Of a stretch of 64,000 bases of DNA, positions 1 to 64,000 are shown one piece after another (position 1 is the first letter of the stretch; each line of letters starts with the position of its first letter). The stretch is from Acidimicrobiaceae bacterium. Its GTDB lineage: Bacteria > Actinomycetota > Acidimicrobiia > Acidimicrobiales > Aldehydirespiratoraceae. A program made the position numbers and the translations under genes. The stretch spans positions 66,997-130,996 of the forward strand of contig JAPOUM010000026.1 of assembly GCA_026708645.1 (NCBI GenBank). The letters are read 5' to 3'. The notes beneath the pieces are model-generated. The model was given only the letters and a program-made list of their open reading frames with translations, had not been told where the DNA came from and did no database searches.

Positions 1-500
1 AAGAACTCAGCCATCCGCCGCTCCATGCGGTCCGGCTCTTCAGCAGTGTTGTCCCACATCCGGCCCTCCATGAGCTCCCAGTCCACATAGTCGTCCAAGT
101 CCTGCAGGTCGTTTCCGTAGCGAGCGTTATGGAGAGCGGCGTTCCGGTCCGTGAAAACGAAGCCGAGGCGTCCCTCGTCGACCCTGTCGATGCTGGTGAC
201 GAGGTAGACGATCTCGTCCTGGCTGCCGCTGTAGGTTGGCACGCGTCCTCTTGAGACGGATCCGAGCATGGGAGATCGTGCGGCGAAGTAGAAGGGCACG
301 TAGTCGGCGACGCATCCGCCTGGCGGGAGAGGCACCTCGCGCTGCCAGCGGCGCTGCTTGATAGTGGCATGGCCTATCTCCGTCGGCATCTTCTGGTTCG
401 CCTTGATCTGCACATCGCTGAAAAGACCTTCCTCGGAGATCGACGCAAGGTTGGAGATATGGGTGCAGTGGTACAGAAGCCCCCGCTCGGGTGTGACCAA
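1..500 (-). CDS. darT: DarT-like ssDNA thymidine ADP-ribosyltransferase toxin (DUF4433); 3' end runs off the left edge
   Basis: Own minus-strand translation from TTG at 500 (in-frame TAG just upstream at 506-504): LVTPERGLLYHCTHISNL..PPGGCVADYVPFYFAARSPML..EIVYLVTS..GFVFTDRNA..VDWELM..RRMAEF. These match the DarT blocks YHxTHxxNL, DYVPFYFxxRSPML, FVFTDRxx and the catalytic AEF. Not in the ORF track because there is no stop inside the window. Confidence 0.85.
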   Translation of the reverse strand, partial: MVTPERGLLYHCTHISNLASISEEGLFSDVQIKANQKMPTEIGHATIKQRRWQREVPLPPGGCVADYVPFYFAARSPMLGSVSRGRVPTYSGSQDEIVYLVTSIDRVDEGRLGFVFTDRNAALHNARYGNDLQDLDDYVDWELMEGRMWDNTAEEPDRMERRMAEF

Positions 501-852
501 GGCCTAATCACCTCCGACTATGCGTACGTGGAACCGAGGAGACGTGCCTCAAACCGGTCACACGTTCCAGTTTGAGACGTGCTGAGGCAGGCGTCTCCGG
601 TGGAGGTGTGTCCATCGTAAAGACTCAAACTCATGTTCATAATATAGCTCTTCGTAAGGCCGACCCCCGATCATCGGCAGCTAGCTGTGACTAGCTGCGA
701 CGACCAAGTGCAACAATGTCTGAAAATAGTAATGATTATCTTTTAGGCAGGGCGTACCAACGAATCGCTCAGAGAGTCCATCCGGGCAGGCGCCACACCG
801 AATCCCTGGATGTTTAGCTGCGCAGCCGCCTCTCGCTTCTGACCGGCAGCTG

Positions 853-1407
853 TCAGGGCAGCATCCGCTGCATCACTACTACGTCTAGCCATTCGCCGAA
901 CTTGCGCCCGACTTCGCGCTCGATTCCCGCCTTCTCGAATCCCACGGCGGCGTGCAGCTGGATGGAGACGTCGTTGCCGGCGGCGATGCGCGCCAGCATC
1001 GTGTGGAACCCGCGGGCTTGCGCCAAAGCCACCAACTCCTGCATCAGTTTGCGTCCTATTCCACGGCCCTGCGCGGCGGCTTCCACGTAGACGCTCGACC
1101 CCACCGAGGTGCGATACGCAGCCCGTGGCCGGTATTCGCTCAGTGCCGAGAATCCCACCACCCGGCCGTTCGTCTCGGCCACCAGCACTCCGTGCGCCCC
1201 AACTCGCTTTCTCAGCCAGGCCTGCTGTTCGGCCAGGCTGCGGGGCACCAGATCGAAGGTGTGGGTGGTGTGCTCCACTTCGTGGTTGTAGATGCGCCGC
1301 AGCGCCTCGGCGTCGTCGACGGTGGCCAGCCTGACGACCACATCGTCTGAGTCGCCCGAGTCGTCCGGGTCTTCCGCCGAAGAGTGCGTCGCCTCCGGAG
1401 TGTCCAT
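853..1407 (-). CDS. GNAT N-acetyltransferase, phosphinothricin/methionine-sulfoximine acetyltransferase-like
   Basis: 184 aa. VRLATVDDAEALRRIYNHEV..THTFD, then the acetyl-CoA motif AQGRGIGRKLMQELV and FHTMLARIAAGNDVSIQLH..GF, typical of the PAT/MddA subfamily. Confidence 0.8.
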   Translation of the reverse strand: MDTPEATHSSAEDPDDSGDSDDVVVRLATVDDAEALRRIYNHEVEHTTHTFDLVPRSLAEQQAWLRKRVGAHGVLVAETNGRVVGFSALSEYRPRAAYRTSVGSSVYVEAAAQGRGIGRKLMQELVALAQARGFHTMLARIAAGNDVSIQLHAAVGFEKAGIEREVGRKFGEWLDVVVMQRMLP

Positions 1408-1674
1408 CCCACGAGGCTAAACGGCCGCCGCCCCACCGCAGCCGCGCGCCCCGTCCTTGCGCGGATTCGCCAGATGCTCCGTCCGTGTCGGCTGAACCAC
1501 ACATCCGAACCAGCCGCGCGCCTGCCAGATGACCGCGCCCGGCTGGCGCTGCCACGCGCGCCCAGTCTGCTGCAAGACGGCACTGCGACGCGCCCAATAA
1601 CCTCAACACCGACCCGAACCACCCCACGAAGCGCCGCAGCCGCCCATACTCAACCACGAACTCTCCCAACCCTC

Positions 1675-1746
1675 GCCCTCGTAGCTCAGTGGATAGAGCA
1701 TCGGTCTCCTAAACCGTGCGCGCAGGTTCGATTCCTGCCGGGGGCG
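1675..1746 (+). tRNA. tRNA-Arg (anticodon CCT)
   Basis: GCCCTCG acceptor pairs with CGGGGGC (one G-U). D-arm GCTCAGTGGATAGAGC, anticodon loop CTCCTAA, T-arm GCAGGTTCGATTCCTGC. CCA not encoded. Confidence 0.9.
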
Positions 1747-1884
1747 CAACCGGCTGCCAGGCGTCGGCAGGCGGCGCCGCCGCGCGCCGAGTCGTCAGCG
1801 TGGTACGCGGACAGCAGGGTCGCCCTGAGCCAGGAGCGAATTGCGGACATATTTCAGCTACCGGCCCAGCGGTAGCATCGGCTC

Positions 1885-3174
1885 GTGCGCCTCTACGACA
1901 CCGCACGCCGTTGCGTGGCGCCCTTCGAGGCGCCCTCGCCGCCCGAGCCGGTGCGCGTCTACGTCTGCGGCATCACCCCGTATGACAGCACTCACTTGGG
2001 GCACGCCAACACCTATCTCGCCTACGACCTGCTGACCCGCCGCCTCGAGGACCTCGGCCACACCGTCAAGCTGGTGCGCAACATCACTGACGTGGACGAC
2101 TCGATTCTTCCCAAAGCCCGTGAGCTCGGCGTTGACTTCCTGACGCTCGCCGCCGCCGAGACCGCTCGTTTCCACCGTGACATGGAGGCGCTGGGCACTC
2201 GGCCGCCCGCAGCCGAACCCCGAGCCACGCAGTGGGTGCCTCAGATGATCGATCTGATCGACGGTCTCGTCGCTGCGGGCCGCGCCTACACCGTCGAGGG
2301 CACCACCTGGTTCGATGTCGCGAGCTGGCCGGACTTCGGACGCCTCAGCGGCAGCGACCACAGCACTATGGTCGCCTTGGCCGCGGAGCGCGGCGGGACC
2401 CCTGACGACCCCCGCCAGCGCAACCCGCTCGACTTCGTGCTGTGGCAGCCGTCGGCGCCGGACGAACCAGTCTGGCAGTCGCCTTTCGGGCCGGGCCGCC
2501 CCGGCTGGCACATCGAGTGCAGCGCCATGGCCATGAGCCTGCTCGGCACCGAGATCGATCTGCACGGCGGCGGCAGCGACCTGATCTTCCCTCACCACGA
2601 ATGCGAGATGGCGCAGAGCGAGGCGGCTTCGTCGCAGCGCTTCGTCAAACACTGGATGCACTGCGGGATGGTCGCCTACGAAGGCGCCAAAATGTCGAAA
2701 TCGCTGGGGAACCTGGTGTTCGTCAGCGATCTCTGTGCGCGCAGCGATCCTGCTGCGGTGCGGCTGGCGCTGATGGGCCATCACTATCGAGACGACTGGG
2801 AATGGCACGACGACGACATCGCTGTCGGAGAAACTCTGCTCGACACGCTCAAACAAGCGGCGCGCGGCCACGGCGACCCCGCCGGATCCGAGCCTGCCCG
2901 AGACAGCGGCCCGTCGCCTGGCTCTGGATCGCGCCCGTCGCCTAGCGCCGATCCGGCACAGTACGCCCGTCGGCTGCGGGCCGCCCTCGACGACGATCTC
3001 GACGCCCCCCAGGCGAGATCGATCCTCTCTGAACTCGCTGACTCGATACTCCTCGGACGTCTCGACAAGACCGCGCCGGCGCTGCTGGCCGAACTGTGCG
3101 CACTCTGCGGCATCTCGCTGGCGCCTCACGCCCGGCTGGAGTCGACGGCGCTTAGTCGGCAGGTCTCGCAGTGA
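1885..3174 (+). CDS. mshC: Cysteine:1D-myo-inosityl 2-amino-2-deoxy-alpha-D-glucopyranoside ligase (mycothiol ligase MshC)
   Basis: 429 aa, GTG start. CGITPYDSTHLGHANTY (HIGH), [61 protein letters not shown]. Has the short C-terminus without a CysRS anticodon-binding domain, as in characterised MshC. Confidence 0.85.
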   Translation: MRLYDTARRCVAPFEAPSPPEPVRVYVCGITPYDSTHLGHANTYLAYDLLTRRLEDLGHTVKLVRNITDVDDSILPKARELGVDFLTLAAAETARFHRDMEALGTRPPAAEPRATQWVPQMIDLIDGLVAAGRAYTVEGTTWFDVASWPDFGRLSGSDHSTMVALAAERGGTPDDPRQRNPLDFVLWQPSAPDEPVWQSPFGPGRPGWHIECSAMAMSLLGTEIDLHGGGSDLIFPHHECEMAQSEAASSQRFVKHWMHCGMVAYEGAKMSKSLGNLVFVSDLCARSDPAAVRLALMGHHYRDDWEWHDDDIAVGETLLDTLKQAARGHGDPAGSEPARDSGPSPGSGSRPSPSADPAQYARRLRAALDDDLDAPQARSILSELADSILLGRLDKTAPALLAELCALCGISLAPHARLESTALSRQVSQ

Positions 3175-4637
3175 TCTCTCTGTACGACACGCTCACGGCG
3201 CAGGTCCGACCACTGCAGCTGCGCGAGCCGGGCAAGGCGTGTCTCTATGCCTGCGGTCCCACCGTCTATGACCATCCGCACCTCGGCCACGCCCGGTCAG
3301 CCATCACTTATGACGTGCTGCGCCGCTACCTGCAGTGGCGAGGCCTCGAGGTCTGCCATGTCGCCAACATCACCGACATAGACGACAAGATCATCGCCCG
3401 AGCCCGCGCCGAGGGCCGCACCGAGTCGGAGGTGGCCGCCGAATGGGAGGCCGTCTATCGCGATGTGATGGACCGCTTGGGCGTGCTGCGGCCCCACGAG
3501 CAGCCCCGAGCCACCGAATGGGTCGACGCCATGGTGTCCTTCATCGCCGCGATCATCGAATCCGACAAGGCCTACACCACGAGCACCGGCGTATATCTGC
3601 GGGTGCGCGCCGTCGACGGCTACGGCGACCTGGTGAAACGCGGCCTCGACGAGCTGCGGGCTTCCGCCGGCGCCAGAGTGGAAGTGGACGACGACAAGGA
3701 GGATCCCCTCGACTTCGCCCTCTGGAAGGCGGCCAAGCCAGGCGAGCCTTCGTGGGCGTCGCCGTGGGGTGAGGGCCGCCCCGGATGGCACATCGAATGC
3801 GCGGCCATGAGCCTGGGCATCCTCGGCGACGGCTTCGACATCCACGGCGGCGGCAACGACCTCGTTTTTCCGCATCACACCAACGAGCGCGCCGAGGCGC
3901 TGGCGGTCGGAAGGCCCTTCGCACGGCATTGGGTACACAACGCCATGCTCAACGTCGACGGCGCCAAGATGGGCAAGTCGCTGGGCAACTACCGCACCGT
4001 GGCAGAGATGCTCGACGAGGACCCGGACAACGCACGGGCGCTGAGACTGCTGGTGCTGCAGACCCACTATCGCAAGACCATGGAGGTCAATTCCGAACTG
4101 CTGGCCGCAGCCCGTTCAGCGCTGCAGCGCCTGGACGCTCTCGCCCGTCGCTTGGCAGCAGTCTCGCATCTAGCAGAAAACTCGCCCAGCCTCTCAGCAC
4201 CCGGACATTCCGAAGCACTCGGCGCCGATCTCGACGCCGGCGCCGCAGCTGATGTCGGAGGGCTCGCGTCCGGGCATTCGGCTGAAGAGATCGAGGCCCG
4301 GTTCCGTGTCGCGATGGACTATGACCTGGGGACGCCCGAAGCGGTGGCGGTGGTCTTCGACGCATTGCGCAAAGCCAACGCACAACTCGATGCGTCGCCC
4401 GCCGAAGGATGCGTCTCGGCGCGGCAGGTGATCGATTTGGCCGAGGCGTTGGGACTAGCCGCCGCCGGATCGCGCCCGACTGCCGATGCCCGCATCGAGG
4501 AGCTGGTCTCTCGACGCCAAGCGGCCAGGGAGAGCAAAGACTGGGCCGTCGCCGACGCCTTGCGCGAAGAATTGCGTTCGCTGGGCGTGACCGTCGAAGA
4601 CACTCCGGCGGGCCCCGTCTGGCGCCGTCTTGCTTGA
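3171..4637 (+). CDS. cysS: Cysteine--tRNA ligase
   Basis: 488 aa, GTG start overlapping the mshC stop (GTGA). [14 protein letters not shown] (HIGH), [31 protein letters not shown] (KMSKS), and a C-terminal DALR-like tail ..[18 protein letters not shown]. Confidence 0.93.
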
Positions 4638-4806
4638 CCGGGCAGCGCAAGCAAGCAAGAGTCCGCGGCCAGCTGCGGCTACTGTGCGCGGCTGCCTGCG
4701 ACCGGGCTGCCAAGAGGTGCGACCCGATCCGGCTCGTCGCCCGGCAAGCTGTCTGACAGCGCGGCTGCATGCGACCGGGCTGTCAAGAGGTGCGACGAGC
4801 GGGCGC

Positions 4807-5196
4807 ATGAGACGACTCACCGAAACTGAGATCCTCGGCTATCACTTGGTGTCGCCCGCCACGGCCCGCCGGGCCAGGGTGCAGCGAGTGCCGTTTCTCG
4901 CGCCGGGCTTCTGCGGCATGACGCTGGGCCGTTTGATCTTGGTGCTGCGCGACGACGACCGCTCGGGAAGACGCGCGCTGCTAGCCCACGAACTAGTACA
5001 CGTCGAGCAGTGCGCCCGGCTGGGCGCGGCCCGCTTCCTGTGGAGCTACGTCGTCGAGTATGCCCGCAACCGCCGCCGAGGCAGCGGCCACCGACAGGCT
5101 TACGCGGCCGTCTCTTTCGAGGTAGAGGCCCGTGCCGCCGCCGCTCGATGGCGCACCCAATCGACGCGCGGCGCCACCGCCGAGAGCTCCGCCTGA
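4807..5196 (+). CDS. Small HExxH protein, DUF4157-like putative zinc metallopeptidase domain
   Basis: ATG at 4807 inside ORF 4630..5196. LLAHELVHVEQ matches the HExxHxxQ signature of DUF4157-type domains. No other recognisable domain. Confidence 0.5.
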   Translation: MRRLTETEILGYHLVSPATARRARVQRVPFLAPGFCGMTLGRLILVLRDDDRSGRRALLAHELVHVEQCARLGAARFLWSYVVEYARNRRRGSGHRQAYAAVSFEVEARAAAARWRTQSTRGATAESSA

Positions 5197-5300
5197 CCGA
5201 AAAGACTCGCCAGCGATCCTCGAACCGACCGGACTGCTAGCCCCAGTTATCCACAACCGGTAGGCTTGTGGTCAGGGGCGACGACGAAAGGTCGACAAAG

Positions 5301-7391
5301 ATGCGGATGATGAAAGACTGGCGCACGAGACGGGCGCTGCTAGCGACGACGGCTTTGACGGCGTCGCTGGTCGCAGTCGTTGCGTCGCCGTCATGGGCCG
5401 TGACCGACAGGGCCGACTACACCACGCCACTGTCGGCGTGCGTGGGCCCCGCTCTCGTCGACCGGGGGTTCTCCGATGTGTCGCCTGAGCATGCTTTCAA
5501 CGACGCCATCAACTGCATCGCCTACTACGGAGTGACCCGCGGCACCGGCGACGGCAGCACCTACTCCCCGGACAGGCCGGTGACCCGCGCCCAGATGGCG
5601 GTGTTCATGGCGCGTGCCGCCGAAGTGGCAGGCGCAGACCTCGACGACCCCGAGGGCGTAAGATTCACCGACCTCGGCGACACTTGGCCTGAAGCCGCCG
5701 ACTCCATCAACCGGCTGGCAGCCGCGAGGATCATCCCGTCGGGTCAGCAGTTCAGGCCTGCAGAAGACATCACCCGAGCCGAGATGGCCGCCTTCCTAGT
5801 CGGTCTTCTGATCGAGACCGCTCCCGCGGTGAGCAGGGACTCCCTGGGCACGATCCTGCTGGGAGAGAGCGGTTCTGTGGGCATGGCCGACGACTATTTC
5901 GGCGACGCTCGCAACGCCGAAACCTCAGCGCTCTACGAACTGGGCGTCACAAGAGGGTCGCGGCCCGCTGAAGTGCAGGACGACACGAATCCGCCGCTCG
6001 ACTACGACTACGAGCCTGAACGAAGCGTGACACGCGGCCAGATGGCGGCTTTCATCACCCGGGCGTTGGCGCACACTAGCGCTCGGCCTGTCGGGATCAC
6101 CGCTCAGTCCTATGGTTCGACAGTCGTGGTGTCGGTGCGCGACGACAAGTTCCGGCCTGCGCCGCCTGCCGCAGTCGACGTTTTCTGGGCGCCCGCGGCC
6201 CAAGCGGAGAGCGTGTTCTCGTCTGACGGCGCCTGCAGGCTCGCAGCTGTCACCCAGGCTGACGAATCCACTGACCCGTGCGAGATCGATCCGACCGATC
6301 CGACCACCCGCAAAGGCGACGCGACGCTCGCAGTGAGCGGTCTCCTGCGGATTCCCTCCGGCGGCGCCGTCGTCTGGGCGTGGACCGGGTCCTCAGGAGC
6401 GACCATCGCGCAAGGAGTCGAGCGTTACCGCCTCGATCTGGCCGAAAGCGACGAGGTGAACTACGCTGCCTCGGCACTGCTCACAGAGCCTCCGAACACC
6501 CGCAAGTTCCAGTTCGGCACTACTGCTAACTACCGGCTGCAGCTGCAAGACGACGCAGGAGCAGTCAGGAGAGGCGTCGACGGCGCCCACCCCGCACGCT
6601 GGCGCCTCAGCGTCAAAGCGCCCGGTGAGGACGCCGACGTGAGAACTCTGGTCACCAACTCACGCGGGCAGGTCGACTTCCCGATCACTCTGGACGACCC
6701 GAACCGCAGCGCGGCCAACGAAGTCACGGTCACATACACGCTCACCTCAGAGGACAATGCTCCGCTCGTCGTCGACGCCGAAGGCGCCCCGGCGAACACC
6801 GGCACTTTGATCTTCAGCGACGGAGCGCCCAGCATCGCTGACGGCAGCGCCACGGTCATCATCGACACCCGTGACTACGTTTACGTGTCGGGCGGATCGG
6901 CCTCCACAACCGTGACCGTGACAGTGCTCGACCAGTACGGACGCCCCTTCGCCGACGCCAAGGTCAAGCTCAACACCGGGGCGGAGTCGACAGTGAACAG
7001 CCGCGGCCGCCACTCGTTCCGCCACCAGTACAGCGGCGCCACCGGATTGGCGCAAACGCTGACTGTCGGGTACGGCGCTGACAGCGCGGACGCCGCCGAC
7101 GCGACAGCGACGCTTTATTGGGCTGTGGACGCCGGATCCACCAGCGGCGAAGACGCCTGGTCGGTCGTGGCCGGCAACGTGAACAGGCGACAGATCGTCG
7201 TAACCGACGACAGCGTCGCGCAGATCCTGATTTACGACGACAAAGACCGCTTCAACCTGCGCGGTCGGCCGACCACTCTCGAAGTCTTCGAGGCTGAGCT
7301 CGCTGAGGCTTTGGCGAGCGGCGCCGGCGGTTTCGAGCTCTCGTGGAGCAACTACCGGGCCAAATCCGTCGCGGAGATCTCGCTGAGCTGA
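5301..7391 (+). CDS. Secreted S-layer-homology (SLH) domain protein, paralogue 1
   Basis: ATG at 5301 gives signal peptide MRMMKDWRTRRALLATTALTASLVAVVASPSWA. Three SLH-like units follow (FSDVSPEHAFNDAINCIAYYGVTRGTGDGSTYSPDRPVTRAQMAVFMARA; FTDLGDTW..ITRAEMAAFLVGL; ..YEPERSVTRGQMAAFITRAL), then a long beta-rich C-terminal region. Confidence 0.8.
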   Translation: MRMMKDWRTRRALLATTALTASLVAVVASPSWAVTDRADYTTPLSACVGPALVDRGFSDVSPEHAFNDAINCIAYYGVTRGTGDGSTYSPDRPVTRAQMAVFMARAAEVAGADLDDPEGVRFTDLGDTWPEAADSINRLAAARIIPSGQQFRPAEDITRAEMAAFLVGLLIETAPAVSRDSLGTILLGESGSVGMADDYFGDARNAETSALYELGVTRGSRPAEVQDDTNPPLDYDYEPERSVTRGQMAAFITRALAHTSARPVGITAQSYGSTVVVSVRDDKFRPAPPAAVDVFWAPAAQAESVFSSDGACRLAAVTQADESTDPCEIDPTDPTTRKGDATLAVSGLLRIPSGGAVVWAWTGSSGATIAQGVERYRLDLAESDEVNYAASALLTEPPNTRKFQFGTTANYRLQLQDDAGAVRRGVDGAHPARWRLSVKAPGEDADVRTLVTNSRGQVDFPITLDDPNRSAANEVTVTYTLTSEDNAPLVVDAEGAPANTGTLIFSDGAPSIADGSATVIIDTRDYVYVSGGSASTTVTVTVLDQYGRPFADAKVKLNTGAESTVNSRGRHSFRHQYSGATGLAQTLTVGYGADSADAADATATLYWAVDAGSTSGEDAWSVVAGNVNRRQIVVTDDSVAQILIYDDKDRFNLRGRPTTLEVFEAELAEALASGAGGFELSWSNYRAKSVAEISLS

Positions 7392-7558
7392 TCCCCGGTC
7401 GCCACCGGGCTCGGCTCGCCGCTGCCCAGGATCGCAAGGAACTCATCGGGCAATCTGACAAACGAACCATAGTAGCAGCTCAGGGTTAGGCTTTCGGGGT
7501 TAGGCTTAATGCAGGCAAGCGCTGCTTAGGATGGCCACATTCGATCGAAAGGTCTCCA

Positions 7559-9919
7559 ATGAAGGGTTCAGCAATGTCATTGAGGCGATACGGGTTTCGT
7601 GCGGGCGGCGGGCTCTTGTCATTGGTGCTGGTGGCTTCAGTGCTGGCCGTGAGCGCAGGCAGCGCCGCCGCCACCAGCGACACGCCCGACGAGAAGATCA
7701 ACCTGACGGCGTGTCTGGGCGAAGCGCTCGAAGACTGGGACTTCACCGACGTGTCCACTAGGCACGCCTTCTACGAGCCCATCAACTGCCTGGCCCACTA
7801 CGGCATCACCATCGGCAGCGGCGACGGCTCCACTTTCGCGCCCGACGAGCCCGTCAAGCGCTGGCAGATGATGCTGTTCCTGGCGCGGGCTCTGCAGCCT
7901 GTCAACGTGAAACTCGACGCCGCCCGCGACCAGAAATTCGTCGACGTCGACCATCTGGGCGCCGAAGCTCGTGATGCCATAAACCTGCTAGTCACCAACG
8001 GCATCGCCACGGCCGCTGTCAGCAGAGCCTTCGAGCCTGATGCCGTTGTTGACCGTGCCGAGATGGCTCTGCTGCTGATCCGGTTCCTCGATGCCGTGGG
8101 GTCGGTGGTCAATTTCGACAACAGAGGCAACATCTTGCTAGACGCCGACGCCGACGGCAGTCAGAGTCAGTCCGACGACTACTTCCAAGACGCTCGCGAC
8201 ACCGTGCCGGTGGCTGTTGACGCCGCTATCAGCGCCGCTTACGAGCTCGGCATCACCACCGGCGCCGGCCCCACCCCCGCTTCGGGCGGCGCCCAGCCCG
8301 GCTTGGACTTCTACTACCGGCCGCGCGACCCCGTCACCAGGGGTCAGATGGCGGCGTTCATAATTCGCACTCTGGCCCACACTCTGGCCCGACCGGAAGG
8401 GCTGAGCGCACAGTACGACGGCAACGAGATCAGAGTGTCGATCCGCGACAGAGACTTCGAGCCGGTAGTCGACGCTCCCGTCGATATGTTCTTCGTCGAA
8501 GCCGACGACGTCGAATTGGCTTTCACGTCCAGGGGCGTCTGCGATGAGGTCGATTTAGTCGACGGCTCAGAGCCCTGCGAGATCGACGGCTCAGACTTCA
8601 CCACAGACGACGACGGCGAAGTGTCGCTGACCGTTCCCCAGACCATTCTCGACGGCAACGACACCATGCTGTGGATCTGGACCGGTCGTGACGGCGAAGA
8701 AGTGGACCGCCGCACCGAACTGTTCGCCCTGGAAGTCGAGCCGTCGAGCCAGCCCCAAGGCGCCGTCTCGGCGAAAGTGTCCACAGCGTTCAGAGGTTCG
8801 AAGGCCCGATTCGGCACATCCGTCACCTTCACCGTCCAACTCTTAGACGCGCGCGGCAACGCCACCAACGCCGGCATCGACGGGCAGAACCCGGCCGAGT
8901 GGACGCTCACCGAGGAGTTGCTCCGTGAGAACCCGGCGGCGGATACCGTCAACGGCATCGCGGCCGGCAGCGGCGAGGGCCTACTGTCGAAGACCCCCAG
9001 GACGGTGAGGTCCGACAACAGAGGAAGGGTCACTTTCTCGTTGTCGGTCGGGGATCCGGACCGCAGTGCCTCCGGGCAGTCCCTCACCCGCACTTTCATG
9101 CTGGCGCCGCTGAACAACGCCCCCGCGGTCTCCGCCGACGATGGTTTCAGGATCAAGCTGAGTTCGGGCCGCACCGGCGGAGAGGTCTTCTATTTGGAGT
9201 TCAGCGACGCCGACCCCGTGCTGGGGAATTCGGTGGTGACGGTGACATCAACCAATCGTTATCGCAACGTCCCCTCGAGCGGCTCGGTGCGCAACAGCGC
9301 TGTCGTGTCGGTCTACGACGAGTACGGCCGGGCTCTGTCTGCTGCGAAGGTCAGACTCGCCAGCAGTTCCCGTGACACGACCATCAGCACCAACGCGTTC
9401 ACTGTCGGCCGCGACGGCATCCACCGCTTCTCTTACAGCTACAGAGGCGACGGCGGCATCGTCGAGACGCTCACCCCCACCGTCGACCCCGACGGCAAAT
9501 CCGAGACCGACAACAATCTCGAGGACCTCGAACCGGCTTACGTGTTCTGGCCCGTCCTCACTCAGGCGGCGAGCACCGAAGACGATCTGCCAGTCCTTTT
9601 CGCGGACCTCGACCGCAACTCGATCGTCTTTGACAGCGATGCCGACACCGACGGCGACGACTGGCCCGCAGGCGGGGCCACCGTACCGCGACGCCTGACC
9701 TACGACAGCAACGACCGATTCGACGTGCAGCAGGCGAATCAATCGAAGCCGCGGGCGGTGGCCGACATCGACGCGTTCGAGGAGGCTCTGGCTGAGGCCG
9801 TGGCCGAGGCGCCCGGCGACGACGCCGGCACTGGCGCCTGCCTGCAATGGAGCGGTTACGACTCGAGTCGCTCGCGGGTGGTCGCCCAGATCACGCTCAA
9901 GCTCACCGGCTGCTCTTAG
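7559..9919 (+). CDS. Secreted S-layer-homology (SLH) domain protein, paralogue 2
   Basis: 786 aa. Signal peptide ..LVLVASVLAVSAGSAAA, and the same three-SLH architecture (FTDVSTRHAFYEPINCLAHYGITIGSGDGSTFAPDEPVKRWQMMLFLARAL; ..VDRAEMALLLIRFL; ..PRDPVTRGQMAAFIIRTL). Collinear with the upstream paralogue. Confidence 0.8.
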   Translation: MKGSAMSLRRYGFRAGGGLLSLVLVASVLAVSAGSAAATSDTPDEKINLTACLGEALEDWDFTDVSTRHAFYEPINCLAHYGITIGSGDGSTFAPDEPVKRWQMMLFLARALQPVNVKLDAARDQKFVDVDHLGAEARDAINLLVTNGIATAAVSRAFEPDAVVDRAEMALLLIRFLDAVGSVVNFDNRGNILLDADADGSQSQSDDYFQDARDTVPVAVDAAISAAYELGITTGAGPTPASGGAQPGLDFYYRPRDPVTRGQMAAFIIRTLAHTLARPEGLSAQYDGNEIRVSIRDRDFEPVVDAPVDMFFVEADDVELAFTSRGVCDEVDLVDGSEPCEIDGSDFTTDDDGEVSLTVPQTILDGNDTMLWIWTGRDGEEVDRRTELFALEVEPSSQPQGAVSAKVSTAFRGSKARFGTSVTFTVQLLDARGNATNAGIDGQNPAEWTLTEELLRENPAADTVNGIAAGSGEGLLSKTPRTVRSDNRGRVTFSLSVGDPDRSASGQSLTRTFMLAPLNNAPAVSADDGFRIKLSSGRTGGEVFYLEFSDADPVLGNSVVTVTSTNRYRNVPSSGSVRNSAVVSVYDEYGRALSAAKVRLASSSRDTTISTNAFTVGRDGIHRFSYSYRGDGGIVETLTPTVDPDGKSETDNNLEDLEPAYVFWPVLTQAASTEDDLPVLFADLDRNSIVFDSDADTDGDDWPAGGATVPRRLTYDSNDRFDVQQANQSKPRAVADIDAFEEALAEAVAEAPGDDAGTGACLQWSGYDSSRSRVVAQITLKLTGCS

Positions 9920-10140
9920 CGCGGATCGGGAAGCTGGAGAGCGCTCGCAGCCTCTCGCCGCCGGGCGGGCTGTGAGCGCTCAGGCGCCGGCGGGTTCGCC
10001 GCGGGCCGCGACGCAGAAGACGCGAGTTCCGCTGCGGCGGCCGTCGACAGGTTCAGGACGGGCGGGTTCAGGGCCCCGATCCACGCCTTGATCGAGATCA
10101 CGATCCCGGCGCCCGTCCACAGAGCTTGGAACAGTCGGGT

Positions 10141-11178
10141 TCAGGAGGCTAGGGGGCGACCGAAAGGCAGTTCGTCTCGCCAAGTGGACAAGAACGCTTC
10201 GGCTGCGCAGCAGGCGCCCAGAAAAGCGCCGTCGGCGCTGTCGAGGGCCTCGCTCATCAGCGACGAGACCGTCTCGGCCACAGCGGCGCGCACCTCGTCG
10301 TCGCTGATGTCGGTGCTGCTCCAAGCGGCAATCGTTGATCCCGCAAGAGACACGAAATCAGGCACCGCCACGATGTCTCGCTTGCGGCACACCGCCAAGG
10401 CCTTGGCGGTGTAAGCCAGGCGCCCCGAAGGCACCAGTGCCAGGCATTGCAAACGCTCGGCCACGCCATGGTCGACGACGCCCATCCTCGAACCGGCGAA
10501 CACCACATCGGCAGCGATGCCCCACAGTGCATCGGGCTCGTCCAGACCGTCGGATACGCAGGCCTCAGCCAGCGACTCCAGCGTCCTCTTGCCGCTGGCG
10601 GCCCAAGCTTCCGACACCGCCGCCGGGTCGCAACCCTCAGGCGTCGCCAGCGAGCCCTCGGCGGTGGCGACGCCCACTACACGGCCGCCCCGCCGCGTCA
10701 CCGCTTCGACCAGCGTCGGCCCGGCTGCCGAGAAACCTTCCAGCACCACAGAGCGGCCGTCGATGCCGACAGCGGCGTCGGCGGCCGCCACCGCAGACAG
10801 GGCGTCGCACTCCGACGCGAAGCCGCCTAGACGCGCCGCTGTCCGCGGGTCGGCGTCACGCAGCGACGCCAAGTCGTCTTCGGTGACGCCTTTGGCGGCG
10901 TCAGGCAGATAGACGCCCCCTGAAGCCAGCGCTGCGGCCTCGGCCACGAACCCGGTCACTGCCTCAGCCCGTGCGGATGCGTCTGAGCTGATCCCGGCCG
11001 ACGCCCCGCTGCGGCGCATCCGCAGAACGGCGTAGGTGTAGGTCTGCGAACGCGCCAGATCCTTGGCGCCGCCTTGGAGCACTTTGCGCGCCCAGCGCAC
11101 CGGTCCTGACGCGGTTTCGGCGCCATCAAGATCCAACGCCACGAAGGCGTCGACGTCAGAGAACTTGTGCAGCCTCAA
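10141..11178 (-). CDS. Glu/Leu/Phe/Val dehydrogenase-family protein (catalytic region looks degenerate)
   Basis: 345 aa, TTG start overlapping the P450 stop (TTGA). C-terminal Rossmann-like block RSVVLEGFSAAGPTLVEAVTRRGGRVVGVATAEGSL resembles the NAD(P)-binding domain of this family. The position of the usual GGxKGG is RRSGASAGI. Confidence 0.45.
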   Translation of the reverse strand: MRLHKFSDVDAFVALDLDGAETASGPVRWARKVLQGGAKDLARSQTYTYAVLRMRRSGASAGISSDASARAEAVTGFVAEAAALASGGVYLPDAAKGVTEDDLASLRDADPRTAARLGGFASECDALSAVAAADAAVGIDGRSVVLEGFSAAGPTLVEAVTRRGGRVVGVATAEGSLATPEGCDPAAVSEAWAASGKRTLESLAEACVSDGLDEPDALWGIAADVVFAGSRMGVVDHGVAERLQCLALVPSGRLAYTAKALAVCRKRDIVAVPDFVSLAGSTIAAWSSTDISDDEVRAAVAETVSSLMSEALDSADGAFLGACCAAEAFLSTWRDELPFGRPLAS

Positions 11179-12581
11179 AGCTGCGTCTCACTGTTCGCTC
11201 GTCCTCTGAGCGGCCCGGTTATCCGCAGCGGCAGTTTGCGAGGCCCGCGGATCTGTCCCGTCGACCATGTCACCGAGTCGGGATCGGCCAGCTCGAAATC
11301 GGGAACCCTCGCCATCCACTCCTCCAGAGCCACGGCCAGCTCCATGCGCGCCAGGTTCGAGCCCAGACAGCGGTGGATGCCCAGCCCGAAAGCGACATGC
11401 CGATTGCGACGGCGGTCGATGATGAACTCGCCGGCGTCCTCGAAAGCCTCCGGGTCGCGGTTGGCGGCGGGAAAAGGCAGCAGCACCCAGTCGTTGGCGT
11501 GCATCGACCGGCCGGCGAATTCGGTGTCGCCGGCCACGAGCCGGGCCATCGTGACCGGCGCATAGAACCTCAGGAACTCCTCCACAGCGAAGGGCCGCAC
11601 CTGTGGGTCGGCGATCCAGCGGCGCCGGTGCTCAGGATGCTGAGCCATGTGCCACAGCGAGGCGCCGATGGCCGACCAAGTGGTGTCCACCCCGGCGACT
11701 ATCAGCAAACCGCAGGTGCCCAGCACGTGATCGTGTTCCAGCGGCTGCCCGGCGATGGTCGCGTGGGTCATGTGGCTGATCAGATCGTCGCGAGGCTCTT
11801 CGGCGCGCTCAGCGATGAGTTTGTCGAGATAGTGGTCGATCGAGTCCTCGTATTCGACGCGCATCTCAGTGCCGGGCTGTTCCATGATCCGATGGATGAA
11901 CAGCCGGAACAACTCGCCGTCTGAGCGGGGCACGCCCAGCATGTCGGCGATCACCCTCACCGGGATGTGCTGCGTGTAGCACAAGGCCGCGTCGACGATG
12001 TCGCTGCGGCCCGTCTCCACGTCGCCCAGCAGCTCGTCCAGCAGTTCGCGGCAGGTCTGTCGAGTGGATTCACGCTTGGCTTCGATCGGCTTGGGAGCGA
12101 AAGCCGGCAGCAGGAACTCGCGGGCTATGCGATGGAACGGAGGGTCGCTGGTGATCGGCGGAGCGAAACCCACCGGCGCGGGTATCTCGGGCCGTCCGTC
12201 GTGAACCACCACGCCTTGAGAACTGAAAGTGTCGGTGTCCTTGGCGATGGCGCAGACGTCGGCGTGTCGAACCGGCAGCCAGGCGCCGCCGTAGCGGTCG
12301 CTGTGCGCCACGGGACACTCGCCGCGCAGCTGATCCCAGATTTCGGGGGCGTGGGCGGCGTAGTGAGGATCGACATGATCGAAGTCGCGGGCCCAGTCGC
12401 TCACCGGCTCTCGGGCCTGTGAACAGCCGTGCCCGTAGCCGCCAAGGTCTGCCGCGGCGCCCTCAGCAGCGCCGTCGTCGCCGGCGTGCTCCCCGAGCGC
12501 AGCCGTCGGCCAAGCCGCAGCCTCCGCAGCCTCCACGGGGTCTGCCGCGGCGCCCTCGAGAGTGCCGGTTGGTGCGGTCAT
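11175..12581 (-). CDS. Cytochrome P450
   Basis: 468 aa. I-helix LLIVAGVDTTWS, EEFLRFY (ExxR), and the heme-thiolate loop FGLGIHRCLGSNLARMEL (FxxGxHxCxG). The Ala/Gly-rich N-terminal ~55 aa may not all be translated. Confidence 0.9.
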   Translation of the reverse strand: MTAPTGTLEGAAADPVEAAEAAAWPTAALGEHAGDDGAAEGAAADLGGYGHGCSQAREPVSDWARDFDHVDPHYAAHAPEIWDQLRGECPVAHSDRYGGAWLPVRHADVCAIAKDTDTFSSQGVVVHDGRPEIPAPVGFAPPITSDPPFHRIAREFLLPAFAPKPIEAKRESTRQTCRELLDELLGDVETGRSDIVDAALCYTQHIPVRVIADMLGVPRSDGELFRLFIHRIMEQPGTEMRVEYEDSIDHYLDKLIAERAEEPRDDLISHMTHATIAGQPLEHDHVLGTCGLLIVAGVDTTWSAIGASLWHMAQHPEHRRRWIADPQVRPFAVEEFLRFYAPVTMARLVAGDTEFAGRSMHANDWVLLPFPAANRDPEAFEDAGEFIIDRRRNRHVAFGLGIHRCLGSNLARMELAVALEEWMARVPDFELADPDSVTWSTGQIRGPRKLPLRITGPLRGRANSETQL

Positions 12582-12682
12582 GGTATTGACGTCAACCTCC
12601 TTGGCAGTGCTGCGCGACCCGCCCCGACGCTAGCGCGCGGCACGCTGAGCCTGACTCGGCCGCCGAGTCGACGCTTCACGGC

Positions 12683-14305
<1,623 letters not shown>

Positions 14306-14339
14306 GGTCCCAGTCTGGCCTGTCCCGAGCGTGAAACGT

Positions 14340-15416
14340 TCAGGTTTGACGCTCAGCCACGAAATGCGCTGTGGCTGCCAAGGCCTCCTTCACGGCGGGA
14401 ACGTCGGGCAGAGCCTCCAGAGCGTGCAGCGCCTGCCGCAGCAGATCCTCGATCTCGTCGTTGACTGCGGCCAGCGCGCCGGTGTCGACCAGCACCTGCT
14501 GGATCTGCTCCACGGTCTGGTTGTCCATTTCGGATCCGACAGCGTCCAGCACCCGGCGCTGGGCCGGGGATGCCGCAGCCTGGGCCACGGCCACGAGCAG
14601 CGTCGGCTTGCCCTCTCGCAGGTCGTCGCCCACCGGCTTGCCGGTGGCTCTCGGGTCGCCGAAGGCGCCGAGCACGTCGTCGCGCAGCTGGAAAGCCAAG
14701 CCCACGGGCAGTCCGTGACGTTCCAGAGGCCCCGCCAGCTCCGGCGAACCGGCCAAAGCCGCGCCGAGCTGCAGCGGGCGCACCACCGTGTAGCGGGCGG
14801 TCTTGTGCTCGATGATCCGGCGTGCGCCGTCCGCGGTCGGATGCTGCTGAGCAGAGCCGACCATGTCGAGGTACTGCCCCATGTTCAGCTCGGTGCGCAG
14901 GCCGTTCCACACGGCCCTCGTGGCTGCGGTCACCTCGCCCAGGGTCCGATCGGCGAGCACCATGGCCATGTCGCCCACCAGCACCGCAGCCGCATCCCCG
15001 AAGCGCCGGTTCTCGCCGTGCCAGCTCCGCTGACGGTGCCGCTCAGCGAACTTGCGCCACACGGTGGGCTCGCCGCGCCGGGTCAGCGATCCGTCCATCA
15101 TGTCGTCGTGCGCCAAAGCGAAGGCGTGGAGGATCTCCAAGGCGCAGCCCGCGTCGAGAGACCCGTCGCCCGGGCCGGGTTCGGGGTCGCCTCCGCCGAG
15201 CAGCCAACCCCAGCGGCAGTATGCGGGACGGATGCGCTTGCCGCCGGACATGACCATGTCGGCCAGGTCGCCGAGCGGCTCGTCGAGGCTCGGATCCAGC
15301 TCGGACCACTGCCGACGCTCCGCGTCGAGGATCTCGCCGAGCCGCGCCTCGCAGCGTGCTGCGATCTCGGTCAGCTCAGCGGGAGGACGGGCAGGCCCGG
15401 AATCCGCGGCGGTCAT
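14340..15416 (-). CDS. Polyprenyl (geranylgeranyl/farnesyl) diphosphate synthase
   Basis: Start taken at ATG 15416, which overlaps the xseB stop (ATGA). First Asp-rich motif LAHDDMMDGSLTRRG, second FQLRDDVLG. Confidence 0.88.
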   Translation of the reverse strand: MTAADSGPARPPAELTEIAARCEARLGEILDAERRQWSELDPSLDEPLGDLADMVMSGGKRIRPAYCRWGWLLGGGDPEPGPGDGSLDAGCALEILHAFALAHDDMMDGSLTRRGEPTVWRKFAERHRQRSWHGENRRFGDAAAVLVGDMAMVLADRTLGEVTAATRAVWNGLRTELNMGQYLDMVGSAQQHPTADGARRIIEHKTARYTVVRPLQLGAALAGSPELAGPLERHGLPVGLAFQLRDDVLGAFGDPRATGKPVGDDLREGKPTLLVAVAQAAASPAQRRVLDAVGSEMDNQTVEQIQQVLVDTGALAAVNDEIEDLLRQALHALEALPDVPAVKEALAATAHFVAERQT

Positions 15417-15703
15417 TTGGCGGGCGCGTCCAGCACGGCCACCACCCGCTCCACCTGCACACCGGCGCGGGTGATTCTGCGCCGGCATATCTGGATGAGG
15501 TTGGCGGCCCGTTCGACCCTGCTGGCGAGCAAGTCCACATCGGGGTCCTCGCTTTCGAGTTCTTCCAGGATCTCTTCTAGTTCGGCCATCGCTTCGGCGT
15601 ATCCGGGCTCGGCTGAGCCTGTGCCGGCTGTGTCGCCTGAGCCTGAGCCTGTGTCGCCTGAGCCTGCGTCGGGTTCGCCTGTTTCGGTGTCAGGTTTGTT
15701 CAT
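15413..15703 (-). CDS. xseB: Exodeoxyribonuclease VII small subunit
   Basis: 96 aa. ..YAEAMAELEEILEELESEDPDVDLLASRVERAANLIQICRRRI.. is the typical XseB helical hairpin. Lies directly downstream of xseA and overlaps it. Confidence 0.85.
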   Translation of the reverse strand: MNKPDTETGEPDAGSGDTGSGSGDTAGTGSAEPGYAEAMAELEEILEELESEDPDVDLLASRVERAANLIQICRRRITRAGVQVERVVAVLDAPAK

Positions 15704-17150
15704 CAGATTCGATGGTACTTGTGATCGTGCCGTCAGCCAGGTGAGTGACGATGCTGTCGCCGCTGCCGACTTCAGAAACCGAACGCAGCAGAGTCCCGTC
15801 GTCGCGACGGGTCAGCGACCATCCCCGGCGCAGGATAACCTCCGGGTCTAGGGATCGCATCCGCTGCGCGATCGCGTCCAGACGTCTCCGGGCATGGCGG
15901 ATCTCGTGACGGCAGGTCGTGGCCAGACGCGCTGAGGCGGTGTCGAGCCTTACCACCGCTTGGCGCTCGATTCTGGGCTGCGCCGCCAGCAGGCGTCGGG
16001 CGGCGCCCTCCAGGCGATCCTCGGCGCGCAGCGCCGAAGCTTTCGACTGGCTCACTGCCCTCTGGACGACGGCGGTGAGCCTGCGCTCGGCGCCGCCTGA
16101 TGCGGTCCGGGCGGCCAGCGCCGCCGCGGCAGCAATGCTGTCGCAACGATGCTGGGCACCGAGCAGGCTTTGGCGCCCGCGGGCGATTATCGACTTGCCC
16201 GCAGCGTCGAGCCTGAGCAACCATTCCTCCACCCGCTGCGTCACGGCCTCGGCTGCGGCTGTGGGCGTGGAGCAGGAAGTGTGGGCCGTCTCGTCAGCGG
16301 CGCTGCGATCCGTTTCATGGCCGATCCCGGTGAAGACCGGTCGCCGGCAGCCGGCAACGGCGTGAGCGACCAGCGGATGGTCGAAAGCCGCGAGATCGCT
16401 GCGGCTGCCCCCGCCGCGGGCCAGCACCACCACATCGACTCGGTCACTGACGGCCGCGATGGCCGCGGCTATCGACTCCGGCGCCTCCGGGCCCTGCACA
16501 GGCGTGTCGGCTTCGAGCACCTCGAAGGCGTAACCGCTGCCGGCCCACACCCGCAGAACGTCGCTGTGCGCGGCGCTGCCCAGCGAGGTCACCAGCCCGA
16601 CTCGCAGCGGCGCCGCGGCTAACACCGCGTCCGCGTTGCGGCGCAGCAGACCGGCGGCGGCTAAATCGCGCAGAAGCGCCTCGCGTTGCGCGGCGATCGA
16701 GCCCAGCGTGTGGGCCGGATCGATGGCGGTCATCCGCAGCTGCAGCTGACCCCGCTGGGCGTAGAAGTCGAGCATCCCGCCGATGCGCACCGTCACCCCG
16801 TCGTCCATGCGGATGGCGTTGCCGTGACGCTTGATCGCCTGATTGACCCGCTCCTTGTCGCTGCGGAACAGCGTTACGCTCAGCGAAGCCAGCGGCGCCT
16901 TTCCCGCCGCGGGGCTCGCGGGGCGTTCCAGCAGATCGAAATAGACGTGACCGCTGCGGGCTCGGGAGATGCCGTTGATTTCCCCGGCGACCCAAACGCC
17001 GCTGGGGAAGGCCTCGTCGAGCGACTGCCGCAGAGTCGCAGCCAGCTCGCTCACCGTGAAGGTCCGATCGGCGCGCCGCGCCGTTGAGCTGCCGCCCCGG
17101 CTGGTCGTGCGAAGCTCTGGCTCGGTCGTGCGAAGCTCTGGCTCAGTCAC
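15690..17150 (-). CDS. xseA: Exodeoxyribonuclease VII large subunit
   Basis: 486 aa. N-terminal OB-fold region FTVSELAATLRQSLDEAFPSGVWVAGEINGISRARSGHVYFDLL, then the catalytic region ..LARGGGSRSDLAAFD..TGIGHETD. The N-terminus has a 21-bp duplication (EPELRTT x2). Confidence 0.9.
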   Translation of the reverse strand: MTEPELRTTEPELRTTSRGGSSTARRADRTFTVSELAATLRQSLDEAFPSGVWVAGEINGISRARSGHVYFDLLERPASPAAGKAPLASLSVTLFRSDKERVNQAIKRHGNAIRMDDGVTVRIGGMLDFYAQRGQLQLRMTAIDPAHTLGSIAAQREALLRDLAAAGLLRRNADAVLAAAPLRVGLVTSLGSAAHSDVLRVWAGSGYAFEVLEADTPVQGPEAPESIAAAIAAVSDRVDVVVLARGGGSRSDLAAFDHPLVAHAVAGCRRPVFTGIGHETDRSAADETAHTSCSTPTAAAEAVTQRVEEWLLRLDAAGKSIIARGRQSLLGAQHRCDSIAAAAALAARTASGGAERRLTAVVQRAVSQSKASALRAEDRLEGAARRLLAAQPRIERQAVVRLDTASARLATTCRHEIRHARRRLDAIAQRMRSLDPEVILRRGWSLTRRDDGTLLRSVSEVGSGDSIVTHLADGTITSTIESDEQT

Positions 17151-19084
17151 GGCTCAGCCCCGCCGGAGGCTTGCGATGGCGCGTTCTCGGCTTTGAGCAG
17201 GCCTTCGTAGAGTTCGGCGTAGAGCCCCCCGGCGGCGCGAAGCTGGTCATGGCTGCCCGACTCTTTGATCACGCCGTCGTCGAGCACCACTATCAGATCC
17301 GCGTCCACGATGGTCGACAGGCGATGCGCCACAACCAGCGAGGTGCGGCCTCGCAGAGCCTCGGTGAGCGCTTCTTGCACCAGAGCCTCGTTCTCGGTGT
17401 CCAGATGCGAGGTGGCCTCATCGAGGATCACGATGGCCGGGGCCTTCAGCAGCATCCGTGCTATGGCCAGCCGTTGCTTCTCGCCGCCGGACAGACGGTA
17501 GCCCCGTTCGCCCACCACCGTGTCGTAACCGTCGGGCAGTGCTGCTATCACGTCATGGATGCGAGCCGCGCGACAGGCTTGCGCCAACTGCTCGTCGCTG
17601 GCGCCGGGCTTGGCGTAGCGCAGGTTTGCGGCCGCAGTGTCATGGAACAGGTGGGGATCCTGGGTGACGGTGCCGATGGCGGCCCGCAGCGACGCCTGAG
17701 TGAGATGCCGCACGTCGGCGCCGTCGACCAGCACCGCTCCGGCGGTCACGTCGTAGAGGCGCGGCACCAGCGACACCAGGGTGGTCTTGCCCGAGCCCGA
17801 AGGCCCGACCAGCGCCACCATCTGACCTGCATCGATGCTCAGATCTATGCCCGAAAGCACCTCGACCGGCTCTGCTCGGGCAGCGGCGTCGTCAGGCTTC
17901 GCCTCAGGTGCCGCGGCAGCCTTCGTCGAGTCTTCGGCGGCCTTCAGAGACTGCGGCGCCGTGTCGGCGACCGGGTAGGCGAAACGCACCCCGCGGAACT
18001 CGACTCTGCCCTCAGGCCGGCGTAATTCGCGTGCGTCGCCGCGGTCGGTGATCGGGTTGGGCGAGTCGAGCACCTCGAACACCCGCTCGAAGCTCACGAA
18101 CGCCGACATCACGTCCACACGGGCGTTCGACAGGCTGGTCAGCGGCACGTAGATCCGTACCGTGTAGAGGCCCAGCGCCACCAGCGTGCCCGCGCTGAGG
18201 CTGCCGTCGATCGCCAGATGCCCGCCCAGCCAATAGATCAGAGCCGTGCCGACCGCCCCCACCAGGGTCAGCGCGATCAGGAAGATCTGCGAGTAAAGGG
18301 CGCTGCGTATCCCGATGTCGCGCACCCGTCCGGCCCGATCCGCGAAATCCGCGGCTTCGTCGTCGTGGCGGCCGAAGAGCTTCACCAGCAGCGCTCCCGC
18401 CACGTTGAAACGCTCGGTCATGGTGTTGTTCATCGAGGCGTTGAGGTTCATGCCTTCGCGGGTGATGGCTTGCAGTCCTTTGCCCACCCGTCGCGCGGGC
18501 AGCACGAACACCGGCAGGATCACCACCGCCAGCAATGTCAGCCTCCACTCCAACCAGAACATGGTGACGAGGGTCGCTCCCAGGGTGATGACATTGGACA
18601 CCACCGTGCCGAGGGTGCCGGTGAAGGCACGCTGAGCGCCGATCACGTCGTTGTTGAGCCGGCTCACCAGCGTGCCCGTCTGTGTGCGGGTGAAGAACGA
18701 CAGCGGCATGCGCTGCACATGGTCGAACAGCCCCAGCCTCAGATCGAAGATCAAGCCTTCGCCGATGCCTGAGGAGAGCCGCCGCGCCAGCAGCGCCAGC
18801 AGCGCCTCACCCAGAGCAGCAGCTATCAGCACGCCGAACAGAACGTTCAAATAGCCGCCGTCGCCTTCGGCTATGGCCGAGTCGAAGATTTCCCGTATTA
18901 CCAGCGGCGCCACCAGCCCCAGGAATGTTGCCGCGATCGTCGTGACCATGAACGCCGAAATCCAGCCCCTCCAGCGCCGCGCGAATTCCCAGACACGCCG
19001 TCGGGTCGCCGCGGTGACGGTCTTGTCGGCCAGGCTGCTGCGATCGTTTGACATTGAGTGCAGGACTCCCCAGGCGCTCACCAT
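17147..19084 (-). CDS. ABC transporter, fused permease/ATP-binding exporter (MsbA/MdlB-like)
   Basis: 645 aa. Six-TM exporter domain, then Walker A GPSGSGKTT, signature LSGGEKQRLAIAR, Walker B ILDEATSHLD. An Ala-rich insert sits before the NBD. Confidence 0.9.
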   Translation of the reverse strand: MVSAWGVLHSMSNDRSSLADKTVTAATRRRVWEFARRWRGWISAFMVTTIAATFLGLVAPLVIREIFDSAIAEGDGGYLNVLFGVLIAAALGEALLALLARRLSSGIGEGLIFDLRLGLFDHVQRMPLSFFTRTQTGTLVSRLNNDVIGAQRAFTGTLGTVVSNVITLGATLVTMFWLEWRLTLLAVVILPVFVLPARRVGKGLQAITREGMNLNASMNNTMTERFNVAGALLVKLFGRHDDEAADFADRAGRVRDIGIRSALYSQIFLIALTLVGAVGTALIYWLGGHLAIDGSLSAGTLVALGLYTVRIYVPLTSLSNARVDVMSAFVSFERVFEVLDSPNPITDRGDARELRRPEGRVEFRGVRFAYPVADTAPQSLKAAEDSTKAAAAPEAKPDDAAARAEPVEVLSGIDLSIDAGQMVALVGPSGSGKTTLVSLVPRLYDVTAGAVLVDGADVRHLTQASLRAAIGTVTQDPHLFHDTAAANLRYAKPGASDEQLAQACRAARIHDVIAALPDGYDTVVGERGYRLSGGEKQRLAIARMLLKAPAIVILDEATSHLDTENEALVQEALTEALRGRTSLVVAHRLSTIVDADLIVVLDDGVIKESGSHDQLRAAGGLYAELYEGLLKAENAPSQASGGAEP

Positions 19085-19112
19085 CGAATCTGAGCCTACG
19101 CCCGGCGCTAGC

Positions 19113-21131
19113 GTGGAGGCTGTGGACGGCAGCGTCTCAGCGGCCCTGAGGACCGACCATTACGAGATCACGATGGTGGCTTCGGCCCTGAAGTCCGGGA
19201 TCGCCGAGCGTCGGGCCGTGTTCGAGGCTTTCGCCCGCCGCCTGCCGCCGAGTCGTGCCTACGGGGTGGTGGCGGGCGCCGACCGGGTGATCGACGCCAT
19301 CGAGCATTTCCGGTTCGACGACGAGGCCGTCGATTATCTGGTCGGCGCGGGCGTCGTGTCCGACCCCGACGTGGTGGACTGGCTGCGCTGCTACCGCTTC
19401 GGCGGCAACGTCACCGGCTATCCCGACGGAGAGCTCTTCTTCCCGTATTCACCGATGCTCACCGTGGAGGGCGGCTTCGCTGAGTGCGTGGTGCTCGAGA
19501 CGGTCGTCCTGTCGATCCTCAACTACGACTGCGCGGTGGCTTCAGCCGCGGCTCGGGTGCGCGACGCGGCCGGCGTCCGCCTGCTGGTCGAAGGCGGCAG
19601 TCGCCGCGCCGACCCTGACGCTGCCGTGGCCGCTGCCCGCGCCGCACACATCGGCGGTTTCGACACCACTTCCAACCTCGAGGCAGGACGGCGTTACGGC
19701 ATCCCCACCGGCGGCACCACGGCTCACGCCTTCGTGCTGGCTCACGACGACGAGTCGGCGGCTTTCGCGGCCCAACGAGACGCTCTGGGCAGCGACTCGA
19801 CCTATCTGGTCGACACTTTCGACGTGCTCGAAGGCATCCGTCAGGCGGTGCGGGTGGTGGGGCCCGATCTCGGCGCGGTGCGGATCGACAGCGGAAACCT
19901 GCTGGCCTCCAGCATCCGCGCCAGAACTCTGCTCGACTCTCTGGGCGCCGCCGACTGCCGCATCGTGGCCTCCGGCGATCTCGACGAGTTCCGGGTGGCC
20001 GAACTGGAGGAAGCCGCAGCACCGATAGACGCCTACTTGGTGGGCACCAGCCTGGTGACCGGCTCGGGTCATCCCACCGCCTCGGTGGTCTACAAGCTGG
20101 TGGCCATCGCCGACGCCGCCGGTGCCGCGGCGCCGTTGAGGGCTGTCGGCAAGCTGTCGCCGGGCAAGATCACCGTGGGCGGGCGCAAGCAGGTGCATCG
20201 CAGCATCGACTCGGCCGGGTCATGGCAGGCCGAGGTGCTCTCGCCTGCGGGCGACGACGGCCCGCGCGGCGCTCACAAGCCGCAGGTGACGCTGATGACC
20301 GGCGGTTCTCGGGCCTGGCAGGATGATCCGCCGGCAGCGAGGCAGCGCTGCGCCGAGCGGCGCCGTCGGCTGCCCGACGAAGACCGCAGGCCGCATCCGC
20401 GGCGCTCGCCCGCCATACCCACCGAGTGGGTGGGCATGGAGTCGCCGGGCGCGACCGAGTCGTCCAACGGCGTCGAAGGCCGCGTGACCGCTGAGAGCGG
20501 TTCGCTCGGCACGACCCGCGTGACCGCTGAGAGCGGTGGAGGAGAGACGATGCGCAAGGCCTTGATAATCGTGGACGTGCAGAACGACTTCTGCGAGGGC
20601 GGATCCTTGGCGGTGGCGGGAGGCCATGGCGTGGCCGAGTCGATCTCTGATCTGGTGGGTCTCGACAGAGCCGGCGGCCGCTACGACTACGTGGTCGCGT
20701 CCAAGGACTGGCACATCGACCCCGGCGACCACTTCGCCGCGGCTGGCGCCGGCCCCGACTTCGAGAATTCGTGGCCGGTCCACTGCGCCGCCGGAACGCC
20801 GGGCGCGGCCTTCTCTCCGGCGCTGAAGGTGGCTGTCGACGAGGTGTTCCTCAAAGGGCAGTACAGCGGCGGCTACAGCAGCTTCGAGGGTGTCGCCGCC
20901 TCAAGCGGCGAGGATGCGGAGTTGCGCGACTGGCTCGAGGAGCGCGGCGTAACTGCTGTGGATGTGGCGGGCATCGCCACGGACCACTGCGTGCGAGCCA
21001 CTGCGCTGGACGCAGTCCAAGCGGGTTTCTCGACGGCCGTGCTGATCTCGCACTGCGTCGGCGTCGCCGAGGAATCCAGCGCAGCGGCTCTCGAGGAGAT
21101 GGCGGCGGCGGGCGTCGCCGTCGTCGGTTGA
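19113..21131 (+). CDS. pncB/pncA: Nicotinate phosphoribosyltransferase fused in frame to nicotinamidase (PncB-PncA)
   Basis: GTG at 19113 is the first start clear of the divergent ABC gene. N-terminal ~440 aa: ALRTDHYEITM..GVVAGADR..TTAHAFVLAH..LVDTFD..VRIDSG..VGTSLVTG (NAPRTase). After a ~40-aa linker, MRKALIIVDVQNDFCEGGSLAV..KDWHIDP..HCAAGTPGAAF..TDHCVRATALDA (isochorismatase-fold nicotinamidase). There is no stop codon between the two modules. ATG 20550 is preceded by GGAGGAG. Confidence 0.8.
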   Translation: MEAVDGSVSAALRTDHYEITMVASALKSGIAERRAVFEAFARRLPPSRAYGVVAGADRVIDAIEHFRFDDEAVDYLVGAGVVSDPDVVDWLRCYRFGGNVTGYPDGELFFPYSPMLTVEGGFAECVVLETVVLSILNYDCAVASAAARVRDAAGVRLLVEGGSRRADPDAAVAAARAAHIGGFDTTSNLEAGRRYGIPTGGTTAHAFVLAHDDESAAFAAQRDALGSDSTYLVDTFDVLEGIRQAVRVVGPDLGAVRIDSGNLLASSIRARTLLDSLGAADCRIVASGDLDEFRVAELEEAAAPIDAYLVGTSLVTGSGHPTASVVYKLVAIADAAGAAAPLRAVGKLSPGKITVGGRKQVHRSIDSAGSWQAEVLSPAGDDGPRGAHKPQVTLMTGGSRAWQDDPPAARQRCAERRRRLPDEDRRPHPRRSPAIPTEWVGMESPGATESSNGVEGRVTAESGSLGTTRVTAESGGGETMRKALIIVDVQNDFCEGGSLAVAGGHGVAESISDLVGLDRAGGRYDYVVASKDWHIDPGDHFAAAGAGPDFENSWPVHCAAGTPGAAFSPALKVAVDEVFLKGQYSGGYSSFEGVAASSGEDAELRDWLEERGVTAVDVAGIATDHCVRATALDAVQAGFSTAVLISHCVGVAEESSAAALEEMAAAGVAVVG

Positions 21132-21154
21132 CAGGCGCAGCCTCCCAGCCGCCC

Positions 21155-21817
21155 TCAGGCGCCGGGCTGCGGAACCACCCTCAGATAGGGCAACGGCGAC
21201 TTCCAGCCTTCGGGGTACTTCTCGGCGGCCGCCTCATTGGAGACCGCCGGCACGATGATCACGTCCTCGCCCTGCTTCCAGTCGGCCGGCGTCGCCACCT
21301 GCTCTTTGGCGGTGAGCTGGATCGAGTCGAGCATCCGCAGGATCTCGGCGAAGTTGCGTCCGGTGGTCATCGGGTATGTGAGCGTGGCCTTGATCTTCTT
21401 GTCGGGGCCGATGATGAACACCGACCGCGCCGTGGCGTTGTCGGCGGCGGTGCGTCCCTCGGAGGTGTCGCCGGCGTCGCCGGGGAGCATGTCGTAGAGC
21501 TTCACGACGTTGAGGCCGGGGTCGCCGATCAGCGGGTAGTTGACGGTGTTGCCGGTGGCCGTCTTGATGTCTGCCGCCCAACCGGCGTGATCGCTGACTC
21601 CGTCGACGCTGATGCCGATGATCTTGCAGTTGCGGTCGGCGAACTCCGACTTCAGGCCGGCGACGGCGCCCAGTTCGGTGGTGCAGACCGGGGTGAAATC
21701 CTTGGGATGCGAGAACAGCAGCGCCCATCCGTCGCCGATCCACTCGTGGAAGCTGATCGTCCCCTCGGTGGTTTCGGCGGTGAAATCCGGGGCTGTGTCG
21801 TTGATGCGAAGTGTCAT
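21155..21817 (-). CDS. Peroxiredoxin, 1-Cys Prx6-type
   Basis: 220 aa. INDTAPDFTAETTEGTISFHEWIGDGWALLFSHPKDFTPVCTTELG carries the PVCTTE peroxidatic-Cys motif. No resolving-Cys motif is obvious. Confidence 0.9.
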   Translation of the reverse strand: MTLRINDTAPDFTAETTEGTISFHEWIGDGWALLFSHPKDFTPVCTTELGAVAGLKSEFADRNCKIIGISVDGVSDHAGWAADIKTATGNTVNYPLIGDPGLNVVKLYDMLPGDAGDTSEGRTAADNATARSVFIIGPDKKIKATLTYPMTTGRNFAEILRMLDSIQLTAKEQVATPADWKQGEDVIIVPAVSNEAAAEKYPEGWKSPLPYLRVVPQPGA

Positions 21818-21954
21818 GCCTTCTTCTTCTCCAGTGGCTGGTTGGGGGTGTGTCCCAGCAGGCTAACGGCCCATGCTGACTATTCCGACCGGATTAGTCA
21901 GGAATTCCGCCTCGCGACCCGCAGCCGGCCGGCCCGCTCGGGGGCGGCGGTGCG

Positions 21955-22039
21955 CGGAGGGTGTGGGATTTGAACCCACGGAGGCTCTCGCCTCACACGC
22001 TTTCCAAGCGTGCCCATTCGGCCGCTCTGGCAACCCTCC
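21955..22039 (-). tRNA. tRNA-Ser (anticodon GGA)
   Basis: Reverse complement reads GGAGGGTTGCCAGAGCGGCCGAATGGGCACGCTTGGAAAGCGTGTGAGGCGAGAGCCTCCGTGGGTTCAAATCCCACACCCTCCG. Anticodon loop TTGGAAA, long variable arm, T-loop GGTTCAAATCC. Confidence 0.9.
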
Positions 22040-22141
22040 CGGGTCTGTGCGACCGGACCGGAGCAACCAGCCCCGGTACTGCGCAGTAGACGCCGATGCT
22101 TCAGGCTAACGTGGTGACAGTCAGCACCCGCTTCGGGGTGT

Positions 22142-22243
22142 GACGGTCGGGTCCTGTGCGACGGGTGCCTGTGAACCGGGTCAGGGCCGGAAGGCAGCAG
22201 CTCTCAGCAGATCCTCCCGGGTGCCGCAGACAGCCTGGCCGTC
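22142..22243 (+). ncRNA. ffs: Signal recognition particle RNA (small/4.5S type)
   Basis: CCTGTGAACCGGGTCAGGGCCGGAAGGCAGCAGC closely matches the universally conserved domain IV of 4.5S RNA (E. coli ..CUGUUUACCAGGUCAGGUCCGGAAGGAAGCAGCC). The ends GACGGTC/GGCCGTC can close the long hairpin. The position just upstream of dnaX is the classical one. End coordinates are approximate. Confidence 0.85.
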
Positions 22244-22334
22244 ACTCCCGGAAGCGGGCGCGGCATTCCGGTGAAGCTTCCACGGTGAAGCTTCACGGTG
22301 AAGCTGTCACAGTCCACGTCTAGAGTCCCTGTCG

Positions 22335-24332
22335 GTGGCTTACCAGTCCCTCTACCGTCGTTACCGCCCGCAGAAGTTCTCGCAGATCAAGGGCCAGGAC
22401 CATGTCGTGCGCGCCCTTCAAGGAGCGGTTCGCAACAATCAGGTCGGCCACGCCTATCTCTTGCACGGCCCCAGAGGCAGCGGCAAGACATCCACTGCGC
22501 GGGTGCTGGCCAAGGCTCTGAACTGCACGAACCTCGGCGACGACGGCGAGCCCTGCGGCGTTTGTGAGTCGTGCGTGTCGATCGAGGAGAACCGTTCGTT
22601 TGACCTGCAAGAGCTCGACGCCGCCTCCAACAACAGGGTCGACGACATGCGCGCCCTGCTGGAGCGAGTCAATCTGACCACTCCGGGCAGGGCCAAGGTC
22701 TACCTGCTCGACGAAGTCCACATGCTCACCTCGGGCGCCGAGAACGCATTGCTCAAGACTCTGGAAGAGCCGCCCGAGCATGTGACCTGGGTGCTGGCCA
22801 CCACCGAGCCCCACAAGGTGGTGCAGACCATCCGCAGCCGCTGTCAGGTGTTCGAACTCGGCCTGATCGACGCTGACGTAATGTCCGAGCATCTGCGCGG
22901 GATCGTGCTCGACGCCGGTTTGGACGTCGCCGACGAGTCCGTGGATCAGGCCGTGTCCGCGGGCGGCGGATCGGTGCGCGACACCTTGACCGCCTTGGAG
23001 CGCATCATCGCCGGCGGCGGTGATTCCGAGCTGGAATCCTCGACTGACGCCATCGTCGACGCCTTGGCTGAAGGAGACCGGGCGGCCGCGCTGGCGGCGC
23101 TGGAGGAGGTCGTGGGCCGGGGACGGGACCCGCGCACGATCGGCGAGCTGGCTCTGGCCGCGCTGCGTCACGCTTTTCTCACCGCGATGGGCAGGCCTCC
23201 GTCGCGGCTGTCGGAGCATGAACGCCTCCGGGCGGGGCAGTTGGCTGAGCGCATGACGGCCGGCGCCATCACCCGGTCGCTGGAAGTGCTGGGCCGGGCT
23301 CTGATCGAGATGCGCCAAGCCCCCGACCCCAGAATCGACATCGAGGTGGCCCTGATCCGGCTTTGCGACCACGAGGCCGACCCGGCTGAGACCGCTGCTG
23401 TGGAGGCTCTGGCCCGGAGGGTCCGAACTCTGGAGGACCGCTTGGGCGACTCGAACGGCGCCAGCTCGCCGCCGGCGTCTTCGTCACCAGCACCGAAGCC
23501 GCGTTCGGCGCCGCCGCCCGCAGCAGCGTCTGCGCCTGCGCCGCCGCCGCCGAACGCGCCGGCGAGTCGGACGGGTTCGTCGAAGAGCCCCGCAGCGGAG
23601 GCTCGCCAGACCCTCTACCAGCGTCGCGCGGGGGCCGCAGCGACCGCTGCCGCGCCGTCCCGGCCAGGCCCCGCCCCAGCCGTCGCCCCAGAGCCGCCGC
23701 CGCCGCTGCCGCCGGTTCCGCCGCCCGACCTGCGGCTGCTGCAGCCTGGCTCGCCCAGTGAAGTGGTGCAGCTCGCCGAGCGGCACTTGGGCCTCGACCG
23801 GGAGGTCGTGATAGCCAGGGCGACGGCACTGGAACCCGACCGGCAGCGTCGTCGCGAGCCCGGTCAGCTGCGCGCCCTGTGGCTGGACCTCGTGGATAGT
23901 GCCACTGAGGCGGACGATCAGTCTCCGGCTGACGAGCGGACCGCTCAAGATCCGCCGTCGGGTGTCGAGTCAGCGCCATCCCCCGCCGCCGACGAGCCAT
24001 CTCTCACAGAGGACGCCCAGTCCGCCGCCGCTGAGTCCGCCGTCGAGCCTGCCGAGTCCGCTGAGCCCGAGCCCGCTGAGCCCGAGCCCGCTGAGCTTGC
24101 CGCGACCACGCACGAGCAGGAGTCAGGCCGGACAGAAGAGTCAGAAGAGTCAGACGGGGCCCTGAGGGAGACGGAAGAGCCGGAGGAAACCGACTTCGCC
24201 TCTGCTAGCGAGTTCGACGAGTTGGCTGAAGCGCCGAGCCATGCTCAAGACATCGCCGACAAGATCGAAGCCGCGTTCCCGGGCGTCGAGTTCGTGATGC
24301 TGCCGGACCCTGATCCCGCAGCAGCGTCTTAG
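22335..24332 (+). CDS. dnaX: DNA polymerase III subunit gamma/tau
   Basis: 665 aa, GTG start. YRRYRPQKFSQIKGQDHVV, Walker A GPRGSGKTSTARVLAKALNC, zinc module CGVCESC, Walker B/DEAD-like YLLDEVHMLT, sensor TTEPHKV..TIRSRC. The C-terminus is Pro/Ala-rich and acidic. Confidence 0.93.
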   Translation: MAYQSLYRRYRPQKFSQIKGQDHVVRALQGAVRNNQVGHAYLLHGPRGSGKTSTARVLAKALNCTNLGDDGEPCGVCESCVSIEENRSFDLQELDAASNNRVDDMRALLERVNLTTPGRAKVYLLDEVHMLTSGAENALLKTLEEPPEHVTWVLATTEPHKVVQTIRSRCQVFELGLIDADVMSEHLRGIVLDAGLDVADESVDQAVSAGGGSVRDTLTALERIIAGGGDSELESSTDAIVDALAEGDRAAALAALEEVVGRGRDPRTIGELALAALRHAFLTAMGRPPSRLSEHERLRAGQLAERMTAGAITRSLEVLGRALIEMRQAPDPRIDIEVALIRLCDHEADPAETAAVEALARRVRTLEDRLGDSNGASSPPASSSPAPKPRSAPPPAAASAPAPPPPNAPASRTGSSKSPAAEARQTLYQRRAGAAATAAAPSRPGPAPAVAPEPPPPLPPVPPPDLRLLQPGSPSEVVQLAERHLGLDREVVIARATALEPDRQRRREPGQLRALWLDLVDSATEADDQSPADERTAQDPPSGVESAPSPAADEPSLTEDAQSAAAESAVEPAESAEPEPAEPEPAELAATTHEQESGRTEESEESDGALRETEEPEETDFASASEFDELAEAPSHAQDIADKIEAAFPGVEFVMLPDPDPAAAS

Positions 24333-24467
24333 CGACGCGTTGCCGGTGCGACAGCGACATCAGAGCCGAACTAGCAGCCCGGCATGGACGGCCGGGCCGC
24401 TCGCGTCCGGCGGAGACTGCGCCGGAACACTCACGGCTCGCGGAACGGTGCCTAAGGCAGAGCCGAG

Positions 24468-25088
24468 ATGAGTTACTCCGGCGCGGTGCAGGAATTGATC
24501 GACCAACTCGGCCGTTTGCCCGGCATAGGGCCGAAGTCGGCCCAGCGAGTGGCTTTTTATTTGTTGCGCTGCCCGCCCGAGGACGCCAACCGTCTCGCTG
24601 GCGCCATCGCCGAAGCCAAAGCGAGGGTGTCGTACTGCCCCAAGTGCTTCAACCTCGCCGAGCAAGGCGGCCTCTGCGCAGTGTGTCGCGACCCGGCGCG
24701 CAACCCGCGTCTGGTCTGCGTCGTGGAGGACGCCCAAGACGTGGTGGCGGTTGAACGCACCGGCGAATTCGCGGGCCGTTACCACGTGCTTCAGGGAGCG
24801 TTCAGCCCCATCGACGGTGTGGGTGTGGACCAGCTGCGCCTCAAGGAGCTGCTGGAGCGGGTCACCGACGAGGACATCACCGAAGTGATAGTGGCCACCA
24901 ACCCCAACCTGGAGGGCGAAGCGACCGCGATGCTCGTACACAAATATCTGAAGCCCGCCGGCGTGAAGGTGACGCGCATAGCCAGCGGCCTGCCAGTGGG
25001 CGGAGACCTCGAATACGCCGACGAGCTCACCCTGGGGCGCGCATTGGAAGGACGCCGCTCGATCGAAGAACCCCAGAATGCCCGATAG
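24468..25088 (+). CDS. recR: Recombination protein RecR
   Basis: 206 aa. [24 protein letters not shown] (HhH), zinc finger [17 protein letters not shown], Toprim [26 protein letters not shown]. Confidence 0.93.
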
Positions 25089-25149
25089 CGCATCGGACCG
25101 CCTTCGGAGTTCGCTCGGCCTTGCGGGGACCGGCCTCTAGGCTGCCGCA

Positions 25150-25572
25150 ATGCTCACTGAGATCGATCATGTGGCCATAGCCGTCCATGACCTCGATGCC
25201 GCCATCGACTGGTACCGGACGACTCTTGGTGCAGAGGTCGCCCACCGTGAAGTGATCGGCAGCGACGGCGTGGAGGAGGCCATGCTCTCGGTCGCTGAGA
25301 GCTACGTGCAGTTGATCGCCGCCACACGCGATGATTCGCCGGTGGCCAAGTTCCTCGAAAAACGCGGCGAGGGGCTGCACCATGTGGGCTACCGGGTGCC
25401 GGACTGTGCGGCGGCCCTCGAGTCGATGGTGCAAGCCGGCGCCACTCCAATCGACACGGCCCCGAGGACCGGCAGCCGCAACACCACCATCGCTTTCATT
25501 CACCCCAAAGGGTCATTCGGCACCCTGATCGAACTGGTCGAAGAGCCCTCCGCGCCGTCAGCCGCCCACTGA
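25150..25572 (+). CDS. mce: Methylmalonyl-CoA epimerase (VOC/glyoxalase fold)
   Basis: 140 aa. IDHVAIAVHDLDAAIDWY..VEEAML..PVAKFLEKRGEGLHHVGYRV..IAFIHPKGSFGTLIELVE is the characteristic epimerase pattern. Confidence 0.8.
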   Translation: MLTEIDHVAIAVHDLDAAIDWYRTTLGAEVAHREVIGSDGVEEAMLSVAESYVQLIAATRDDSPVAKFLEKRGEGLHHVGYRVPDCAAALESMVQAGATPIDTAPRTGSRNTTIAFIHPKGSFGTLIELVEEPSAPSAAH

Positions 25573-25680
25573 AACCCGGGCCGAGAACACCAAGCTGCCA
25601 GAACATCGATAACGGCAAGCGGCAAGACTGCAAGGACGCCGAAGAGCGCCTTCGGTCGGGCAAGTGAGAGGATTACGGCG

Positions 25681-26544
25681 ATGCTGGTACACCTGATCGA
25701 CGGAACCTACGAGTTGTTCCGGTTCCACTACGCCAAGTCCAACCGCGATCCTCGCCACGGCGCGCAGGCAGGCGTGGCCAACTCGATGCTCGGCCTGCTG
25801 GCCGACGGGGCCACCCATGTGGGTGTGGCCACCGACCATGTGATCGAGTCGTTCCGCAACGACATGCTCGACAGCTACAAGGACGGCAGCGGCACAGACC
25901 CCGACCTTGCGGCGCAGTTCCCCGAACTGGAAGAACTCCTGGAACTCGCCGGTTTGGCGGTGTGGCCTCAGATCACGCACGAAGCCGACGACGGGCTCGC
26001 CTCGGCGGCTGTCGTCGCGGCGGCGGATCCGAGAGTGCGGCAGGTGCTGATCTGCACCCCCGACAAGGATCTCTCCCAGTGCGTCACAGCCGACGGGCGC
26101 ATAGTGCAATACGACAGGCGCCGGCAGGCGCTCTACGACTACGACGGCGTGATCGAGAAATTCGGGGTGCCGCCAGAATCGATCCCCGATTATCTGGGAC
26201 TGGTCGGCGACTCCGCCGACGGGTTCGCGGGGCTGCCCGGATGGGGCGCCAAATCCGCGGCGACGCTGTTGGCCCGCTACAACAAGATCGAGGCCATCCC
26301 CTTCGAACCCGAGCAGTGGGACGTGCCGGTCAGGAGTGCCGCCAAGCTCGCCGCTGCGCTGCGCGACGGGATGCAAGACGCCCTGTTGTTCCGCCGGATC
26401 GCCACCGTGGCGCGGGACGCTCCAGTGGCCCGCAGCGTCGACGAACTGGAATGGAAAGGCCCTCGGCCCGGCTTCGACGAGCGTTGCGCCGAGCTGGGCG
26501 CCCCGCATCTCGCCGAACGGGCCCACGAGCTAGCCGCAGGCTGA
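25681..26544 (+). CDS. 5'-3' exonuclease / flap endonuclease (Pol I N-terminal domain family)
   Basis: 287 aa. LIDGTYELFR..ATDHVIESFRN..EADDGLASAA..CTPDKDLSQCV..PDYLGLVGDSADGFAGLPGWGAKSAATLL (H3TH). Confidence 0.8.
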   Translation: MLVHLIDGTYELFRFHYAKSNRDPRHGAQAGVANSMLGLLADGATHVGVATDHVIESFRNDMLDSYKDGSGTDPDLAAQFPELEELLELAGLAVWPQITHEADDGLASAAVVAAADPRVRQVLICTPDKDLSQCVTADGRIVQYDRRRQALYDYDGVIEKFGVPPESIPDYLGLVGDSADGFAGLPGWGAKSAATLLARYNKIEAIPFEPEQWDVPVRSAAKLAAALRDGMQDALLFRRIATVARDAPVARSVDELEWKGPRPGFDERCAELGAPHLAERAHELAAG

Positions 26545-26616
26545 AGCTGAGAGCACAAGCGGCAACGACGCAGCAGCGACGCTGCGGGCGGGCTCTCGCC
26601 TGCCGGCGCGCGGGCT

Positions 26617-27672
26617 CTATGAGGACAGGACTTCGCTCAGGCTGCAGTCCGCGGGCGCCTCGATCTGATCGAAGAGGCACGACTCGACGCTGCGATCCGG
26701 CCGCCAGCGCACCAGGCGCGTGGTGCCGCGGAAACGCCCGTTGAGCATGGCCTCGTACTTCACTTCGGCCACCAGACCGAGGCGCAACGGCGCCCAGGGC
26801 TGCTGACGGCGTTTGCCGGACCAGCGATTGGGGGTGCCAGGCATCACGGCCCCCTCGCCGTGAGCTTCAGCGTCCATCCACTGCGCCCACGGATGCTCGC
26901 CGGGGTCCGCCAGCACATGGGGACGCAGAAACTCGAGCAGTTCCTTGCGGCGTCGCGCGCTGAAGCTCGCGGCCACGCCGCAGTGCTGCAGATTCCCGGA
27001 GTCGTCATACAGTCCCAACACCAGCGAGCCGACGCCTTCGCCGTCGGCGTGCATCCGATACCCCGCCACCACCACGTCCACAGTGCGGGTGTGCTTGATC
27101 TTCAGCTGCGTCCGCTTGTTGGGCTCATAGGCGCCGTCGAGCGGTTTGGCGATGAGGCCGTCGAGGCCGGCGCCCTCGAAGCGCTCGTGCCAGTCCCTGG
27201 CGATGTCGCAGTCGCGCGTGGACGGCGCCAGACGAACCGGGACCTCGAACCCGGACGCAATCGCCTCCAGCCGCGCCCGGCGGTCGCGGAACGGCTCGCC
27301 CGTCAGGTCGGTCTCGCCCGCAGCGAGCACGTCAAAGGCCACGAACTCTGCGGGAGTCTCCGCCGCCAGACGGGCGACACGGCTGTCGGCAGGATGGATC
27401 CTCTGCTGCAGAGCATCGAAACCGAGTCGGTCGTTCACCGGCACGATGATCTCGCCGTCGACCACTGCCTGAAGCGGAAGAGAAGACTTGAGCGGTTCGA
27501 TCAGTTCGGGGAAATAGCGGGTCAGGAACAGTTCGTTGCGGCTGCCCAGCTCCACCTCGTCGCCGTCGCGGAACACGATGCAGCGAAAGCCGTCCCATTT
27601 CGGCTCGTAAGCGAAGTCTCCGACGGGCACCTCGTCCGTGGCTTTCGCCAGCATCGGCTTGAGCGGAGGCAT
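26617..27672 (-). CDS. ATP-dependent DNA ligase (LigC-like, ~350 aa core)
   Basis: Start taken at ATG 27672 (MPPLKPMLA..). Adenylation motif I YEPKWDGFR, then FDVL, LDGLIAKP, IKHTRTVDVVVAGY and an OB domain. The ORF track extends 71 codons further upstream (see findings). Confidence 0.85.
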   Translation of the reverse strand: MPPLKPMLAKATDEVPVGDFAYEPKWDGFRCIVFRDGDEVELGSRNELFLTRYFPELIEPLKSSLPLQAVVDGEIIVPVNDRLGFDALQQRIHPADSRVARLAAETPAEFVAFDVLAAGETDLTGEPFRDRRARLEAIASGFEVPVRLAPSTRDCDIARDWHERFEGAGLDGLIAKPLDGAYEPNKRTQLKIKHTRTVDVVVAGYRMHADGEGVGSLVLGLYDDSGNLQHCGVAASFSARRRKELLEFLRPHVLADPGEHPWAQWMDAEAHGEGAVMPGTPNRWSGKRRQQPWAPLRLGLVAEVKYEAMLNGRFRGTTRLVRWRPDRSVESCLFDQIEAPADCSLSEVLSS

Positions 27673-28153
27673 CACCGGCAAGTCCACGCCCTCGATGCTA
27701 AGGCCTCCAGGAGTCGCAGGCTTTCGAGTTCTGCTGTCCGGCACGGTCCACGGCTTGAGGTGCTGAGCAGAGATGTCGATGCCCTCTTCGGCCATGGCCT
27801 CGACGACGGTCGTCTCTGCGGACAAGGTCCCTCGATCAGTCGCCTGCTGCCTGTAGTTTGGGGCCTCAGTTGCAGTGAAGGCCACTGCAGCAGGCGAACA
27901 TCTGGTTGACGCTCGGAGAAATTCGGGAACCTTCGGCAGAAGTTGTGCGTCGCGGGTCGTGCGTCTCTAGTCAAGAAGACGGCAAGCGAGCGCCTGTCAA
28001 CACGAGCAGCACAACCAGCACTACCCCAATAGCGCATACGAGTCCCAGACCCGCATCCGCAAGATTCGGCACACCAACTCGGCACACCAACTCGGCACAG
28101 CAATACGCAACACATGCGCCGACAGGCCGCGCATTCTCTCCAAGGAGGCTCAG

Positions 28154-29383
28154 ATGTCGAATGCATCGCCGTCAGCACCTTCAGCAACGTCAACACACTC
28201 AACACAGACTGCACCGCCGTCGCCGTCAACGCTGACGCGGCGGGCTTACGCGCCGCTTCAGCGGGCCGTGGCGCGAACGACTGCGCTGCTCGTCGCGGCG
28301 GGGCTTCTGGCGGCGGCCTGCAGCAGCGCCGGCATCACCGGCGACGACACACAAGCGCGAACCTCCGCCGAGACGCCGGCCGCCGAAATCGCAGAACCGC
28401 AAGCCGCCGCCACGCCCGAAGCCCAGACAGAGCCCCAGACAGAGCCCCAGACGGACGCTGAACCCGCCGCCGCCGAGGCGACCTTGGTCGATCCCGACGA
28501 CACGGACGCCGCGTCGCTGATGGCTTTGGCCGTCGAGCAGTCCAGTGGCTCGGTACGCGGGGTTGTGACACTCAGCGAGACGGGATCCGCCGACTTGTCG
28601 GTGGACTTCGAGTCCACGGCCGCGGGCGACCTTGCGGCGCGTCTCGAGGTCGGTCCCGGGGAGGAGCCCGGGTTCCCCGACGGAGCGGTGGCCGAGATCC
28701 GCTATGTGGGCGGCTCGGTTTATGTGCGGCCTCCCCTGACGCCCGAGATCAGCGCCGAACTCGGCGCCGCCGAGGTCTGGCATCTGGCTGAGACCGGGCC
28801 CGACTCCCTGTCGGAGGACCTGCCCGTTGCCGGCTTGACCTGCGTCATCCCCACCGTCGGCGCCGGGGCGTCCCCTGCTGCCTCGTGTGACCCGCTGGGC
28901 GATGTCACCCGATTCCTGGTGGCGGCGTCGGAGGCGGAGATCGTCGCTCGCGAAGAGTTGCGCGGCGACGCAGTGACGAAGGTGCGCTTCAAGCTCCCGC
29001 TGCTGGAGATCATGGACGACTCTCTGGGTCAGCCGGCAGGCGGCGACGCTCCCGCCCCACCGCCCGAAGACGCCGCCTCGCCCGGCGACGGTTTCGCTGC
29101 CGAGCAGTCCCAAGACTTTCCGAGTGAAGGCTTCGGCGGTTTCTTCGACATGCTCGACATCGGGCTCGAAGTCGACGCCTGGATAGACGACTTCGGCCTG
29201 CTCAGGCGCTTGTCGTACGACACGAGCGCCATGTTCGCGGCCTTTGGAGCCCCGGAAGGCGAGAGTGCCGGACCTGTGCTGAGCGCCGAGTTCTTCGACT
29301 ACGACGCCGCTGTGGCCGTGTCTGCGCCGCCCGCCGAGCTGCTAGTGGCGCCAGGCAGGATCGAGGACTTCTACGGGAACTGA
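28154..29383 (+). CDS. Hypothetical lipoprotein
   Basis: ATG preceded by AAGGAGG. Lipobox-like LLAAAC-SSAG after a Ser/Thr/Pro-rich N-terminus, then EPQT x3 repeats. No recognisable catalytic motif. Confidence 0.6.
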   Translation: MSNASPSAPSATSTHSTQTAPPSPSTLTRRAYAPLQRAVARTTALLVAAGLLAAACSSAGITGDDTQARTSAETPAAEIAEPQAAATPEAQTEPQTEPQTDAEPAAAEATLVDPDDTDAASLMALAVEQSSGSVRGVVTLSETGSADLSVDFESTAAGDLAARLEVGPGEEPGFPDGAVAEIRYVGGSVYVRPPLTPEISAELGAAEVWHLAETGPDSLSEDLPVAGLTCVIPTVGAGASPAASCDPLGDVTRFLVAASEAEIVAREELRGDAVTKVRFKLPLLEIMDDSLGQPAGGDAPAPPPEDAASPGDGFAAEQSQDFPSEGFGGFFDMLDIGLEVDAWIDDFGLLRRLSYDTSAMFAAFGAPEGESAGPVLSAEFFDYDAAVAVSAPPAELLVAPGRIEDFYGN

Positions 29384-29416
29384 CAGCGCCGCGCCGCGGC
29401 GTTAGGCTCCGGTGGC

Positions 29417-30973
29417 GTGGCGGACGCCTCGATGCACCACAAACTCGAAGATCTCAGGGAACGCAAGTCCGAGGCGCTTTCGGCCGGCACCGCCCGCGCG
29501 GTGCAGCGTCAGCACGACAAGGGCAAGTTGCTGGCCCGTGAGCGCCTCGACTATCTGCTGGACGAGGGCTCGTTCCACGAACTCGACATGCTGGCGCGGC
29601 ACCGGGCGCATGACGCCGGACTCGACGACCGTCCCTACACCGACGGGGTGGTCACCGGTTGGGGCGCCGTCGACGGCCGCAAAGTCTTCGTGTTCTCCCA
29701 AGACTTCACGGTCATGGGCGGCGCTCTGGGCGAAGTCTTCGCCGAGAAGCTCCACAAGGTCATGGATCTTGCGGTGTCGGTCGGCGCGCCCGTCGTCGGG
29801 CTCAACGATGGCGCCGGCGCACGCATCCAGGAGGGCGTCGTCTCGTTGGACGGTTACGGCGGGATCTTCTACCGCAACGTCCAAGCGTCGGGAGTGGTCC
29901 CGCAGATCAGCGTGATCCTGGGACCCTGCGCCGGGGGAGCGGTCTACAGCCCGGCCATGACCGACTTCATTTTCATGGTGCGCGAGAAGTCGCACATGTT
30001 CATCACCGGCCCCGACGTGGTGAAGACCGTCACCGGCGAGGAGGTGACCCTCGAAGATCTGGGCGGCGCCACCAGCCACAGCACCAAGTCGGGTGTCGCC
30101 CATTTCGTGGCCGGCGACGAGCACGAAGTGCTTGACGAGGTCAAGACGCTGTTGTCGTTCCTGCCCGCCAACAACCTCGAGAAGCCTCCCGCCTACAAAT
30201 CGGCTGACGATCCCGAGCGGCTGTGCGAGTCTCTGGACACGCTGCTGCCCGACAGCGCCAACGTGCCCTACGACATGAAGGACGTGATCGCCGAAGTGGT
30301 GGATGACGGCGACTTCTTGGAGTATCACGCCGCTTGGGCGCGCAGCATCGTGTGCGGCTTCGCGCGCATCGACGGCCGCTCGGTCGGAGTGGTGGGCAAC
30401 CAGCCGCTGATGCTGGCCGGAGTGCTCGACATCGAATCGGCCGAGAAGGCGGCCCGTTTCGTGCGCACTTGCGATGCTTTCAACATTCCGCTGCTCACCT
30501 TCGTCGACGTCCCCGGTTTCTTGCCCGGCGTCGATCAGGAGCACGGCGGCATCATCCGCCACGGCGCCAAATTGCTGTATGCCTACTGCGAGGCTTCCGT
30601 GCCCCGCATATCGGTGATCACGCGCAAGGCTTACGGCGGCGCCTATGTGGTCATGGACTCCAAAGGCGTGGGATCGGACTTGGCGTTCGCTTGGCCCTCG
30701 GCCGAGATCGCAGTGATGGGCCCCCAGGGCGCCGTTGAGATCATCCACCGCCGTGAGCTGGCCGAAGCGGCCGACCCTGCCGCTCGCCGCGAAGCCCTGG
30801 TGGCGGACTACACCAAGCGCCTCGCCAATCCTTATGTGGCGGCAGAGCGGGGTTTCGTCGACGAAGTGATCGAGCCTTCGGAGACCCGGCGCAAGGTTGT
30901 GGCCGGTCTGCGGATGCTGGAATCCAAACGCGAGGAACTGCCGGAACGCAAGCACGGCAACGTCCCGCTGTGA
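29417..30973 (+). CDS. pccB: Propionyl-/acyl-CoA carboxylase beta (carboxyltransferase) subunit
   Basis: 518 aa. ..RERLDYLLDEGSFHELD..VTGWGAVDGRKVFVFSQDFTVMGGALGE..GLNDGAGARIQEG..GPCAGGAVYSPAMTDF..RKAYGGAYVVM.. is diagnostic of AccD5/PccB-type carboxyltransferases. Confidence 0.93.
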   Translation: MADASMHHKLEDLRERKSEALSAGTARAVQRQHDKGKLLARERLDYLLDEGSFHELDMLARHRAHDAGLDDRPYTDGVVTGWGAVDGRKVFVFSQDFTVMGGALGEVFAEKLHKVMDLAVSVGAPVVGLNDGAGARIQEGVVSLDGYGGIFYRNVQASGVVPQISVILGPCAGGAVYSPAMTDFIFMVREKSHMFITGPDVVKTVTGEEVTLEDLGGATSHSTKSGVAHFVAGDEHEVLDEVKTLLSFLPANNLEKPPAYKSADDPERLCESLDTLLPDSANVPYDMKDVIAEVVDDGDFLEYHAAWARSIVCGFARIDGRSVGVVGNQPLMLAGVLDIESAEKAARFVRTCDAFNIPLLTFVDVPGFLPGVDQEHGGIIRHGAKLLYAYCEASVPRISVITRKAYGGAYVVMDSKGVGSDLAFAWPSAEIAVMGPQGAVEIIHRRELAEAADPAARREALVADYTKRLANPYVAAERGFVDEVIEPSETRRKVVAGLRMLESKREELPERKHGNVPL

Positions 30974-31197
30974 CCGATCCGCCGGTCGCCGGCCGAGCCG
31001 AGGCCGGTTTTGAGATTCTGTCGATCACGCCCGAGCCCACTGAGCCCGAACGCGCCGCCATAATCCGCGCGATCGAGAGCTTGCAAGCCCGGCTCCGGCC
31101 GCAGTCGGATGCGCCGGCCTGCCCGGCGCCGTCGCTGCAGTGGCGCTACGCGGGCCGTCGTTGGCAGCGTCGCAGCAGTTACGGCGGTTGGGCTTAG
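30970..31197 (+). CDS. Acyl-CoA carboxylase epsilon subunit
   Basis: 75 aa, GTGA overlap with pccB. ..ILSITPEPTEPERAAIIRAIESL.. resembles the AccE/PccE pattern, and the position directly after the beta subunit is typical of Actinomycetota. Confidence 0.65.
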   Translation: MTDPPVAGRAEAGFEILSITPEPTEPERAAIIRAIESLQARLRPQSDAPACPAPSLQWRYAGRRWQRRSSYGGWA

Positions 31198-31712
31198 AAC
31201 GCGCCGGGCAGCAGCACCAGCACAGCCCGCGGCGACCACCAGGTCGCAGCAGTTGCGGCGGTTGGGCTTGAATGCGCGGTTTTCGGGGTGGTGAGCAGCA
31301 CTTCGGTCTGTGTGTGGCGGCTGTTGCGGCGGTTGGGCTTAGAACGCGTCGGGCAGCAGCACCAGCGCAGCCCGCGGCGTCCACAAGGTCGCGGCTGTTG
31401 TGGCGGTTGGGCTTGAATGCGCGGTTTTCGGGGTGGTGAGCAGCACCCCGATCAGCGCGTCGTAGCAGTTGCGGTAGCTGGGCTTAGAACGCGCGGTTTT
31501 CGGGGTGGTGGGCAGTACTTCGGTCTGTGTGTGGCGGCTGTTGCGGCGGTTGGGTTTAGAACGCGTCGGGCAGCAGCACCAGCGCAGCCCGCGGCGTCCA
31601 CAAGGTCGCGGCTGTTGTGGCGGTTGGGTTTGAATGCGCGGTTTTCGCGGTGGTGGGCAGTACTTCGATCTGCGCGTCGTAGCAGTTGCGGTGGCTGGGC
31701 TTAGAACGCGCG
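31172..31712. repeat. Intergenic tandem array: ~72-bp subunits in two alternating variants (~144-bp super-unit), about 7.5 subunits
   Basis: The core (C/A)GTTG(C/T)GGCGGTTGGG(C/T)TT(A)GAA(C/T)GCG recurs near 31172, 31251, 31322, 31393, 31467, 31538, 31610 and 31684. GGGCTTAGAACGCG starts at 31192, 31335, 31480, 31552 (GGGTTT variant) and 31697. The first copy is the last codons and stop of accE. Confidence 0.9.
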
Positions 31713-31900
31713 CAGGCGCATAGAGTTGGCGCCACCAACCACGAAGCGATGCGGATTGCCGCACAGTCTGGGCCGAGAACATGCGCAGGCAGAGCTGGCA
31801 GCTCCCAGAGCCGCCCGTGAGCGCAGCGGACCCAAGCGGGCATGACACAACAGAGATGCGCCGGGCGCCCATCCGTCGGAGTTCGCTCTAAGTTGGAGCA

Positions 31901-32389
31901 GTGCCGCAAGCCTCGCCGTCATCGTCGCAACCGCCGCAAGCGTTCCTCGATGAGCTGAGGCCGCGCTGCGGGCAGTTCGAAGCCATGGCGGAAGGCCGCA
32001 CCTATCGGGTTCCCGGTGCTGAGACCCTGACAGCACTGGCCGGAGAGTTCCGCGACGGCGCCAGCTACCAGACGATCTTGTCTTTCGTGCGCACCCCCGG
32101 CCTGCTCGCACTCAAACACTACGTAGCCGCTCTCAAGCTGATCTTGGCCCCCGACGGCTGGATACTCATGGTGGAGCCGACCCGGCCCGATGGGGCGCCT
32201 GTGCTCGGATCGAGGCTCTTCGCTTCGGCCGGCGGGCCAGACCTGGTAACGGCGCTGCGCGCCGCTGGGCTGTTCGTCACCGATGTAGAGCGGCGCTCCT
32301 GCAGGTCTTTGCCGCGTCGTTGGCGTGACTATGTCGTGTTGAGAGCCCGCCATGAGACGCCCCCAGCACGAGACCGTCCTGTCGGCTAG
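31901..32389 (+). CDS. Hypothetical protein (weak resemblance to the C-terminal half of class I methyltransferases)
   Basis: 162 aa. ..ALKLILAPDGWILMVEP.. resembles the post-motif-II strand of SAM methyltransferases, but no GxGxG motif is present. The coding call rests mainly on ORF length in an otherwise empty interval. Confidence 0.3.
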   Translation: MPQASPSSSQPPQAFLDELRPRCGQFEAMAEGRTYRVPGAETLTALAGEFRDGASYQTILSFVRTPGLLALKHYVAALKLILAPDGWILMVEPTRPDGAPVLGSRLFASAGGPDLVTALRAAGLFVTDVERRSCRSLPRRWRDYVVLRARHETPPARDRPVG

Positions 32390-32584
32390 GTCTGGGCCCG
32401 GCCGGACTGGGCCAAGACCCAGGCATTCGTCTCAGGACTCTTCGATGGTCACTGAGCGTTCTGTTCGTAGTTGTCGGCGGTGTTGCTTGGCACAGAGAGT
32501 CGCTCGTCGGTGTGTGTTCCGCGTGCGGTTCGGCGGCCGGCGCTTGTTCGCCTGGACTCAGATCCCCGCTTCCAGATCCCTGTC

Positions 32585-33694
32585 TCAGGATTCTTCGATG
32601 GTCACCGAGCGTACTGTCACGTCACGCGACGGCGCTCCGCCGAGCGACCCGCCGGGTTCGTGAAGGCCGATGATCGATTGCGCTACCGCCAACCCTGCGT
32701 CGTCGGTGCTGCCGAACACCACGTAGGTGCCCTGGCTGTCGAGCAGAGCGGTGTCAGGCCCGGTGGTCAAGAAGAACTGCGCTCCGGCGGAGTTCTCGCC
32801 GGCTGACCGGGCCATCACCAGCTGGCCGGGCTGATAGCGGTAGGGCCCGGTGAGCGCGCCGGTGGCCGGATCAACTTCGAAAGCGGGTTCGTCGGGGATC
32901 GTGTAGCCGGGACCCGGATCAGAGGCGCTGTTGGTGTGGGGTGAGCCGCCCTGGATGATGTCGATCGACGGATCCGTGCGGAACAGCAGAGTGTCGTCGT
33001 AGTAGCCCCAGCGCGCCAGGGTCACGAAGTTGTTGACTGTCAGCGGGGTTTCTGAGGCGGTCAACTCGAAGCTCATCTCGCCTTCGCTGGTGTCGAAGAC
33101 GGCCACGTAGCGAGCCTCGGGGTCGATGCACATCGGCTGCGGAGCGTCGAAGTCGATCATGCGGGGTCCGGATCCGTCCGACGGCGGGCAGCCCGGGTCG
33201 AGGTCGACGGTGTCCGCCGACTCTGGCGGCGCCTCAGCCGTCGCCGCTGGCTCTGGCGAGTCTGCCGGTTCTACTACGGCCGGCTCTGTCGAGTCTGCGG
33301 GATCCGTCGATGCTGTTGAGCCTGCTGGATCTGTCGAGCCCGCAGGGTCTGTTGGGTCTGTTGGGTCTGTTTGGTCTGTCGAGCCTGGATCTTCTGTTGG
33401 GTCCTCGGTCGCTTCTGCCGTTTCTTCGGTTGCAGGTTCTGAGGTCTCTTCAGTCGGCGCCTCGGCTTCAGAGTCCTGGGAGTCGCTGCCGATCGCCTGG
33501 CCTCCATCCTGCTCAGGCTCAGAATCGGAGCGCTGCAGCAGCCAGATTCCCGCGATGAGAACGACCGTCGCCAGCGCAGCGATGACGCCCAGCCTGACAC
33601 GCCGACGAGCGGCTCGCCGCTTGGCTGCTGCCTGATCCGCGGCCAAGCGCTGCTGGCGGTTCTGGCGCTGGCGTTCACGTTTGGCGGTGCTCAT
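32585..33694 (-). CDS. Membrane-anchored cyclophilin-type peptidyl-prolyl cis-trans isomerase
   Basis: 369 aa. Basic N-terminus plus TM (VRLGVIAALATVVLIAGIWLL), an acidic T/D/P/E-rich linker with TDP/AGSTDP repeats, then a cyclophilin domain ..TPLTVNNFVTLARWGYYDDTLLFRT..IIQGGSP..MARSAGENSAGAQFFLT..VFG. Confidence 0.85.
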   Translation of the reverse strand: MSTAKRERQRQNRQQRLAADQAAAKRRAARRRVRLGVIAALATVVLIAGIWLLQRSDSEPEQDGGQAIGSDSQDSEAEAPTEETSEPATEETAEATEDPTEDPGSTDQTDPTDPTDPAGSTDPAGSTASTDPADSTEPAVVEPADSPEPAATAEAPPESADTVDLDPGCPPSDGSGPRMIDFDAPQPMCIDPEARYVAVFDTSEGEMSFELTASETPLTVNNFVTLARWGYYDDTLLFRTDPSIDIIQGGSPHTNSASDPGPGYTIPDEPAFEVDPATGALTGPYRYQPGQLVMARSAGENSAGAQFFLTTGPDTALLDSQGTYVVFGSTDDAGLAVAQSIIGLHEPGGSLGGAPSRDVTVRSVTIEES

Positions 33695-33731
33695 GCCTGT
33701 GCTTTCGTATCCGATCAGTCGGGTGGTTCAG

Positions 33732-33926
33732 CTAGGCGATCAGGCCCACAGCCAAAGAAGCCACCATCATCGTCACCACCAACACGGCGACCACCGCGAA
33801 GAGGACGCGCTGCCTGTCCCGGCGACTGCGCCGCCGCGGCCTGGGCCCGCTCGTAGCCGGCACGCGGGCCGCACGGACCCGCCGCTTGCGCAGTTCGCTC
33901 TGGGAAGGCATCCCCCAACAATACAA
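33732..33926 (-). CDS. Small basic single-TM membrane protein (hypothetical)
   Basis: Arg-rich N-terminus followed by VLFAVVAVLVVTMMVASLAVGLIA. Same strand as the PPIase and immediately upstream of it. Start uncertain (ATG 33926 or 33911). Confidence 0.3.
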   Translation of the reverse strand: MYCWGMPSQSELRKRRVRAARVPATSGPRPRRRSRRDRQRVLFAVVAVLVVTMMVASLAVGLIA

Positions 33927-34053
33927 CTGTTCCCGCTCAGGTGTTCCCGCTCAGGTGCTTCAGCTCAGTGCGCCCGACGCTACGAGCGGATTCCTCGACT
34001 GCGTTCAGCGCTCTCTCAGCGCAGCGTTGCGCCCGCCGGCCTTGCGGTTCGGT

Positions 34054-34905
34054 TCAGGGTTGCTCGCAGCCAGTGTCCAGCATTATCTGCGGCAGGCGTC
34101 CCGACTTGAAAGCTCGCACAGCGCCGTCGGCAATGTTGAACACCACCCTGTAGTTGTCATCTCCCGGATCTCTGGGCACGAAAACCAGGTCCACCGTGCC
34201 ATCGACTCGGACTTCGCGCTCGATGCTGTCGCCGAAGAGGTCGGTGACCAGAGTCTCGGGTGATCCCACCCCGACACCTGATCTTGTGGTGATCGGTCCG
34301 CTGTTGATGTCGACGCGTTCGATGGTGCCCTCATGCACCAAGAACACGATGCCTTCGGGAGCGTCTGCGGGCACGACGTGATAGCAGGAACCTGTCGGCC
34401 CGGCAGGCACCAGCACCGTTCCGGCGGCCTGCTGCGCCTGGTTGACGCTCATGCCGAAATTGACGCTGTCGAGACCCACGGTCGAGACGGTCGAGCTGTT
34501 GCTCAGTGTCGACGGTCCGAACTGTCCCGGGTTCTCCAGCGGCACGGTCGTGAGCGTGGTGGTCGTGGCGCCGACGGTCGTAGTGACGTCGGGCAGAGTT
34601 GTCGTGACAGCCGCCGATCTATCGTCGTCAGCGCCGCTGCCGTCAGGGGTTGCGACGAACGGCAATGTGGTGGTCGTCGCAAGCGTGGTCGTGGCGGCAC
34701 TGCCTGCTTCGCTGCTTGTTTCTGAGGTTTCGTCTGCAGAGTTTTCGTCGTCTCCGGAATCTCGGCCTATGAACCAGATCACGCTGCTTATGATCAGGCT
34801 CACTGCTGCTGCAGCAATGAGAATCGGCAGCCATCGGGGCCTGCGGGAGGTTTCTTCACCGGGCCAGAACTGGTTTTGATCCTCATGCTCCGGGTTCCAC
34901 TCCAC
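34054..34905 (-). CDS. Hypothetical membrane-anchored extracytoplasmic protein with Thr-rich linker
   Basis: 283 aa. TM WLPILIAAAAVSLIISSVIWFI, a T-rich linker (ATTTLATTTTLP, TTTVGATTTTLTTVP), and a ~140-aa C-terminal globular domain of unknown family. Confidence 0.55.
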   Translation of the reverse strand: MEWNPEHEDQNQFWPGEETSRRPRWLPILIAAAAVSLIISSVIWFIGRDSGDDENSADETSETSSEAGSAATTTLATTTTLPFVATPDGSGADDDRSAAVTTTLPDVTTTVGATTTTLTTVPLENPGQFGPSTLSNSSTVSTVGLDSVNFGMSVNQAQQAAGTVLVPAGPTGSCYHVVPADAPEGIVFLVHEGTIERVDINSGPITTRSGVGVGSPETLVTDLFGDSIEREVRVDGTVDLVFVPRDPGDDNYRVVFNIADGAVRAFKSGRLPQIMLDTGCEQP

Positions 34906-34952
34906 ATCATCAGGCTAGTCGGTCGCCGCCAGCCCGAAGTGGATTAGAACGG

Positions 34953-35025
34953 TGGGCCGCCCGGGGCTCGAACCCGGCACCTTGAGATTAAAAGTCTCCT
35001 GCTCTACCCGATGAGCTAGCGGCCC
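34953..35025 (-). tRNA. tRNA-Lys (anticodon TTT)
   Basis: Reverse complement reads GGGCCGCTAGCTCATCGGGTAGAGCAGGAGACTTTTAATCTCAAGGTGCCGGGTTCGAGCCCCGGGCGGCCCA. Anticodon loop CTTTTAA, T-loop GGTTCGAGCCC. Confidence 0.9.
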
Positions 35026-35086
35026 GTCACCATTGTGGCAGCGGGCCGGGCCAACAAGACGCCCGCAGCGGTTTTGGCTGATGCTC

Positions 35087-35458
35087 TCAGCCGCCTTCGG
35101 CTGTGTGGCGGTGGGCTCGGAGGTCTTCGAGGTCGGCCCATTCCAGCGTTCTGGCGTGCGTCGCCTCCAGCACCACCTGAGGCGCGGCCCCGGATTCGAG
35201 TGCTTCGGCCCAGCGCGACGCGCACAGGCACCACTGGTCGCCAGGCTTCAGGCCGTCGAATCCGATCGCCGGTTGCGGGGTGGACAAGTCGTTGCCAGCC
35301 GCTTTGGAGAACTCCAGGAATTCCGCAGTCATCACCGCGCAAACCGTGTGGACGCCGTAATCGCCGGAGTCGGTGTTGCAGCAGCCGTCACGGAACCAGC
35401 CGGTGAGCGGGTCAAAGGAGCAGGGCTGCAACTCGCCGCCCAGAACATTGAGAGCCAT
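35087..35458 (-). CDS. DUF2237 family protein
   Basis: 123 aa. MALNVLGGELQPCSFDPLTGWFRDGCCNT..GVHTVCAVMTAEFLEFS..GNDLSTP..GLKPGDQWCLCASRW is the conserved DUF2237 pattern. Confidence 0.8.
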   Translation of the reverse strand: MALNVLGGELQPCSFDPLTGWFRDGCCNTDSGDYGVHTVCAVMTAEFLEFSKAAGNDLSTPQPAIGFDGLKPGDQWCLCASRWAEALESGAAPQVVLEATHARTLEWADLEDLRAHRHTAEGG

Positions 35459-35507
35459 GCTGCCCAGTCTCGCAGATCGCGGCGCCTCTTGCGGTTAGGG
35501 TCGCTGC

Positions 35508-36002
35508 ATGACCGATCCCGACCCGCAGCCGCCAGCGCCGCCGCCTGTCGGCGCCGATGCGACCGGCGCCGCGCCTGACAGCCGTGATGCCGAAAGCGGT
35601 CTCGGCGACAGTGTTGACACGGACAACTTTGACGCGGGCAGCGTCGACGGCGACGGTGTTGAAACAGACAGTGTTGCTGGTGACGGTGTTGACATGGACA
35701 ACTTTGACGCGGGCAGCGTCGACGGCGACGGTGTTGAAACAGACAGTGTTGCTGGCGACGGTGTTAACGCAGCCAGTGTTGACACAGACAGCGTTGCTGG
35801 CGGCAGTGTTGACACAGACAGTGTTGCTGGCGGCAGTGTTGACAGCAGTCTCGAGGAGGGCCTCGGAGGCCTGCTCGTCGCCGACAGCGACCTCAACAGC
35901 GTTGATGAGGCGCTGCAAGCTCTCGATGCCGGCGATCTGGAAAGAGCCGAGACGCTGGCGGCCCGGCTCGCAGGAATCGACGCTTCCGAGGCGCGGTCCT
36001 AG
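35508..36002 (+). CDS. Hypothetical acidic repeat protein
   Basis: 164 aa. Pro-rich N-terminus, then a 63-bp unit x2 (DNFDAGSVDGDGVETDSVAGDGV) and a 30-bp unit x2 (SVDTDSVAGG). The repeat periods are multiples of 3, which is consistent with coding. Helical C-terminus. Confidence 0.45.
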   Translation: MTDPDPQPPAPPPVGADATGAAPDSRDAESGLGDSVDTDNFDAGSVDGDGVETDSVAGDGVDMDNFDAGSVDGDGVETDSVAGDGVNAASVDTDSVAGGSVDTDSVAGGSVDSSLEEGLGGLLVADSDLNSVDEALQALDAGDLERAETLAARLAGIDASEARS

Positions 36003-36005
36003 CCG

Positions 36006-36710
36006 TCAGCCGACGAGGCTGCCGTTTGACGCAGCTGGGCTGCGCCCGAGGTCGGTCAACGCCAGAAGGTATCCCTCGGCCCGTTCGGCGTTGGGGTTGC
36101 GGTTGACGATGGCGTGGAACTCCGGTGAATGGTCAGGCACCATCAGGTGGGCCAGTTCGTGGACGATCACATGGTCGAGCACCCACGGGGGAGCGTCAGC
36201 CAAGCGTGTCGAAATGCGGATGTCGGCGTTTCCGGGCGTGCAAGAACCCCAACGGTGGCGTTGCCGTGACGACCACCGGATCGAGCGCGGCTCCGGCAGC
36301 CCGAAGCGTGCCGCGAGCTCTTTCGCTCGGGGTTCCAGCGGCAGATGCCCGCAGCGTTTCGCCTCCTCCCAGCGAGCCACGACTTTGCTCACCAGGCCCG
36401 CCTCCTCGTCGTCTGTCATCCAAGCCGGGACCCGTACCTCCAGCACGCCGTCGGACATCCGCGCAGACGCCGTCTTGTGCCGCTTGGTACTGCGGATCAC
36501 ACGCACCACGGTCGCTCCTTGCGGAACAACTTCGTCCGCGAAGTCCCCGTCCGCGAAGTCCGCGTCCGCGAAGTCCGCGTCCGCGAAATCTTCTAGAGGC
36601 GCCCGCGCCGGCCGCGGCCGCTTCGACCCGGCCCGCGAGGCGAAGTCCGCGTCTGCGAAATCTTCTAGAGGCGCCTCTGCGATGCTCACTGTCGCTCCGG
36701 GGTCGGTCAC
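36006..36710 (-). CDS. YgjP-like (DUF45) M48-family metal-dependent hydrolase
   Basis: GTG at 36710 overlaps the stop of the upstream phosphatase gene (GTGA). C-terminal RWGSCTPGNADIRISTRLADAPPWVLDHVIVHELAHLMVPDHSPEFHAIV (HExxH). The N-terminus has DFADA-type repeats. Confidence 0.75.
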   Translation of the reverse strand: MTDPGATVSIAEAPLEDFADADFASRAGSKRPRPARAPLEDFADADFADADFADGDFADEVVPQGATVVRVIRSTKRHKTASARMSDGVLEVRVPAWMTDDEEAGLVSKVVARWEEAKRCGHLPLEPRAKELAARFGLPEPRSIRWSSRQRHRWGSCTPGNADIRISTRLADAPPWVLDHVIVHELAHLMVPDHSPEFHAIVNRNPNAERAEGYLLALTDLGRSPAASNGSLVG

Positions 36711-37330
36711 TGTCGTTGCGTTGTCGCCGCGGGCCTGCGGTTGTCTGCGTCTGCGTCGGCGTCGAGGGTGACCCGCCCGTGCAGGCTGACCTCGCCCGAC
36801 TTCACCAGCAGCCGACAACCGTTGAGGTTGCCGGTGCGCGCGAAGCCGGCATCGAAATGCCTTTCAAGCGCATAGATGACACCGGCGTGTGACACGACCA
36901 GCACGACACCATTAGGAACACTGTCGCCGAGGCGCGCCGCCGCTTGCAGCACTCGGGCGGTCAGCGACTCGTGGCTCTCCCAGGCGGGCGGATAGTTGTT
37001 CGTCGCCAAGGCGCCGGGGTAGTCGCGCTCGATCTCTTCGCTGGTGAGTCCCTGCCATTCTCCGACATCTCGCTCACGCCAGCCCTCGTCGCAAGTCACC
37101 GATCCGACCTTGAGCGTTTCGGCGATGATCTCGGCGGTTTGGCGCGCCCGCTTGAGATCGCTGCTCACGATGCTGCGAACGTCGGCCAGGCTGCCGCCGG
37201 AGTTGCGCTCGGCGACGGCGCGCGCTTGGACGGCGCCCTCGGTCGAGAGAGGCGGATCGGCGTGCCCCTGCCAGCGCCCGGCCGCGTTCCAAACAGACTG
37301 GGCGTGGCGGACCACCAGCAGGTTCAGCAC
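36707..37330 (-). CDS. Histidine phosphatase family protein (phosphoglycerate-mutase-like)
   Basis: 207 aa. LLVVRHAQSVWNAAGRWQGHADPPLSTEG (RHG motif region) ..VVSHAGVI. Confidence 0.85.
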   Translation of the reverse strand: MLNLLVVRHAQSVWNAAGRWQGHADPPLSTEGAVQARAVAERNSGGSLADVRSIVSSDLKRARQTAEIIAETLKVGSVTCDEGWRERDVGEWQGLTSEEIERDYPGALATNNYPPAWESHESLTARVLQAAARLGDSVPNGVVLVVSHAGVIYALERHFDAGFARTGNLNGCRLLVKSGEVSLHGRVTLDADADADNRRPAATTQRQ

Positions 37331-37479
37331 CGTCTCAAACCCGGCGCCGCCGCAGTGCTGCGCCGGGGCACGGATATGCGCTCTTGCGCGCCGAAGACAG
37401 CGGATTCAACCACGGCGGCGACCGTAACCCGCCAGCCTCTCCCGCCCGCGGATACCCCGCAACGGATGCTCTGCCGCCC

Positions 37480-38100
37480 GCTTCGACTGCTTCGCCTGGC
37501 TGATTCGTGCGGTTCGTCGTCTGTGAGTTGTGCCTGTTCGTCGCCTGTGGCGGTGTTGCTGTCTGATTTGTGCGGCGTGCCCAGCAGTCTGTCGTTGATC
37601 CTTGTCGCCGCGGCGCTTTGTTGTCTGTTTCGCCTGGCTGATTCGTGCGGTTCGTCGCCTGTGGGTCGTGCCTGTTCGTCGCCTGTGGCACGACCGGCGC
37701 GGACGGGGTGCTCGCCCGCGCCGACGTCGCTCGTGGGTCGTGCTTGTCCGTCGCCTGCGGCGGTTTTGCTGTCTGGTCTGTCTGTCTGTCTGGTTTGTGC
37801 GGTTCGTCGCCTGTGGGTCGTGCCTGTTCGTCGCCTGTGGCACGACCGGCGCGGACGGGGTGCTCGCCCGCGCCGACGTCGCTCGTGGGTCGTGCTTGTC
37901 CGTCGCCTGCGGCGGTTTTGCTGTCTGGTCTGTCTGTCTGTCTGGTTTGTGCGGTTCGTCGCCTGTGGGTCGTGCCTGTTCGTCGCCTGTGGCACGACCG
38001 GCGCGGACGGGGTGCTCGCCCGCGCCGACGTCGCTCGTGGGTCGTGCTTGTCCGTCGCCTGCGGCGGTTCTGCTGTCTGGTCTGTCTGGCTGATTCGTGT
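37480..38100. repeat. Non-coding tandem array: 152-bp unit x3 plus one degenerate leading copy
   Basis: GTGCGGTTCGTCGCCTGTGGGTCGTGCCTGTTCGTCGCCTGTGGCACGACCGGCGCGGACGGGGTGCTCGCCCGCGCCGACG.. restarts at 37645, 37797 and 37949. Each unit contains the hairpin CGGCGCGG-N13-CCGCGCCG and a (CTGT)n tract. The period is not a multiple of 3. Confidence 0.9.
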
Positions 38101-38185
38101 GGATGCAAAGATCATAACTTATAATAGCTTCATATATTATTTTGCAATAACCAATGTAATCCTGTGATCCTGTGATCCTGTGAAT
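38101..38185. other. Sharp A+T-rich patch with CCTGTGAT x3 micro-repeat
   Basis: GGATGCAAAGATCATAACTTATAATAGCTTCATATATTATTTTGCAATAACCAATGTAATCCTGTGATCCTGTGATCCTGTGAATC, embedded in otherwise very G+C-rich DNA between the 152-bp array and the DUF222-HNH tail. Confidence 0.8.
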
Positions 38186-38456
38186 CTTTCGAGCCGCCCG
38201 CGACGGCGACGAACATGCAAGTGCGGAGCGCTCCCCCCAGGTTGAAGGCTCGAAGGCCGAGAAGGGGAGCACTCGGCACCGCACTTCCGCCGATCCCCAG
38301 TCTGTAACCGCAGACCGCGCGGCTTGTGACGCCCGCTCGGTGTCGCGAGCTTGTGTTGCTCTTCCCCGCTGGCTTCGGTCGGTCATCACAGGGCAGGGTC
38401 ACGATGTCGCGGGCGGCCTCGCGGTCGGCGGCGGCGAACATGCAGACCTCGGTCGG

Positions 38457-40271
38457 TCACCACAGGGCGGGGTCGCGGGCTCTGGTTCTGCCTTCGCGGC
38501 TACTGGTTTCGGTCCGGGCTCGGGCTTTGCGGGTTCGCGTTCGAGTCGAGGGTCCGGGTGGTTCTGGGGCTGGTGGATAGTCGTCTGCGCGGGCCGGCCC
38601 GTAGCGGGGTTGCGTTGCCGGGTTGTCGGGCGGGTGCAGGGTGTGGCTGCCGTCAGAATGCTCTTCAATCCGCCAGTTGTGGTGGTGGATCTTGTGGTGG
38701 CAGTTCCAGCAGACCATGATCAGGTTCTTGATGTTGGTGGGGCCTCCTTGTGAGTAGGGGGTGATGTGATGGGCTTGGCACATGCCCGCGGGCGCCCCGC
38801 AATGGAAGCAGCCGCCGTAGGTGGCGAGCAGTGCTTGCCATTGCGTGTCCGACACGGTGCGTCGTGATCGGCTGCGCCAGATGGCGTCACCGGCACGGTC
38901 GAACACCAGCCCGGCCCAGCGGGCGTTGCACGACAGTTCTTCGAGCACCGCCGCAGGGAGTTTGGATCCGTCGGAGAGTTCGCCGATGAGTTCGCCGGTG
39001 CTGGCGTCCACATGGGCGAGCACTGTGATGTCAGCGACCCAACCGGCGCCCGCATTACCGCCGCTGCTTTCGTCTGCGCTGACTGCATCAGCGGCGTCGT
39101 CTGTGCTGTTGGCGCAGGCTGCGGCGTTTGTGCTGTGGGAGTGTTGAGCGCAACCGCAACCAACGTCGCTGCTGTCAGCGTCGCCGCCGCCGCTGCCGGT
39201 GATAGCGCTCACCGAACCGTCGCTGTCTGTGCTGCGAGATTGTTGAACACAACCGCAGCCGTCTCCGTCGCTGTCAGCGTCGCCTGGGCCGGCGAGTCCA
39301 ACCGACAACCGTCCGCGATGCCCGCGTTCGTGTCCGTGGTCGCCGTGACAGGTTTCTGCGCTGCCGGATCCCGCCTTCGTATCGCCGCAACCGATGTCTG
39401 TGCCGCTGGACGCATGTTTGCCGCAGGCTGCGGTGTCCGTGCTGCAAGTCGCGCTGCGGGCGGCGTCGCCGGTTCGTGGGCTGCCGGTTCGAGCGTTGCC
39501 GTTGCCGCTGCTGCGGGTGGGGCTGGTCGCGGCTTTTGCGTTCTGAGCGTCGCCGGCGCTGGTTCTGGTGGTGTGGTGTTGCAGGGCGTCGGCCATGCAT
39601 TGCGGGAACTTGCGCCGCTGCGCCTGAGTCTGTTTCTTGTCGGCGTCGAGCAGCCTGCCGGCGGTGTGGCGCAGCCGGTTGCGGATGCGTGTGCCGGTGA
39701 TCTTGTCGAACTCGCCGTGCAGGCACACCATGCCGTCGTCAGTGTCGTAGATCTTCAAATATCGTCTGGCGCGTTGGCGCAGATACTCCGCTGTGCCGTC
39801 ATCAGCCTGCTGTGAGCCGATCCAGCGCTGCGCGGTTTTAGCGAACTGCTCGGGACGCATCGACTGAGCCTGCGCCAACAACCTGGCGTCGCCAGCGACG
39901 GCAGCAGAACCGGTCTTGGTGATCGCGTCAGCCAGCCGTCGGGCGTTGGCTTGCGGAACGTCACCGGACTGAACAGCGTCACGCAGTCTCGGCACCTTTT
40001 GTAGCGCTGCGGCTGTGGCGACCTGAGCATGGGCTTCGCGCTGCGACAAGCCTGCAGAAGATGCCAGGATCTCAGCGCCGCCGTCGCCGTGGCGTTCCCG
40101 TCTGGCGATCAGCTCAGCCGCTGCGGTCTGGAACGCGGCGCCGGTGGCCATGAACACCCGCGTCTGCTCCAACGCGGCGCGCAACTCAGCAGTTGCCACG
40201 CCGCCGGCATGCACTGCTTTGAGCATCCGGTCAGCGGCTGCGGCCGCTTGTCGAGCGTCTTCTAACACCAT
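38457..40271 (-). CDS. DUF222 / HNH endonuclease protein (REP13E12-like), copy A
   Basis: 604 aa. DUF222-type N-terminus (..ELIARRERHGDGGAEILASSAGLSQREAH..VPRLRDAVQSGDV..MRPEQFAKTAQRW..YLKIYDTDDGMVCLHGEFD), a low-complexity Cys/Gly/Asp-rich middle, and a C-terminal HNH CFHCGAPAGMCQAHHITPYSQGGPTNIKNLIMVCWNCHHKIHH. Confidence 0.9.
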   Translation of the reverse strand: MVLEDARQAAAAADRMLKAVHAGGVATAELRAALEQTRVFMATGAAFQTAAAELIARRERHGDGGAEILASSAGLSQREAHAQVATAAALQKVPRLRDAVQSGDVPQANARRLADAITKTGSAAVAGDARLLAQAQSMRPEQFAKTAQRWIGSQQADDGTAEYLRQRARRYLKIYDTDDGMVCLHGEFDKITGTRIRNRLRHTAGRLLDADKKQTQAQRRKFPQCMADALQHHTTRTSAGDAQNAKAATSPTRSSGNGNARTGSPRTGDAARSATCSTDTAACGKHASSGTDIGCGDTKAGSGSAETCHGDHGHERGHRGRLSVGLAGPGDADSDGDGCGCVQQSRSTDSDGSVSAITGSGGGDADSSDVGCGCAQHSHSTNAAACANSTDDAADAVSADESSGGNAGAGWVADITVLAHVDASTGELIGELSDGSKLPAAVLEELSCNARWAGLVFDRAGDAIWRSRSRRTVSDTQWQALLATYGGCFHCGAPAGMCQAHHITPYSQGGPTNIKNLIMVCWNCHHKIHHHNWRIEEHSDGSHTLHPPDNPATQPRYGPARADDYPPAPEPPGPSTRTRTRKARARTETSSREGRTRARDPALW

Positions 40272-40365
40272 GAACAGCAGTATAGGTCATGGGTGTGACA
40301 TTCACACCTATTTCATGAAAAAATCTTGTTCAACAATCCAAAATTTGATCTTCTGAGGTAGGCAT
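40272..40365 (-). promoter_or_regulatory. Conserved upstream module of DUF222-HNH copy A: A+T-rich tract, palindrome GGTGTGA-N3-TCACACC, TATACT 7 nt before the ATG
   Basis: Minus strand reads ..GATTTTTTCATGAAATAGGTGTGAATGTCACACCCATGACCTATACTGCTGTTC-ATG. Palindrome at 40292-40308, TATACT at 40284-40279. The same module precedes copy B. Confidence 0.6.
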
Positions 40366-40790
40366 CCATGCCAGAAAGCCCAGCCCCAGAAAGCCCAGCC
40401 AGGATGCCCGACCCACGCCCCCCCCCGGTTCAGGGTGCCCAGTCCAAGACTGGCACACTTCGAGCCAACGACTTCTGCCTAAGGCGGCCCAAGAAGCCCG
40501 GCTCAGGATGCCCGGCTCAGGATGCCCGGCCCAAGAAGCCCAGGCGCCCGCCCAAGACGCTCGGACGCTCAGCCCCAGAAAGCCCGGCCCAGAAAGCCCG
40601 GCCGCCCTGACGCCCAACCTAGAACGCCCCACTCGGGAAGCCCAGCTCTGGATGCCCGGCCCAAGAAGCCCAGGCGCCCGCCTAAGACGCTCGGCCCGGA
40701 TGCCCGACCCAAGACGCTCGCCCAAGACCAAGCGCTCAGCCCAAGACCCTCGGCCGCCCTACGCCCAGCCTGCACAGTGATGCCGCCAAC
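40360..40790. repeat. Degenerate short-unit repeat field (CCCAGAAAGCCCGGC / GGATGCCCGGC / CCAAGAAGCCCAGGCGCCCGCCYAAGACGCTCGG)
   Basis: CCAGAAAGCCC occurs 4 times, GGATGCCCG(G/A)C 5 times, and the 34-nt CCAAGAAGCCCAGGCGCCCGCC(C/T)AAGACGCTCGG twice (40531 and 40661). All six frames are open, and no convincing start or RBS is present. Confidence 0.75.
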
Positions 40791-40988
40791 GCGCGAAATC
40801 GCCGCGTCGTGGTAATGCCGCCCTTGAATGCGAGGTTATTCGCCGGTCGTGGCACGCCCTAACGGCTGCGAAGGCATCACAGTGTTCGACATCGAGCGCG
40901 CGAGGGTTCCTCGCTGGTCGTGGCACGCCTTAACGGCCCTCTGCGGCCAGGAGCGAGATAAGCGCTGCCTGGAGCACTCCCGCTGGAG

Positions 40989-42137
40989 TCAGTTCCAGTG
41001 GTTGGACTTGTACACCTCCATGTCTTCGCCGTGAAGCTGCCGGGTGGCGTTGCCGATGCGCACCCAGAACTCGGAGTGACCGGCACCGCCCTCGTGGGGC
41101 TTGGCGAAGACCGGTTTGCCCGACGAGGACACCGAGACGACGCAGACGTCTAAGCCATCGCCACCGACATTCTCGCCACCGACATTCTCGCCACCGACGT
41201 CCTCGCCACCGACGTCCTCGCTGCCAGCGTGCTCGAAGCTCTCGGAGTTCTCGAAGCCGATGCGGACGATCCCAGCCGTTGGAGTCGAGAGGGCGTCGTC
41301 GAGCATCTGGCGCAGGAACAGTTCGTAGCCGTCTTTGTCCTTCTTGTGAAGCGTCTGCAAGTCTGATCCGAGCCCGACGACGCTGCCGCCGTCATCGACG
41401 CCGATGAGCAGTTTGCCGCCTTGGGAGTTCAGGAAACCGCAGACTGTCTTAGCGATGACATGCTCCAACCGTTTGTCGGGTCTGCCGGCATGGAGGTTCC
41501 AGCGGGCAGTCGACTTGAACTCCACGGTCTGCGATTCCCCCACGCGCAGCAGTTCGAAGATGCTCTCCGTCGCCGGCACCGGGGTGTCGTCCTCCCACAA
41601 GATGTTGAAACCGTCACGCACCACACGCGCGAGGAGCGTCCGCCGTCGCTCGCAGAAGGTCGCGTAGTCGAGTTGCTCCCAGCCGACGGGAAGAGCGTGC
41701 CAGTAGGTCTGGCGTTGCAGCCTGTCGGGATCGAGTCGTGCCGTTATCTCCTGCCAGTATGTGGCGGGGCCTTGAGCCGCGATGGTGGCATTGTCGGGCC
41801 AGTCGAGATAAGCCATATTGGCGATCGCGTTGATGTTGCGGTTGCCGGTGACCCCCAGTGTGGCGAGGTGGGCCTTCGGGAAAAGGTGGTGCCGCTCCAC
41901 TGATCGGGGAGCGACCACGGCGGGGTCGAGCAGATCGCGCAGTTTCAAGTCGCTGAACAGCGCTTCGGCATCGAGGAGGTTCAAGGCGGCCTGATAAGCC
42001 GACAGGACCGGTGACTTGGCAGCGGATGTGTCGAGCAGGTTGGGTAGCGAAATCTCCCAATAGTCGGTGGTGAACGTTGCTCGCACGAGGCGGTCGAGTT
42101 CGTCGCAGAATGCCTGCCCGCCCGCAGATCTGCGCAA
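40989..42137 (-). CDS. DUF1524 (GmrSD C-terminal His-Me finger)-like region fused to an AlbA_2/Schlafen-type domain; apparently lacks the usual DUF262 N-terminus
   Basis: 382 aa. ..RSVERHHLFPKAHL..NRNINAIANMAYLDWPDNATI.. is a DUF1524-like HxxP..N..N pattern. Then ..ESQTVEFKSTARWNLH..HVIAKTVCGFLNSQGGKLLIGVDDGGSVVGL.. matches the AlbA_2 signature. Only ~190 bp separate its start from the next gene, so there is no room for a DUF262 domain. Confidence 0.6.
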   Translation of the reverse strand: MRRSAGGQAFCDELDRLVRATFTTDYWEISLPNLLDTSAAKSPVLSAYQAALNLLDAEALFSDLKLRDLLDPAVVAPRSVERHHLFPKAHLATLGVTGNRNINAIANMAYLDWPDNATIAAQGPATYWQEITARLDPDRLQRQTYWHALPVGWEQLDYATFCERRRTLLARVVRDGFNILWEDDTPVPATESIFELLRVGESQTVEFKSTARWNLHAGRPDKRLEHVIAKTVCGFLNSQGGKLLIGVDDGGSVVGLGSDLQTLHKKDKDGYELFLRQMLDDALSTPTAGIVRIGFENSESFEHAGSEDVGGEDVGGENVGGENVGGDGLDVCVVSVSSSGKPVFAKPHEGGAGHSEFWVRIGNATRQLHGEDMEVYKSNHWN

Positions 42138-42327
42138 CGCTGCGTCGTCTCGGCGTCATAACCGTCAACACCGCCGCCGCATCGGCTGGGTTTCAGCTCC
42201 CGATAGATCATCGAAGGGTCCCGCTCCGCCCCATTCCTCGCCGGCGCCGGTGCGGTACCGCCCCATCCCCAGCCGCCGCTAGCGCTGGGGTGCCAGTCCC
42301 AGACGAAGCTGCGAGTCCTTGCGGGTC

Positions 42328-43125
42328 TCAGGCTTCGGTGTCCCACCAGATGGTCACTCGCTCACGCGTGAACGGCTGACCGGCCATCAGTTCAGCCACC
42401 TCGGGCTCTCGCTCCGGCGGCAGGCAGAGATTACGGCACCACTGGGCCGCTTCGAAGGCCCGGCGCTGCTCGGCTCGTGGGTCATCACCCAGCAGCGACT
42501 CCTCGACGACCGGCTCGAAACCGGCCTCGGCGATCGCTTCTACCGCTGTCGCCGCTGTCGGTTCGTGAGGACGTTGCAACCCCCAGAAGTGCTGCCACAG
42601 CGCGCGGCGGCGGTCCTGTGGATGCTTGGGTGTGATCTCTATCACCACCCGTCGTCGGGCCTTGGCGTCCAGCGCGGCAACGAAGGGCACGATTTCGGCG
42701 GTGTTGTAGAGCACGTTGTGACACACCACCACATCGGCTGCGGGCACTGCGTCGGCCGCTTCGGGCCATGGCCCTGCATGGACTTGAGCGGCGAGCCCAC
42801 GCGCAACAGCGGTGGATGCGAACAGTTCGAGCATGTCTTCTTGGCGGTCGGTGCCGGTCACCTCGGTAGCCGGGGGCGTCACTGCGAACGCTGCCGAACC
42901 GCCTCCGCAGCCGACGTCGAGCACCGAGCCGCCATCGCCGAGCGCTTCAGCAGCTCGGCGATTCGACAGCGACGGCTCGAAAGTGCCCGGATCGGGCGCA
43001 GCAAAAATCTCCGGCGAGAACACGAAAGGCTGCCGGGCGGCGGAATCCAGAATCTTCTGAGGGACGGCCCAGTCGGCCATCTGCCGGGCCCAGCGCTGCG
43101 CGGCCGTCTCAGTGGCGGCTCGCAC
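42328..43125 (-). CDS. Class I SAM-dependent methyltransferase
   Basis: 265 aa. Motif I VLDVGCGGGSAAFAV, then VTGTDRQEDML, then VVVCHNVLYN. Substrate unknown. Confidence 0.75.
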   Translation of the reverse strand: MRAATETAAQRWARQMADWAVPQKILDSAARQPFVFSPEIFAAPDPGTFEPSLSNRRAAEALGDGGSVLDVGCGGGSAAFAVTPPATEVTGTDRQEDMLELFASTAVARGLAAQVHAGPWPEAADAVPAADVVVCHNVLYNTAEIVPFVAALDAKARRRVVIEITPKHPQDRRRALWQHFWGLQRPHEPTAATAVEAIAEAGFEPVVEESLLGDDPRAEQRRAFEAAQWCRNLCLPPEREPEVAELMAGQPFTRERVTIWWDTEA

Positions 43126-43165
43126 GCTCTGGGAGTTGGGAATGACTGCTGGTCTGGGTCGGCGA

Positions 43166-43789
43166 CTATCCTGCTGTAGTGCTGGTCGCAGGCAGGCTGC
43201 CGCAGGCTTCGCCCGGTCCTGTGTAGAGGCCGCCGACTATGTACCAGCCGGACTCGCGGCCTAGCTGATTGAACGACGTTGCGGTCAGTCGAACCGGCAC
43301 GCCGGGCTCGACCCCGCGAGCACGAGCAGCCCAACGGCTGCCGCCGGCACGGGTGGTGTCGATCTGGCTGACCGTGTATTCGCCGTTGGTGACCATCGCT
43401 CCACTCGAGTTGGAGACGTAAACGCGGATCTTCGATACTGCAGAGGGGTCAGGCAATGCGTCGAACTCGACGGTGAGCTCATTGGGAGCGCTGCCTGCCC
43501 GGCACTTCACATTGCTCGGCGGCACCGGCGGCGCCACAGTCTCTGCGGGCAGCACGGTGGTGCTAGTGGTGACCACCGTGACCAATTCTGGAACGATGGT
43601 GGTGGGAGGCAACACAACAGGGGCCGTCGTCGGTGGGGTGACCAACGGCTGAGTGGTGGTTGTGGTCACGGGCGCCGTGGTTGTGGTCACTTCGTCGACG
43701 GCGTCGCCGTCGCCACTGTCGTCGTCGCTGCATGCCGCAGCGACCAACGTCAGAGCAAGGACTGTCGCCGCAAGCCTCAATGATCGCAT
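43166..43789 (-). CDS. Hypothetical lipoprotein
   Basis: ATG 43789 is preceded by AAGGAG. MRSLRLAATVLALTLVAAAC-SDD lipobox, a Thr-rich linker, and a beta-rich C-terminal domain. Confidence 0.65.
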   Translation of the reverse strand: MRSLRLAATVLALTLVAAACSDDDSGDGDAVDEVTTTTAPVTTTTTQPLVTPPTTAPVVLPPTTIVPELVTVVTTSTTVLPAETVAPPVPPSNVKCRAGSAPNELTVEFDALPDPSAVSKIRVYVSNSSGAMVTNGEYTVSQIDTTRAGGSRWAARARGVEPGVPVRLTATSFNQLGRESGWYIVGGLYTGPGEACGSLPATSTTAG

Positions 43790-43909
43790 CAGGAACTCCT
43801 TTGTTGCAGCCCTCCACACGGTGAGCCGAGCCCTGTCGAACGACAAGACCTAACTCTTCAGGCCCAATCATAGGCTGCTGCGTGGTGGTTGCACATGCCG
43901 GGCTGACAG

Positions 43910-44680
43910 TTGTCCACACCTAAGGGCGAACTCTGCGAGTTGCTGGCAGGCGTTGATCCCGCGCCTCGACTCTGGTCGGCCATCGACAGCGGGCGGATGG
44001 CGGCACTGGTTCCTGAGCTTCTACTGCTGAGAATGGAGCAGGATCCGATCCACCGACACAAAGATGTGCTGGCGCACACGGTTGCGGTCGTGGCCAAGAC
44101 CCCTGACGATCTGACGGTGAGGCTGGCGGCGCTGTTCCATGACATCGGCAAACCCCGCACCCGCAGCTACGAGCACGGCGAGGTGACCTTCCGTCATCAC
44201 GAAGCCGTCGGCGCCCGCATGGCTCGCAAGCGTCTGACCGAACTTGATTTCGACGAGGCGATGATCGAAGACGTCAGCGAACTGGTGAGATTGTCGGGCC
44301 GTTTCAAGGGCTATGCGTCCGGCTGGAGCGACTCGGCGGTGCGGCGCTACGCACGAGACGCGGGGCCGCTGCTGGGGCGCCTCAACCAGCTGGTTCGATC
44401 GGACTGCACCACCCGAAACCGCGCCAAAGAGGCCGACCTCCATCGCCAGATCGACGACCTCGAACGTCGCATAGCTGCTTTGGCTGAGGCCGAGCGCCGC
44501 GCCGCGCGGCGTCCCCAGATCGACGGAAGCGCAGTGATGGCGCATCTCGGGGTGCCGCCCGGGCCGATGGTGGGCAGAGCCTTGGCCTGGCTGTTGGAGC
44601 TCAAGCAGTCCGAAGGAGAGCTCCCTGAGGAGGAGTTGCTGCGACGGCTCGACCTTTGGTGGTCCGAGAATCGCCCGTGA
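43910..44680 (+). CDS. HD-domain protein corresponding to the C-terminal half of actinobacterial CCA-adding enzyme / poly(A) polymerase family
   Basis: 256 aa. ..ALVPELLLLRMEQDPIHRHKDVLAHTVAVV..LAALFHDIGKPRT..FRHHEAVGARMARKRL..LVRLSGRFKGY..AVRRYARDAG..CTTRN. No nucleotidyltransferase head (GGxVRD/DxD) lies upstream. Confidence 0.65.
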   Translation: MSTPKGELCELLAGVDPAPRLWSAIDSGRMAALVPELLLLRMEQDPIHRHKDVLAHTVAVVAKTPDDLTVRLAALFHDIGKPRTRSYEHGEVTFRHHEAVGARMARKRLTELDFDEAMIEDVSELVRLSGRFKGYASGWSDSAVRRYARDAGPLLGRLNQLVRSDCTTRNRAKEADLHRQIDDLERRIAALAEAERRAARRPQIDGSAVMAHLGVPPGPMVGRALAWLLELKQSEGELPEEELLRRLDLWWSENRP

Positions 44681-44693
44681 GCCTGCCCGACTG

Positions 44694-44771
44694 CCATCCC
44701 AATGAGACCTCCATCCCATCCCAATGAGACCTCCATCCCATCCCAATGAGACCTCCATCCCAATGAGACCT
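44694..44771. repeat. Tandem repeat, 17-nt core CCATCCCAATGAGACCT x4 (periods 22, 22, 17)
   Basis: Copies start at 44694, 44716, 44738 and 44755, between the HD gene stop and glnII. Confidence 0.9.
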
Positions 44772-44965
44772 CGAGAGGCTTCCACGCTGGCGTGGCGGGC
44801 TTTTGCGCTGTCTTCAGCGCCGGTTGCGCGGCGGCCTGTCGGAGGCGCTTTCGTGAGCCCTGTCGAGAATTGCCGCAGGCCCGATAGCCTCTCTCGGGGC
44901 TCGGGGCTTGCACCCGAAGCAAACCAGCAAATCAATAGACCAAGACACGAGGGCAAGGAGCAGGC

Positions 44966-45988
44966 GTGACTTATCGGGCCGAATACCTGTGGATCGACGG
45001 CAACGAGCCGGTGGGCGAGCTTCGCACCAAGACCAAGATCCTGAAGAACGACGAAGAGCCCCCGATCTGGGGCTTCGACGGCTCGTCGACCAATCAGGCC
45101 ACCGGCGACAACTCCGACGTGGTGCTCAAGCCGGTCTTCACCTGCGGCGACCCGGTGCGCGGCGGCGACAACATTCTGGTGCTGTGCGAGACGCTGCTCA
45201 CCAAAGACCTGTCCCCGCATCCCACCAACCGCCGCGCCGAGTGCGTGGCCGTCTACGAGAAGTACAAGGATCAAGAACCCTGGTTCGGCATGGAGCAGGA
45301 GTACACGCTGCTTGACGCCATCACGCGCTGGCCGGCCGGGTTCCCGCCTGCGGGCTTCCCGCCGCCGCAAGGCCCCTACTATTGCGGAGTCGGCGCAGGC
45401 CGCATCTCGGGCCGCGACCTCATCGAAGAGCACACCACGGCCTGTATCGAAGCCGGCTTGACCATCGCCGGCACCAACGCTGAGGTCATGCCCGGGCAGT
45501 GGGAGTTCCAAATCGGCCCGTTGGACACTGTCACAGTCGCCGACCACATCTGGGTTGCCCGCTATCTGCTGTTCCGTCTCGCGGAGAAGCACGGCATCGA
45601 GGTGACCATAGATCCCAAGCCGATGCTCGGCGACTGGAACGGCGCCGGCATGCACACCAACGTCTCGACCAAGTCGATGCGTCAGGGCTATGAGCCGATC
45701 ATCGCAGCTTGCGAGTCGCTGGGCATGGCCGGCAAGCCCGAAGAGCATCTCGCCGGCTACGGCGCCGGCATCGAGTTCCGCCTCACCGGCGAGCACGAGA
45801 CCGAGCGTTACGACCAGTACTCCTACGGCGTGTCCGACCGGGGCGCCTCCGTGCGGATCCCCTGGCAGGTCGCTCGCGACGGCAAGGGTTACATCGAGGA
45901 TCGTCGCCCCAACGCCAACGCCGATCCCTACCATGTGACCGCGCTGCTGACGAGGACCATCTGCGAGGCTCTCGTCGGCTTCGACTGA
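44966..45988 (+). CDS. glnII: Glutamine synthetase type II (eukaryote-like GSII)
   Basis: 340 aa, GTG start. YLWIDGNEPVGELRTKTK..WGFDGSSTNQA..SDVVLKPV..PWFGMEQEY..YYCGVG..NAEVMPGQWEFQIGP..GAGMHTNVS..NEHR-like TGEHET..ASVRIP..YIEDRRPNANADPY. Confidence 0.9.
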   Translation: MTYRAEYLWIDGNEPVGELRTKTKILKNDEEPPIWGFDGSSTNQATGDNSDVVLKPVFTCGDPVRGGDNILVLCETLLTKDLSPHPTNRRAECVAVYEKYKDQEPWFGMEQEYTLLDAITRWPAGFPPAGFPPPQGPYYCGVGAGRISGRDLIEEHTTACIEAGLTIAGTNAEVMPGQWEFQIGPLDTVTVADHIWVARYLLFRLAEKHGIEVTIDPKPMLGDWNGAGMHTNVSTKSMRQGYEPIIAACESLGMAGKPEEHLAGYGAGIEFRLTGEHETERYDQYSYGVSDRGASVRIPWQVARDGKGYIEDRRPNANADPYHVTALLTRTICEALVGFD

Positions 45989-46029
45989 GCGACGCGCGCA
46001 GCCGGGCAACGCCGCCGCGCGCGGTGACA

Positions 46030-48066
46030 ATGCCCTCAAGCTCAAGCGGCCGCGGCGACTCGCTCGGGCGTTCTGGTGATGCGCGGGCGTGCTCCGGTGT
46101 TGAACTTGGGCATTCCAGCGACGCGCCCGGCTTGCTGAGAGTGGCCGTCTGTCAGATCAACCCGACCGTCGGCGATTTGGATGCGAATGCGGCGCTGATC
46201 GCCGCGGCATTGTCGCGGGCCGAAGCCGGCGGCGCTGATGTTGCCGTCTTCGGTGAACTGGCCCTGACGGGCTATTCGCCCGAGGATCTGGTGTTCCGCC
46301 CCGGATTCGTCTCCGAGGTGCGCGCCACGCTCGAGCAGCTGGCGGCGCAGACTCGTGACTGCGCCGCGGTCGTCGGCTTCGTCGACGGGGCTGGAGAGCA
46401 GTCGCGGCGAGTGCCCGACATGGCCGGCGTCGACAACTTCAACCGCGCCTACAACGCCGCCGCGGTCTGCGCGGCCGGCGAAGTGCGCGGCGTGTGCCGC
46501 AAGCGCCACCTCCCCAACTACGGCGTCTTCGACGAGATGCGCCATTTCAGTGTGGACGCGCAGCCCTCCGCGCTGTTCGAGGTCGGCGGGGCTCTGGTCG
46601 GGGTGACGATCTGCGAGGACGCCTGGGTGCCCGACGGACCGGTGAGCGATCTCGCTCAAGCGGGCGCTCAGGTGGTGTTGAACATCAACGGCTCGCCGTT
46701 CCGTGTCGATAAGCAGGCCGCCCGTGAGCAGGTCATAGGACTGCGCTCCGCCGCGGCGGGAGTCTCGGTGGTGTGCGTCAATCTCGTCGGCGGCCAAGAC
46801 GAGCTCGTCTTCGACGGCGGGTCCTTCGTAGTAGGCGCTAGCGGTGAGACTCTGGCCCGCTGCGCTTCGTTCGCGGAGTCAGTGGACGTATTCGATGTGG
46901 AACTGCGGCCGCGCCGCGCCGCCGCCGTGTCGGGCTCGCAGGCTTCGACGGGGCAGACCGCTGCGCCGGCATCGTCAGGCACTCCCCCCGCGACGCAACA
47001 GCCCTGCATGTCTTCGGATACGGCTACTTCTTCGGGGCCGGTTTCGACGGGGCAGACCGCTGCGCCCGCGTCGTCAGGCACTCCCTCCGCAGCGGATGCG
47101 TCCATCGCGACAGGCCGGTCGGTTGTGTCGGTGACGAGGACGTCGTCGCTGCAGCGCAGTCCCGAGCGCATCGCCGCGCCGCTGGTGCCGCTGCTCGACT
47201 GTCAAGCCCAACGCTGGGCCGCGTTGACTTTGGCCACCCGCGACTACGTCCACAAGAGCGGTTTCAGCGACGTCTGCCTGGGCCTTTCCGGCGGGGTGGA
47301 CTCGTCGTTGACCGCAGCCATCGCAGCGGAAGCTCTCGGTGCTGGTCATGTGCATGGCGTGCTGATGCCGTCACGCAACTCCAGCGGCCATTCGCTGCAA
47401 GACGCCGAGAAGCTTGCTGTCAACCTCGGCATAGATGCTCGAATCGTCGGAATCGAACCGGCCCATGCCGCTCTGGCCGAGATGCTCGAGCCGGCTCTCG
47501 GCGACCGACTGGCGCCCGGCTGTCTCACCGATCAGAACTTGCAGGCGCGTGTGCGCGGGACGACGCTGATGGCGCTGGCCAACGAGAACGGCTGGCTGGT
47601 GCTCACCACCGGCAACAAGAGCGAACTGGCAGCGGGCTATTCGACGCTCTACGGAGACACGGCCGGCGCTTTCGCAGTGATCTCGGACCTCTGGAAGCTC
47701 GAGGTGTATCAGCTGTGCGTCTGGCGCAATCAGCAGGCCGGCCGCGAAATCGTCCCCGGAGCGGTTCTCACCAAAGCGCCTTCGGCGGAGCTGGCGCCGG
47801 GTCAGCGAGACGACCAGTCGCTGCCTCCTTATGAGGTGCTCGACCCGATCCTGCGCGCCTATGTGGAGGAGCTTCGCAGCATTCCTGAGATACAGCAGAC
47901 GCAGCCCGCGGCGGCGGAAGTGGTGGAACGAGTGTGCCGCATGGTCGACGCCGCCGAATACAAGCGCCGCCAGACGCCGATCGGCCCCAGGCTCACGGCA
48001 CGGGCTTTCGGTCGTGACAGGCGCATGCCGATCATCAGCCGCTATCGATCACTCGGCGTTTCGTGA
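46030..48066 (+). CDS. nadE: Glutamine-dependent NAD+ synthetase
   Basis: N-terminal CN-hydrolase domain (LRVAVCQINPTVGDLDAN..FGELALTGYSPEDL..TICEDAW..NGSPF), a Ser/Thr/Ala-rich linker, and the synthetase domain (LGLSGGVDSS P-loop ..TTGNKSELAAGYSTLYGD..). Start uncertain (ATG 46030, TTG 46132 or GTG 46141). Confidence 0.88.
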   Translation: MPSSSSGRGDSLGRSGDARACSGVELGHSSDAPGLLRVAVCQINPTVGDLDANAALIAAALSRAEAGGADVAVFGELALTGYSPEDLVFRPGFVSEVRATLEQLAAQTRDCAAVVGFVDGAGEQSRRVPDMAGVDNFNRAYNAAAVCAAGEVRGVCRKRHLPNYGVFDEMRHFSVDAQPSALFEVGGALVGVTICEDAWVPDGPVSDLAQAGAQVVLNINGSPFRVDKQAAREQVIGLRSAAAGVSVVCVNLVGGQDELVFDGGSFVVGASGETLARCASFAESVDVFDVELRPRRAAAVSGSQASTGQTAAPASSGTPPATQQPCMSSDTATSSGPVSTGQTAAPASSGTPSAADASIATGRSVVSVTRTSSLQRSPERIAAPLVPLLDCQAQRWAALTLATRDYVHKSGFSDVCLGLSGGVDSSLTAAIAAEALGAGHVHGVLMPSRNSSGHSLQDAEKLAVNLGIDARIVGIEPAHAALAEMLEPALGDRLAPGCLTDQNLQARVRGTTLMALANENGWLVLTTGNKSELAAGYSTLYGDTAGAFAVISDLWKLEVYQLCVWRNQQAGREIVPGAVLTKAPSAELAPGQRDDQSLPPYEVLDPILRAYVEELRSIPEIQQTQPAAAEVVERVCRMVDAAEYKRRQTPIGPRLTARAFGRDRRMPIISRYRSLGVS

Positions 48067-48764
48067 CCACAGCGGCGGGATACGGCTACTCCCTGGAGCA
48101 GGCGGCTCGGCTGGTGTGCGCGCTGCGATGGGTGTGCGGACGGCTGTCGGAAATGTTCGAGATCTGGGCTGCCCAGGCAGCGACGGAGGCAGCAGGCGAC
48201 AACTCCGGTAATGCTGACAGGGCTGATAACGCCGGGAGTGCTGCTAATGCCGGGAGTGCTGCCGAAGATGGCAGAGCCGACAGCGCTGGCGACGCTGCCA
48301 GCGCCGGTAACGCTGGCAGCGCTGTGGCGCTGGAACTGCGCCAGCTCGGACGCAGGCTCGCCGACCATCGCGCAGTTCTCGACGGTCTTCAGCCGGATTC
48401 TGAGAGGCTGGCGCCTTGGCGCAGAGCCGCCCCTTCGAACCCGTCGCTGGACGGCGCTCTCGGCGAGATCGAAGCCAGCGGCGACTCGTCGCAGCGTCTC
48501 GGCATTGCCCTGGGTCTGATCCTGCCGCAACTGCTGGACGCCTATGAAAGAATCCGTGAGCGGGCTGCGGGCCACAGCGACGGTGCTCTCATCACGGCAG
48601 CCGCGACGCTCGGCGCCGAGCTTCGAGGACAGCGCCTCGTCGGCGGTGCCGGGCAAAACGAAAGGGAGCAGCTCCGCAGTGTTGTGGGTTCCGCTGAGCG
48701 GATCTTGGCGTCGGCGGGAGGGCTGATCCCAGCAGAGAGCCTGTGCCCTCAAGACTGGCCCTAG
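48063..48764 (+). CDS. Hypothetical protein
   Basis: 233 aa, GTGA overlap with the nadE stop. Helical ends flank an N/A/G/S/D-rich repeat (NAGSA x3). No recognisable motif. Confidence 0.4.
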   Translation: MTTAAGYGYSLEQAARLVCALRWVCGRLSEMFEIWAAQAATEAAGDNSGNADRADNAGSAANAGSAAEDGRADSAGDAASAGNAGSAVALELRQLGRRLADHRAVLDGLQPDSERLAPWRRAAPSNPSLDGALGEIEASGDSSQRLGIALGLILPQLLDAYERIRERAAGHSDGALITAAATLGAELRGQRLVGGAGQNEREQLRSVVGSAERILASAGGLIPAESLCPQDWP

Positions 48765-48871
48765 CCAGGTTGTTCGGAAACAGCCGAACCGTGGGTATCG
48801 TCTAGCGCGGCAATGGCGTGCGAGGCAGCGGTCGTGCGAGGCTGGCTCATTTGACCCGGAGCGGGGGGTAC

Positions 48872-49819
48872 GTGGTTAAGGTCAAGGAGCGAGTCGAACG
48901 AGACGAGGAGGACTTGGTCCGTCTTTATCTCAGCGACATAGGGCAGTATCCGCTCCTCACCAAGGACGACGAAGTCCGGCTGGCACAGGAGATCGAAGCT
49001 GGATCGACGGCCCGCCAAGAGTTGAGGGAGGCCGCTCCCGGCTCATTGAGCGACCACCGTCGCCGGGAACTGCGCCGCAAGGACCGTCGGGGCACGGAGT
49101 CCGAGCGCACCTTCGTGCAGTCGAATTTGCGGCTGGTGGTTTCCATCGCCAAGAAGTATCAGGCTTCGGGCTTGCCGCTTCTGGACTTGATCCAGGAAGG
49201 CAACCTCGGTCTGATGCATGCCGTCGAGAAGTTCGACTGGCGCAAGGGTTTCAAGTTCTCGACGTACGCCACCTGGTGGATACGTCAAGCCATCACCAGA
49301 GGCATAGCCAACACCGGGCGCACCATCCGTCTGCCGGTTCATGCGGGCGACACGCTGGCCCGACTTCAGAAGGCCCGCTCCCGGCTTGAGCTGAAGAACG
49401 GCCGCCCGCCCAGCGTCGGCGAACTGTCCAGAGAAGTGGAGATGCCCGAGGAGAAGGTCATCGAGGCGCTGCGGTTCCATTCTGAGCCGCTGTCGCTGTC
49501 GGAGCCTCTGCATCAGGAGGGCGAGGCTGAGCTCGGTGACATGGTCGAGGATCGCTCGGTCGACTCGCCTTTCGAGACGGCCGCCACCACGATGCTGCCC
49601 AGCGAGGTGGTGCGACTGCTGTCGCCGTTGGATGAGCGAGAGCGCGACATCCTGAAACTGCGCTTCGGCCTCGACCGAGGCGAGTCTCGCACGCTGGAAG
49701 AGGTCGGCGAGCATTTCAACTTGACTCGCGAGCGCATCCGCCAGATCGAGGCGAGAGCAATGTCGAAGCTCCGGCACCCCTCAAGCGATACCGGCGCCCG
49801 CGACCTCCTGAACGTCTGA
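48872..49819 (+). CDS. RNA polymerase sigma factor, principal-like group 2 (SigB-like)
   Basis: DLVRLYLSDIGQYPLLTKDDEVRLAQ (r1.2), DLIQEGNLGLMHAVEKFDWRKGFKFSTYATWWIRQAITR (r2), r3, and LEEVGEHFNLTRERIRQIEARAMSKLR (r4.2). GTG 48872 follows GGAGCGGGGGG. GTG 48818 is an alternative start. Confidence 0.9.
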   Translation: MVKVKERVERDEEDLVRLYLSDIGQYPLLTKDDEVRLAQEIEAGSTARQELREAAPGSLSDHRRRELRRKDRRGTESERTFVQSNLRLVVSIAKKYQASGLPLLDLIQEGNLGLMHAVEKFDWRKGFKFSTYATWWIRQAITRGIANTGRTIRLPVHAGDTLARLQKARSRLELKNGRPPSVGELSREVEMPEEKVIEALRFHSEPLSLSEPLHQEGEAELGDMVEDRSVDSPFETAATTMLPSEVVRLLSPLDERERDILKLRFGLDRGESRTLEEVGEHFNLTRERIRQIEARAMSKLRHPSSDTGARDLLNV

Positions 49820-49917
49820 TTTGAAAGTCTGACCCCGCCAACGGGCGCCGCCAGCCGCCAGCCGGTCATCGCCCCCTGCTAGCCGGTAATCGCCGCCGGA
49901 AGGGGCGCAGACGGCTG

Positions 49918-50289
49918 TCAGGATCGGAGCAGTTTCACATCGTAGGAGCTGATGCGATCGTCACGGGTGACGAGCGTCAGGTTCTCCGCTTGTGCCTGGG
50001 CGATGAGCATCCTGCCGAAGGGGTCTCGGTGGTGCTGCGGCAGCCGCGCCGCGATCCGACAGTGGGTGAAGCCGATCGACAGATGTTCGAAGTCCTCATC
50101 GATCACAGAATCAAGATCAACCGGCGCCGAGAGTTTGCCGAGAGACTGTTTGATTCCGATCTCCCAGATGCTTGCGGCACTTACCCATACCGCATTGTCG
50201 GGTTCGGCTATGGCCTGCGCCGATGCCGGCGAGAGTTCGTGGCCGGCGAGCCACCACAGCAGCGTGCAGGTGTCGAGAAGCAGGCTCAC
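49918..50289 (-). CDS. vapC: Type II toxin VapC (PIN-domain ribonuclease)
   Basis: GTG at 50289, 2 nt after the antitoxin stop. LLLDTCTLLWW (Asp1), SIWEIGIK (Glu), RDPFGRMLIAQA (Asp), LVTRDDRI (Asp). Confidence 0.85.
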   Translation of the reverse strand: MSLLLDTCTLLWWLAGHELSPASAQAIAEPDNAVWVSAASIWEIGIKQSLGKLSAPVDLDSVIDEDFEHLSIGFTHCRIAARLPQHHRDPFGRMLIAQAQAENLTLVTRDDRISSYDVKLLRS

Positions 50290-50291
50290 TC

Positions 50292-50540
50292 CTAGACCTC
50301 GAAGCTGTCCTCGAAGGCTTCGATGAGCCACTCCGGAGTTTCTGCGAAGTCGGGCGCCATCTCGATGGCGCCGGCCAGGCGACCCGGCTTTCTCGGTGCC
50401 CGCCGGGGCCGGTATGCGCAGAGTCGAGCGACAGGGCGTCCAGCTCGCCCGAGAACTATCTCTTCGCCTCGCTCGACCCGGTCGAGGAGTTTCGACAGGT
50501 TGGTCTTGGCTTCGTAGACGTTGACAACAGCTTCTCCCAC
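50292..50540 (-). CDS. Type II antitoxin, Phd/YefM (prevent-host-death) family
   Basis: GTG 50540 is preceded by GGGAGG-N6. VNVYEAKTNLSKLLDRVERGEEIVLGRAGRPVARL is the canonical Phd/YefM N-terminal fold signature. Confidence 0.8.
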   Translation of the reverse strand: MGEAVVNVYEAKTNLSKLLDRVERGEEIVLGRAGRPVARLCAYRPRRAPRKPGRLAGAIEMAPDFAETPEWLIEAFEDSFEV

Positions 50541-50958
50541 GGTTCGCCTCCCGCTCTCTTGTATCACTTGAACTCCCCTTTTTGACCTAGTCAGACCAGA
50601 TCATATCAGATGATGCGATCACAGACTCGGGGCTACTGTTCGGAGATGTCCAGGAGGGTGTCAGGTGCTAGGTGCTCGCAGCCGCTCGTTGTGAATGTGC
50701 CGAATTCGGCATCTACCCTGTTCGCCTGCTTGAATGTAGAGCCGTGACTGAAGGCCGTCGACCGCATCCGCAGCGGCACTGGGAGCAGGTGCGTCCCGGG
50801 CGGAGCTCCGCAAGCGGAGACTTCGCGAAGATGTTCAGAGGGTTGCCGCGAGGTTGATCTCGTGACAGCGGGTCCTCCGTGTCAGGGTCATTCGAGCCTG
50901 AACAACCATTCGCGCCGGACTGATCCTCGGAATCGGCTGTATCTGACCGTGCCGGCGT

Positions 50959-51399
50959 ATGCGGTTGCGTGCTCGGCGAAGGCGGTGGCCATTGACTGAA
51001 CTCACCGACGAGAATCGCCGGCGCATCCGATGGCTGTTCGACAACGATGAGCACGACTTGGCTCTCCATGAGCGCCCGAAGTGCCACCAAGACGGCACCA
51101 GCTACAACTCTGTTTACGGACGCATGTATGCGGATCGCCCCGCGCCGACGATCACGACTGGCTTCATGACGCCGGGAAGAGGCCGTTTCGTGCATCCGAG
51201 CGAGCCGCGGACACTGAAGCCCGCTGAAGCCGCCCGACTGCAGGGCTTCCCGGACACGTACTGTTTCAGGCCCGAACCTCAGCGGCCGGCGACCCGATCC
51301 CAACTGGCAAAATGGATCGGTGATGCGGTGGCGATGCCGCTCGGCTATGCGGCTGCGATCAGCGCCCTCGCCCCGAACCTCGACGACTTCAAGAGCTAG
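50959..51399 (+). pseudogene. C-terminal remnant of a DNA (cytosine-5) methyltransferase
   Basis: ..YGRMYADRPAPTITTGF..GRFVHPSEPRTLKPAEAARLQGFPDTYCF (motif IX region) and ..QLAKWIGDAVAMPLGYAAA (motif X, GNAV-like). Motifs I (FxGxG) and IV (PCQ) are absent. A possible decayed ENV-like stretch (LVVNVPN, ending in a stop) lies at ~50680-50750 in another frame. Confidence 0.7.
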
Positions 51400-51624
51400 C
51401 CGCCTGCGATCCTGCATCGGCATTTGCCGCTGGGTGGCCCTGACGTTCGATGCGCGCGGCAGCAGCGGTCAGGCGGAGCGGCTCGGTGTTGGTCCCGCTT
51501 GCGTGTCTGTAGGCGGTGATTTGAGCGGCCAAAGCGTTGCACGTTGACTGCGACTCTGCGCGCTGATGGTGTCTCCGAGCTTTAGCTGTGCCGTTGTTCA
51601 GGTTGGCCGTCCCAGGTAGAGCAT

Positions 51625-51717
51625 CTTGCTGTTGAAGAACAGCTTGATTTGATTTTTGAATAAGATTTTTGATTGAGATAGGTGTGAATGTCACACCCAT
51701 GTCCTATACTGTTGTTC
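51625..51717 (+). promoter_or_regulatory. Conserved upstream module of DUF222-HNH copy B: A+T-rich tract, palindrome GGTGTGA-N3-TCACACC, TATACT 7 nt before the ATG
   Basis: ..GATTTTTGATTGAGATAGGTGTGAATGTCACACCCATGTCCTATACTGTTGTTC-ATG. Palindrome at 51681-51697, TATACT at 51705-51710, ATG at 51718. Near-identical to the module at 40272-40365 on the opposite strand. Confidence 0.6.
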
Positions 51718-53580
51718 ATGGTTTTGGAAGCCGTCGAACGAGCCGAAACAGCCGCCGCCGACCTGCTGGCCGCGGTCAACGCAGGTGCTGCGTCCACCGC
51801 CGAATTGTGCAGGGTGCTGGCCGCGACCCGATGCATCGCAGCCGCGGTCAACGCCGCGCAGACCGTCGCCGCGGAGTTGATCGCCCGGCGGGAGCGTCAC
51901 GGCGACGGCGGCACCGAGATACTGGCGTCGGCTGCGGGGCTGTCTCAGCGGGCGGCCCATGATCAGGTCGCCACAGCCGCGGCGCTGCGTCAGGTGCCGA
52001 GACTGCGTGACGCGGTGCAAGCCGGTGACGTGCCGCAGGCCAACGCTCGGCGTTTGGCTGACGCGATCACCAAGACCGGCCCTGAGGCCGTCGCTGGCGA
52101 CTCGGAGTTGTTGGCGCAAGCTCAGTCGATGCGTCCCGAGCAGTTCGCAAAAACCGCGCAACGCTGGATCGGGGCGCAACAGGCTGATGGCGGCACAGCG
52201 GAGTATCTGCGCCAGCGCGCCAAGCGGTATCTGAGGATATTCGACACAGACGACGGGATGGTGTGCCTGCACGGCGAGTTCGACAAGATCACCGGCACAC
52301 GCCTGCACAACCGGCTGCGCCACACTGCCAGCAGACTGCTCGACGCCGACAAGAAACTCCCCGAGGAGCAGCGACGCAAGTTCCCGCAGTGCATGGCAGA
52401 CGCCTTGCAGCACTACACCACCCGAACAAGCCCCGGCGGCGGTCAGAACGCAGCCACCGCAAACAGCAGCACCGGCTGCGGACGAGATCGTCGCGGCGGA
52501 GACGCAGCGGCCAGTGACGCCCCGGTGAGCAGCGTCTGCGCCAGCCGCGCGACCGCAAGCCCAGGCAACGCCAGCGGTGACGGAGACAGCGACGGTCGCG
52601 TCAGGAATCTCCGAGAACTCGGGATCGCAGGCCCAGGCAACGGTGACAGCACCGGTTGCGGGTGCGCTCCACCCCCTTGCAACACAGACGCCGCGACCCG
52701 CATCGGCGCGGGACTCGACGGCAGCGGAGACGCTCGAACCGGCAACCCACAAACCGGCGAGACAGCCACAACCAGCAGCGGAAACGCGTCCGGCGGCACA
52801 GCCACCGGCTGCGGCGATCCGGAGGCTGGACCCGCCAGCGCAGAAACCTGTCACGGCGCCGGTTGCGGTTGTGCTCAACCCCCTCGTAATACAGACGCTG
52901 GCAAAGCTGCGGTCATCGGCAACGTTGACAGCGCCGTGACCGGCGCGGCCGACGACGATGACGCAAACGCCGGCAGCGCCACAGGTGGTGGTGGCGCCGC
53001 TGCCGGTTGGGTCGCTGACATCACGGTGCTGGCCCATGTGGACGACGCCACCGGCGAACTGATCGGCGAATTGTCTGACGGATCGAAACTCCCGGCAGCA
53101 GTGCTCGAAGAACTGTCGTGCAATGCTCGCTGGGCCGGGTTGGTGTTCGACCGTGCCGGTGACGCGATCTGGCGCAGCCGGTCACGACGCACAGTCACAG
53201 ACACGCAATGGCAGGCCCTGCTCGCTACATATGGCGGCTGCTTCCACTGCGGTGCGCCGGCGGGCATGTGCCAAGCTCATCACATCACCCCCTACTCACA
53301 AGGAGGCGCCACCAACCTCAAGAATCTGATCATGGTCTGCTGGAACTGCCACCACAAGATCCATCACCACAACTGGCAGATCGAAAAGCATCTCGACGGC
53401 AGTCACAGCCTGCACCCGCCCGACGACACAGCCACAGCCACGAATCCCCGTTACGGGCCGGCCCACGCCCAAGAACCAGAACCCCCGCAGCGTCGAAAGC
53501 GACCGCCGGCCAGACCTGAGAACACAACACAGCGGACCAGAACCCGCGCCAGAGATCCGGCGTCGGCCACGCTGTGGTGA
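51718..53580 (+). CDS. DUF222 / HNH endonuclease protein (REP13E12-like), copy B
   Basis: Start at ATG 51718 (MVLEAVERAE.., parallel to MVLEDARQAA.. of copy A). Long blocks are near-identical to copy A (ELIARRERHGDGG(A/T)EILAS..SMRPEQFAKTAQRWIG..DDGMVCLHGEFDKITGTR..AGWVADITVLAHVD..CFHCGAPAGMCQAHHITPYSQGG..LIMVCWNCHHKIHHHNW). The low-complexity middle is divergent. Confidence 0.9.
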   Translation: MVLEAVERAETAAADLLAAVNAGAASTAELCRVLAATRCIAAAVNAAQTVAAELIARRERHGDGGTEILASAAGLSQRAAHDQVATAAALRQVPRLRDAVQAGDVPQANARRLADAITKTGPEAVAGDSELLAQAQSMRPEQFAKTAQRWIGAQQADGGTAEYLRQRAKRYLRIFDTDDGMVCLHGEFDKITGTRLHNRLRHTASRLLDADKKLPEEQRRKFPQCMADALQHYTTRTSPGGGQNAATANSSTGCGRDRRGGDAAASDAPVSSVCASRATASPGNASGDGDSDGRVRNLRELGIAGPGNGDSTGCGCAPPPCNTDAATRIGAGLDGSGDARTGNPQTGETATTSSGNASGGTATGCGDPEAGPASAETCHGAGCGCAQPPRNTDAGKAAVIGNVDSAVTGAADDDDANAGSATGGGGAAAGWVADITVLAHVDDATGELIGELSDGSKLPAAVLEELSCNARWAGLVFDRAGDAIWRSRSRRTVTDTQWQALLATYGGCFHCGAPAGMCQAHHITPYSQGGATNLKNLIMVCWNCHHKIHHHNWQIEKHLDGSHSLHPPDDTATATNPRYGPAHAQEPEPPQRRKRPPARPENTTQRTRTRARDPASATLW

Positions 53581-54177
53581 ACGCAGCACCAAACATGAAA
53601 GCATGCCATCAACCAGACCAGAGCTGCAGCCACAAATCCCGAACCCGAGACCAGAGCTATGGTCCGCGACCCTGCCCTATGGTGATCGTTCAGCGGTCGG
53701 AGGGTCGGCGCTGGGGTCGAAAGGCAACCTAGGTGTCGAGCCGTCGGGCTCACGCTCGGCAACAGCCAGAGACAGCGCGACCCCGCAGAGCGGCTCGACG
53801 CTGCGCGGCACCAGAGTGTCAGGCTCAGCGTCCCGACCAGAAAGAAGATGGGGCGGCCCTCTATGCATCTCGGCTTTCAGCCACGCTGTGTCAGGCTCAG
53901 CGTCCCCATCAGAAACAAGATGGAGACCCCCCCCATACGACGGCCCGTTCGGCGGTTCTGTGTCTTCACAGGCGCACTAAGCGGCGCGCTTGCAAGACCC
54001 CGTCCATGCGGCGGGCCGGGCGGCCGGGTCGGCTCGGTGCCTTCACTCTGATCTGAACCACGAAGAGCCAGTTCGACGGAGACTTGCTTTACGGCGACTT
54101 GCTTTACGGCGACTTGATCGCCTGCGCGATCAGCGATTCACAGTTTCCGCTGGCTGGCTAGACGGAGTTAGCTCGCT

Positions 54178-55062
54178 TTAGGCTTGTGCGACTTGGAGGG
54201 TCTTGGAGTTGTGGGAGATGAGGGCTTGCCAGGCTGATTTCACGGTCAGCACAGCCACGAACACGACCACCGTCGCCAGGGCCATGGTGGCGCCGGCCGC
54301 AGTGTCGTGGTGGTAACTGATCAGAAGACCGATCACCGACGAGGCGGCGCCTAGGCCGGCGGCGGCGACCATGATGCGAGGGACACGCCGCACCAACAGC
54401 ACCGCAGTGGCGGGCGGAGCGATCAAGAAGGCGAACACCAGCAGGTTGCCCACCACCTCGAACGAGGCGATGATCGACAGCGCCAACAGCGCCAGCAGCA
54501 CGCCGTGGGCGAAGCGTGGCCGCAGGCCGAGGACTGCCGCCTGAGCCTGGTCGAACGTCATCACCAGGAACGCCCGGTAGAACACCACCACCCCGCCGAC
54601 TGAGATCACCGCAGCGACGGCCTGCTGGCGGAGATCGGCTGCGTTGACTCCGGTGATCGAACCGAACAAGAAGCGGTTGAGATCGCCGCTGTAGGCGCCC
54701 GAAGCGCTGGACATTATGGCGACCGCCAGTGACAGGAAGCCAACGAACAGCACTCCGATGGAAGTGTCCTCAGGCAGCGGCGAGTGGCTGCGGATCAGGT
54801 TGATCCCCCAGACCATGGCCATGGCCGCCACGAAAGCGCCGATGGTGGTGTCCACTCCGATGATGAAGGCCAGAGCAATTCCCGGCAGCACGCCGTGGGC
54901 GAGGGCGTCACCCAGGAAGCTCATGCCTCTCAGCACCACCCAGGTGCCGACCACCGACGTGGTGAGCACTACCAGCAGCGCAGCGTAAAGAGCGCGCTGC
55001 ATGAAGACGTTCGTGGTGAACGGCTCTATCCACCACGCCGCCGGGTCGGTCAGGAACTCCAC
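54178..55062 (-). CDS. znuB: Metal (Zn/Mn) ABC transporter permease, ABC-3 family
   Basis: 294 aa with ~8 predicted TM helices. ..FMQRALYAALLVVLTTSVVGTWVVLRGMSFLGDALAHGVLPGIALAF.. is characteristic of ZnuB/MntB/TroCD permeases. Confidence 0.88.
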   Translation of the reverse strand: MEFLTDPAAWWIEPFTTNVFMQRALYAALLVVLTTSVVGTWVVLRGMSFLGDALAHGVLPGIALAFIIGVDTTIGAFVAAMAMVWGINLIRSHSPLPEDTSIGVLFVGFLSLAVAIMSSASGAYSGDLNRFLFGSITGVNAADLRQQAVAAVISVGGVVVFYRAFLVMTFDQAQAAVLGLRPRFAHGVLLALLALSIIASFEVVGNLLVFAFLIAPPATAVLLVRRVPRIMVAAAGLGAASSVIGLLISYHHDTAAGATMALATVVVFVAVLTVKSAWQALISHNSKTLQVAQA

Positions 55063-55102
55063 GCCGTGATGTTCTAGCGCTGTTCGAGCGCTGCTGTGCT
55101 TG

Positions 55103-56386
55103 TCAGCTCAAGGCGCCGACGATCAGTTCGGTGTTGGTGCGCAGGAAGCCGAGGTAGGTGTCAGCGCCGCTGCCCGGGGGTCCCAGGCTGCCTGTGTAGA
55201 GGGTCACCACTTCGATGTCGCCCACTCGGGCGGCCAGCGCCTCGGCGTCGTCACTGGTGTGCTGGGTCTCGGCGAAGATGGCTTGGATCCCTTCGTGCTC
55301 GATGAGCTCTGCAAGTTCCTCAAGCTGCGCCGGATTGGTTTGCGCCATAGATGACGGGCTCGGGATGACTGCGCCGATCACCTCCACTTCGTAACGGTCG
55401 GCGTAGTAGCCGAGAGCATCGTGGTTGGTCACCAGCTTGCGATTCTCAGCAGGCAACTGCGCGACGCTGGCTGCGATCTCGGCATCGACAGCCTCCAACT
55501 CGGCCTGGTAGATGTCCGCACAGGCTTGCAATTCGGCTGCGTCGATCCCGGCCTCGGTGTTCAGCACCCTCACTAGGTCAGGCAGTGCCTCGGCCACGCG
55601 ATGCGGATCGAACCATACATGGGGGTCACCGCCGCTGTGGTCGTGGCCATGGTGGTCGTGGCCTTCGTGGTCGTCGTGTTCGTCGTGGTCCTCTTCGTCT
55701 GAGTGTTCGTCGTGGTCGTGGCCTTCGTGGTCGTCGTGTTCGTCGTGGCTCTCTTCGTCTGAGTGTTCGTCGTGGTCGTGGCCTTCGTGGTCGTCGTGTT
55801 CGTCGTGGCTCTCTTCGTCTGAGTGTTCGTCGTGGTCGTGGCCTTCGTGGTCGTCGTGGCCGGATCCGAATGAGTAGGGGATCGTGTCCACTGCCTCTGC
55901 GACCTCGAAGACCGGAGTTCCCGCCTCAGCCACTGACTCGAGTGTGTCGAGGAGCCGCTCCTCCAAAGCGAGGCCGTTGGCCACAACGAGCGCGGCGTCC
56001 TCCATGCGTCCCCTGTCCTGCAAGGACGGCTCGTAGCCGTGGGGGTCTCCACCAACCGGGATGAGCGCCTCCACGTTGGCGAGCCCGCCGCAAGCCACAT
56101 TGGACACCACGTCAGCCCAGATGCCGGTGGTCGCAACGATGGTGGGCGCATCCTCATCGACTTGCATCGGTTCGTCGGCTTGCTCGCTGGAGGAGTCGTC
56201 AGAGCAGGCCGACGCTGCGAGAAATACAGCGGCTGCTACGGAGGCGGGCCTCAGCAGGCCTCGCCAACTCCCTCTGATGCCGGTTCGAGAATGTTCCGGC
56301 AGATTCGTCGATCGACGCACGGCTAGGCTCCTTCGGTGACGCTCAACATGCCGTGGCACTATAATGAGAGCGAGTCTTATTTCCAA
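55103..56386 (-). CDS. znuA: Metal (probably zinc) ABC transporter substrate-binding lipoprotein with an expanded His/Asp/Glu-rich loop
   Basis: Lipobox AAAVFLAASAC-SDD. Cluster A-I SBP blocks (IVATTGIWADVV..GGDPHGYEPS..DPHVWFDP..LVTNHDALGYY..IFAETQ). The loop is HDDHEGHDHDEHSDEESHDE repeated about 3 times (60-bp DNA period). The true start is probably downstream of ATG 56386 (GTG 56347 or 56320). Confidence 0.88.
   Translation of the reverse strand: MEIRLALIIVPRHVERHRRSLAVRRSTNLPEHSRTGIRGSWRGLLRPASVAAAVFLAASACSDDSSSEQADEPMQVDEDAPTIVATTGIWADVVSNVACGGLANVEALIPVGGDPHGYEPSLQDRGRMEDAALVVANGLALEERLLDTLESVAEAGTPVFEVAEAVDTIPYSFGSGHDDHEGHDHDEHSDEESHDEHDDHEGHDHDEHSDEESHDEHDDHEGHDHDEHSDEEDHDEHDDHEGHDHHGHDHSGGDPHVWFDPHRVAEALPDLVRVLNTEAGIDAAELQACADIYQAELEAVDAEIAASVAQLPAENRKLVTNHDALGYYADRYEVEVIGAVIPSPSSMAQTNPAQLEELAELIEHEGIQAIFAETQHTSDDAEALAARVGDIEVVTLYTGSLGPPGSGADTYLGFLRTNTELIVGALS
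56363..56381. promoter_or_regulatory. Candidate Zur operator: imperfect inverted repeat AATGAGA-N5-TCTTATT overlapping a TATAAT hexamer
   Basis: This is the only A+T-rich patch in the znuA/zur divergent region. Half-sites match 6/7. TATAAT lies at 56359-56364 on the plus strand, ~40 nt upstream of the zur start. It is not a close match to the TGAAAATNATTTTCA-type consensus. Confidence 0.3.
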
Positions 56387-56403
56387 CCCAACCGTGTGAG
56401 CTT

Positions 56404-56871
56404 ATGACCGGAGACCGGGTAAGAGATCGAGCGGACGTTGTCGGCGATCTGCATGAGGAAGTGGGTGTTTCCTTGGCGCGGTGCGACTATCGCTACACAG
56501 CGGGACGCCGGCGGATCGTTGACGCCCTGGCGGACGCAGGCAAGCCGATCACATTGCCCGACATATTGGCGGCAGCGCCGGAACTAGCTCCCAGTTCCGT
56601 CTACCGCAACTTGGATGTGCTGGAACGCTCAGGGGTCGTGCAGCGGATCGCCGCCGCCGGCGCTCACTCATTCTTCGAGTTCGCTGAGCCGCTGATCTCG
56701 CATCACCATCATCTGATCTGCATCGACTGCGGAATCATCGAGGACTTCCGTCTCGACGACGACATGGAGAGGCGAGTCGACAGCGGCCTGCTCGAAGCAG
56801 CAGGCAAGGCTGGATTCACCCCGCTGCGCCACAGCGTCGACCTGCACGGCTACTGCGCCGCCTGCGCCTAG
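56404..56871 (+). CDS. zur: Fur-family transcriptional regulator, probably Zur
   Basis: 155 aa. ..YRYTAGRRRIVDALADAGKPITLPDI..SSVYRNLDVLERSGVVQRI (wHTH), HHHHLICIDCG and HGYCAAC (two CxxC metal sites). Divergent from znuAB. Confidence 0.8.
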   Translation: MTGDRVRDRADVVGDLHEEVGVSLARCDYRYTAGRRRIVDALADAGKPITLPDILAAAPELAPSSVYRNLDVLERSGVVQRIAAAGAHSFFEFAEPLISHHHHLICIDCGIIEDFRLDDDMERRVDSGLLEAAGKAGFTPLRHSVDLHGYCAACA

Positions 56872-57018
56872 CAGCAGTCGTTGTAGTTGTTGTAGTCGGC
56901 CCCACCCCGCCTCAGCCGCTTCTCGACCGCCCGCGACCCCAACCTCACGCGAACCGGCACCCAGCCGACCGACCGCAGAAATAATAATTATTAGCTCGCC
57001 CGGTGCCTCGGAATTGCA

Positions 57019-57043
57019 GTAAGTAATAATATTTATTACTTAC
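57019..57043. promoter_or_regulatory. Perfect A+T-rich palindrome GTAAGTAATAA-TAT-TTATTACTTAC at the left border of the low-G+C island
   Basis: 11-bp arms with a 3-nt centre. It lies inside an A+T-rich stretch (..GAAATAATAATTATTAGC.. at ~56978) about 100 nt upstream of the first island ORF. Confidence 0.7.
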
Positions 57044-57141
57044 AGAATTTCTTGCATGTTCTCGTGCGGTTGCTGGAGGACGCTGGCATTCGTTTCGTCG
57101 GAGGCGATCACAGACGGCGGCTTTTCGTGAGTGCGTCGTGA

Positions 57142-57540
57142 GTGGGTAGGTTGTCGCCAGTGGGGGTATTCGATGCACTCCGTGCGTCGCTCGGCTACGA
57201 GTACTCGAGGGGATCGTGGTTCTGGGTGCCGGTGAGCGAAGCCCGAGCGGCCCGCGGCGTGAGGCCTTTCGGACAGGGCAAGACACGGCCCGTGGTCTTG
57301 GCCACACGATTAGGCCCGGACGCGGTCTTGTTCCCGCGCTCCACCAAGCCGTCGAGTTTTCGCCATGACGCCCACCGCCACGCACCCGATCCACCCTGTC
57401 GGATCGACAGGCCTGGCTGGGTCCCGCTGCACCTGCGAGCGGTCGTGGACCTGCAACTCCTCAACGAAGAGTCCTACTCGTGCGAAGAGCCCGAAGGCTC
57501 GCAGTTGTTCGGCGCCATGCTCGAGGCGCTGCGGCCATGA
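57142..57540 (+). CDS. Small protein with PemK/MazF-like sequence pattern (island operon gene 1)
   Basis: 132 aa, GTG start. ..RGSWFWVPVSE..GKTRPVVLATRLGPDAVLFPRSTKPS..GWVPLHLRAVVDLQLLNE.. resembles the MazF/PemK order (GDIWxV.., K/TRPxVVL, hhxP.T.., late V.hdqhr..d). The assignment is tentative. Confidence 0.4.
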   Translation: MGRLSPVGVFDALRASLGYEYSRGSWFWVPVSEARAARGVRPFGQGKTRPVVLATRLGPDAVLFPRSTKPSSFRHDAHRHAPDPPCRIDRPGWVPLHLRAVVDLQLLNEESYSCEEPEGSQLFGAMLEALRP

Positions 57541-58091
57541 CTCCACAGGATCGGCAAGTCAACTTCGCGGATCTGCGTCGGGAGCACGAAGCCGCGACCA
57601 TCGGTCCGCTGCTGTGGGCGCTGACCGTCGAGTTGGCCGGGATGGTCGGGCGCCGCTACAGGCCCGCGGAGTACAACGGGGGCGCGCCGTGGGACAAGGC
57701 ATCGATCGAAGAGCTCGCGCAGCAGACTGCGGTGGACCTGCTGATCGGGGAAGGCCAGATCGACTACATCTTCACGGTTGCTGACAGCACTGAGGATGTC
57801 AGGCGGTTGCTCACTCGCAACGTGAAGCGAGCTCTGTGGCGCCGCCGTTCTCCGACCGTCGTCGACAGACTGAAAGGGCGTGCTTGCGAGATGGCGTCGC
57901 AGCCGCCCTTGGCCATCGAGTATGTTGGGTCGCGCCGGTGGATCACCAGTTCAGGCGACCCCGGCGCTCCTCGCGAATTGAGCGATGCCGAGTTGCGGCG
58001 CGCCGCTGCTGCCGCGCGTCGGATTCCGAGACTGATCGAACGCGAAGGAGCTGAGCGGGCCTCGATGGTCTACTCGCCGGGCATGCTGTGA
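57537..58091 (+). CDS. Hypothetical protein with sigma-70 region-2-like segment (island operon gene 2)
   Basis: ATG 57537 overlaps the gene-1 stop (ATGA). ..ELAQQTAVDLLIGEGQIDYIF..EDVRRLLTRNVKRALWRRRS resembles the ECF sigma region 2.1-2.4 pattern (..Qe.f..l...f.....WL..ia.n...d..Rrr). Confidence 0.5.
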   Translation: MTPQDRQVNFADLRREHEAATIGPLLWALTVELAGMVGRRYRPAEYNGGAPWDKASIEELAQQTAVDLLIGEGQIDYIFTVADSTEDVRRLLTRNVKRALWRRRSPTVVDRLKGRACEMASQPPLAIEYVGSRRWITSSGDPGAPRELSDAELRRAAAAARRIPRLIEREGAERASMVYSPGML

Positions 58092-58103
58092 GAGCTGCTG
58101 CAT

Positions 58104-58529
58104 GTGGTGATTGGTGAGACTGACGGCATCTTCGACAGCGATCTGGAAAGGGTTTTCAAGATTCTGGTCGCATCGTGGCTTCCACCGTCCCTTGTATCTG
58201 ATGAAGGCAGCGACTCTGCTGAAAGCGTCGCAAGCGGAACAGCCGCCGAGGAAGGAATGGAGCGCTACGAGATGGAATCGGCAGTTCAAGATCTGGTGGT
58301 GTCAATGACTGCTGAGGATCTGGCGGTGTTCGTCAGCAAAGCGCAAGGAGTGTCCGACAGCGCGGTGGCCGAGCGGCTCGGACGCTCTAGGCGCTGGGTT
58401 GCGGAGCGCAAGCAGGCCGTCCTCGAACGCACCGACGAGATGTTCAGAGACCGCGTGCCCGCAGGCGCGCAGGATCTGGCCGCGACCCGACTGCTGGAAC
58501 TCGCCAGTGACGCACTGGGGGAGACGTAG
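58104..58529 (+). CDS. Hypothetical protein with sigma-70 region-4-like HTH (island operon gene 3)
   Basis: GTG 58104, in the same reading frame as gene 2 and separated from it only by TGA 58089-58091 plus four sense codons. ..MTAEDLAVFVSKAQGVSDSAVAERLGRSRRWVAERKQAVLER.. fits a region 4.2 / LuxR-like HTH. Confidence 0.5.
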   Translation: MVIGETDGIFDSDLERVFKILVASWLPPSLVSDEGSDSAESVASGTAAEEGMERYEMESAVQDLVVSMTAEDLAVFVSKAQGVSDSAVAERLGRSRRWVAERKQAVLERTDEMFRDRVPAGAQDLAATRLLELASDALGET

Positions 58530-58531
58530 CA

Positions 58532-59458
58532 ATGACTGCTTCAAGGGAACGAGACGGGAACTCGCGACACGGCGCGAGCACGAGTCCGGGCGCCGGTGAG
58601 ACCGCGCCGGTGAACGAAGCCGTGGCGACAGCCTGCGCGACCCGCACCGCTGCGGCTGCTGGCGCGTCCGTGGCTGCTGGCGCAGCGACCTCAGCGTCGC
58701 TTGAAGGCGCGGCTCGTCGTCGGCGGGTGGAGCGGGGCGATGTCCGCGTGGTCGAGCCGCTGGCGTGGCAGAGGGGCGCCAGGCGGATAGCGGTTGTGTG
58801 TCGTGTCGACCCTGACTGTGAAATAGCCGAAATGATGCTGGCCCATCCTTGGCCTGAACTCGCCACCGACACCGACGCTGTCGTTGCTAGCGAAGACTCT
58901 GGTCTGCCGTTCCCTCTGGTGGTCGAGTGCTATGTGCGAAACCCGGTGTGGTTGTGGCAAGTCTTTGAGCGTTTAGGCGGCTTTACCGAATCTCAGATGA
59001 ATGCTGTCGGTGAAGCAGTGATTGATGACAACCCGATGGCTGAAGGGGTTTACACAGGTCTGCCGCTCGCCGGACCTGCTGATGCCCGCTGGAGTTTCAA
59101 AGCTCAGGAGATCACTGAATGGAGAACTATCACTGAAGATTGCTTCACTGTGCTGCTTGACGGTGATCGTGTTTGGCAGTTCGACCGTGACCGACTGCAG
59201 CCGGATACTTACGGCGAGTCGTCGGAGGATGTTCTATCGCTGCAAAGCCGTGAGCGTCTTGCCGAGACGATCCACCAGATCGCAACACGTCCGATGTCTG
59301 TCGCAGTGGATGACATTGATACGGAGGCTCTTGACTTTGAGTGCTGGTCTGAGCACCTCGGCCGAGATGCTGGCATGGACGTATTCGCAGCCTTTCAACC
59401 GTTATTTGATAAAGCGTTATCGCAGTCTTATGAAACACTGCAGAAGGAAGCTGTCTGA
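58532..59458 (+). CDS. Hypothetical protein, no recognisable domain (island operon gene 4)
   Basis: 308 aa, ATG 2 nt after the gene-3 stop. Ala-rich, low-complexity N-terminal ~75 aa, then a globular region (..AHPWPELATDTDAVV..PFPLVVECYVRNPVWLWQVF..). Base composition becomes visibly A+T-richer from ~58.95 kb. Confidence 0.55.
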   Translation: MTASRERDGNSRHGASTSPGAGETAPVNEAVATACATRTAAAAGASVAAGAATSASLEGAARRRRVERGDVRVVEPLAWQRGARRIAVVCRVDPDCEIAEMMLAHPWPELATDTDAVVASEDSGLPFPLVVECYVRNPVWLWQVFERLGGFTESQMNAVGEAVIDDNPMAEGVYTGLPLAGPADARWSFKAQEITEWRTITEDCFTVLLDGDRVWQFDRDRLQPDTYGESSEDVLSLQSRERLAETIHQIATRPMSVAVDDIDTEALDFECWSEHLGRDAGMDVFAAFQPLFDKALSQSYETLQKEAV

Positions 59459-59461
59459 GCT

Positions 59462-61291
59462 ATGCCATCGTTCCCGCTACGATCTATCGAAGTCACAAAC
59501 TTCAAGTCGATTGCCCACGGTAAGGTTGATTTCAGGCCATTGACTGTGCTAGTCGGCCAGAACAGCGCAGGCAAGAGTTCGCTCCTGCAGACATTGAGAT
59601 TCTTGTCACAGACAGCAGCAACTAGCAAGTCCGGGATAGAAGTGCCGCTGAACGGCACCAAGTTACGATTGGGCACCTTCGACGATGTCCGCACATCTGG
59701 TGCCGAAGGTTCGATATCGGTGCGTGCTAATCTGTCCACTGCACCGCATCGCACTTCTGATAATGATGAGGTCGGGTCGGAAGTGCAATTGAAGATCGAA
59801 GCGGCACCACCCGAAGAGAACCCCGAAAGCGGCTACGCCCATCTCGCTGTAAATGACCTGGAAGTGTCAGACTCTGTAGCTCTCTGGTGCGCTGAGGTAT
59901 GGATTCAGGCTGTTTGGAGTCGAGTCAGAGAAACCGTGCTGGAGGCAGCCGGGGAGCAGTCTTGCGAATCTTTTGGTCATCCAGGTATAGGTATAGATGC
60001 CGACTGGGATTCGGAGCGGCAAACAGAATGTGAAGATACTGATTTTTATCACCCGGTTGACGATAGAGAGCCAGTCGAATCTTGGTTGCGCGGCTGGCTA
60101 TTAAAAAAATCTGGACTTGATCAATACCAGAACTCATCTGAGCCGCTGTCTGTCGATATGTCAGCTAGACAAGAATCACTTCTCTTGGCGAGTAGTGACG
60201 ATATTCGAGGCGCTTTTGAAACTGTCTATAATTTGGGTTCCGTTGATCCAAGCTATAGAGTCAAAATAATTCATGATCGAGTTCTGCGTTATTCACTCGA
60301 TGACATGGCTCGACTAGCCTTATCCATGATCGAACTTGGAGGCTTGTACTTTGAAGATAACCCATACCATGATAAAGATGACAGTGATTCTTGGTATGTA
60401 AATCCCGAGAGATTGCTCATGACTGACTTCACTAAAATTGCTCATCAACTTGTCTCAGCGATTGTGGATGACGAATGGACACGAGACCCGTCACTGCGAC
60501 AGTGGGCTGATAGTGCTGTTGCAGAAAGGCAGAGGCCCGCTGTTGCCAACATGCTCCGAGACCATGTCCGTTATCTGGGGCCGCTGAGACAGGAACCGCG
60601 CCCCTTCTTCGACATTGATGATGAGGATCGTCTGGACGTCGGTGCTGCCGGTCAGCACTTGGCGCGTGTGCTGCAGTGGCATGGAACCAGGACGGTCGAT
60701 GTGCCTGAACTAGGAAAGGTCGACTTGGTTGATGGCTTGCAGCGTTGGCTGCGTAAACTGGGCGTGATCGACGAGGTCGCTGTGGAGGCTCGAGGCCGCG
60801 CCGGGGTCAGTGTTGAGGTGCGCCCCCCCGACCTGGATCGCCGGGTTGACCTCACGTCGGTCGGTGTCGGCATCAGTCAAGTGCTGCCGGTTCTGGTGGT
60901 TTGCTTGCTGGCCGATCCGGGCGACCTCGTGCTGTTGGAGCAACCGGAACTGCATCTGCATCCGGCGCTTCAGATGCGCCTCGCCGACTTTCTGCTTGCT
61001 TGCGTAGAGAGCGGACGGCAGATCATCGTCGAGACACACAGCGAGAATCTCGTCAACCGGCTCAGGCGCCGCGTCGCCGAAGACGACACCAGCGACACCG
61101 CTGGACTCGTCCGCGTCGTGTTCGCTGAACGAAATGCCGAAGGACACACGACGTTCCGGCCGTCGGACATCAACCCGCTGGGCGGACTCAGCCAAGATTG
61201 GCCAGACGGATTCCTAGATCTCGGCGCCCGTGACGCCCAGAAACTCCTGCGAGCCGGCCTCGCCAAGCATCGCCGCCTCAAGTCTGCTTGA
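59462..61291 (+). CDS. ABC-type (AAA_15/AAA_21-like) ATPase with DUF3696-type C-terminus (island operon gene 5)
   Basis: 609 aa. IEVTNFKSI..LTVLVGQNSAGKSSLLQTL (Walker A), a long ~400-aa insert, YLGPLRQEPRPFF..VGAAGQH, GVGISQVLPVLV (signature-like), LVLLEQPELHLHP (Walker B/D-loop), IVETHSENL (H-loop), and the C-terminal ..DWPDGFLD typical of DUF3696. Confidence 0.85.
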   Translation: MPSFPLRSIEVTNFKSIAHGKVDFRPLTVLVGQNSAGKSSLLQTLRFLSQTAATSKSGIEVPLNGTKLRLGTFDDVRTSGAEGSISVRANLSTAPHRTSDNDEVGSEVQLKIEAAPPEENPESGYAHLAVNDLEVSDSVALWCAEVWIQAVWSRVRETVLEAAGEQSCESFGHPGIGIDADWDSERQTECEDTDFYHPVDDREPVESWLRGWLLKKSGLDQYQNSSEPLSVDMSARQESLLLASSDDIRGAFETVYNLGSVDPSYRVKIIHDRVLRYSLDDMARLALSMIELGGLYFEDNPYHDKDDSDSWYVNPERLLMTDFTKIAHQLVSAIVDDEWTRDPSLRQWADSAVAERQRPAVANMLRDHVRYLGPLRQEPRPFFDIDDEDRLDVGAAGQHLARVLQWHGTRTVDVPELGKVDLVDGLQRWLRKLGVIDEVAVEARGRAGVSVEVRPPDLDRRVDLTSVGVGISQVLPVLVVCLLADPGDLVLLEQPELHLHPALQMRLADFLLACVESGRQIIVETHSENLVNRLRRRVAEDDTSDTAGLVRVVFAERNAEGHTTFRPSDINPLGGLSQDWPDGFLDLGARDAQKLLRAGLAKHRRLKSA

Positions 61292-61384
61292 CAAGCTGGG
61301 ACACAGGCGTCGATCCGGCCGATCAGCCAGCCACAGCGTGAAGTCGATATCTCTAGGCGGCGGAGGGAAGGGCGTCGTAGGCGT

Positions 61385-61843
61385 CTATTGTCCGGACAGG
61401 GCTGCTTGCACGGCTTCTTGGACTTTGTCGGCAGCTTCCTCGGGGTCTTCGTGCTCCCAGAAGCGCAGCACGGTCCACCCGGCTTGCTCCAGGTAGGCGG
61501 TGGTCTCTCGATCGCGCTCGGCATTGCGCGCGATCTTGGCTGCCCAGTATTCGGAGTTGGTCGCCGGTTGGGTGTGATGCTCGGGGCATCCATGCCAATA
61601 GCAGCCATCGACGAAAACGGCTATGCGGGTCTTGCGCAGCACTAGATCAGCGGTGCGAGCCAGTTCCGGCTGGGGTCTGACCGACACCCGGAATCTGATG
61701 CCGCGACGATGCACGGCAGAGCGCACCGCCATCTCGGGGCCGGTGTCGCGGCTCCGGTTCGCCTGCATGGATCTGCGAGTGCCCGGCGATGAAGCCCAAG
61801 ACTCTTTGCCTGAGCCTGTTCCCACCTCCCAGACCGTACTCAC
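61385..61843 (-). CDS. vsr: Very-short-patch repair endonuclease
   Basis: ..RRSMQANRSRDTGPEMAVRSAVHRRGIRFRV..ADLVLRKTRIAVFVDGCYWHGCPEH..PATNSEYWAAKIARNAERDRE..AGWTVLRFWEHE matches the Vsr blocks (TxPE, FVDGCFWHGC, N..yW..KI..N..RD, W.v...WE). Start uncertain (GTG 61843, GTG 61834 or ATG 61768). Confidence 0.88.
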   Translation of the reverse strand: MSTVWEVGTGSGKESWASSPGTRRSMQANRSRDTGPEMAVRSAVHRRGIRFRVSVRPQPELARTADLVLRKTRIAVFVDGCYWHGCPEHHTQPATNSEYWAAKIARNAERDRETTAYLEQAGWTVLRFWEHEDPEEAADKVQEAVQAALSGQ

Positions 61844-61975
61844 TGCCCCCTGCCGGCGCCGAAGCCGGGCGGCGAGGGGGACCGTCCCAGAGGCCCGACA
61901 AAGACTGCTGCACCGGCAGCGCGGTTGTGGCACCGGGTCGTGTCTAATGTCACACGACAGCGTTACGGTGGGGTG

Positions 61976-62631
61976 ATGTCAGTTCCGCTCAACCTTGACG
62001 GCTTGAAGGCTGCGGCCGTCGATTTTGCCGCGTCGCTTCGCGGCGCGCCGATCCGCGAGCTGTTCGGCAGGACAGATGGCAAGGCGCTGGGCACCTGGGT
62101 CGAGGCGAACTTCAAGGAGTTTCTTGCAGAGCGGCACGCGTATGAGTCTGGAAATGCAGCTAGCGGAATCGACTTCCCGGAACTGGAGGTTGATCTCAAG
62201 GCGACATTCATAAAGCAGCCTCAGTCATCGTGTCCGTTCAGAGATGCAGCGCAGAAATTTTCGGTTTGGGTTACGGCCTTCTGGTGCTCGTGTACGAGAA
62301 GACCGACATAAGCGAGACCGAGTCTGCGGTGATCGATGTTCGTCACGCCCTTTTTATCGATCGGTCAAGGACCGGCGACTACCAGACGACTAGGGGAATC
62401 CTTGAAATCCTAGACCGAGCCGGTAACTCCGACGATCTCGTTGCCTTTATGGAGGATCGCAATCTGCCGCTAGACGAAGTAGGCCGCACGGCCTTGGCTG
62501 ATCGAGTTCTCCGAGACCCTCCGACACAGGGCTACCTCACGATCAGCAACGCACTGCAGTGGAGGCTCCAGTATGGCCACGCAATCACGAACGCAGGAGT
62601 GGCCGAAGGTGTGCAAAACCTTGTCTCGTAA
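61976..62631 (+). pseudogene. PD-(D/E)XK type II restriction endonuclease, interrupted by a 1-nt frameshift at an A3T4 run
   Basis: ORF 61925..62311 (from ATG 61976: MSVPLNLDG..SGIDFPELEVDLKATFIKQPQSS..AAQK) continues in the -1 frame as ..IFGLGYGLLVLVYEKTD..TISNALQWRL (ORF 62230..62631). The frames meet at CAGAAATTTTC (62252-62262). GID..EVDLK fits D..(D/E)xK. Confidence 0.6.
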
Positions 62632-64000
62632 GGAGCTTGGCGACTTCCAGACGCCTCGGGAGCTTGCATTCGAGTGCGCTCAAGTTCTGGCAAAGATCCA
62701 GCGCGGCACTCGCCGGGTGCTGGAACCGACATGCGGTGAGGGGAGCTTCATGTTGGCCGCGGCATCGGTCTTCGGTCCCTCAATCGAAATGCTGGGCGTA
62801 GAGATACAACCCGCTCATGCCGCCGCGGCGCGTCGCCTGCTCAACTGCTCGGCTACCAGAGACGTTGACTGGCGAGTCGAGGAGGGCGATATGTTCCGAC
62901 ACGACTTGAGCACGCTCATGTGGGAGACTGAAGGACCACTGCTAGTCCTCGGAAATCCGCCATGGGTCACATTGTCTGATCTAGGTGCGATGGGCTCAAT
63001 CCATATCCCCGACCGCACGAATCTGCGTTCCGTGCGGGGGATCGATGCACTTACGGGTGAATCGAACTTTGATGTCGCCGAGTACATCTGGATGCGGCTA
63101 CTCACGGAACTGCGTCAGGAGGAGCCGACAGTCGCTCTCCTCTGCAAGACTTCTGTGGCTCGTCGGGTCCTTGCGTTGGCAGCTCATCTGAATTTGCATG
63201 TGGCTGATTCGTTCTTATGGCGAATCGACGCGAAGAAGGCGTTCGGCGTAGCAGTTGATGCTTGCTTTTTCGCTATTCAGCTAGATGGAGCTAGTCACAA
63301 CTATCGGTGCAGGGTTTTCGAGTCATTGGATGCAAGCTCTCCAGTGAGCACCATGGGTTTGGTCGATGGTGCGCTTGTTGCTGATGTGGATGCCCACTCG
63401 GCGTCTCGACATTACGACGGATCGTCGCCGGTTGAGTGGCGACAAGGCGTCAAACATGACTTGGCGTCTATCATGGAACTTCGCACCGACGATGGCGGTA
63501 AACTCCAAAACGCTCTCGGCGAGGTCGTAGAGATCGAAGACGACTGGGTATATCCACTCCTCAAAGGCTCTGATGTGAACGCAGGTCGAGCCCCGCAACG
63601 ATACGTGATCGTTACTCAGCGATCTCTGGCAGACGAAACTAGGAGTCTCCGACACTCAGCCCCCAAGCTTTGGAATTATCTGCAGATCCATGCGGAGCAG
63701 TTCGCTGCTCGCAAATCGTCGATCTATCGAAACCGAGCAGCCTTCTCAATGTTCGGAATCGGGCCTTACACATTCGCGTCATGGAAAGTAGTTGTCTCGG
63801 GCTTCCATAAAGCCCCTAGGTTCCGGTTGTTAGGTCTAAGTGAGAGCAAGCCTGTTCTACTAGACGACACATCGTACTTCTTGCCGTGCGAATCAGCGGC
63901 CGAGGCTGCCATCCTTCTGAGTGCGCTGAATAGTGGTGCCGCTACTCTCCTTCTCAGGTCTTTGCTGTTCGCTGACGCTAAGCGACCGGTGACGAAAAAG
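62573..64000 (+). CDS. Gamma-class amino (probably N6-adenine) DNA methyltransferase; 3' end runs off the right edge
   Basis: Own translation in frame 2 from ATG 62573, with no stop to the window end: MATQSRTQEWPKVCKTLSRKELGDFQTPRELAFECAQVL..RVLEPTCGEGSFMLAAA (motif I) ..PLLVLGNPPWVTLSDLG (motif IV, NPPW) ..ESNFDVAEYIWMRLL..ALLCKTSVARRVL, followed by a long target-recognition region. Not in the supplied ORF track. Confidence 0.8.
   Translation, partial: MATQSRTQEWPKVCKTLSRKELGDFQTPRELAFECAQVLAKIQRGTRRVLEPTCGEGSFMLAAASVFGPSIEMLGVEIQPAHAAAARRLLNCSATRDVDWRVEEGDMFRHDLSTLMWETEGPLLVLGNPPWVTLSDLGAMGSIHIPDRTNLRSVRGIDALTGESNFDVAEYIWMRLLTELRQEEPTVALLCKTSVARRVLALAAHLNLHVADSFLWRIDAKKAFGVAVDACFFAIQLDGASHNYRCRVFESLDASSPVSTMGLVDGALVADVDAHSASRHYDGSSPVEWRQGVKHDLASIMELRTDDGGKLQNALGEVVEIEDDWVYPLLKGSDVNAGRAPQRYVIVTQRSLADETRSLRHSAPKLWNYLQIHAEQFAARKSSIYRNRAAFSMFGIGPYTFASWKVVVSGFHKAPRFRLLGLSESKPVLLDDTSYFLPCESAAEAAILLSALNSGAATLLLRSLLFADAKRPVTKK

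Follow-up and report, generated by a model that had tools for sequence, protein, structure and literature searches.

A probable defence island, small and partly decayed, with a rare ABC-ATPase cassette downstream of zur in a sponge-associated Acidimicrobiaceae bacterium

Introduction

In the Menshen anti-phage system (NsnA-NsnB-NsnC), NsnB is the predicted transducer and would clamp the effector through its DUF3696 tail; its Walker B motif has EN (PMC12065111). HEC-03 consists of an ABC ATPase and a PIN toxin-like RNase; it has been validated experimentally, and both genes are needed (Payne et al., bioRxiv 10.1101/2024.01.29.577857). Septu (PtuAB), PARIS (AriAB), Gabija (GajAB), and the OLD nucleases also have the architecture of an AAA_15/AAA_21 ATPase with an effector. 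Restriction-modification (R-M) systems and ATPase cassettes of such type are classic accessory genes, and the usual companion of the endonuclease Vsr is a C5-cytosine methyltransferase.

The locus described here lies at the end of a stretch of 64,000 nucleotides (the window) from a sponge-associated Acidimicrobiaceae bacterium. From 56.9 kb to window-equivalent 64.2 kb it is a small, partly decayed defence island, conserved between strains and specific to its lineage. The three units of the island are a cassette (genes A, BC, D, and E), vsr, and an NspV-like type II R-M system. Its content and extent can be given with high confidence, and an island with these units, partly decayed, is probably the best explanation of the segment as a whole.

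Extent and base composition

The island starts at 56.9 kb and, after about 7.3 kb, ends with the methyltransferase stop, which lies 222 bp past the window end. This agrees with the original prediction that the right border is outside the window. Its left neighbour is the zinc regulator gene zur and its right neighbour a Macro-domain gene; beyond the stop (window-equivalent 64222) are Macro, YqeC, and housekeeping genes, all at host G+C. The island occupies the same position in a sister strain that is 98.9% identical. As had been reported for the border, no integrase or transposase was found at the island and no tRNA within 20 kb of it; flanking direct repeats or att repeats are also absent, and no empty site was found among the genomes compared. 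The comparison with relatives that had been proposed shows that 18 more distant relatives keep znuBA-zur (Zur 47-78% identical) and that none of the 18 has the island genes, or the island's right-flank genes, after zur. Because there is neither an empty site nor a mobility signature, we infer the insertion of the island from its absence in relatives only.

The G+C background, defined by 500-nt windows upstream of 56.9 kb, is 0.663 +/- 0.029. The lowest values in the whole window are 0.44-0.54 across 59.0-60.8 kb (z -4 to -7.5), and a second patch lies at 62-64 kb, with 0.53-0.55 in windows across 62.9-64.0 kb (z about -4); the stretches first described as A+T-richer (58.95-60.6 kb and 62.0-64.0 kb) are therefore real. 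An abrupt change at 56975 had also been claimed: an AT-rich patch exists at about 56975-57050, but after these ~80 nt of intergenic DNA the first 1.8 kb of the island is host-like in composition. Nor is low G+C uniform, as had been supposed. The stretches 57.1-58.9 kb and 60.6-62.0 kb are host-like (G+C 0.62-0.72, GC3 0.68-0.77), and low G+C is limited to the R-M genes, the hypervariable part of E, and the 3' half of D. Within E, the insert has a GC3 of 0.34-0.40 and the 3' third one of 0.66-0.78; the values in znuB, znuA, and zur are 0.74-0.84. Since synonymous positions drop so far, amino-acid composition cannot explain the low G+C of the insert. The low-G+C patches mark a fast-evolving, recombining insert of E and separately acquired R-M genes, not an island-wide signature, and the island is smaller and more mosaic than the original prediction had it.

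The vsr gene and the R-M system

The features of these two units are:

61385-61843 (extendable to 61933), - strand: vsr, very-short-patch repair (T:G mismatch) endonuclease
61976-62631, + strand: type II restriction endonuclease gene, NspV family (PF27258 / NF052465)
62573-64000, + strand: amino-methyltransferase, 549 aa, NPPW motif; intact, runs off the window and ends at window-equivalent 64222

The predicted vsr gene is present (TIGR00632, E 3.9e-37, 127 bits versus a cut-off of 97.85), but it was wrongly counted as an operon member; being on the opposite strand, it lies outside the operon. It differs from that of the sister strain by about 9-10 substitutions, all synonymous, and is functional and under purifying selection. 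The frameshifted nuclease of the original prediction proved to be a frameshifted endonuclease of the NspV family: the A-run at 62255-62257 is one A short (A3, against A4 in the sister strain), and positions 1-90 of the NF052465 model match in one frame and 88-209 in the other. The identical frameshift is found in six assemblies; with its one extra A, the sister strain encodes an intact 218-aa protein. The frameshift leaves the methyltransferase as an orphan. The predicted amino-methyltransferase matches PADLOC MTase_II (PDLC03310, E 5e-123) as well as N6_Mtase (3.4e-5); the full 549-aa ORF is present in L002/L003, and it has 3 non-synonymous and 5 synonymous changes relative to the sister strain. 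In their endonuclease, MTase_II methyltransferase with NPPW, and TIGR00632 vsr, these genes resemble NspV-family type II R-M systems with an adjacent Vsr; they differ in that the endonuclease is broken in the window strain, and no C5-cytosine methyltransferase (PCQxFS-type motif) was found in the window or the right flank.

The A-BC-D-E cassette

The cassette and its upstream region have the following features:

56872-57141, + strand: intergenic region between zur and gene A, with two AT-rich palindromes that have a common TAATAA half-site
56982-56993: box 1, TAATAATTATTA, palindrome with the TAATAA half-site
57019-57043: box 2, perfect 11-3-11 palindrome with the TAATAA half-site
57142-57540, + strand: gene A, 132 aa, first cassette gene
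57537-58529, + strand: gene BC, 331 codons, with an in-frame TGA at 58089-58091
57537-58091 and 58104-58529, + strand: ORF B and ORF C, the two parts of BC created by the TGA
58532-59458, + strand: gene D, 308 aa, with disordered N-terminus, MazF/PemK-fold domain, and C-terminal helical domain
58724-59056, + strand: MazF/PemK-fold domain of D (about residues 65-175)
59462-61291, + strand: gene E, 609 aa, ABC ATPase of the OLD-ABC/NsnB type
59555-59581, + strand: Walker A of E, GQNSAGKSS
59744-60541, + strand: hypervariable insert of E (about residues 95-360)
60923-60949, + strand: Walker B of E, LVLLEQPE, with EQ replacing DE
61115-61219 (approximate): DUF3696-like C-terminal helix of E

The five-gene operon of the original prediction has four genes, because BC is one gene split by an in-frame TGA. 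ORFs B and C share a frame and together align along the whole length of single proteins of 321-334 aa; among the 48 BC clusters found in 5.8 billion proteins, only that of the window (184 aa) ends at the TGA, and most others are about 321-335 aa. The order A-BC-D-E is kept, tightly packed, in 13 of 13 related loci, with A immediately upstream of BC in each. Gene A has conserved motifs (RPVVLAT, PRST, HxAHxH, and YSCEEPE), forms 21 clusters among the 5.8 billion proteins, and has no match in Pfam, PDB, or PADLOC families. The motifs hint at a MazF-like fold; the hhalign comparison with MazF was not significant. BC begins with a helical domain, followed by a small beta region, and ends in a LuxR/sigma-70-region-4-type helix-turn-helix (HTH; FixJ/LuxR E 3.7e-6, ECF sigma E 8e-4); its matches are to weak HTH models only, and it has none in the PADLOC families.

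Gene D forms only 36 clusters among the 5.8 billion proteins, has no match in Pfam or PADLOC families, and was not found in the phage genomes or viral contigs searched. In the AlphaFold2 model (pLDDT 82, core above 90), the top 50 Foldseek matches in the PDB are all MazF-family toxins (MazF, YdcE/EndoA, and MoxT; E 6e-5, TM (target) 0.58-0.74). Residues 65-175 share the fold of MazF-mt1, MazF-mt3, MazF-mt9, and the MazF of S. aureus and B. subtilis, but sequence similarity to MazF is not detectable in this domain. A disordered N-terminus and a helical domain of 120 aa are fused to it. Unlike MazF/PemK/Kid toxins, D has no MazE-type antitoxin gene and is always encoded with an ABC ATPase in the cassette loci. 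D is a candidate effector or adaptor.

Gene E matches AAA_15 (7e-26) and AAA_21 (2e-25) in Pfam. Its best PADLOC match is NsnB (3.4e-67), followed by HEC-03B (4.7e-49) and PDC-M55A (2.7e-41); AriA, GajA, PtuA, and Old match more weakly, over the ATPase core alone. In the family alignment the ends are conserved, the middle is variable with indels, and EQPE is invariant. Of the ABC/DUF3696 ATPase originally described, the ABC ATPase is clear but the DUF3696 match is sub-threshold (E 0.0024, 18.5 bits versus a cut-off of 22). Both E and NsnB are of the OLD-ABC type; each has a degenerate Walker B (EQ in E) and ends in a short DUF3696-like helix, and both belong to multi-gene operons with a DNA-binding partner, a toxin-fold partner, and strongly polymorphic regions. 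The cassette differs from Menshen in having neither the ParB/DUF262 protein NsnA nor the inPIN nuclease NsnC; its partners are a LuxR/sigma-4 HTH protein, a MazF-fold protein, and the small gene A protein. The ATPase of the cassette, present in every locus, is 609 to 730-740 aa long with a 250-380-aa hypervariable insert, compared with 345 positions in the NsnB model, and it is the ATPase itself, not the partners, that is polymorphic. HEC-03 likewise couples an ABC ATPase to a toxin-antitoxin RNase-fold protein; however, the toxin fold of the cassette is MazF/PemK and not PIN, there are two extra genes (A and BC), and no sequence match to the HEC-03 partner was found in the cassette. The likeness to Septu, PARIS, Gabija, and OLD does not extend to a TOPRIM, HNH, or helicase partner.

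Box 2 is present as originally reported; like box 1, it occurs just once in the 64 kb, against a chance expectation of 0. An AT-rich patch likewise precedes gene A in L008/L009, from a 68% G+C genome. Against the sister strain, about 170 nt of the intergenic stretch show 16 differences; box 1 is broken in that strain, and its box 2 retains the core (GTAATAATATTTATTAC). The intergenic region is probably the promoter/operator of the cassette.

The island is partly decayed in the window strain, with BC cut by the TGA and the endonuclease frameshifted. In the sister strain BC has CGA (Arg) at this TGA, and instead TGG>TGA at the invariant Trp52; BC differs between the strains by 6 non-synonymous and 0 synonymous substitutions and D by one residue, and neither A nor E is disrupted. 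With BC interrupted by independent nonsense mutations in both strains, the cassette may be undergoing loss and may have ceased to function here.

The cassette is rare (at 90% identity, D and BC form 36 and 48 clusters in 5.8 billion proteins) and occurs, complete and with its gene order unchanged, at six different chromosomal sites; it moves between genomes as a single block. Neighbours at some sites are RloB/AAA_21, Abi_C/DUF5131/ISL3, or Metallophos with a large AAA_15 protein. In one lineage the site is conserved between housekeeping genes (NUDIX ... AlkZ-like/LeuRS), and another site is between transporter genes; because of such flanks, the defence-island context is inconsistent. The embedded genes of unknown function to which the original prediction pointed are partners of the ATPase in one conserved cassette, not separate systems.

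Discussion

The original prediction of a defence island is supported by the type II R-M system, Vsr, the NsnB/HEC-03-like ATPase, and the absence of the genes after zur in 18 relatives, but the island is partly dead here and has no insertion signature. It is unlikely, though arguable, that the cassette is a toxin-antitoxin (TA)-like addiction or stress module in which D (perhaps also A) is a MazF-type toxin, BC is the DNA-binding antitoxin that also acts as autorepressor, and the ATPase E has an accessory role, the R-M neighbourhood being a coincidence of a variable chromosomal spot. The MazF fold of D fits such a module, as do the HTH of BC, which resembles that of many antitoxins, the upstream palindromes, and the housekeeping flanks at several sites. 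A standalone 149-aa homologue of D (hhalign probability 97.5%) is also found on a Mycobacterium plasmid, in a TA-rich region beside an annotated PemK/MazF toxin and AbiEii, without an ATPase. If BC were the antitoxin, however, two independent nonsense mutations should be lethal unless the toxin is dead as well; A and E are nevertheless intact, and D has changed by a single residue. Moreover, an ABC ATPase with a hypervariable insert is typical of defence sensor ATPases, not of TA pairs. The two functions are compatible, as many TA modules act in abortive infection.

A regulatory module that controls host genes and has no phage role, with BC as an alternative sigma-like factor, D/A as anti-sigma-type partners, and E as an ATP-dependent switch, is improbable. 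The top Foldseek matches of BC are almost all sigma factors (region-4 matches at probability 0.97), some family members match Pfam Sigma70_r4 or r4_2, and the site is fixed among housekeeping genes in one lineage; but sigma region 2 is not detectable by sequence, and the whole-protein matches are weak (best E 0.046). The rarity of the cassette, its six unrelated sites, and an ATPase of a clade otherwise known from defence systems also argue against such a module, and the independent loss of BC in two strains is unexpected for a needed regulator. Slightly more improbable still is an ordinary chromosome without an island, its low-G+C patches being due to local constraints (amino acids of the E insert, R-M genes) and not to horizontal acquisition: half of the segment is host-like in G+C and GC3, mobility genes, tRNA, repeats, and an empty site were not found, and the sister strain shares the genes and their location, but the GC3 of the E insert, the 18 relatives, the same cassette at five other chromosomal sites in other genomes, and the accessory nature of R-M systems and such cassettes all argue against it.

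For the cassette as a defence system, we infer both the function and the division of labour; as no PADLOC family matches A, BC, or D, it is the ATPase and the context that carry the assignment. The long hypervariable insert of E would be the likely infection sensor, and EQ in place of DE in Walker B hints at a switch that stays ATP-bound and hydrolyses slowly or not at all. D would then be the likely effector, cleaving RNA and causing growth arrest, or an adaptor held by the DUF3696-like tail of E, which would parallel the predicted hold of NsnB on NsnC in Menshen and the pairing of the HEC-03 ATPase with a VapC-like PIN protein. BC would be the likely autoregulator acting on the upstream AT-rich palindromes or a DNA-sensing subunit. 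That the cassette is an anti-phage system working in this way is a tentative proposal, held at a little less than even confidence; it is plausibly an undescribed variant of ABC-ATPase/effector defence systems.

A four-gene cassette inside the island

The zinc-uptake regulator gene zur (FUR family) directly precedes the island, which begins in the intergenic DNA beside it at about 56.9 kb. The island itself is ordinary and the unusual part is the unannotated cassette inside it, which consists of tightly packed ORFs on the + strand and is followed by vsr on the - strand.

Features of the cassette and of vsr
57142-57540, + strand: gene A, tightly packed ORF after zur
57537-58091, + strand: ORF B, 5' part of gene BC
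58104-58529, + strand: ORF C, 3' part of gene BC
58532-59458, + strand: gene D, tightly packed ORF
59462-61291, + strand: gene E, ABC ATPase
61385-61843, - strand: vsr, TIGR00632 at 127.2 bits against a curated cut-off of 97.85

A five-gene operon had been proposed from the sequence; the five packed ORFs are there, but they represent four genes, B and C being one interrupted gene. The two halves share a frame and align end to end with a single 321-335-aa protein of other loci, and they are split by one TGA at 58089-91, where relatives carry Lys, Arg or Glu. Of 48 clusters in the BC family only that of the window (184 aa) ends at this TGA, and most others are about 321-335 aa long. The same order, consisting of a small A, the single 321-335-aa protein, D, and an ATPase of 650-740 aa, is found in 13 loci of other genomes. 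Six different sites are occupied: zur-Macro, MOSC-DUF4268, AllG-AAA_14, NUDIX-AlkZ/LeuRS, Metallophos/AAA_15-HisG, and a position between transporter genes. Some of these are near defence or mobile genes (RloB/AAA_21; Abi_C, DUF5131, ISL3), and others have housekeeping flanks. A and D belong to no Pfam family, the matches of BC are limited to weak helix-turn-helix (HTH) ones, and PADLOC has no model for A, BC, or D. Frame changes occur in A of two related loci (L011, 3316-3685; L122, 8634-9136) and in BC of L122; those in L011, a long-read contig of 5x coverage, may be sequencing errors or else further natural inactivation.

The ATPase and its variable insert

Both AAA_15 and AAA_21 match E, and its best PADLOC match is NsnB of the Menshen system (E 3.4e-67, 225.6 bits, model positions 107-344 of 345), followed by HEC-03B (4.7e-49) and then PDC-M55A. 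The last 83 residues resemble DUF3696 (PF12476) at E 0.0024, with a score of 18.5 bits that falls short of the gathering score of 22. The Walker B motif is LLEQPE in all four sequences compared, with EQ replacing the DE of ABC ATPases; by analogy with E-to-Q mutants, this implies a protein that would bind ATP with little hydrolysis. NsnB carries EN at the corresponding position (PMC12065111).

The ends of E are conserved, and residues ~95-360 are hypervariable with large indels. The sister strain, represented by a 2.48-Mb contig of another sample, carries the island in the same position and is 98.9% identical over the island and its two flanks. Of the 30 codons of E that differ from it, 26 lie within residues 338-483 (15 non-synonymous, 11 synonymous), a stretch that looks like a recombination tract where the variable insert meets the conserved C-terminal half of the ATPase. 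At the nucleotide level the corresponding segment, 60475-60908, holds 28 of the 37 differences in E, and divergence is ~6% there versus ~0.3% in the 5' 1 kb. In three related loci (L120, 12315-14141; L037; L123) automated calls give only a C-terminal fragment of E of ~200-310 aa. In L120 this truncation is a gene-calling artefact, the 609-codon ORF being intact; in L037 and L123 the ORF aligns over its full length. Gene callers skip the low-G+C 5' two-thirds of E in L120, and automated annotation may under-detect the cassette.

Gene D has a predicted MazF fold

The D family comprises 36 clusters among 5.8 billion proteins and has no Pfam match at E values up to 10. In a confident AlphaFold2 model (pLDDT 82), residues 65-175 resemble MazF-family toxins, which make up all of the top 50 Foldseek matches in the PDB (best E 6.1e-5, probability 1.0; target TM 0.58-0.74), with a helical domain after the MazF-fold domain. 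The model thus points to a SH3-like barrel of MazF/CcdB type, and the invariant residues R85 and T112 could be equivalents of the MazF catalytic Arg/Thr pair. The similarity is absent from sequence comparisons: a profile search against PDB sequences found nothing, and hhalign against three approximate MazF sequences gave a non-significant E of 0.2 despite the fold. No antitoxin family, MazE/PemI-type or other, matches any gene neighbouring D, and searches with D found nothing among 50,697 phage genomes or IMG/VR contigs.

A standalone 149-aa homologue of the MazF-fold domain is present on a Mycobacterium intracellulare plasmid (L119, NZ_CP084587.1, 5725-7620), beside hypothetical proteins of 370 and 78 aa. 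It is near an annotated PemK/MazF toxin and an AbiEii toxin, in a region rich in toxin-antitoxin genes and without the ATPase. The 370-aa neighbour has no homology to BC. This homologue may represent the module in an ancestral or minimal state.

Gene A, whose family comprises 21 clusters, has no detectable relatives of known function, and Pfam (E up to 10) and PDB profile searches gave no MazF match. Alignment of A against D by hhalign showed no MazF-type link, and alignment of A against the same three approximate MazF sequences was not significant. The motifs RPVVLAT and PRST may recall MazF. The sister strain has a 12-nt in-frame duplication in A at 57339, reading PRSTKPSTKPSS where the window has PRSTKPSS, which sits in the conserved PRST motif.

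Gene BC and the upstream palindromes

The sister strain has C at 58089 (CGA, Arg), so the TGA of the window is a C-to-T nonsense mutation. Its own BC has a different defect, TGG to TGA at the family-invariant Trp52; the window TGA being absent there, BC was hit twice independently. Between the strains BC has 6 non-synonymous and 0 synonymous changes. These data hint that BC is costly or dispensable.

At E <= 1e-3 the BC family has 375 representatives among 1.84 billion, more than were apparent at first. The model of BC (pLDDT 78) has a C-terminal HTH of LuxR/sigma-region-4 type. A broad family profile matched FixJ (3.7e-6), an ECF sigma factor (8e-4), and SigF region 4 (3e-3) in the PDB, and Pfam matches were to Sigma70_r4 or r4_2 in 7 of 64 members and to GerE in 7 of 64; these matches establish the superfamily only and do not separate a sigma from a LuxR assignment. 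Sigma region 2, the part that binds core and recognizes the -10 element, was sought with Sigma70_r2, which had no match in BC. Foldseek with the whole protein returned almost exclusively sigma factors, as weak matches (best E 0.046, TM ~0.2-0.3).

Upstream of A, the 11-3-11 palindrome at 57019-43 is exact, as originally described (box 2), and a second palindrome, TAATAATTATTA at 56982-93 (box 1), has its half-site in common with it. Each occurs once in 64 kb. Over this AT-rich intergenic region the strains differ at 16 positions in ~170 nt, with box 1 broken and the core of box 2 kept. A reading of the palindromes as Zur/Fur boxes was set aside: they are downstream of zur, facing gene A, and their TAATAA half-site does not match the actinobacterial Zur box, which is presumably TGAAAATCATTTTCA-like. 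A scan for sigma-70-type promoters found nothing, a scan that is uninformative for this phylum.

Composition and extent of the island

The mean G+C of the whole window is 65%, and the background was defined by 500-nt windows upstream of 56.9 kb (mean 0.663, SD 0.029, minimum 0.552). The original prediction placed an abrupt change of composition at 56975; an AT-rich stretch is present there, but it is merely ~80 nt of intergenic DNA. The two A+T-rich stretches that were described do stand out in the sliding-window profile. Windows at 59.0-60.8 kb fall to a G+C of 0.44 (z to -7.5), the lowest of the window; G+C is 0.53-0.60 at 62-64 kb, and the windows that cover 62.9-64.0 kb lie under the minimum of the background. 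About half of the segment is nevertheless host-like, with G+C of 0.62-0.72 and GC3 of 0.68-0.77 at 57.1-58.9 kb and 60.6-62.0 kb. The composition of the island is a mosaic.

The first low-G+C patch corresponds to the 3' half of D and the hypervariable insert of E. Its GC3 is 0.34-0.40; the 3' third of E has 0.66-0.78, and znuB, znuA, and zur have 0.74-0.84. L007, which is among the cassette's two closest relatives, shows the same dip strongly, three other loci show it mildly, and two do not show it. The first patch therefore marks a recombining, foreign-derived module within the cassette, not a border of the island. The second patch is the restriction-modification (R-M) gene pair.

Look-ups of exact proteins identified six other assemblies that carry this DNA at 99.97-100% identity, and two of them reach further right. 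There the methyltransferase ends, at 549 aa, 222 bp past the window, placing the right border beyond it as anticipated. To the right are a Macro-domain gene, YqeC, amine oxidase, and UbiX/UbiD, with G+C back to 0.66-0.71, so the island is about 7.3 kb long. No integrase or transposase was found, and no tRNA within 20 kb, in agreement with the first reading; a search for flanking direct or inverted repeats as att sites gave short matches at chance level only.

In the sister strain the island occupies this site too; none of 18 znuBA-zur loci (Zur 47-78% identical) has island genes within 10 kb downstream, with the right-flank genes also absent, which defines no empty site. A scan of metagenome contigs with the right-flank Macro protein was uninformative: its matches had <=72% identity, and zur, YqeC, and island genes were missing from all 80 loci. 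The names on the proteins and on the closest Zur loci place the organism as Acidimicrobiaceae/Acidimicrobiales among sponge-metagenome MAGs. Of the proposed defence island, then, a small one stands, with mosaic composition, without mobility signatures, and partly inactivated in the window's strain.

Other features lie upstream of the island. A 60-bp tandem repeat (55652-55858, 3.5 copies, 98% identity) lies within znuA on the - strand and encodes the loop, rich in His/Asp/Glu, of the ZnuA-like zinc-binding protein; it is precisely at this repeat that the BLAST alignment with the sister strain is interrupted, which suggests that copy number varies between strains. For a 630-aa ORF at 51688-53580 (+), the sister strain has an HNH-domain protein of 522 aa, the two genes differing by an internal indel of ~330 bp near 52507-52839. 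A pair of PIN toxin and PhdYeFM antitoxin genes is upstream of znuBA (~49.9-50.5 kb; L120 2780-3402), and thus variable, conflict-related DNA may flank znuBA-zur on either side. Outside the island, G+C is lowest (0.552 in a 500-nt window) at 401-900, just before a GNAT-like ORF (853-1407, -) and tRNA-Arg (1675-1747); the stretch may be intergenic or may have been acquired separately.

Vsr and the restriction-modification genes

The ATPase, vsr, frameshifted nuclease, and amino-methyltransferase described from the sequence are all present. In vsr all 10 substitutions relative to the sister strain are synonymous (0 non-synonymous and 9 synonymous codon changes), which argues that the gene is kept under purifying selection. 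Vsr is usually associated with a C5-cytosine methyltransferase; no PCQxFS-type motif occurs in any frame of the 64-kb window and 7-kb right flank, which leaves vsr without an obvious partner.

The nuclease is a clear type II endonuclease of the NspV family (NF052465/PF27258), read in two frames (model positions 1-90 and 88-209). It has one A fewer at 62255-57 than the intact 218-aa gene of the sister strain, a frameshift that only the window's strain has and that its six assemblies all share. The adjacent methyltransferase is intact (549-aa ORF, NPPW, PADLOC MTase_II 5.3e-123).

Relation to known systems and possible function

Among characterized systems, Menshen (NsnA-NsnB-NsnC) and HEC-03 are the points of comparison. 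E is an ATPase of the NsnB type. Pfam and PADLOC searches of A, B, C, and D gave no DUF262/NsnA match (ParB/DUF262, ParBDB), and NsnC, with its inactive PIN N-domain and nuclease C-domain, also has no match, the MazF fold of D being the sole toxin-like fold found. HEC-03 pairs an ATPase with a VapC-like PIN protein and has been validated by experiment (bioRxiv 10.1101/2024.01.29.577857); E has its ATPase type, but the PIN partner was not found in A-D. Because the defining partners of both systems are absent, the cassette is outside Menshen and HEC-03. By its architecture, it belongs with systems that couple an OLD-ABC-type ATPase to an effector.

Three other explanations, that the genes are a toxin-antitoxin module, that they are a sigma-like host regulatory module, or that there is no island at all, are less consistent with the data: the ATPase is always present in the cassette, many chromosomal sites are occupied by it, and two strains have each lost BC through an independent knock-out. 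It is tentatively proposed, as a serious possibility that falls short of probable, that the genes A-BC-D-E form an anti-phage system of the abortive-infection kind that has not been described before and that would be a new branch among ABC-ATPase/effector systems. E would sense infection via its hypervariable, often recombining insert and would then release or activate D as a MazF-fold effector or adaptor, somewhat as NsnB is predicted to clamp NsnC via DUF3696 (PMC12065111). BC might regulate the operon via the upstream palindromes or act as a DNA sensor.

The coupling of an ABC ATPase to a MazF-fold protein is undescribed in the literature searched, which omits one key classification of ABC ATPases. 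If the cassette is anti-phage, MazF would be the third toxin fold, after PIN and BECR, driven by NsnB-type ATPases, and the variable sensor would be inside the ATPase itself, not in a partner protein. The putative MazF-fold effector, D, escapes sequence searches. The two strains are a natural experiment, with a nonsense mutation in BC of each, the endonuclease lost in one, and vsr kept, and they directly document the turnover of defence genes inside a single sponge-symbiont species.

Follow-up and report, generated by a model that had tools for sequence, protein, structure and literature searches.

Menshen is said to have been described by Millman et al. in 2022 as a system of three components, NsnA-NsnB-NsnC. 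NsnA is a ParB-DUF262/ParBDB protein, NsnC is an inPIN effector and the ATPase is encoded by the middle one of the three genes. In NsnB the DUF3696 tail is the predicted clamp on an effector of RNase type, and the partner proteins of the system are extremely polymorphic (PMC12065111). HEC-03, an experimentally validated defence system, is made up of an ABC ATPase and a PIN/VapC-like RNase (bioRxiv 10.1101/2024.01.29.577857). The ATPases of PARIS (AriA/AriB), Septu (PtuA/PtuB) and Gabija (GajA/GajB) act as scaffolds for an effector, which they release or activate, and have in common with the locus reported here the broad AAA_15/AAA_21 class of ABC ATPases.

The window, a stretch of 64,000 nucleotides from an Acidimicrobiaceae bacterium, was found to contain a cassette that is likely to be a new conflict module built around an ABC ATPase. 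Five ORFs were identified, all on the plus strand, namely g1 (57142–57540), g2 (57537–58091), g3 (58104–58529), g4 (58532–59458) and g5 (59462–61291), with successive junctions of -4 (ATGA), +12 (in frame), +2 and +3 nt. An earlier sequence-only reading had proposed a five-ORF operon; the ORFs and their junctions were borne out but the gene count was not, as g2 and g3 are parts of one gene. The unit is one of four genes in the order g1 (~130 aa), sigma-like gene (~331 aa), g4 (~300 aa) and ATPase (609–731 aa). This order was found again in at least 14 independent loci, mostly of Acidimicrobiia MAGs, and three further short contigs agree with it. Identity across the syntenic loci drops to ~30%, reaching as low as 28–38% for g1 and 29–35% for the sigma-like protein, and dN/dS lies at 0.05–0.33 over all parts of the cassette. 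Purifying selection acts on every gene of the unit. The four are inherited together in a fixed order and are translationally coupled. The earlier view of a tightly coupled operon is upheld, and the operon is a conserved module.

The last gene, g5, encodes an ABC-type ATPase with Pfam matches to AAA_15 (7e-26) and AAA_21 (2e-25) and a weak one to DUF3696 (0.045). Its best PADLOC matches were NsnB (3.4e-67), HEC-03B (4.7e-49) and PDC-M55A of the PADLOC candidate PDC-M55 (2.7e-41), and distant orthologues gave the same best matches, whereas AriA (2e-27), GajA and PtuA were weaker and far below NsnB. The protein also matched phrog_21420 in PHROG (7e-65). The ATPase belongs to a defence-type ABC group, that of NsnB, HEC-03 and PDC-M55, whose characterised relatives act in Menshen (NsnB) and HEC-03. 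All four motifs of the SMC/ABC-type ATPase recognised previously were confirmed, these being Walker A (GQNSAGKSS), Walker B (LLEQPE, within LLEQPELHLHP), the H-loop (ETHSE) and DWPDGFLD, and a GxG signature is present as SVGVGISQ. The AAA_15/AAA_21 fold, a GxG signature where SGG would stand, a Walker B that departs from the canonical form and a DUF3696-like C-terminal tail are all shared with NsnB. This tail is conserved, and nowhere in the cassette is constraint stronger than in the C-terminal half of the ATPase (dN/dS 0.05–0.06); the ATPase was never absent from intact loci. In Walker B, EQ is found where DE is expected, and the protein may therefore hydrolyse ATP weakly or in an atypical way.

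A hypervariable, low-G+C insert (59760–60600, plus strand, ~aa 100–380) was delimited in the ATPase by orthologue alignment, tblastn and G+C content. It shows large indels between orthologues, with the window copy being the shortest, and stays uncovered in tblastn searches; it is a candidate specificity or trigger-sensing region. The G+C content of the window drops from ~0.65–0.71 to 0.55 near 58.8 kb and 0.44 near 60.0–60.4 kb, and is back at 0.63 by 60.6 kb, with values of 0.44–0.55 within the insert. These switches in gene 4 and the ATPase had been taken as a sign of mosaic origin. The switches are indeed observed, but the same dip recurs over the insert in six of 10 related loci and is a family-wide property of this hypervariable region.

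The ORF called as g1 encodes a small protein of ~125–132 aa, whose true start is likely the GTG at 57163. The gene has a dN/dS of 0.12–0.31. Its product is part of a wider family without a name, which forms 198 clusters at 50% identity and in whose alignment columns C86 and C114 are invariant and W26, R66, H75, H78, G92, and E116 near-invariant. No meaningful match to g1 was obtained in PADLOC, Pfam or NCBIfam, and Pfam models, including those for PemK, matched none of 145 family members. In a profile search of the PDB the only matches were three MazF entries, colinear over ~70 residues and below significance (E 0.33), while hhalign against Bacillus subtilis MazF gave an E-value of 0.0024 at a probability of 12%. 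In the latter alignment R25/T48, the catalytic Arg and Thr of MazF, pair with R49/S67 of g1, and the aligned region takes in the RP-hydrophobic strand and the (S/T) strand, which bear these residues in MazF/PemK/Kid proteins (CcdB/MazF fold). The paired Arg of g1 is replaced by His in some family members. Unlike MazF/PemK/Kid, g1 has an additional conserved N-terminal W-F segment and the cassette has no MazE-like antitoxin, and the invariant Cys pair and near-invariant His pair are missing from MazF. The MazF-like character proposed earlier comes down to a weak, remote similarity to MazF/PemK. By analogy with related systems, g1 is a candidate RNase-type effector. For this reason the statement that the operon has no nuclease partner was premature, although DUF262, PIN, Toprim and HNH partners are indeed absent from the cassette and no non-ATPase PADLOC model matches it meaningfully.

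The ancestral ORF spanning g2 and g3 (57537–58529) is a single gene of ~331 aa in every relative, with full-length orthologues of 321–335 aa. In the window it is interrupted at codon 185 by a premature TGA (58089–58091, plus strand) resulting from a C-to-T change of CGA. The corresponding codon in four relatives is CGA, AAA, AGA or CAA in the DNA alignment, and a close relative has Arg at this site. What had been read as a split sigma factor encoded by two genes is one gene cut by a lineage-specific nonsense mutation. The split allele is real, since identical products of 184 and 141 aa recur in several MAGs. The first 184 codons (g2) cover a helical domain predicted to be sigma2-like, together with a beta-hairpin and the beginning of the middle helices (AF2 model, pLDDT 74), the TGA falling within a confidently predicted helix (residues 181–195). 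The last 141 codons (g3) supply a tetrahelical HTH of sigma4/LuxR type along with an acidic linker, and their expression would need re-initiation at the GTG at 58104.

The sigma-like reading of these two ORFs was sustained both by sub-threshold sequence matches and at the level of fold. Sigma factors dominate the Foldseek matches, with SigB, SigH, sigma32, sigma28, sigmaE and AlgU at the top, and the sigma4 structures 3hug (probability 0.98) and 2h27 (rmsd 2.7 Å) among them. The C-terminus is a sigma4/LuxR-type DNA-binding HTH: HTH_23 was matched in 22 of 24 orthologues, and the profile matched StyR (2.8e-4), the sigma4 domain of SigF (0.007), FixJ and NarL in the PDB. Matches to TIGR02937 (sigma70-ECF) and TIGR02985 remained below curated cut-offs; TIGR02937 was likewise sub-threshold in three divergent orthologues, and in one orthologue the match extends over profile positions 47–164. 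Sigma70_r2 and Sigma70_r4 of Pfam did not reach threshold with the protein or its orthologues, and the family is not named by any meaningful PADLOC, Pfam or NCBIfam match. A search of IMG/VR viral contigs did not turn up the sigma-like gene. In its predicted layout the protein resembles ECF-type (group 4) members of the sigma-70 family, with a helical domain like sigma2 joined by a linker to an HTH of sigma4 type. In contrast to them, it has an insert of ~100–130 aa between the two domains and is encoded in an ATPase operon with no recognisable anti-sigma gene beside it.

The 308-aa product of g4 belongs to a family of 36 proteins, with a variable Ala/Ser/Thr-rich N-terminal tail, a conserved beta-rich core (~aa 68–195) and a helical C-terminal part (dN/dS 0.24–0.33). 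Invariant residues of the core are G69, R85, T112, D115, W140, Q143, D184, R186, F189, K190, and E193. It had previously been said to match nothing, and this holds for searches of Pfam, PADLOC, NCBIfam, PHROG and the PDB, as well as for Foldseek, which returned nothing credible with the AF2 model (pLDDT 59).

In our estimation there is an even chance that the locus is a copy of a four-gene module of conflict or defence type which is conserved and has been scattered horizontally. No named system fits in the libraries searched (PADLOC, Pfam, and NCBIfam), in line with what was earlier supposed. A role in defence is suggested by family resemblance and by a patchy, decaying distribution. Insertion sites differ between genomes, and decayed cassettes are frequent (four related loci and the window copy). 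Neighbours at some loci include RM, Abi_C, RloB-type ATPase, PIN toxin-antitoxin, SNF2 and transposase genes, and several loci are surrounded by housekeeping genes, with none for defence nearby. In HEC-03 the ATPase pairs with a toxin-type ribonuclease, which fits g1 as an RNase-type effector, whereas the cassette differs from HEC-03 and PDC-M55 in having no PIN domain and two extra conserved genes (sigma-like and g4). It likewise differs from PARIS, Septu and Gabija in having no Toprim/DUF4435, HNH or UvrD-like partner.

If the cassette works as Menshen, HEC-03, PARIS and Septu do, an oligomer of the ATPase would keep the effector inactive by means of the conserved DUF3696 tail. Infection could be sensed by the variable insert of the ATPase and/or by the sigma-like protein when it sits on DNA or RNA polymerase, and the effector would be freed or activated upon ATP binding or turnover. 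If the effector is taken to be g1, with a MazF-like endoribonuclease-type barrel plus a Cys2His2 site, its action would be to arrest translation and so abort infection. The product of g4 may serve as an adaptor or as another effector, and the choice of effector is a guess because g4 has no recognised fold. A sigma-like core component has no precedent among the defence systems compared, and for this reason a mechanism built on analogy may miss the real logic.

The cassette may work along the same general lines as Menshen, with a sensor that binds DNA, an ABC ATPase and a small effector of RNase type, its own DNA-binding partner being sigma-like. It is nevertheless highly improbable that the cassette is a diverged Menshen whose NsnA and NsnC have drifted past recognition. 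NsnB as the best PADLOC match, with its GxG signature and DUF3696-like tail, and the extreme polymorphism of Menshen partners (PMC12065111) would accord with such drift. However, neither a ParB-DUF262 protein nor an inPIN effector is present, and Pfam DUF262 is absent from g1, g2/g3, g4 and their family members. The cassette has four genes instead of three, with the ATPase last and no conserved gene 3' of it across syntenic loci, and the 345-position NsnB profile has no counterpart of the ~250–350 aa insert.

Two further explanations dispense with immunity. A sigma/anti-sigma style stress-response module, in which g4 and perhaps also g1 would be anti-sigma partners of a true alternative sigma factor, with the ATPase as the regulator that, on a signal, frees the latter to switch on its regulon, is considered unlikely. 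The gene coupled directly 3' of a sigma gene is classically that of its anti-sigma factor, and g4 occupies this place but carries no ZAS or other anti-sigma signature. The sigma70/ECF-like fold, the sub-threshold sigma70-ECF matches and the loci amid housekeeping genes speak for such a module. Against it stand the Pfam results, the variable chromosomal sites, the patchy distribution and the common decay. No conserved promoter-like element was found upstream of the cassette, and the other known members of the ATPase family come from defence systems. Less likely still is an addiction module of the toxin-antitoxin kind, with g1 as toxin, the HTH protein, alone or together with g4, as antitoxin and autorepressor and the ATPase as accessory, which would stabilise an island of mobile DNA and have no anti-phage role. 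HigBA and MqsRA have a toxin-first arrangement, as would g1 and the sigma-like gene here, which overlap by ATGA, and the weak MazF-like similarity of g1, the HTH in the second protein, and the transposase and toxin-antitoxin genes near some loci agree with this. Yet proteins of 331, 300 and 600–700 aa far exceed known type II antitoxin sets, and the supposed accessory is the most constrained component (dN/dS 0.05) and present in every intact locus. The window strain also lives with an interrupted putative antitoxin gene beside an intact g1, which is hard to reconcile with addiction unless the N-terminal fragment suffices.

Under the preferred reading of a conflict or defence-type module, the window copy is probably impaired or decaying, because its sigma-like gene has a premature stop and a neighbouring restriction gene is frameshifted. 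The latter is part of a restriction-modification remnant outside the cassette (61385–64000), which comprises Vsr on the minus strand (61385–61933), the frameshifted type II restriction endonuclease (61925–62311 and 62230–62631) and a methyltransferase ORF running from ~62573 to the window end.

The cassette at 57142-61291 on the plus strand is a real, conserved module of four genes. It is of the same kind as the ABC-ATPase conflict systems, has unusual partners and is apparently undescribed to date. In the window it comprises five ORFs, namely g1 (57142-57540), g2 (57537-58091), g3 (58104-58529), g4 (58532-59458) and the ATPase gene g5 (59462-61291), all on the plus strand and separated by the junctions that the sequence-only reading had reported (ATGA overlap between g1 and g2, an in-frame gap of 12 nt before g3, then gaps of 2 and 3 nt). 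That reading also treated g2 and g3 as separate genes, which did not hold, as six related loci from other genomes (L001, L002, L004, L005, L006, and L007) have one uninterrupted ORF of 321-335 aa in place of the two, and this ORF is cut by a TGA here. Translation of 57537-58529 gives one reading frame with one internal stop at codon 185, located within a confidently predicted helix of the AF2 model, and the DNA alignment places this TGA against CGA, AAA, AGA or CAA in relatives. The joined ORF has 55 homologues, nearly all of ~331 aa. The TGA allele is not a read error, as several Acidimicrobiaceae MAGs have records of identical split products of 184 and 141 aa; in a close relative, codon 185 specifies Arg, yet the sigma-like gene is split elsewhere. 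Given the single ORF of the relatives and the lone TGA here, the functional unit is therefore one of four genes. The copy in the window is probably impaired or decaying.

A genome scan yielded ten loci, mostly in Acidimicrobiia MAGs, and tblastn showed that seven of these (L001-L007) contain the five window ORFs in unchanged order. The g4 query led to a family of 36 proteins, while a profile search gave 198 clusters at 50% identity for the g1 family. Exact look-ups at the loci of two distant members of the latter, P0120 (g1 41% identical) and P0188 (34% identical), revealed the same arrangement, in which a small protein is followed by proteins of ~323-332 aa and ~279-339 aa (both without a Pfam match) and then by a 615-685-aa AAA_15/AAA_21 ATPase. 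All four proteins of these two loci were homologous to their counterparts by BLASTP (29-35% for the sigma-like protein, 33% for g4 and 48% for the C-terminal half of the ATPase). Short contigs with a distant g1 run on into the sigma-like gene, and in one case (L019) also into g4. The sequence-only reading had proposed conservation of the neighbourhood as a check on its operon, and g1, the sigma-like gene, g4 and the ATPase gene were found to co-occur in full gene order in at least 14 loci, with L002 (OZ244822.1, positions 2,291,485-2,308,444, an intact cassette) and L013 counted as one. Four further loci (L008, L009, L010, and L022) are deletion remnants. Pairwise dN/dS values, which are qualitative as dS is near saturation, were 0.12-0.31 for g1, 0.11-0.31 for the two parts of the sigma-like gene, 0.24-0.33 for g4 and 0.05-0.13 for the conserved ends of the ATPase. 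No account of this combination of genes was found in the literature searched.

The G+C content of the window drops from 0.65-0.71 to ~0.55 at ~58.8 kb and to 0.44 at 60.0-60.4 kb, returning to 0.63 by 60.6 kb, a switch previously taken as a sign of mosaic origin. This explanation was not upheld, as the dip, which lies at the position of a hypervariable insert in the ATPase, recurs in L001-L005 and L014 and thus characterizes the family rather than this one genome. Searches in and around the cassette yielded no Rfam family and no tRNA, nor any terminator or promoter above chance level, and comparison with the other loci identified no conserved upstream element accompanying it.

The product of g5 possesses the Walker A, signature-like, Walker B and H-loop motifs of an ABC ATPase and lies above the gathering scores of Pfam AAA_15 (7e-26, 92 bits, cut-off 32) and AAA_21 (1.9e-25, 91 bits, cut-off 27). 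Its match to DUF3696 was weak (E 0.045), the tail motif DWPDGFLD being nonetheless invariant in orthologues. The motifs GxNSxGKSS, SVGVGxSQ, LLEQPELHLHP, ETHSE and the tail NPLGGLSxDWPDGFLD are kept in all orthologues; residues ~100-380 form a hypervariable stretch marked by large indels, which is shortest in the window. Among PADLOC models the best matches were NsnB, the ABC ATPase of Menshen (3.4e-67), HEC-03B (4.7e-49) and PDC-M55A (2.7e-41), with AriA (2e-27), GajA (5e-15) and PtuA (1e-12) far behind, and distant orthologues gave the same ranking with NsnB at about 1e-66. Phage-borne relatives of this ATPase exist, as g5 matches phrog_21420 of PHROGs (E 7e-65; 654-position profile, function not assigned). 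The Walker B motif near 60,950 reads LLEQPE in the window and in all orthologues, with EQ in place of the DE usual in ABC ATPases. Elsewhere among ABC ATPases, an E-to-Q substitution locks the dimer in its ATP-bound state, and the EQ Walker B hints at an ATPase that is switch-like rather than motor-like.

The AF2 model of a full-length sigma-like orthologue (pLDDT 74) begins with a helical domain and a hairpin; middle helices and a disordered acidic linker follow, and a helical bundle forms the C terminus. When compared with the PDB by Foldseek, the top matches were almost all sigma factors, with alignments of ~300 columns to SigB, SigA, SigH, sigma32, sigma28, sigmaE, and AlgU at E 0.1-1; the sigma4 portion alone gave probabilities of 0.92-0.98 and an rmsd of 2.7 A to 2h27. 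An extended profile of the family significantly matches the sigma4/LuxR HTH class (StyR 2.8e-4, sigma4 of SigF 0.007). Three divergent orthologues matched TIGR02937 (sigma70-ECF) at 1.6e-5 to 9e-4, with 18.9-24.6 bits under a cut-off of 42.9, and one of these alignments spans region 2 to region 4. No match to Sigma70_r2 or Sigma70_r4 was found above curated thresholds, Sigma70_ECF reached 0.013 in one of 24 members, and g3 gave only a sub-threshold HTH_23 match in Pfam. The earlier suggestion that genes 2 and 3 resemble sigma factors is in keeping with the comparison of the predicted fold, the sub-threshold matches and a significant HTH, but the protein falls short of the curated sigma70 thresholds. 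The product of g2 and g3 is referred to here as sigma-like and is not called a sigma factor. The gene was not found in IMG/VR viral contigs scanned with the sigma-like alignment.

In the g1 family, C86 and C114 are invariant and W26, R66, H75, H78, G92 and E116 nearly so; the conserved C86, C114 and His residues suggest a Cys2His2 metal site. The family profile matched only three PDB sequences, all of them MazF (E 0.33, colinear over 70 residues), and hhalign against a hand-entered sequence of B. subtilis MazF gave E 0.0024 at a probability of 12%, pairing R25 and T48 of MazF with R49 and S67 of g1. For the MazF-like character first proposed for g1, MazF is the sole PDB match and none of 145 family members matched PemK or any other model in Pfam; the resemblance is treated as a lead and not as proof. 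No antitoxin family of the MazE/PemI type was matched by Pfam in the genes adjoining g1, the neighbour being the 331-aa sigma-like protein. In P0092, a close relative of the g1 protein of the window, a short stretch of the loop right behind the conserved PRS motif is duplicated in tandem (STKPSTKPS, compared with STKPS in the window).

Neither g1, g2 nor g4 had a match in Pfam, PADLOC or NCBIfam. Outside its own family g4 gave no sequence match anywhere it was searched, in agreement with the sequence-only reading, and fold searches were uninformative. Its AF2 model was poor (pLDDT 59), and Foldseek against the PDB and BFVD returned chance-level matches only (tyrosine kinases at E about 1 and TM 0.13, one PemK-like protein at E 4.3). 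A MazF barrel in the N-terminal core of g4, considered by aligning g1 with g4, found no support from hhalign.

Defence by ABC ATPases (Menshen, HEC-03, PARIS, Septu, and Gabija) is a major theme of bacterial immunity. To our knowledge, every described system of this type pairs the ATPase with a recognisable nuclease. Menshen consists of NsnA (ParB-DUF262 and ParBDB), NsnB and NsnC (inPIN and effector) (PMC12065111), and of these NsnB alone has a counterpart in the cassette. No DUF262 or other ParB-type Pfam match was obtained for g1-g4, or for 15, 24 and 20 members of their families, at E values up to 10, and the PADLOC NsnA model matched neither the cassette nor its distant orthologues. NsnC is absent from the position directly 3' of the ATPase, as PADLOC gave no NsnC match and a different gene follows at each locus. 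HEC-03 is an ATPase and PIN system with proven defence activity (bioRxiv 10.1101/2024.01.29.577857); its ATPase is alike (see the HEC-03B score), but its VapC-like PIN partner is absent here, with no PIN Pfam match and no second HEC-03 model in g1, g2/g3 or g4. PARIS, Septu and Gabija show a weaker resemblance at the level of the ATPase only, and neither the Toprim/DUF4435 of AriB, the HNH of PtuB nor the Toprim of GajA with the GajB helicase was matched by Pfam or PADLOC in the cassette. The lack of HNH, Toprim/DUF4435 and DUF262 partners noted from the sequence was accordingly confirmed with both databases. CapK/CapS are anti-sigma-kinase/STAS regulators of immune operons (PMC13373217); this identity was ruled out for the cassette, in which HATPase and STAS domains are absent.

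By analogy with these systems, we infer a role in defence, in which the ATPase would hold and then release a MazF-like effector (proposed to be g1), and sensing would be performed by the variable ATPase insert and/or the sigma-like protein. The cassette retains a Menshen-type ATPase, with the partners swapped for three families not named in Pfam, NCBIfam or PADLOC, of which one is sigma-factor-like. If defensive, it would provide new effector and sensor folds and might tie immunity to the transcription machinery. A more specific proposal, which we regard as rather improbable, is a defence by sigma-factor mimicry. The sigma-like protein would then be an immune component and not a regulator, acting either as a decoy or guard through which the ATPase would be alerted when a phage takes over RNA polymerase or sigma factors, or as an ATPase-released effector that sequesters the RNA polymerase core to stop transcription, and g4 and the Cys2His2 MazF-like g1 would be new effector or adaptor folds. 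For the defence role in general, the intact orthologues offer ready-made constructs for testing; the message of the window itself is more modest, its copy being probably in decay.

The genes flanking the cassette differ from genome to genome. In the window Zur/ZnuA genes lie upstream, and Vsr, a frameshifted type II endonuclease and a methyltransferase lie downstream. The gene 3' of the ATPase is Vsr on the opposite strand in the window and an AlkZ-like, SNF2, transporter or glycosyltransferase gene elsewhere. Some other loci adjoin Abi_C with an ISL3 fragment, a PIN toxin-antitoxin pair with an AAA_21-RloB pair, or an SNF2 helicase with AAA genes, and in further loci the cassette sits amid purely housekeeping genes. 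The region 61385-64000, with Vsr on the minus strand, is a restriction-modification remnant. Its endonuclease is split by a frameshift into 61925-62311 and 62230-62631, corresponding to positions 3-94 and 92-214 of the PADLOC REase_II profile, and an ORF for a methyltransferase, with the motifs EPTCGEGSF and GNPPW, runs unclosed from ~62573 to the end of the window. The presence of Vsr beside an NPPW-type methyltransferase is odd, as its usual partner is a C5-cytosine methylase.

The cassette is often lost. At L009 (OY763490.2, 5882-8549) a zur homologue lies beside no more than a fragment of g4, the insertion site being the same as in the window and the cassette almost gone; at L008 g4 is fused to the C-terminus of the ATPase by a deletion, only a remnant is left at L010, and the ATPase of L022 has shrunk to 207 aa. 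Between the Fur/Zur-family gene (56404-56871) and g1 in the window, two AT-rich inverted repeats, AGAAATAATAATTATTAG and GTAAGTAATAATATTTATTACTTAC, were identified at 56975-57055. At the other loci the cassette is not preceded by these palindromes, which are probably Zur/Fur operator boxes of the local zinc regulon that now front the inserted cassette. The gene for a ZnuA-like solute-binding protein (55103-56386, minus strand) contains a threefold tandem repeat, with three copies of HDDHEGHDHDEHSDEESHDE, which encodes a His/Asp/Glu-rich loop.
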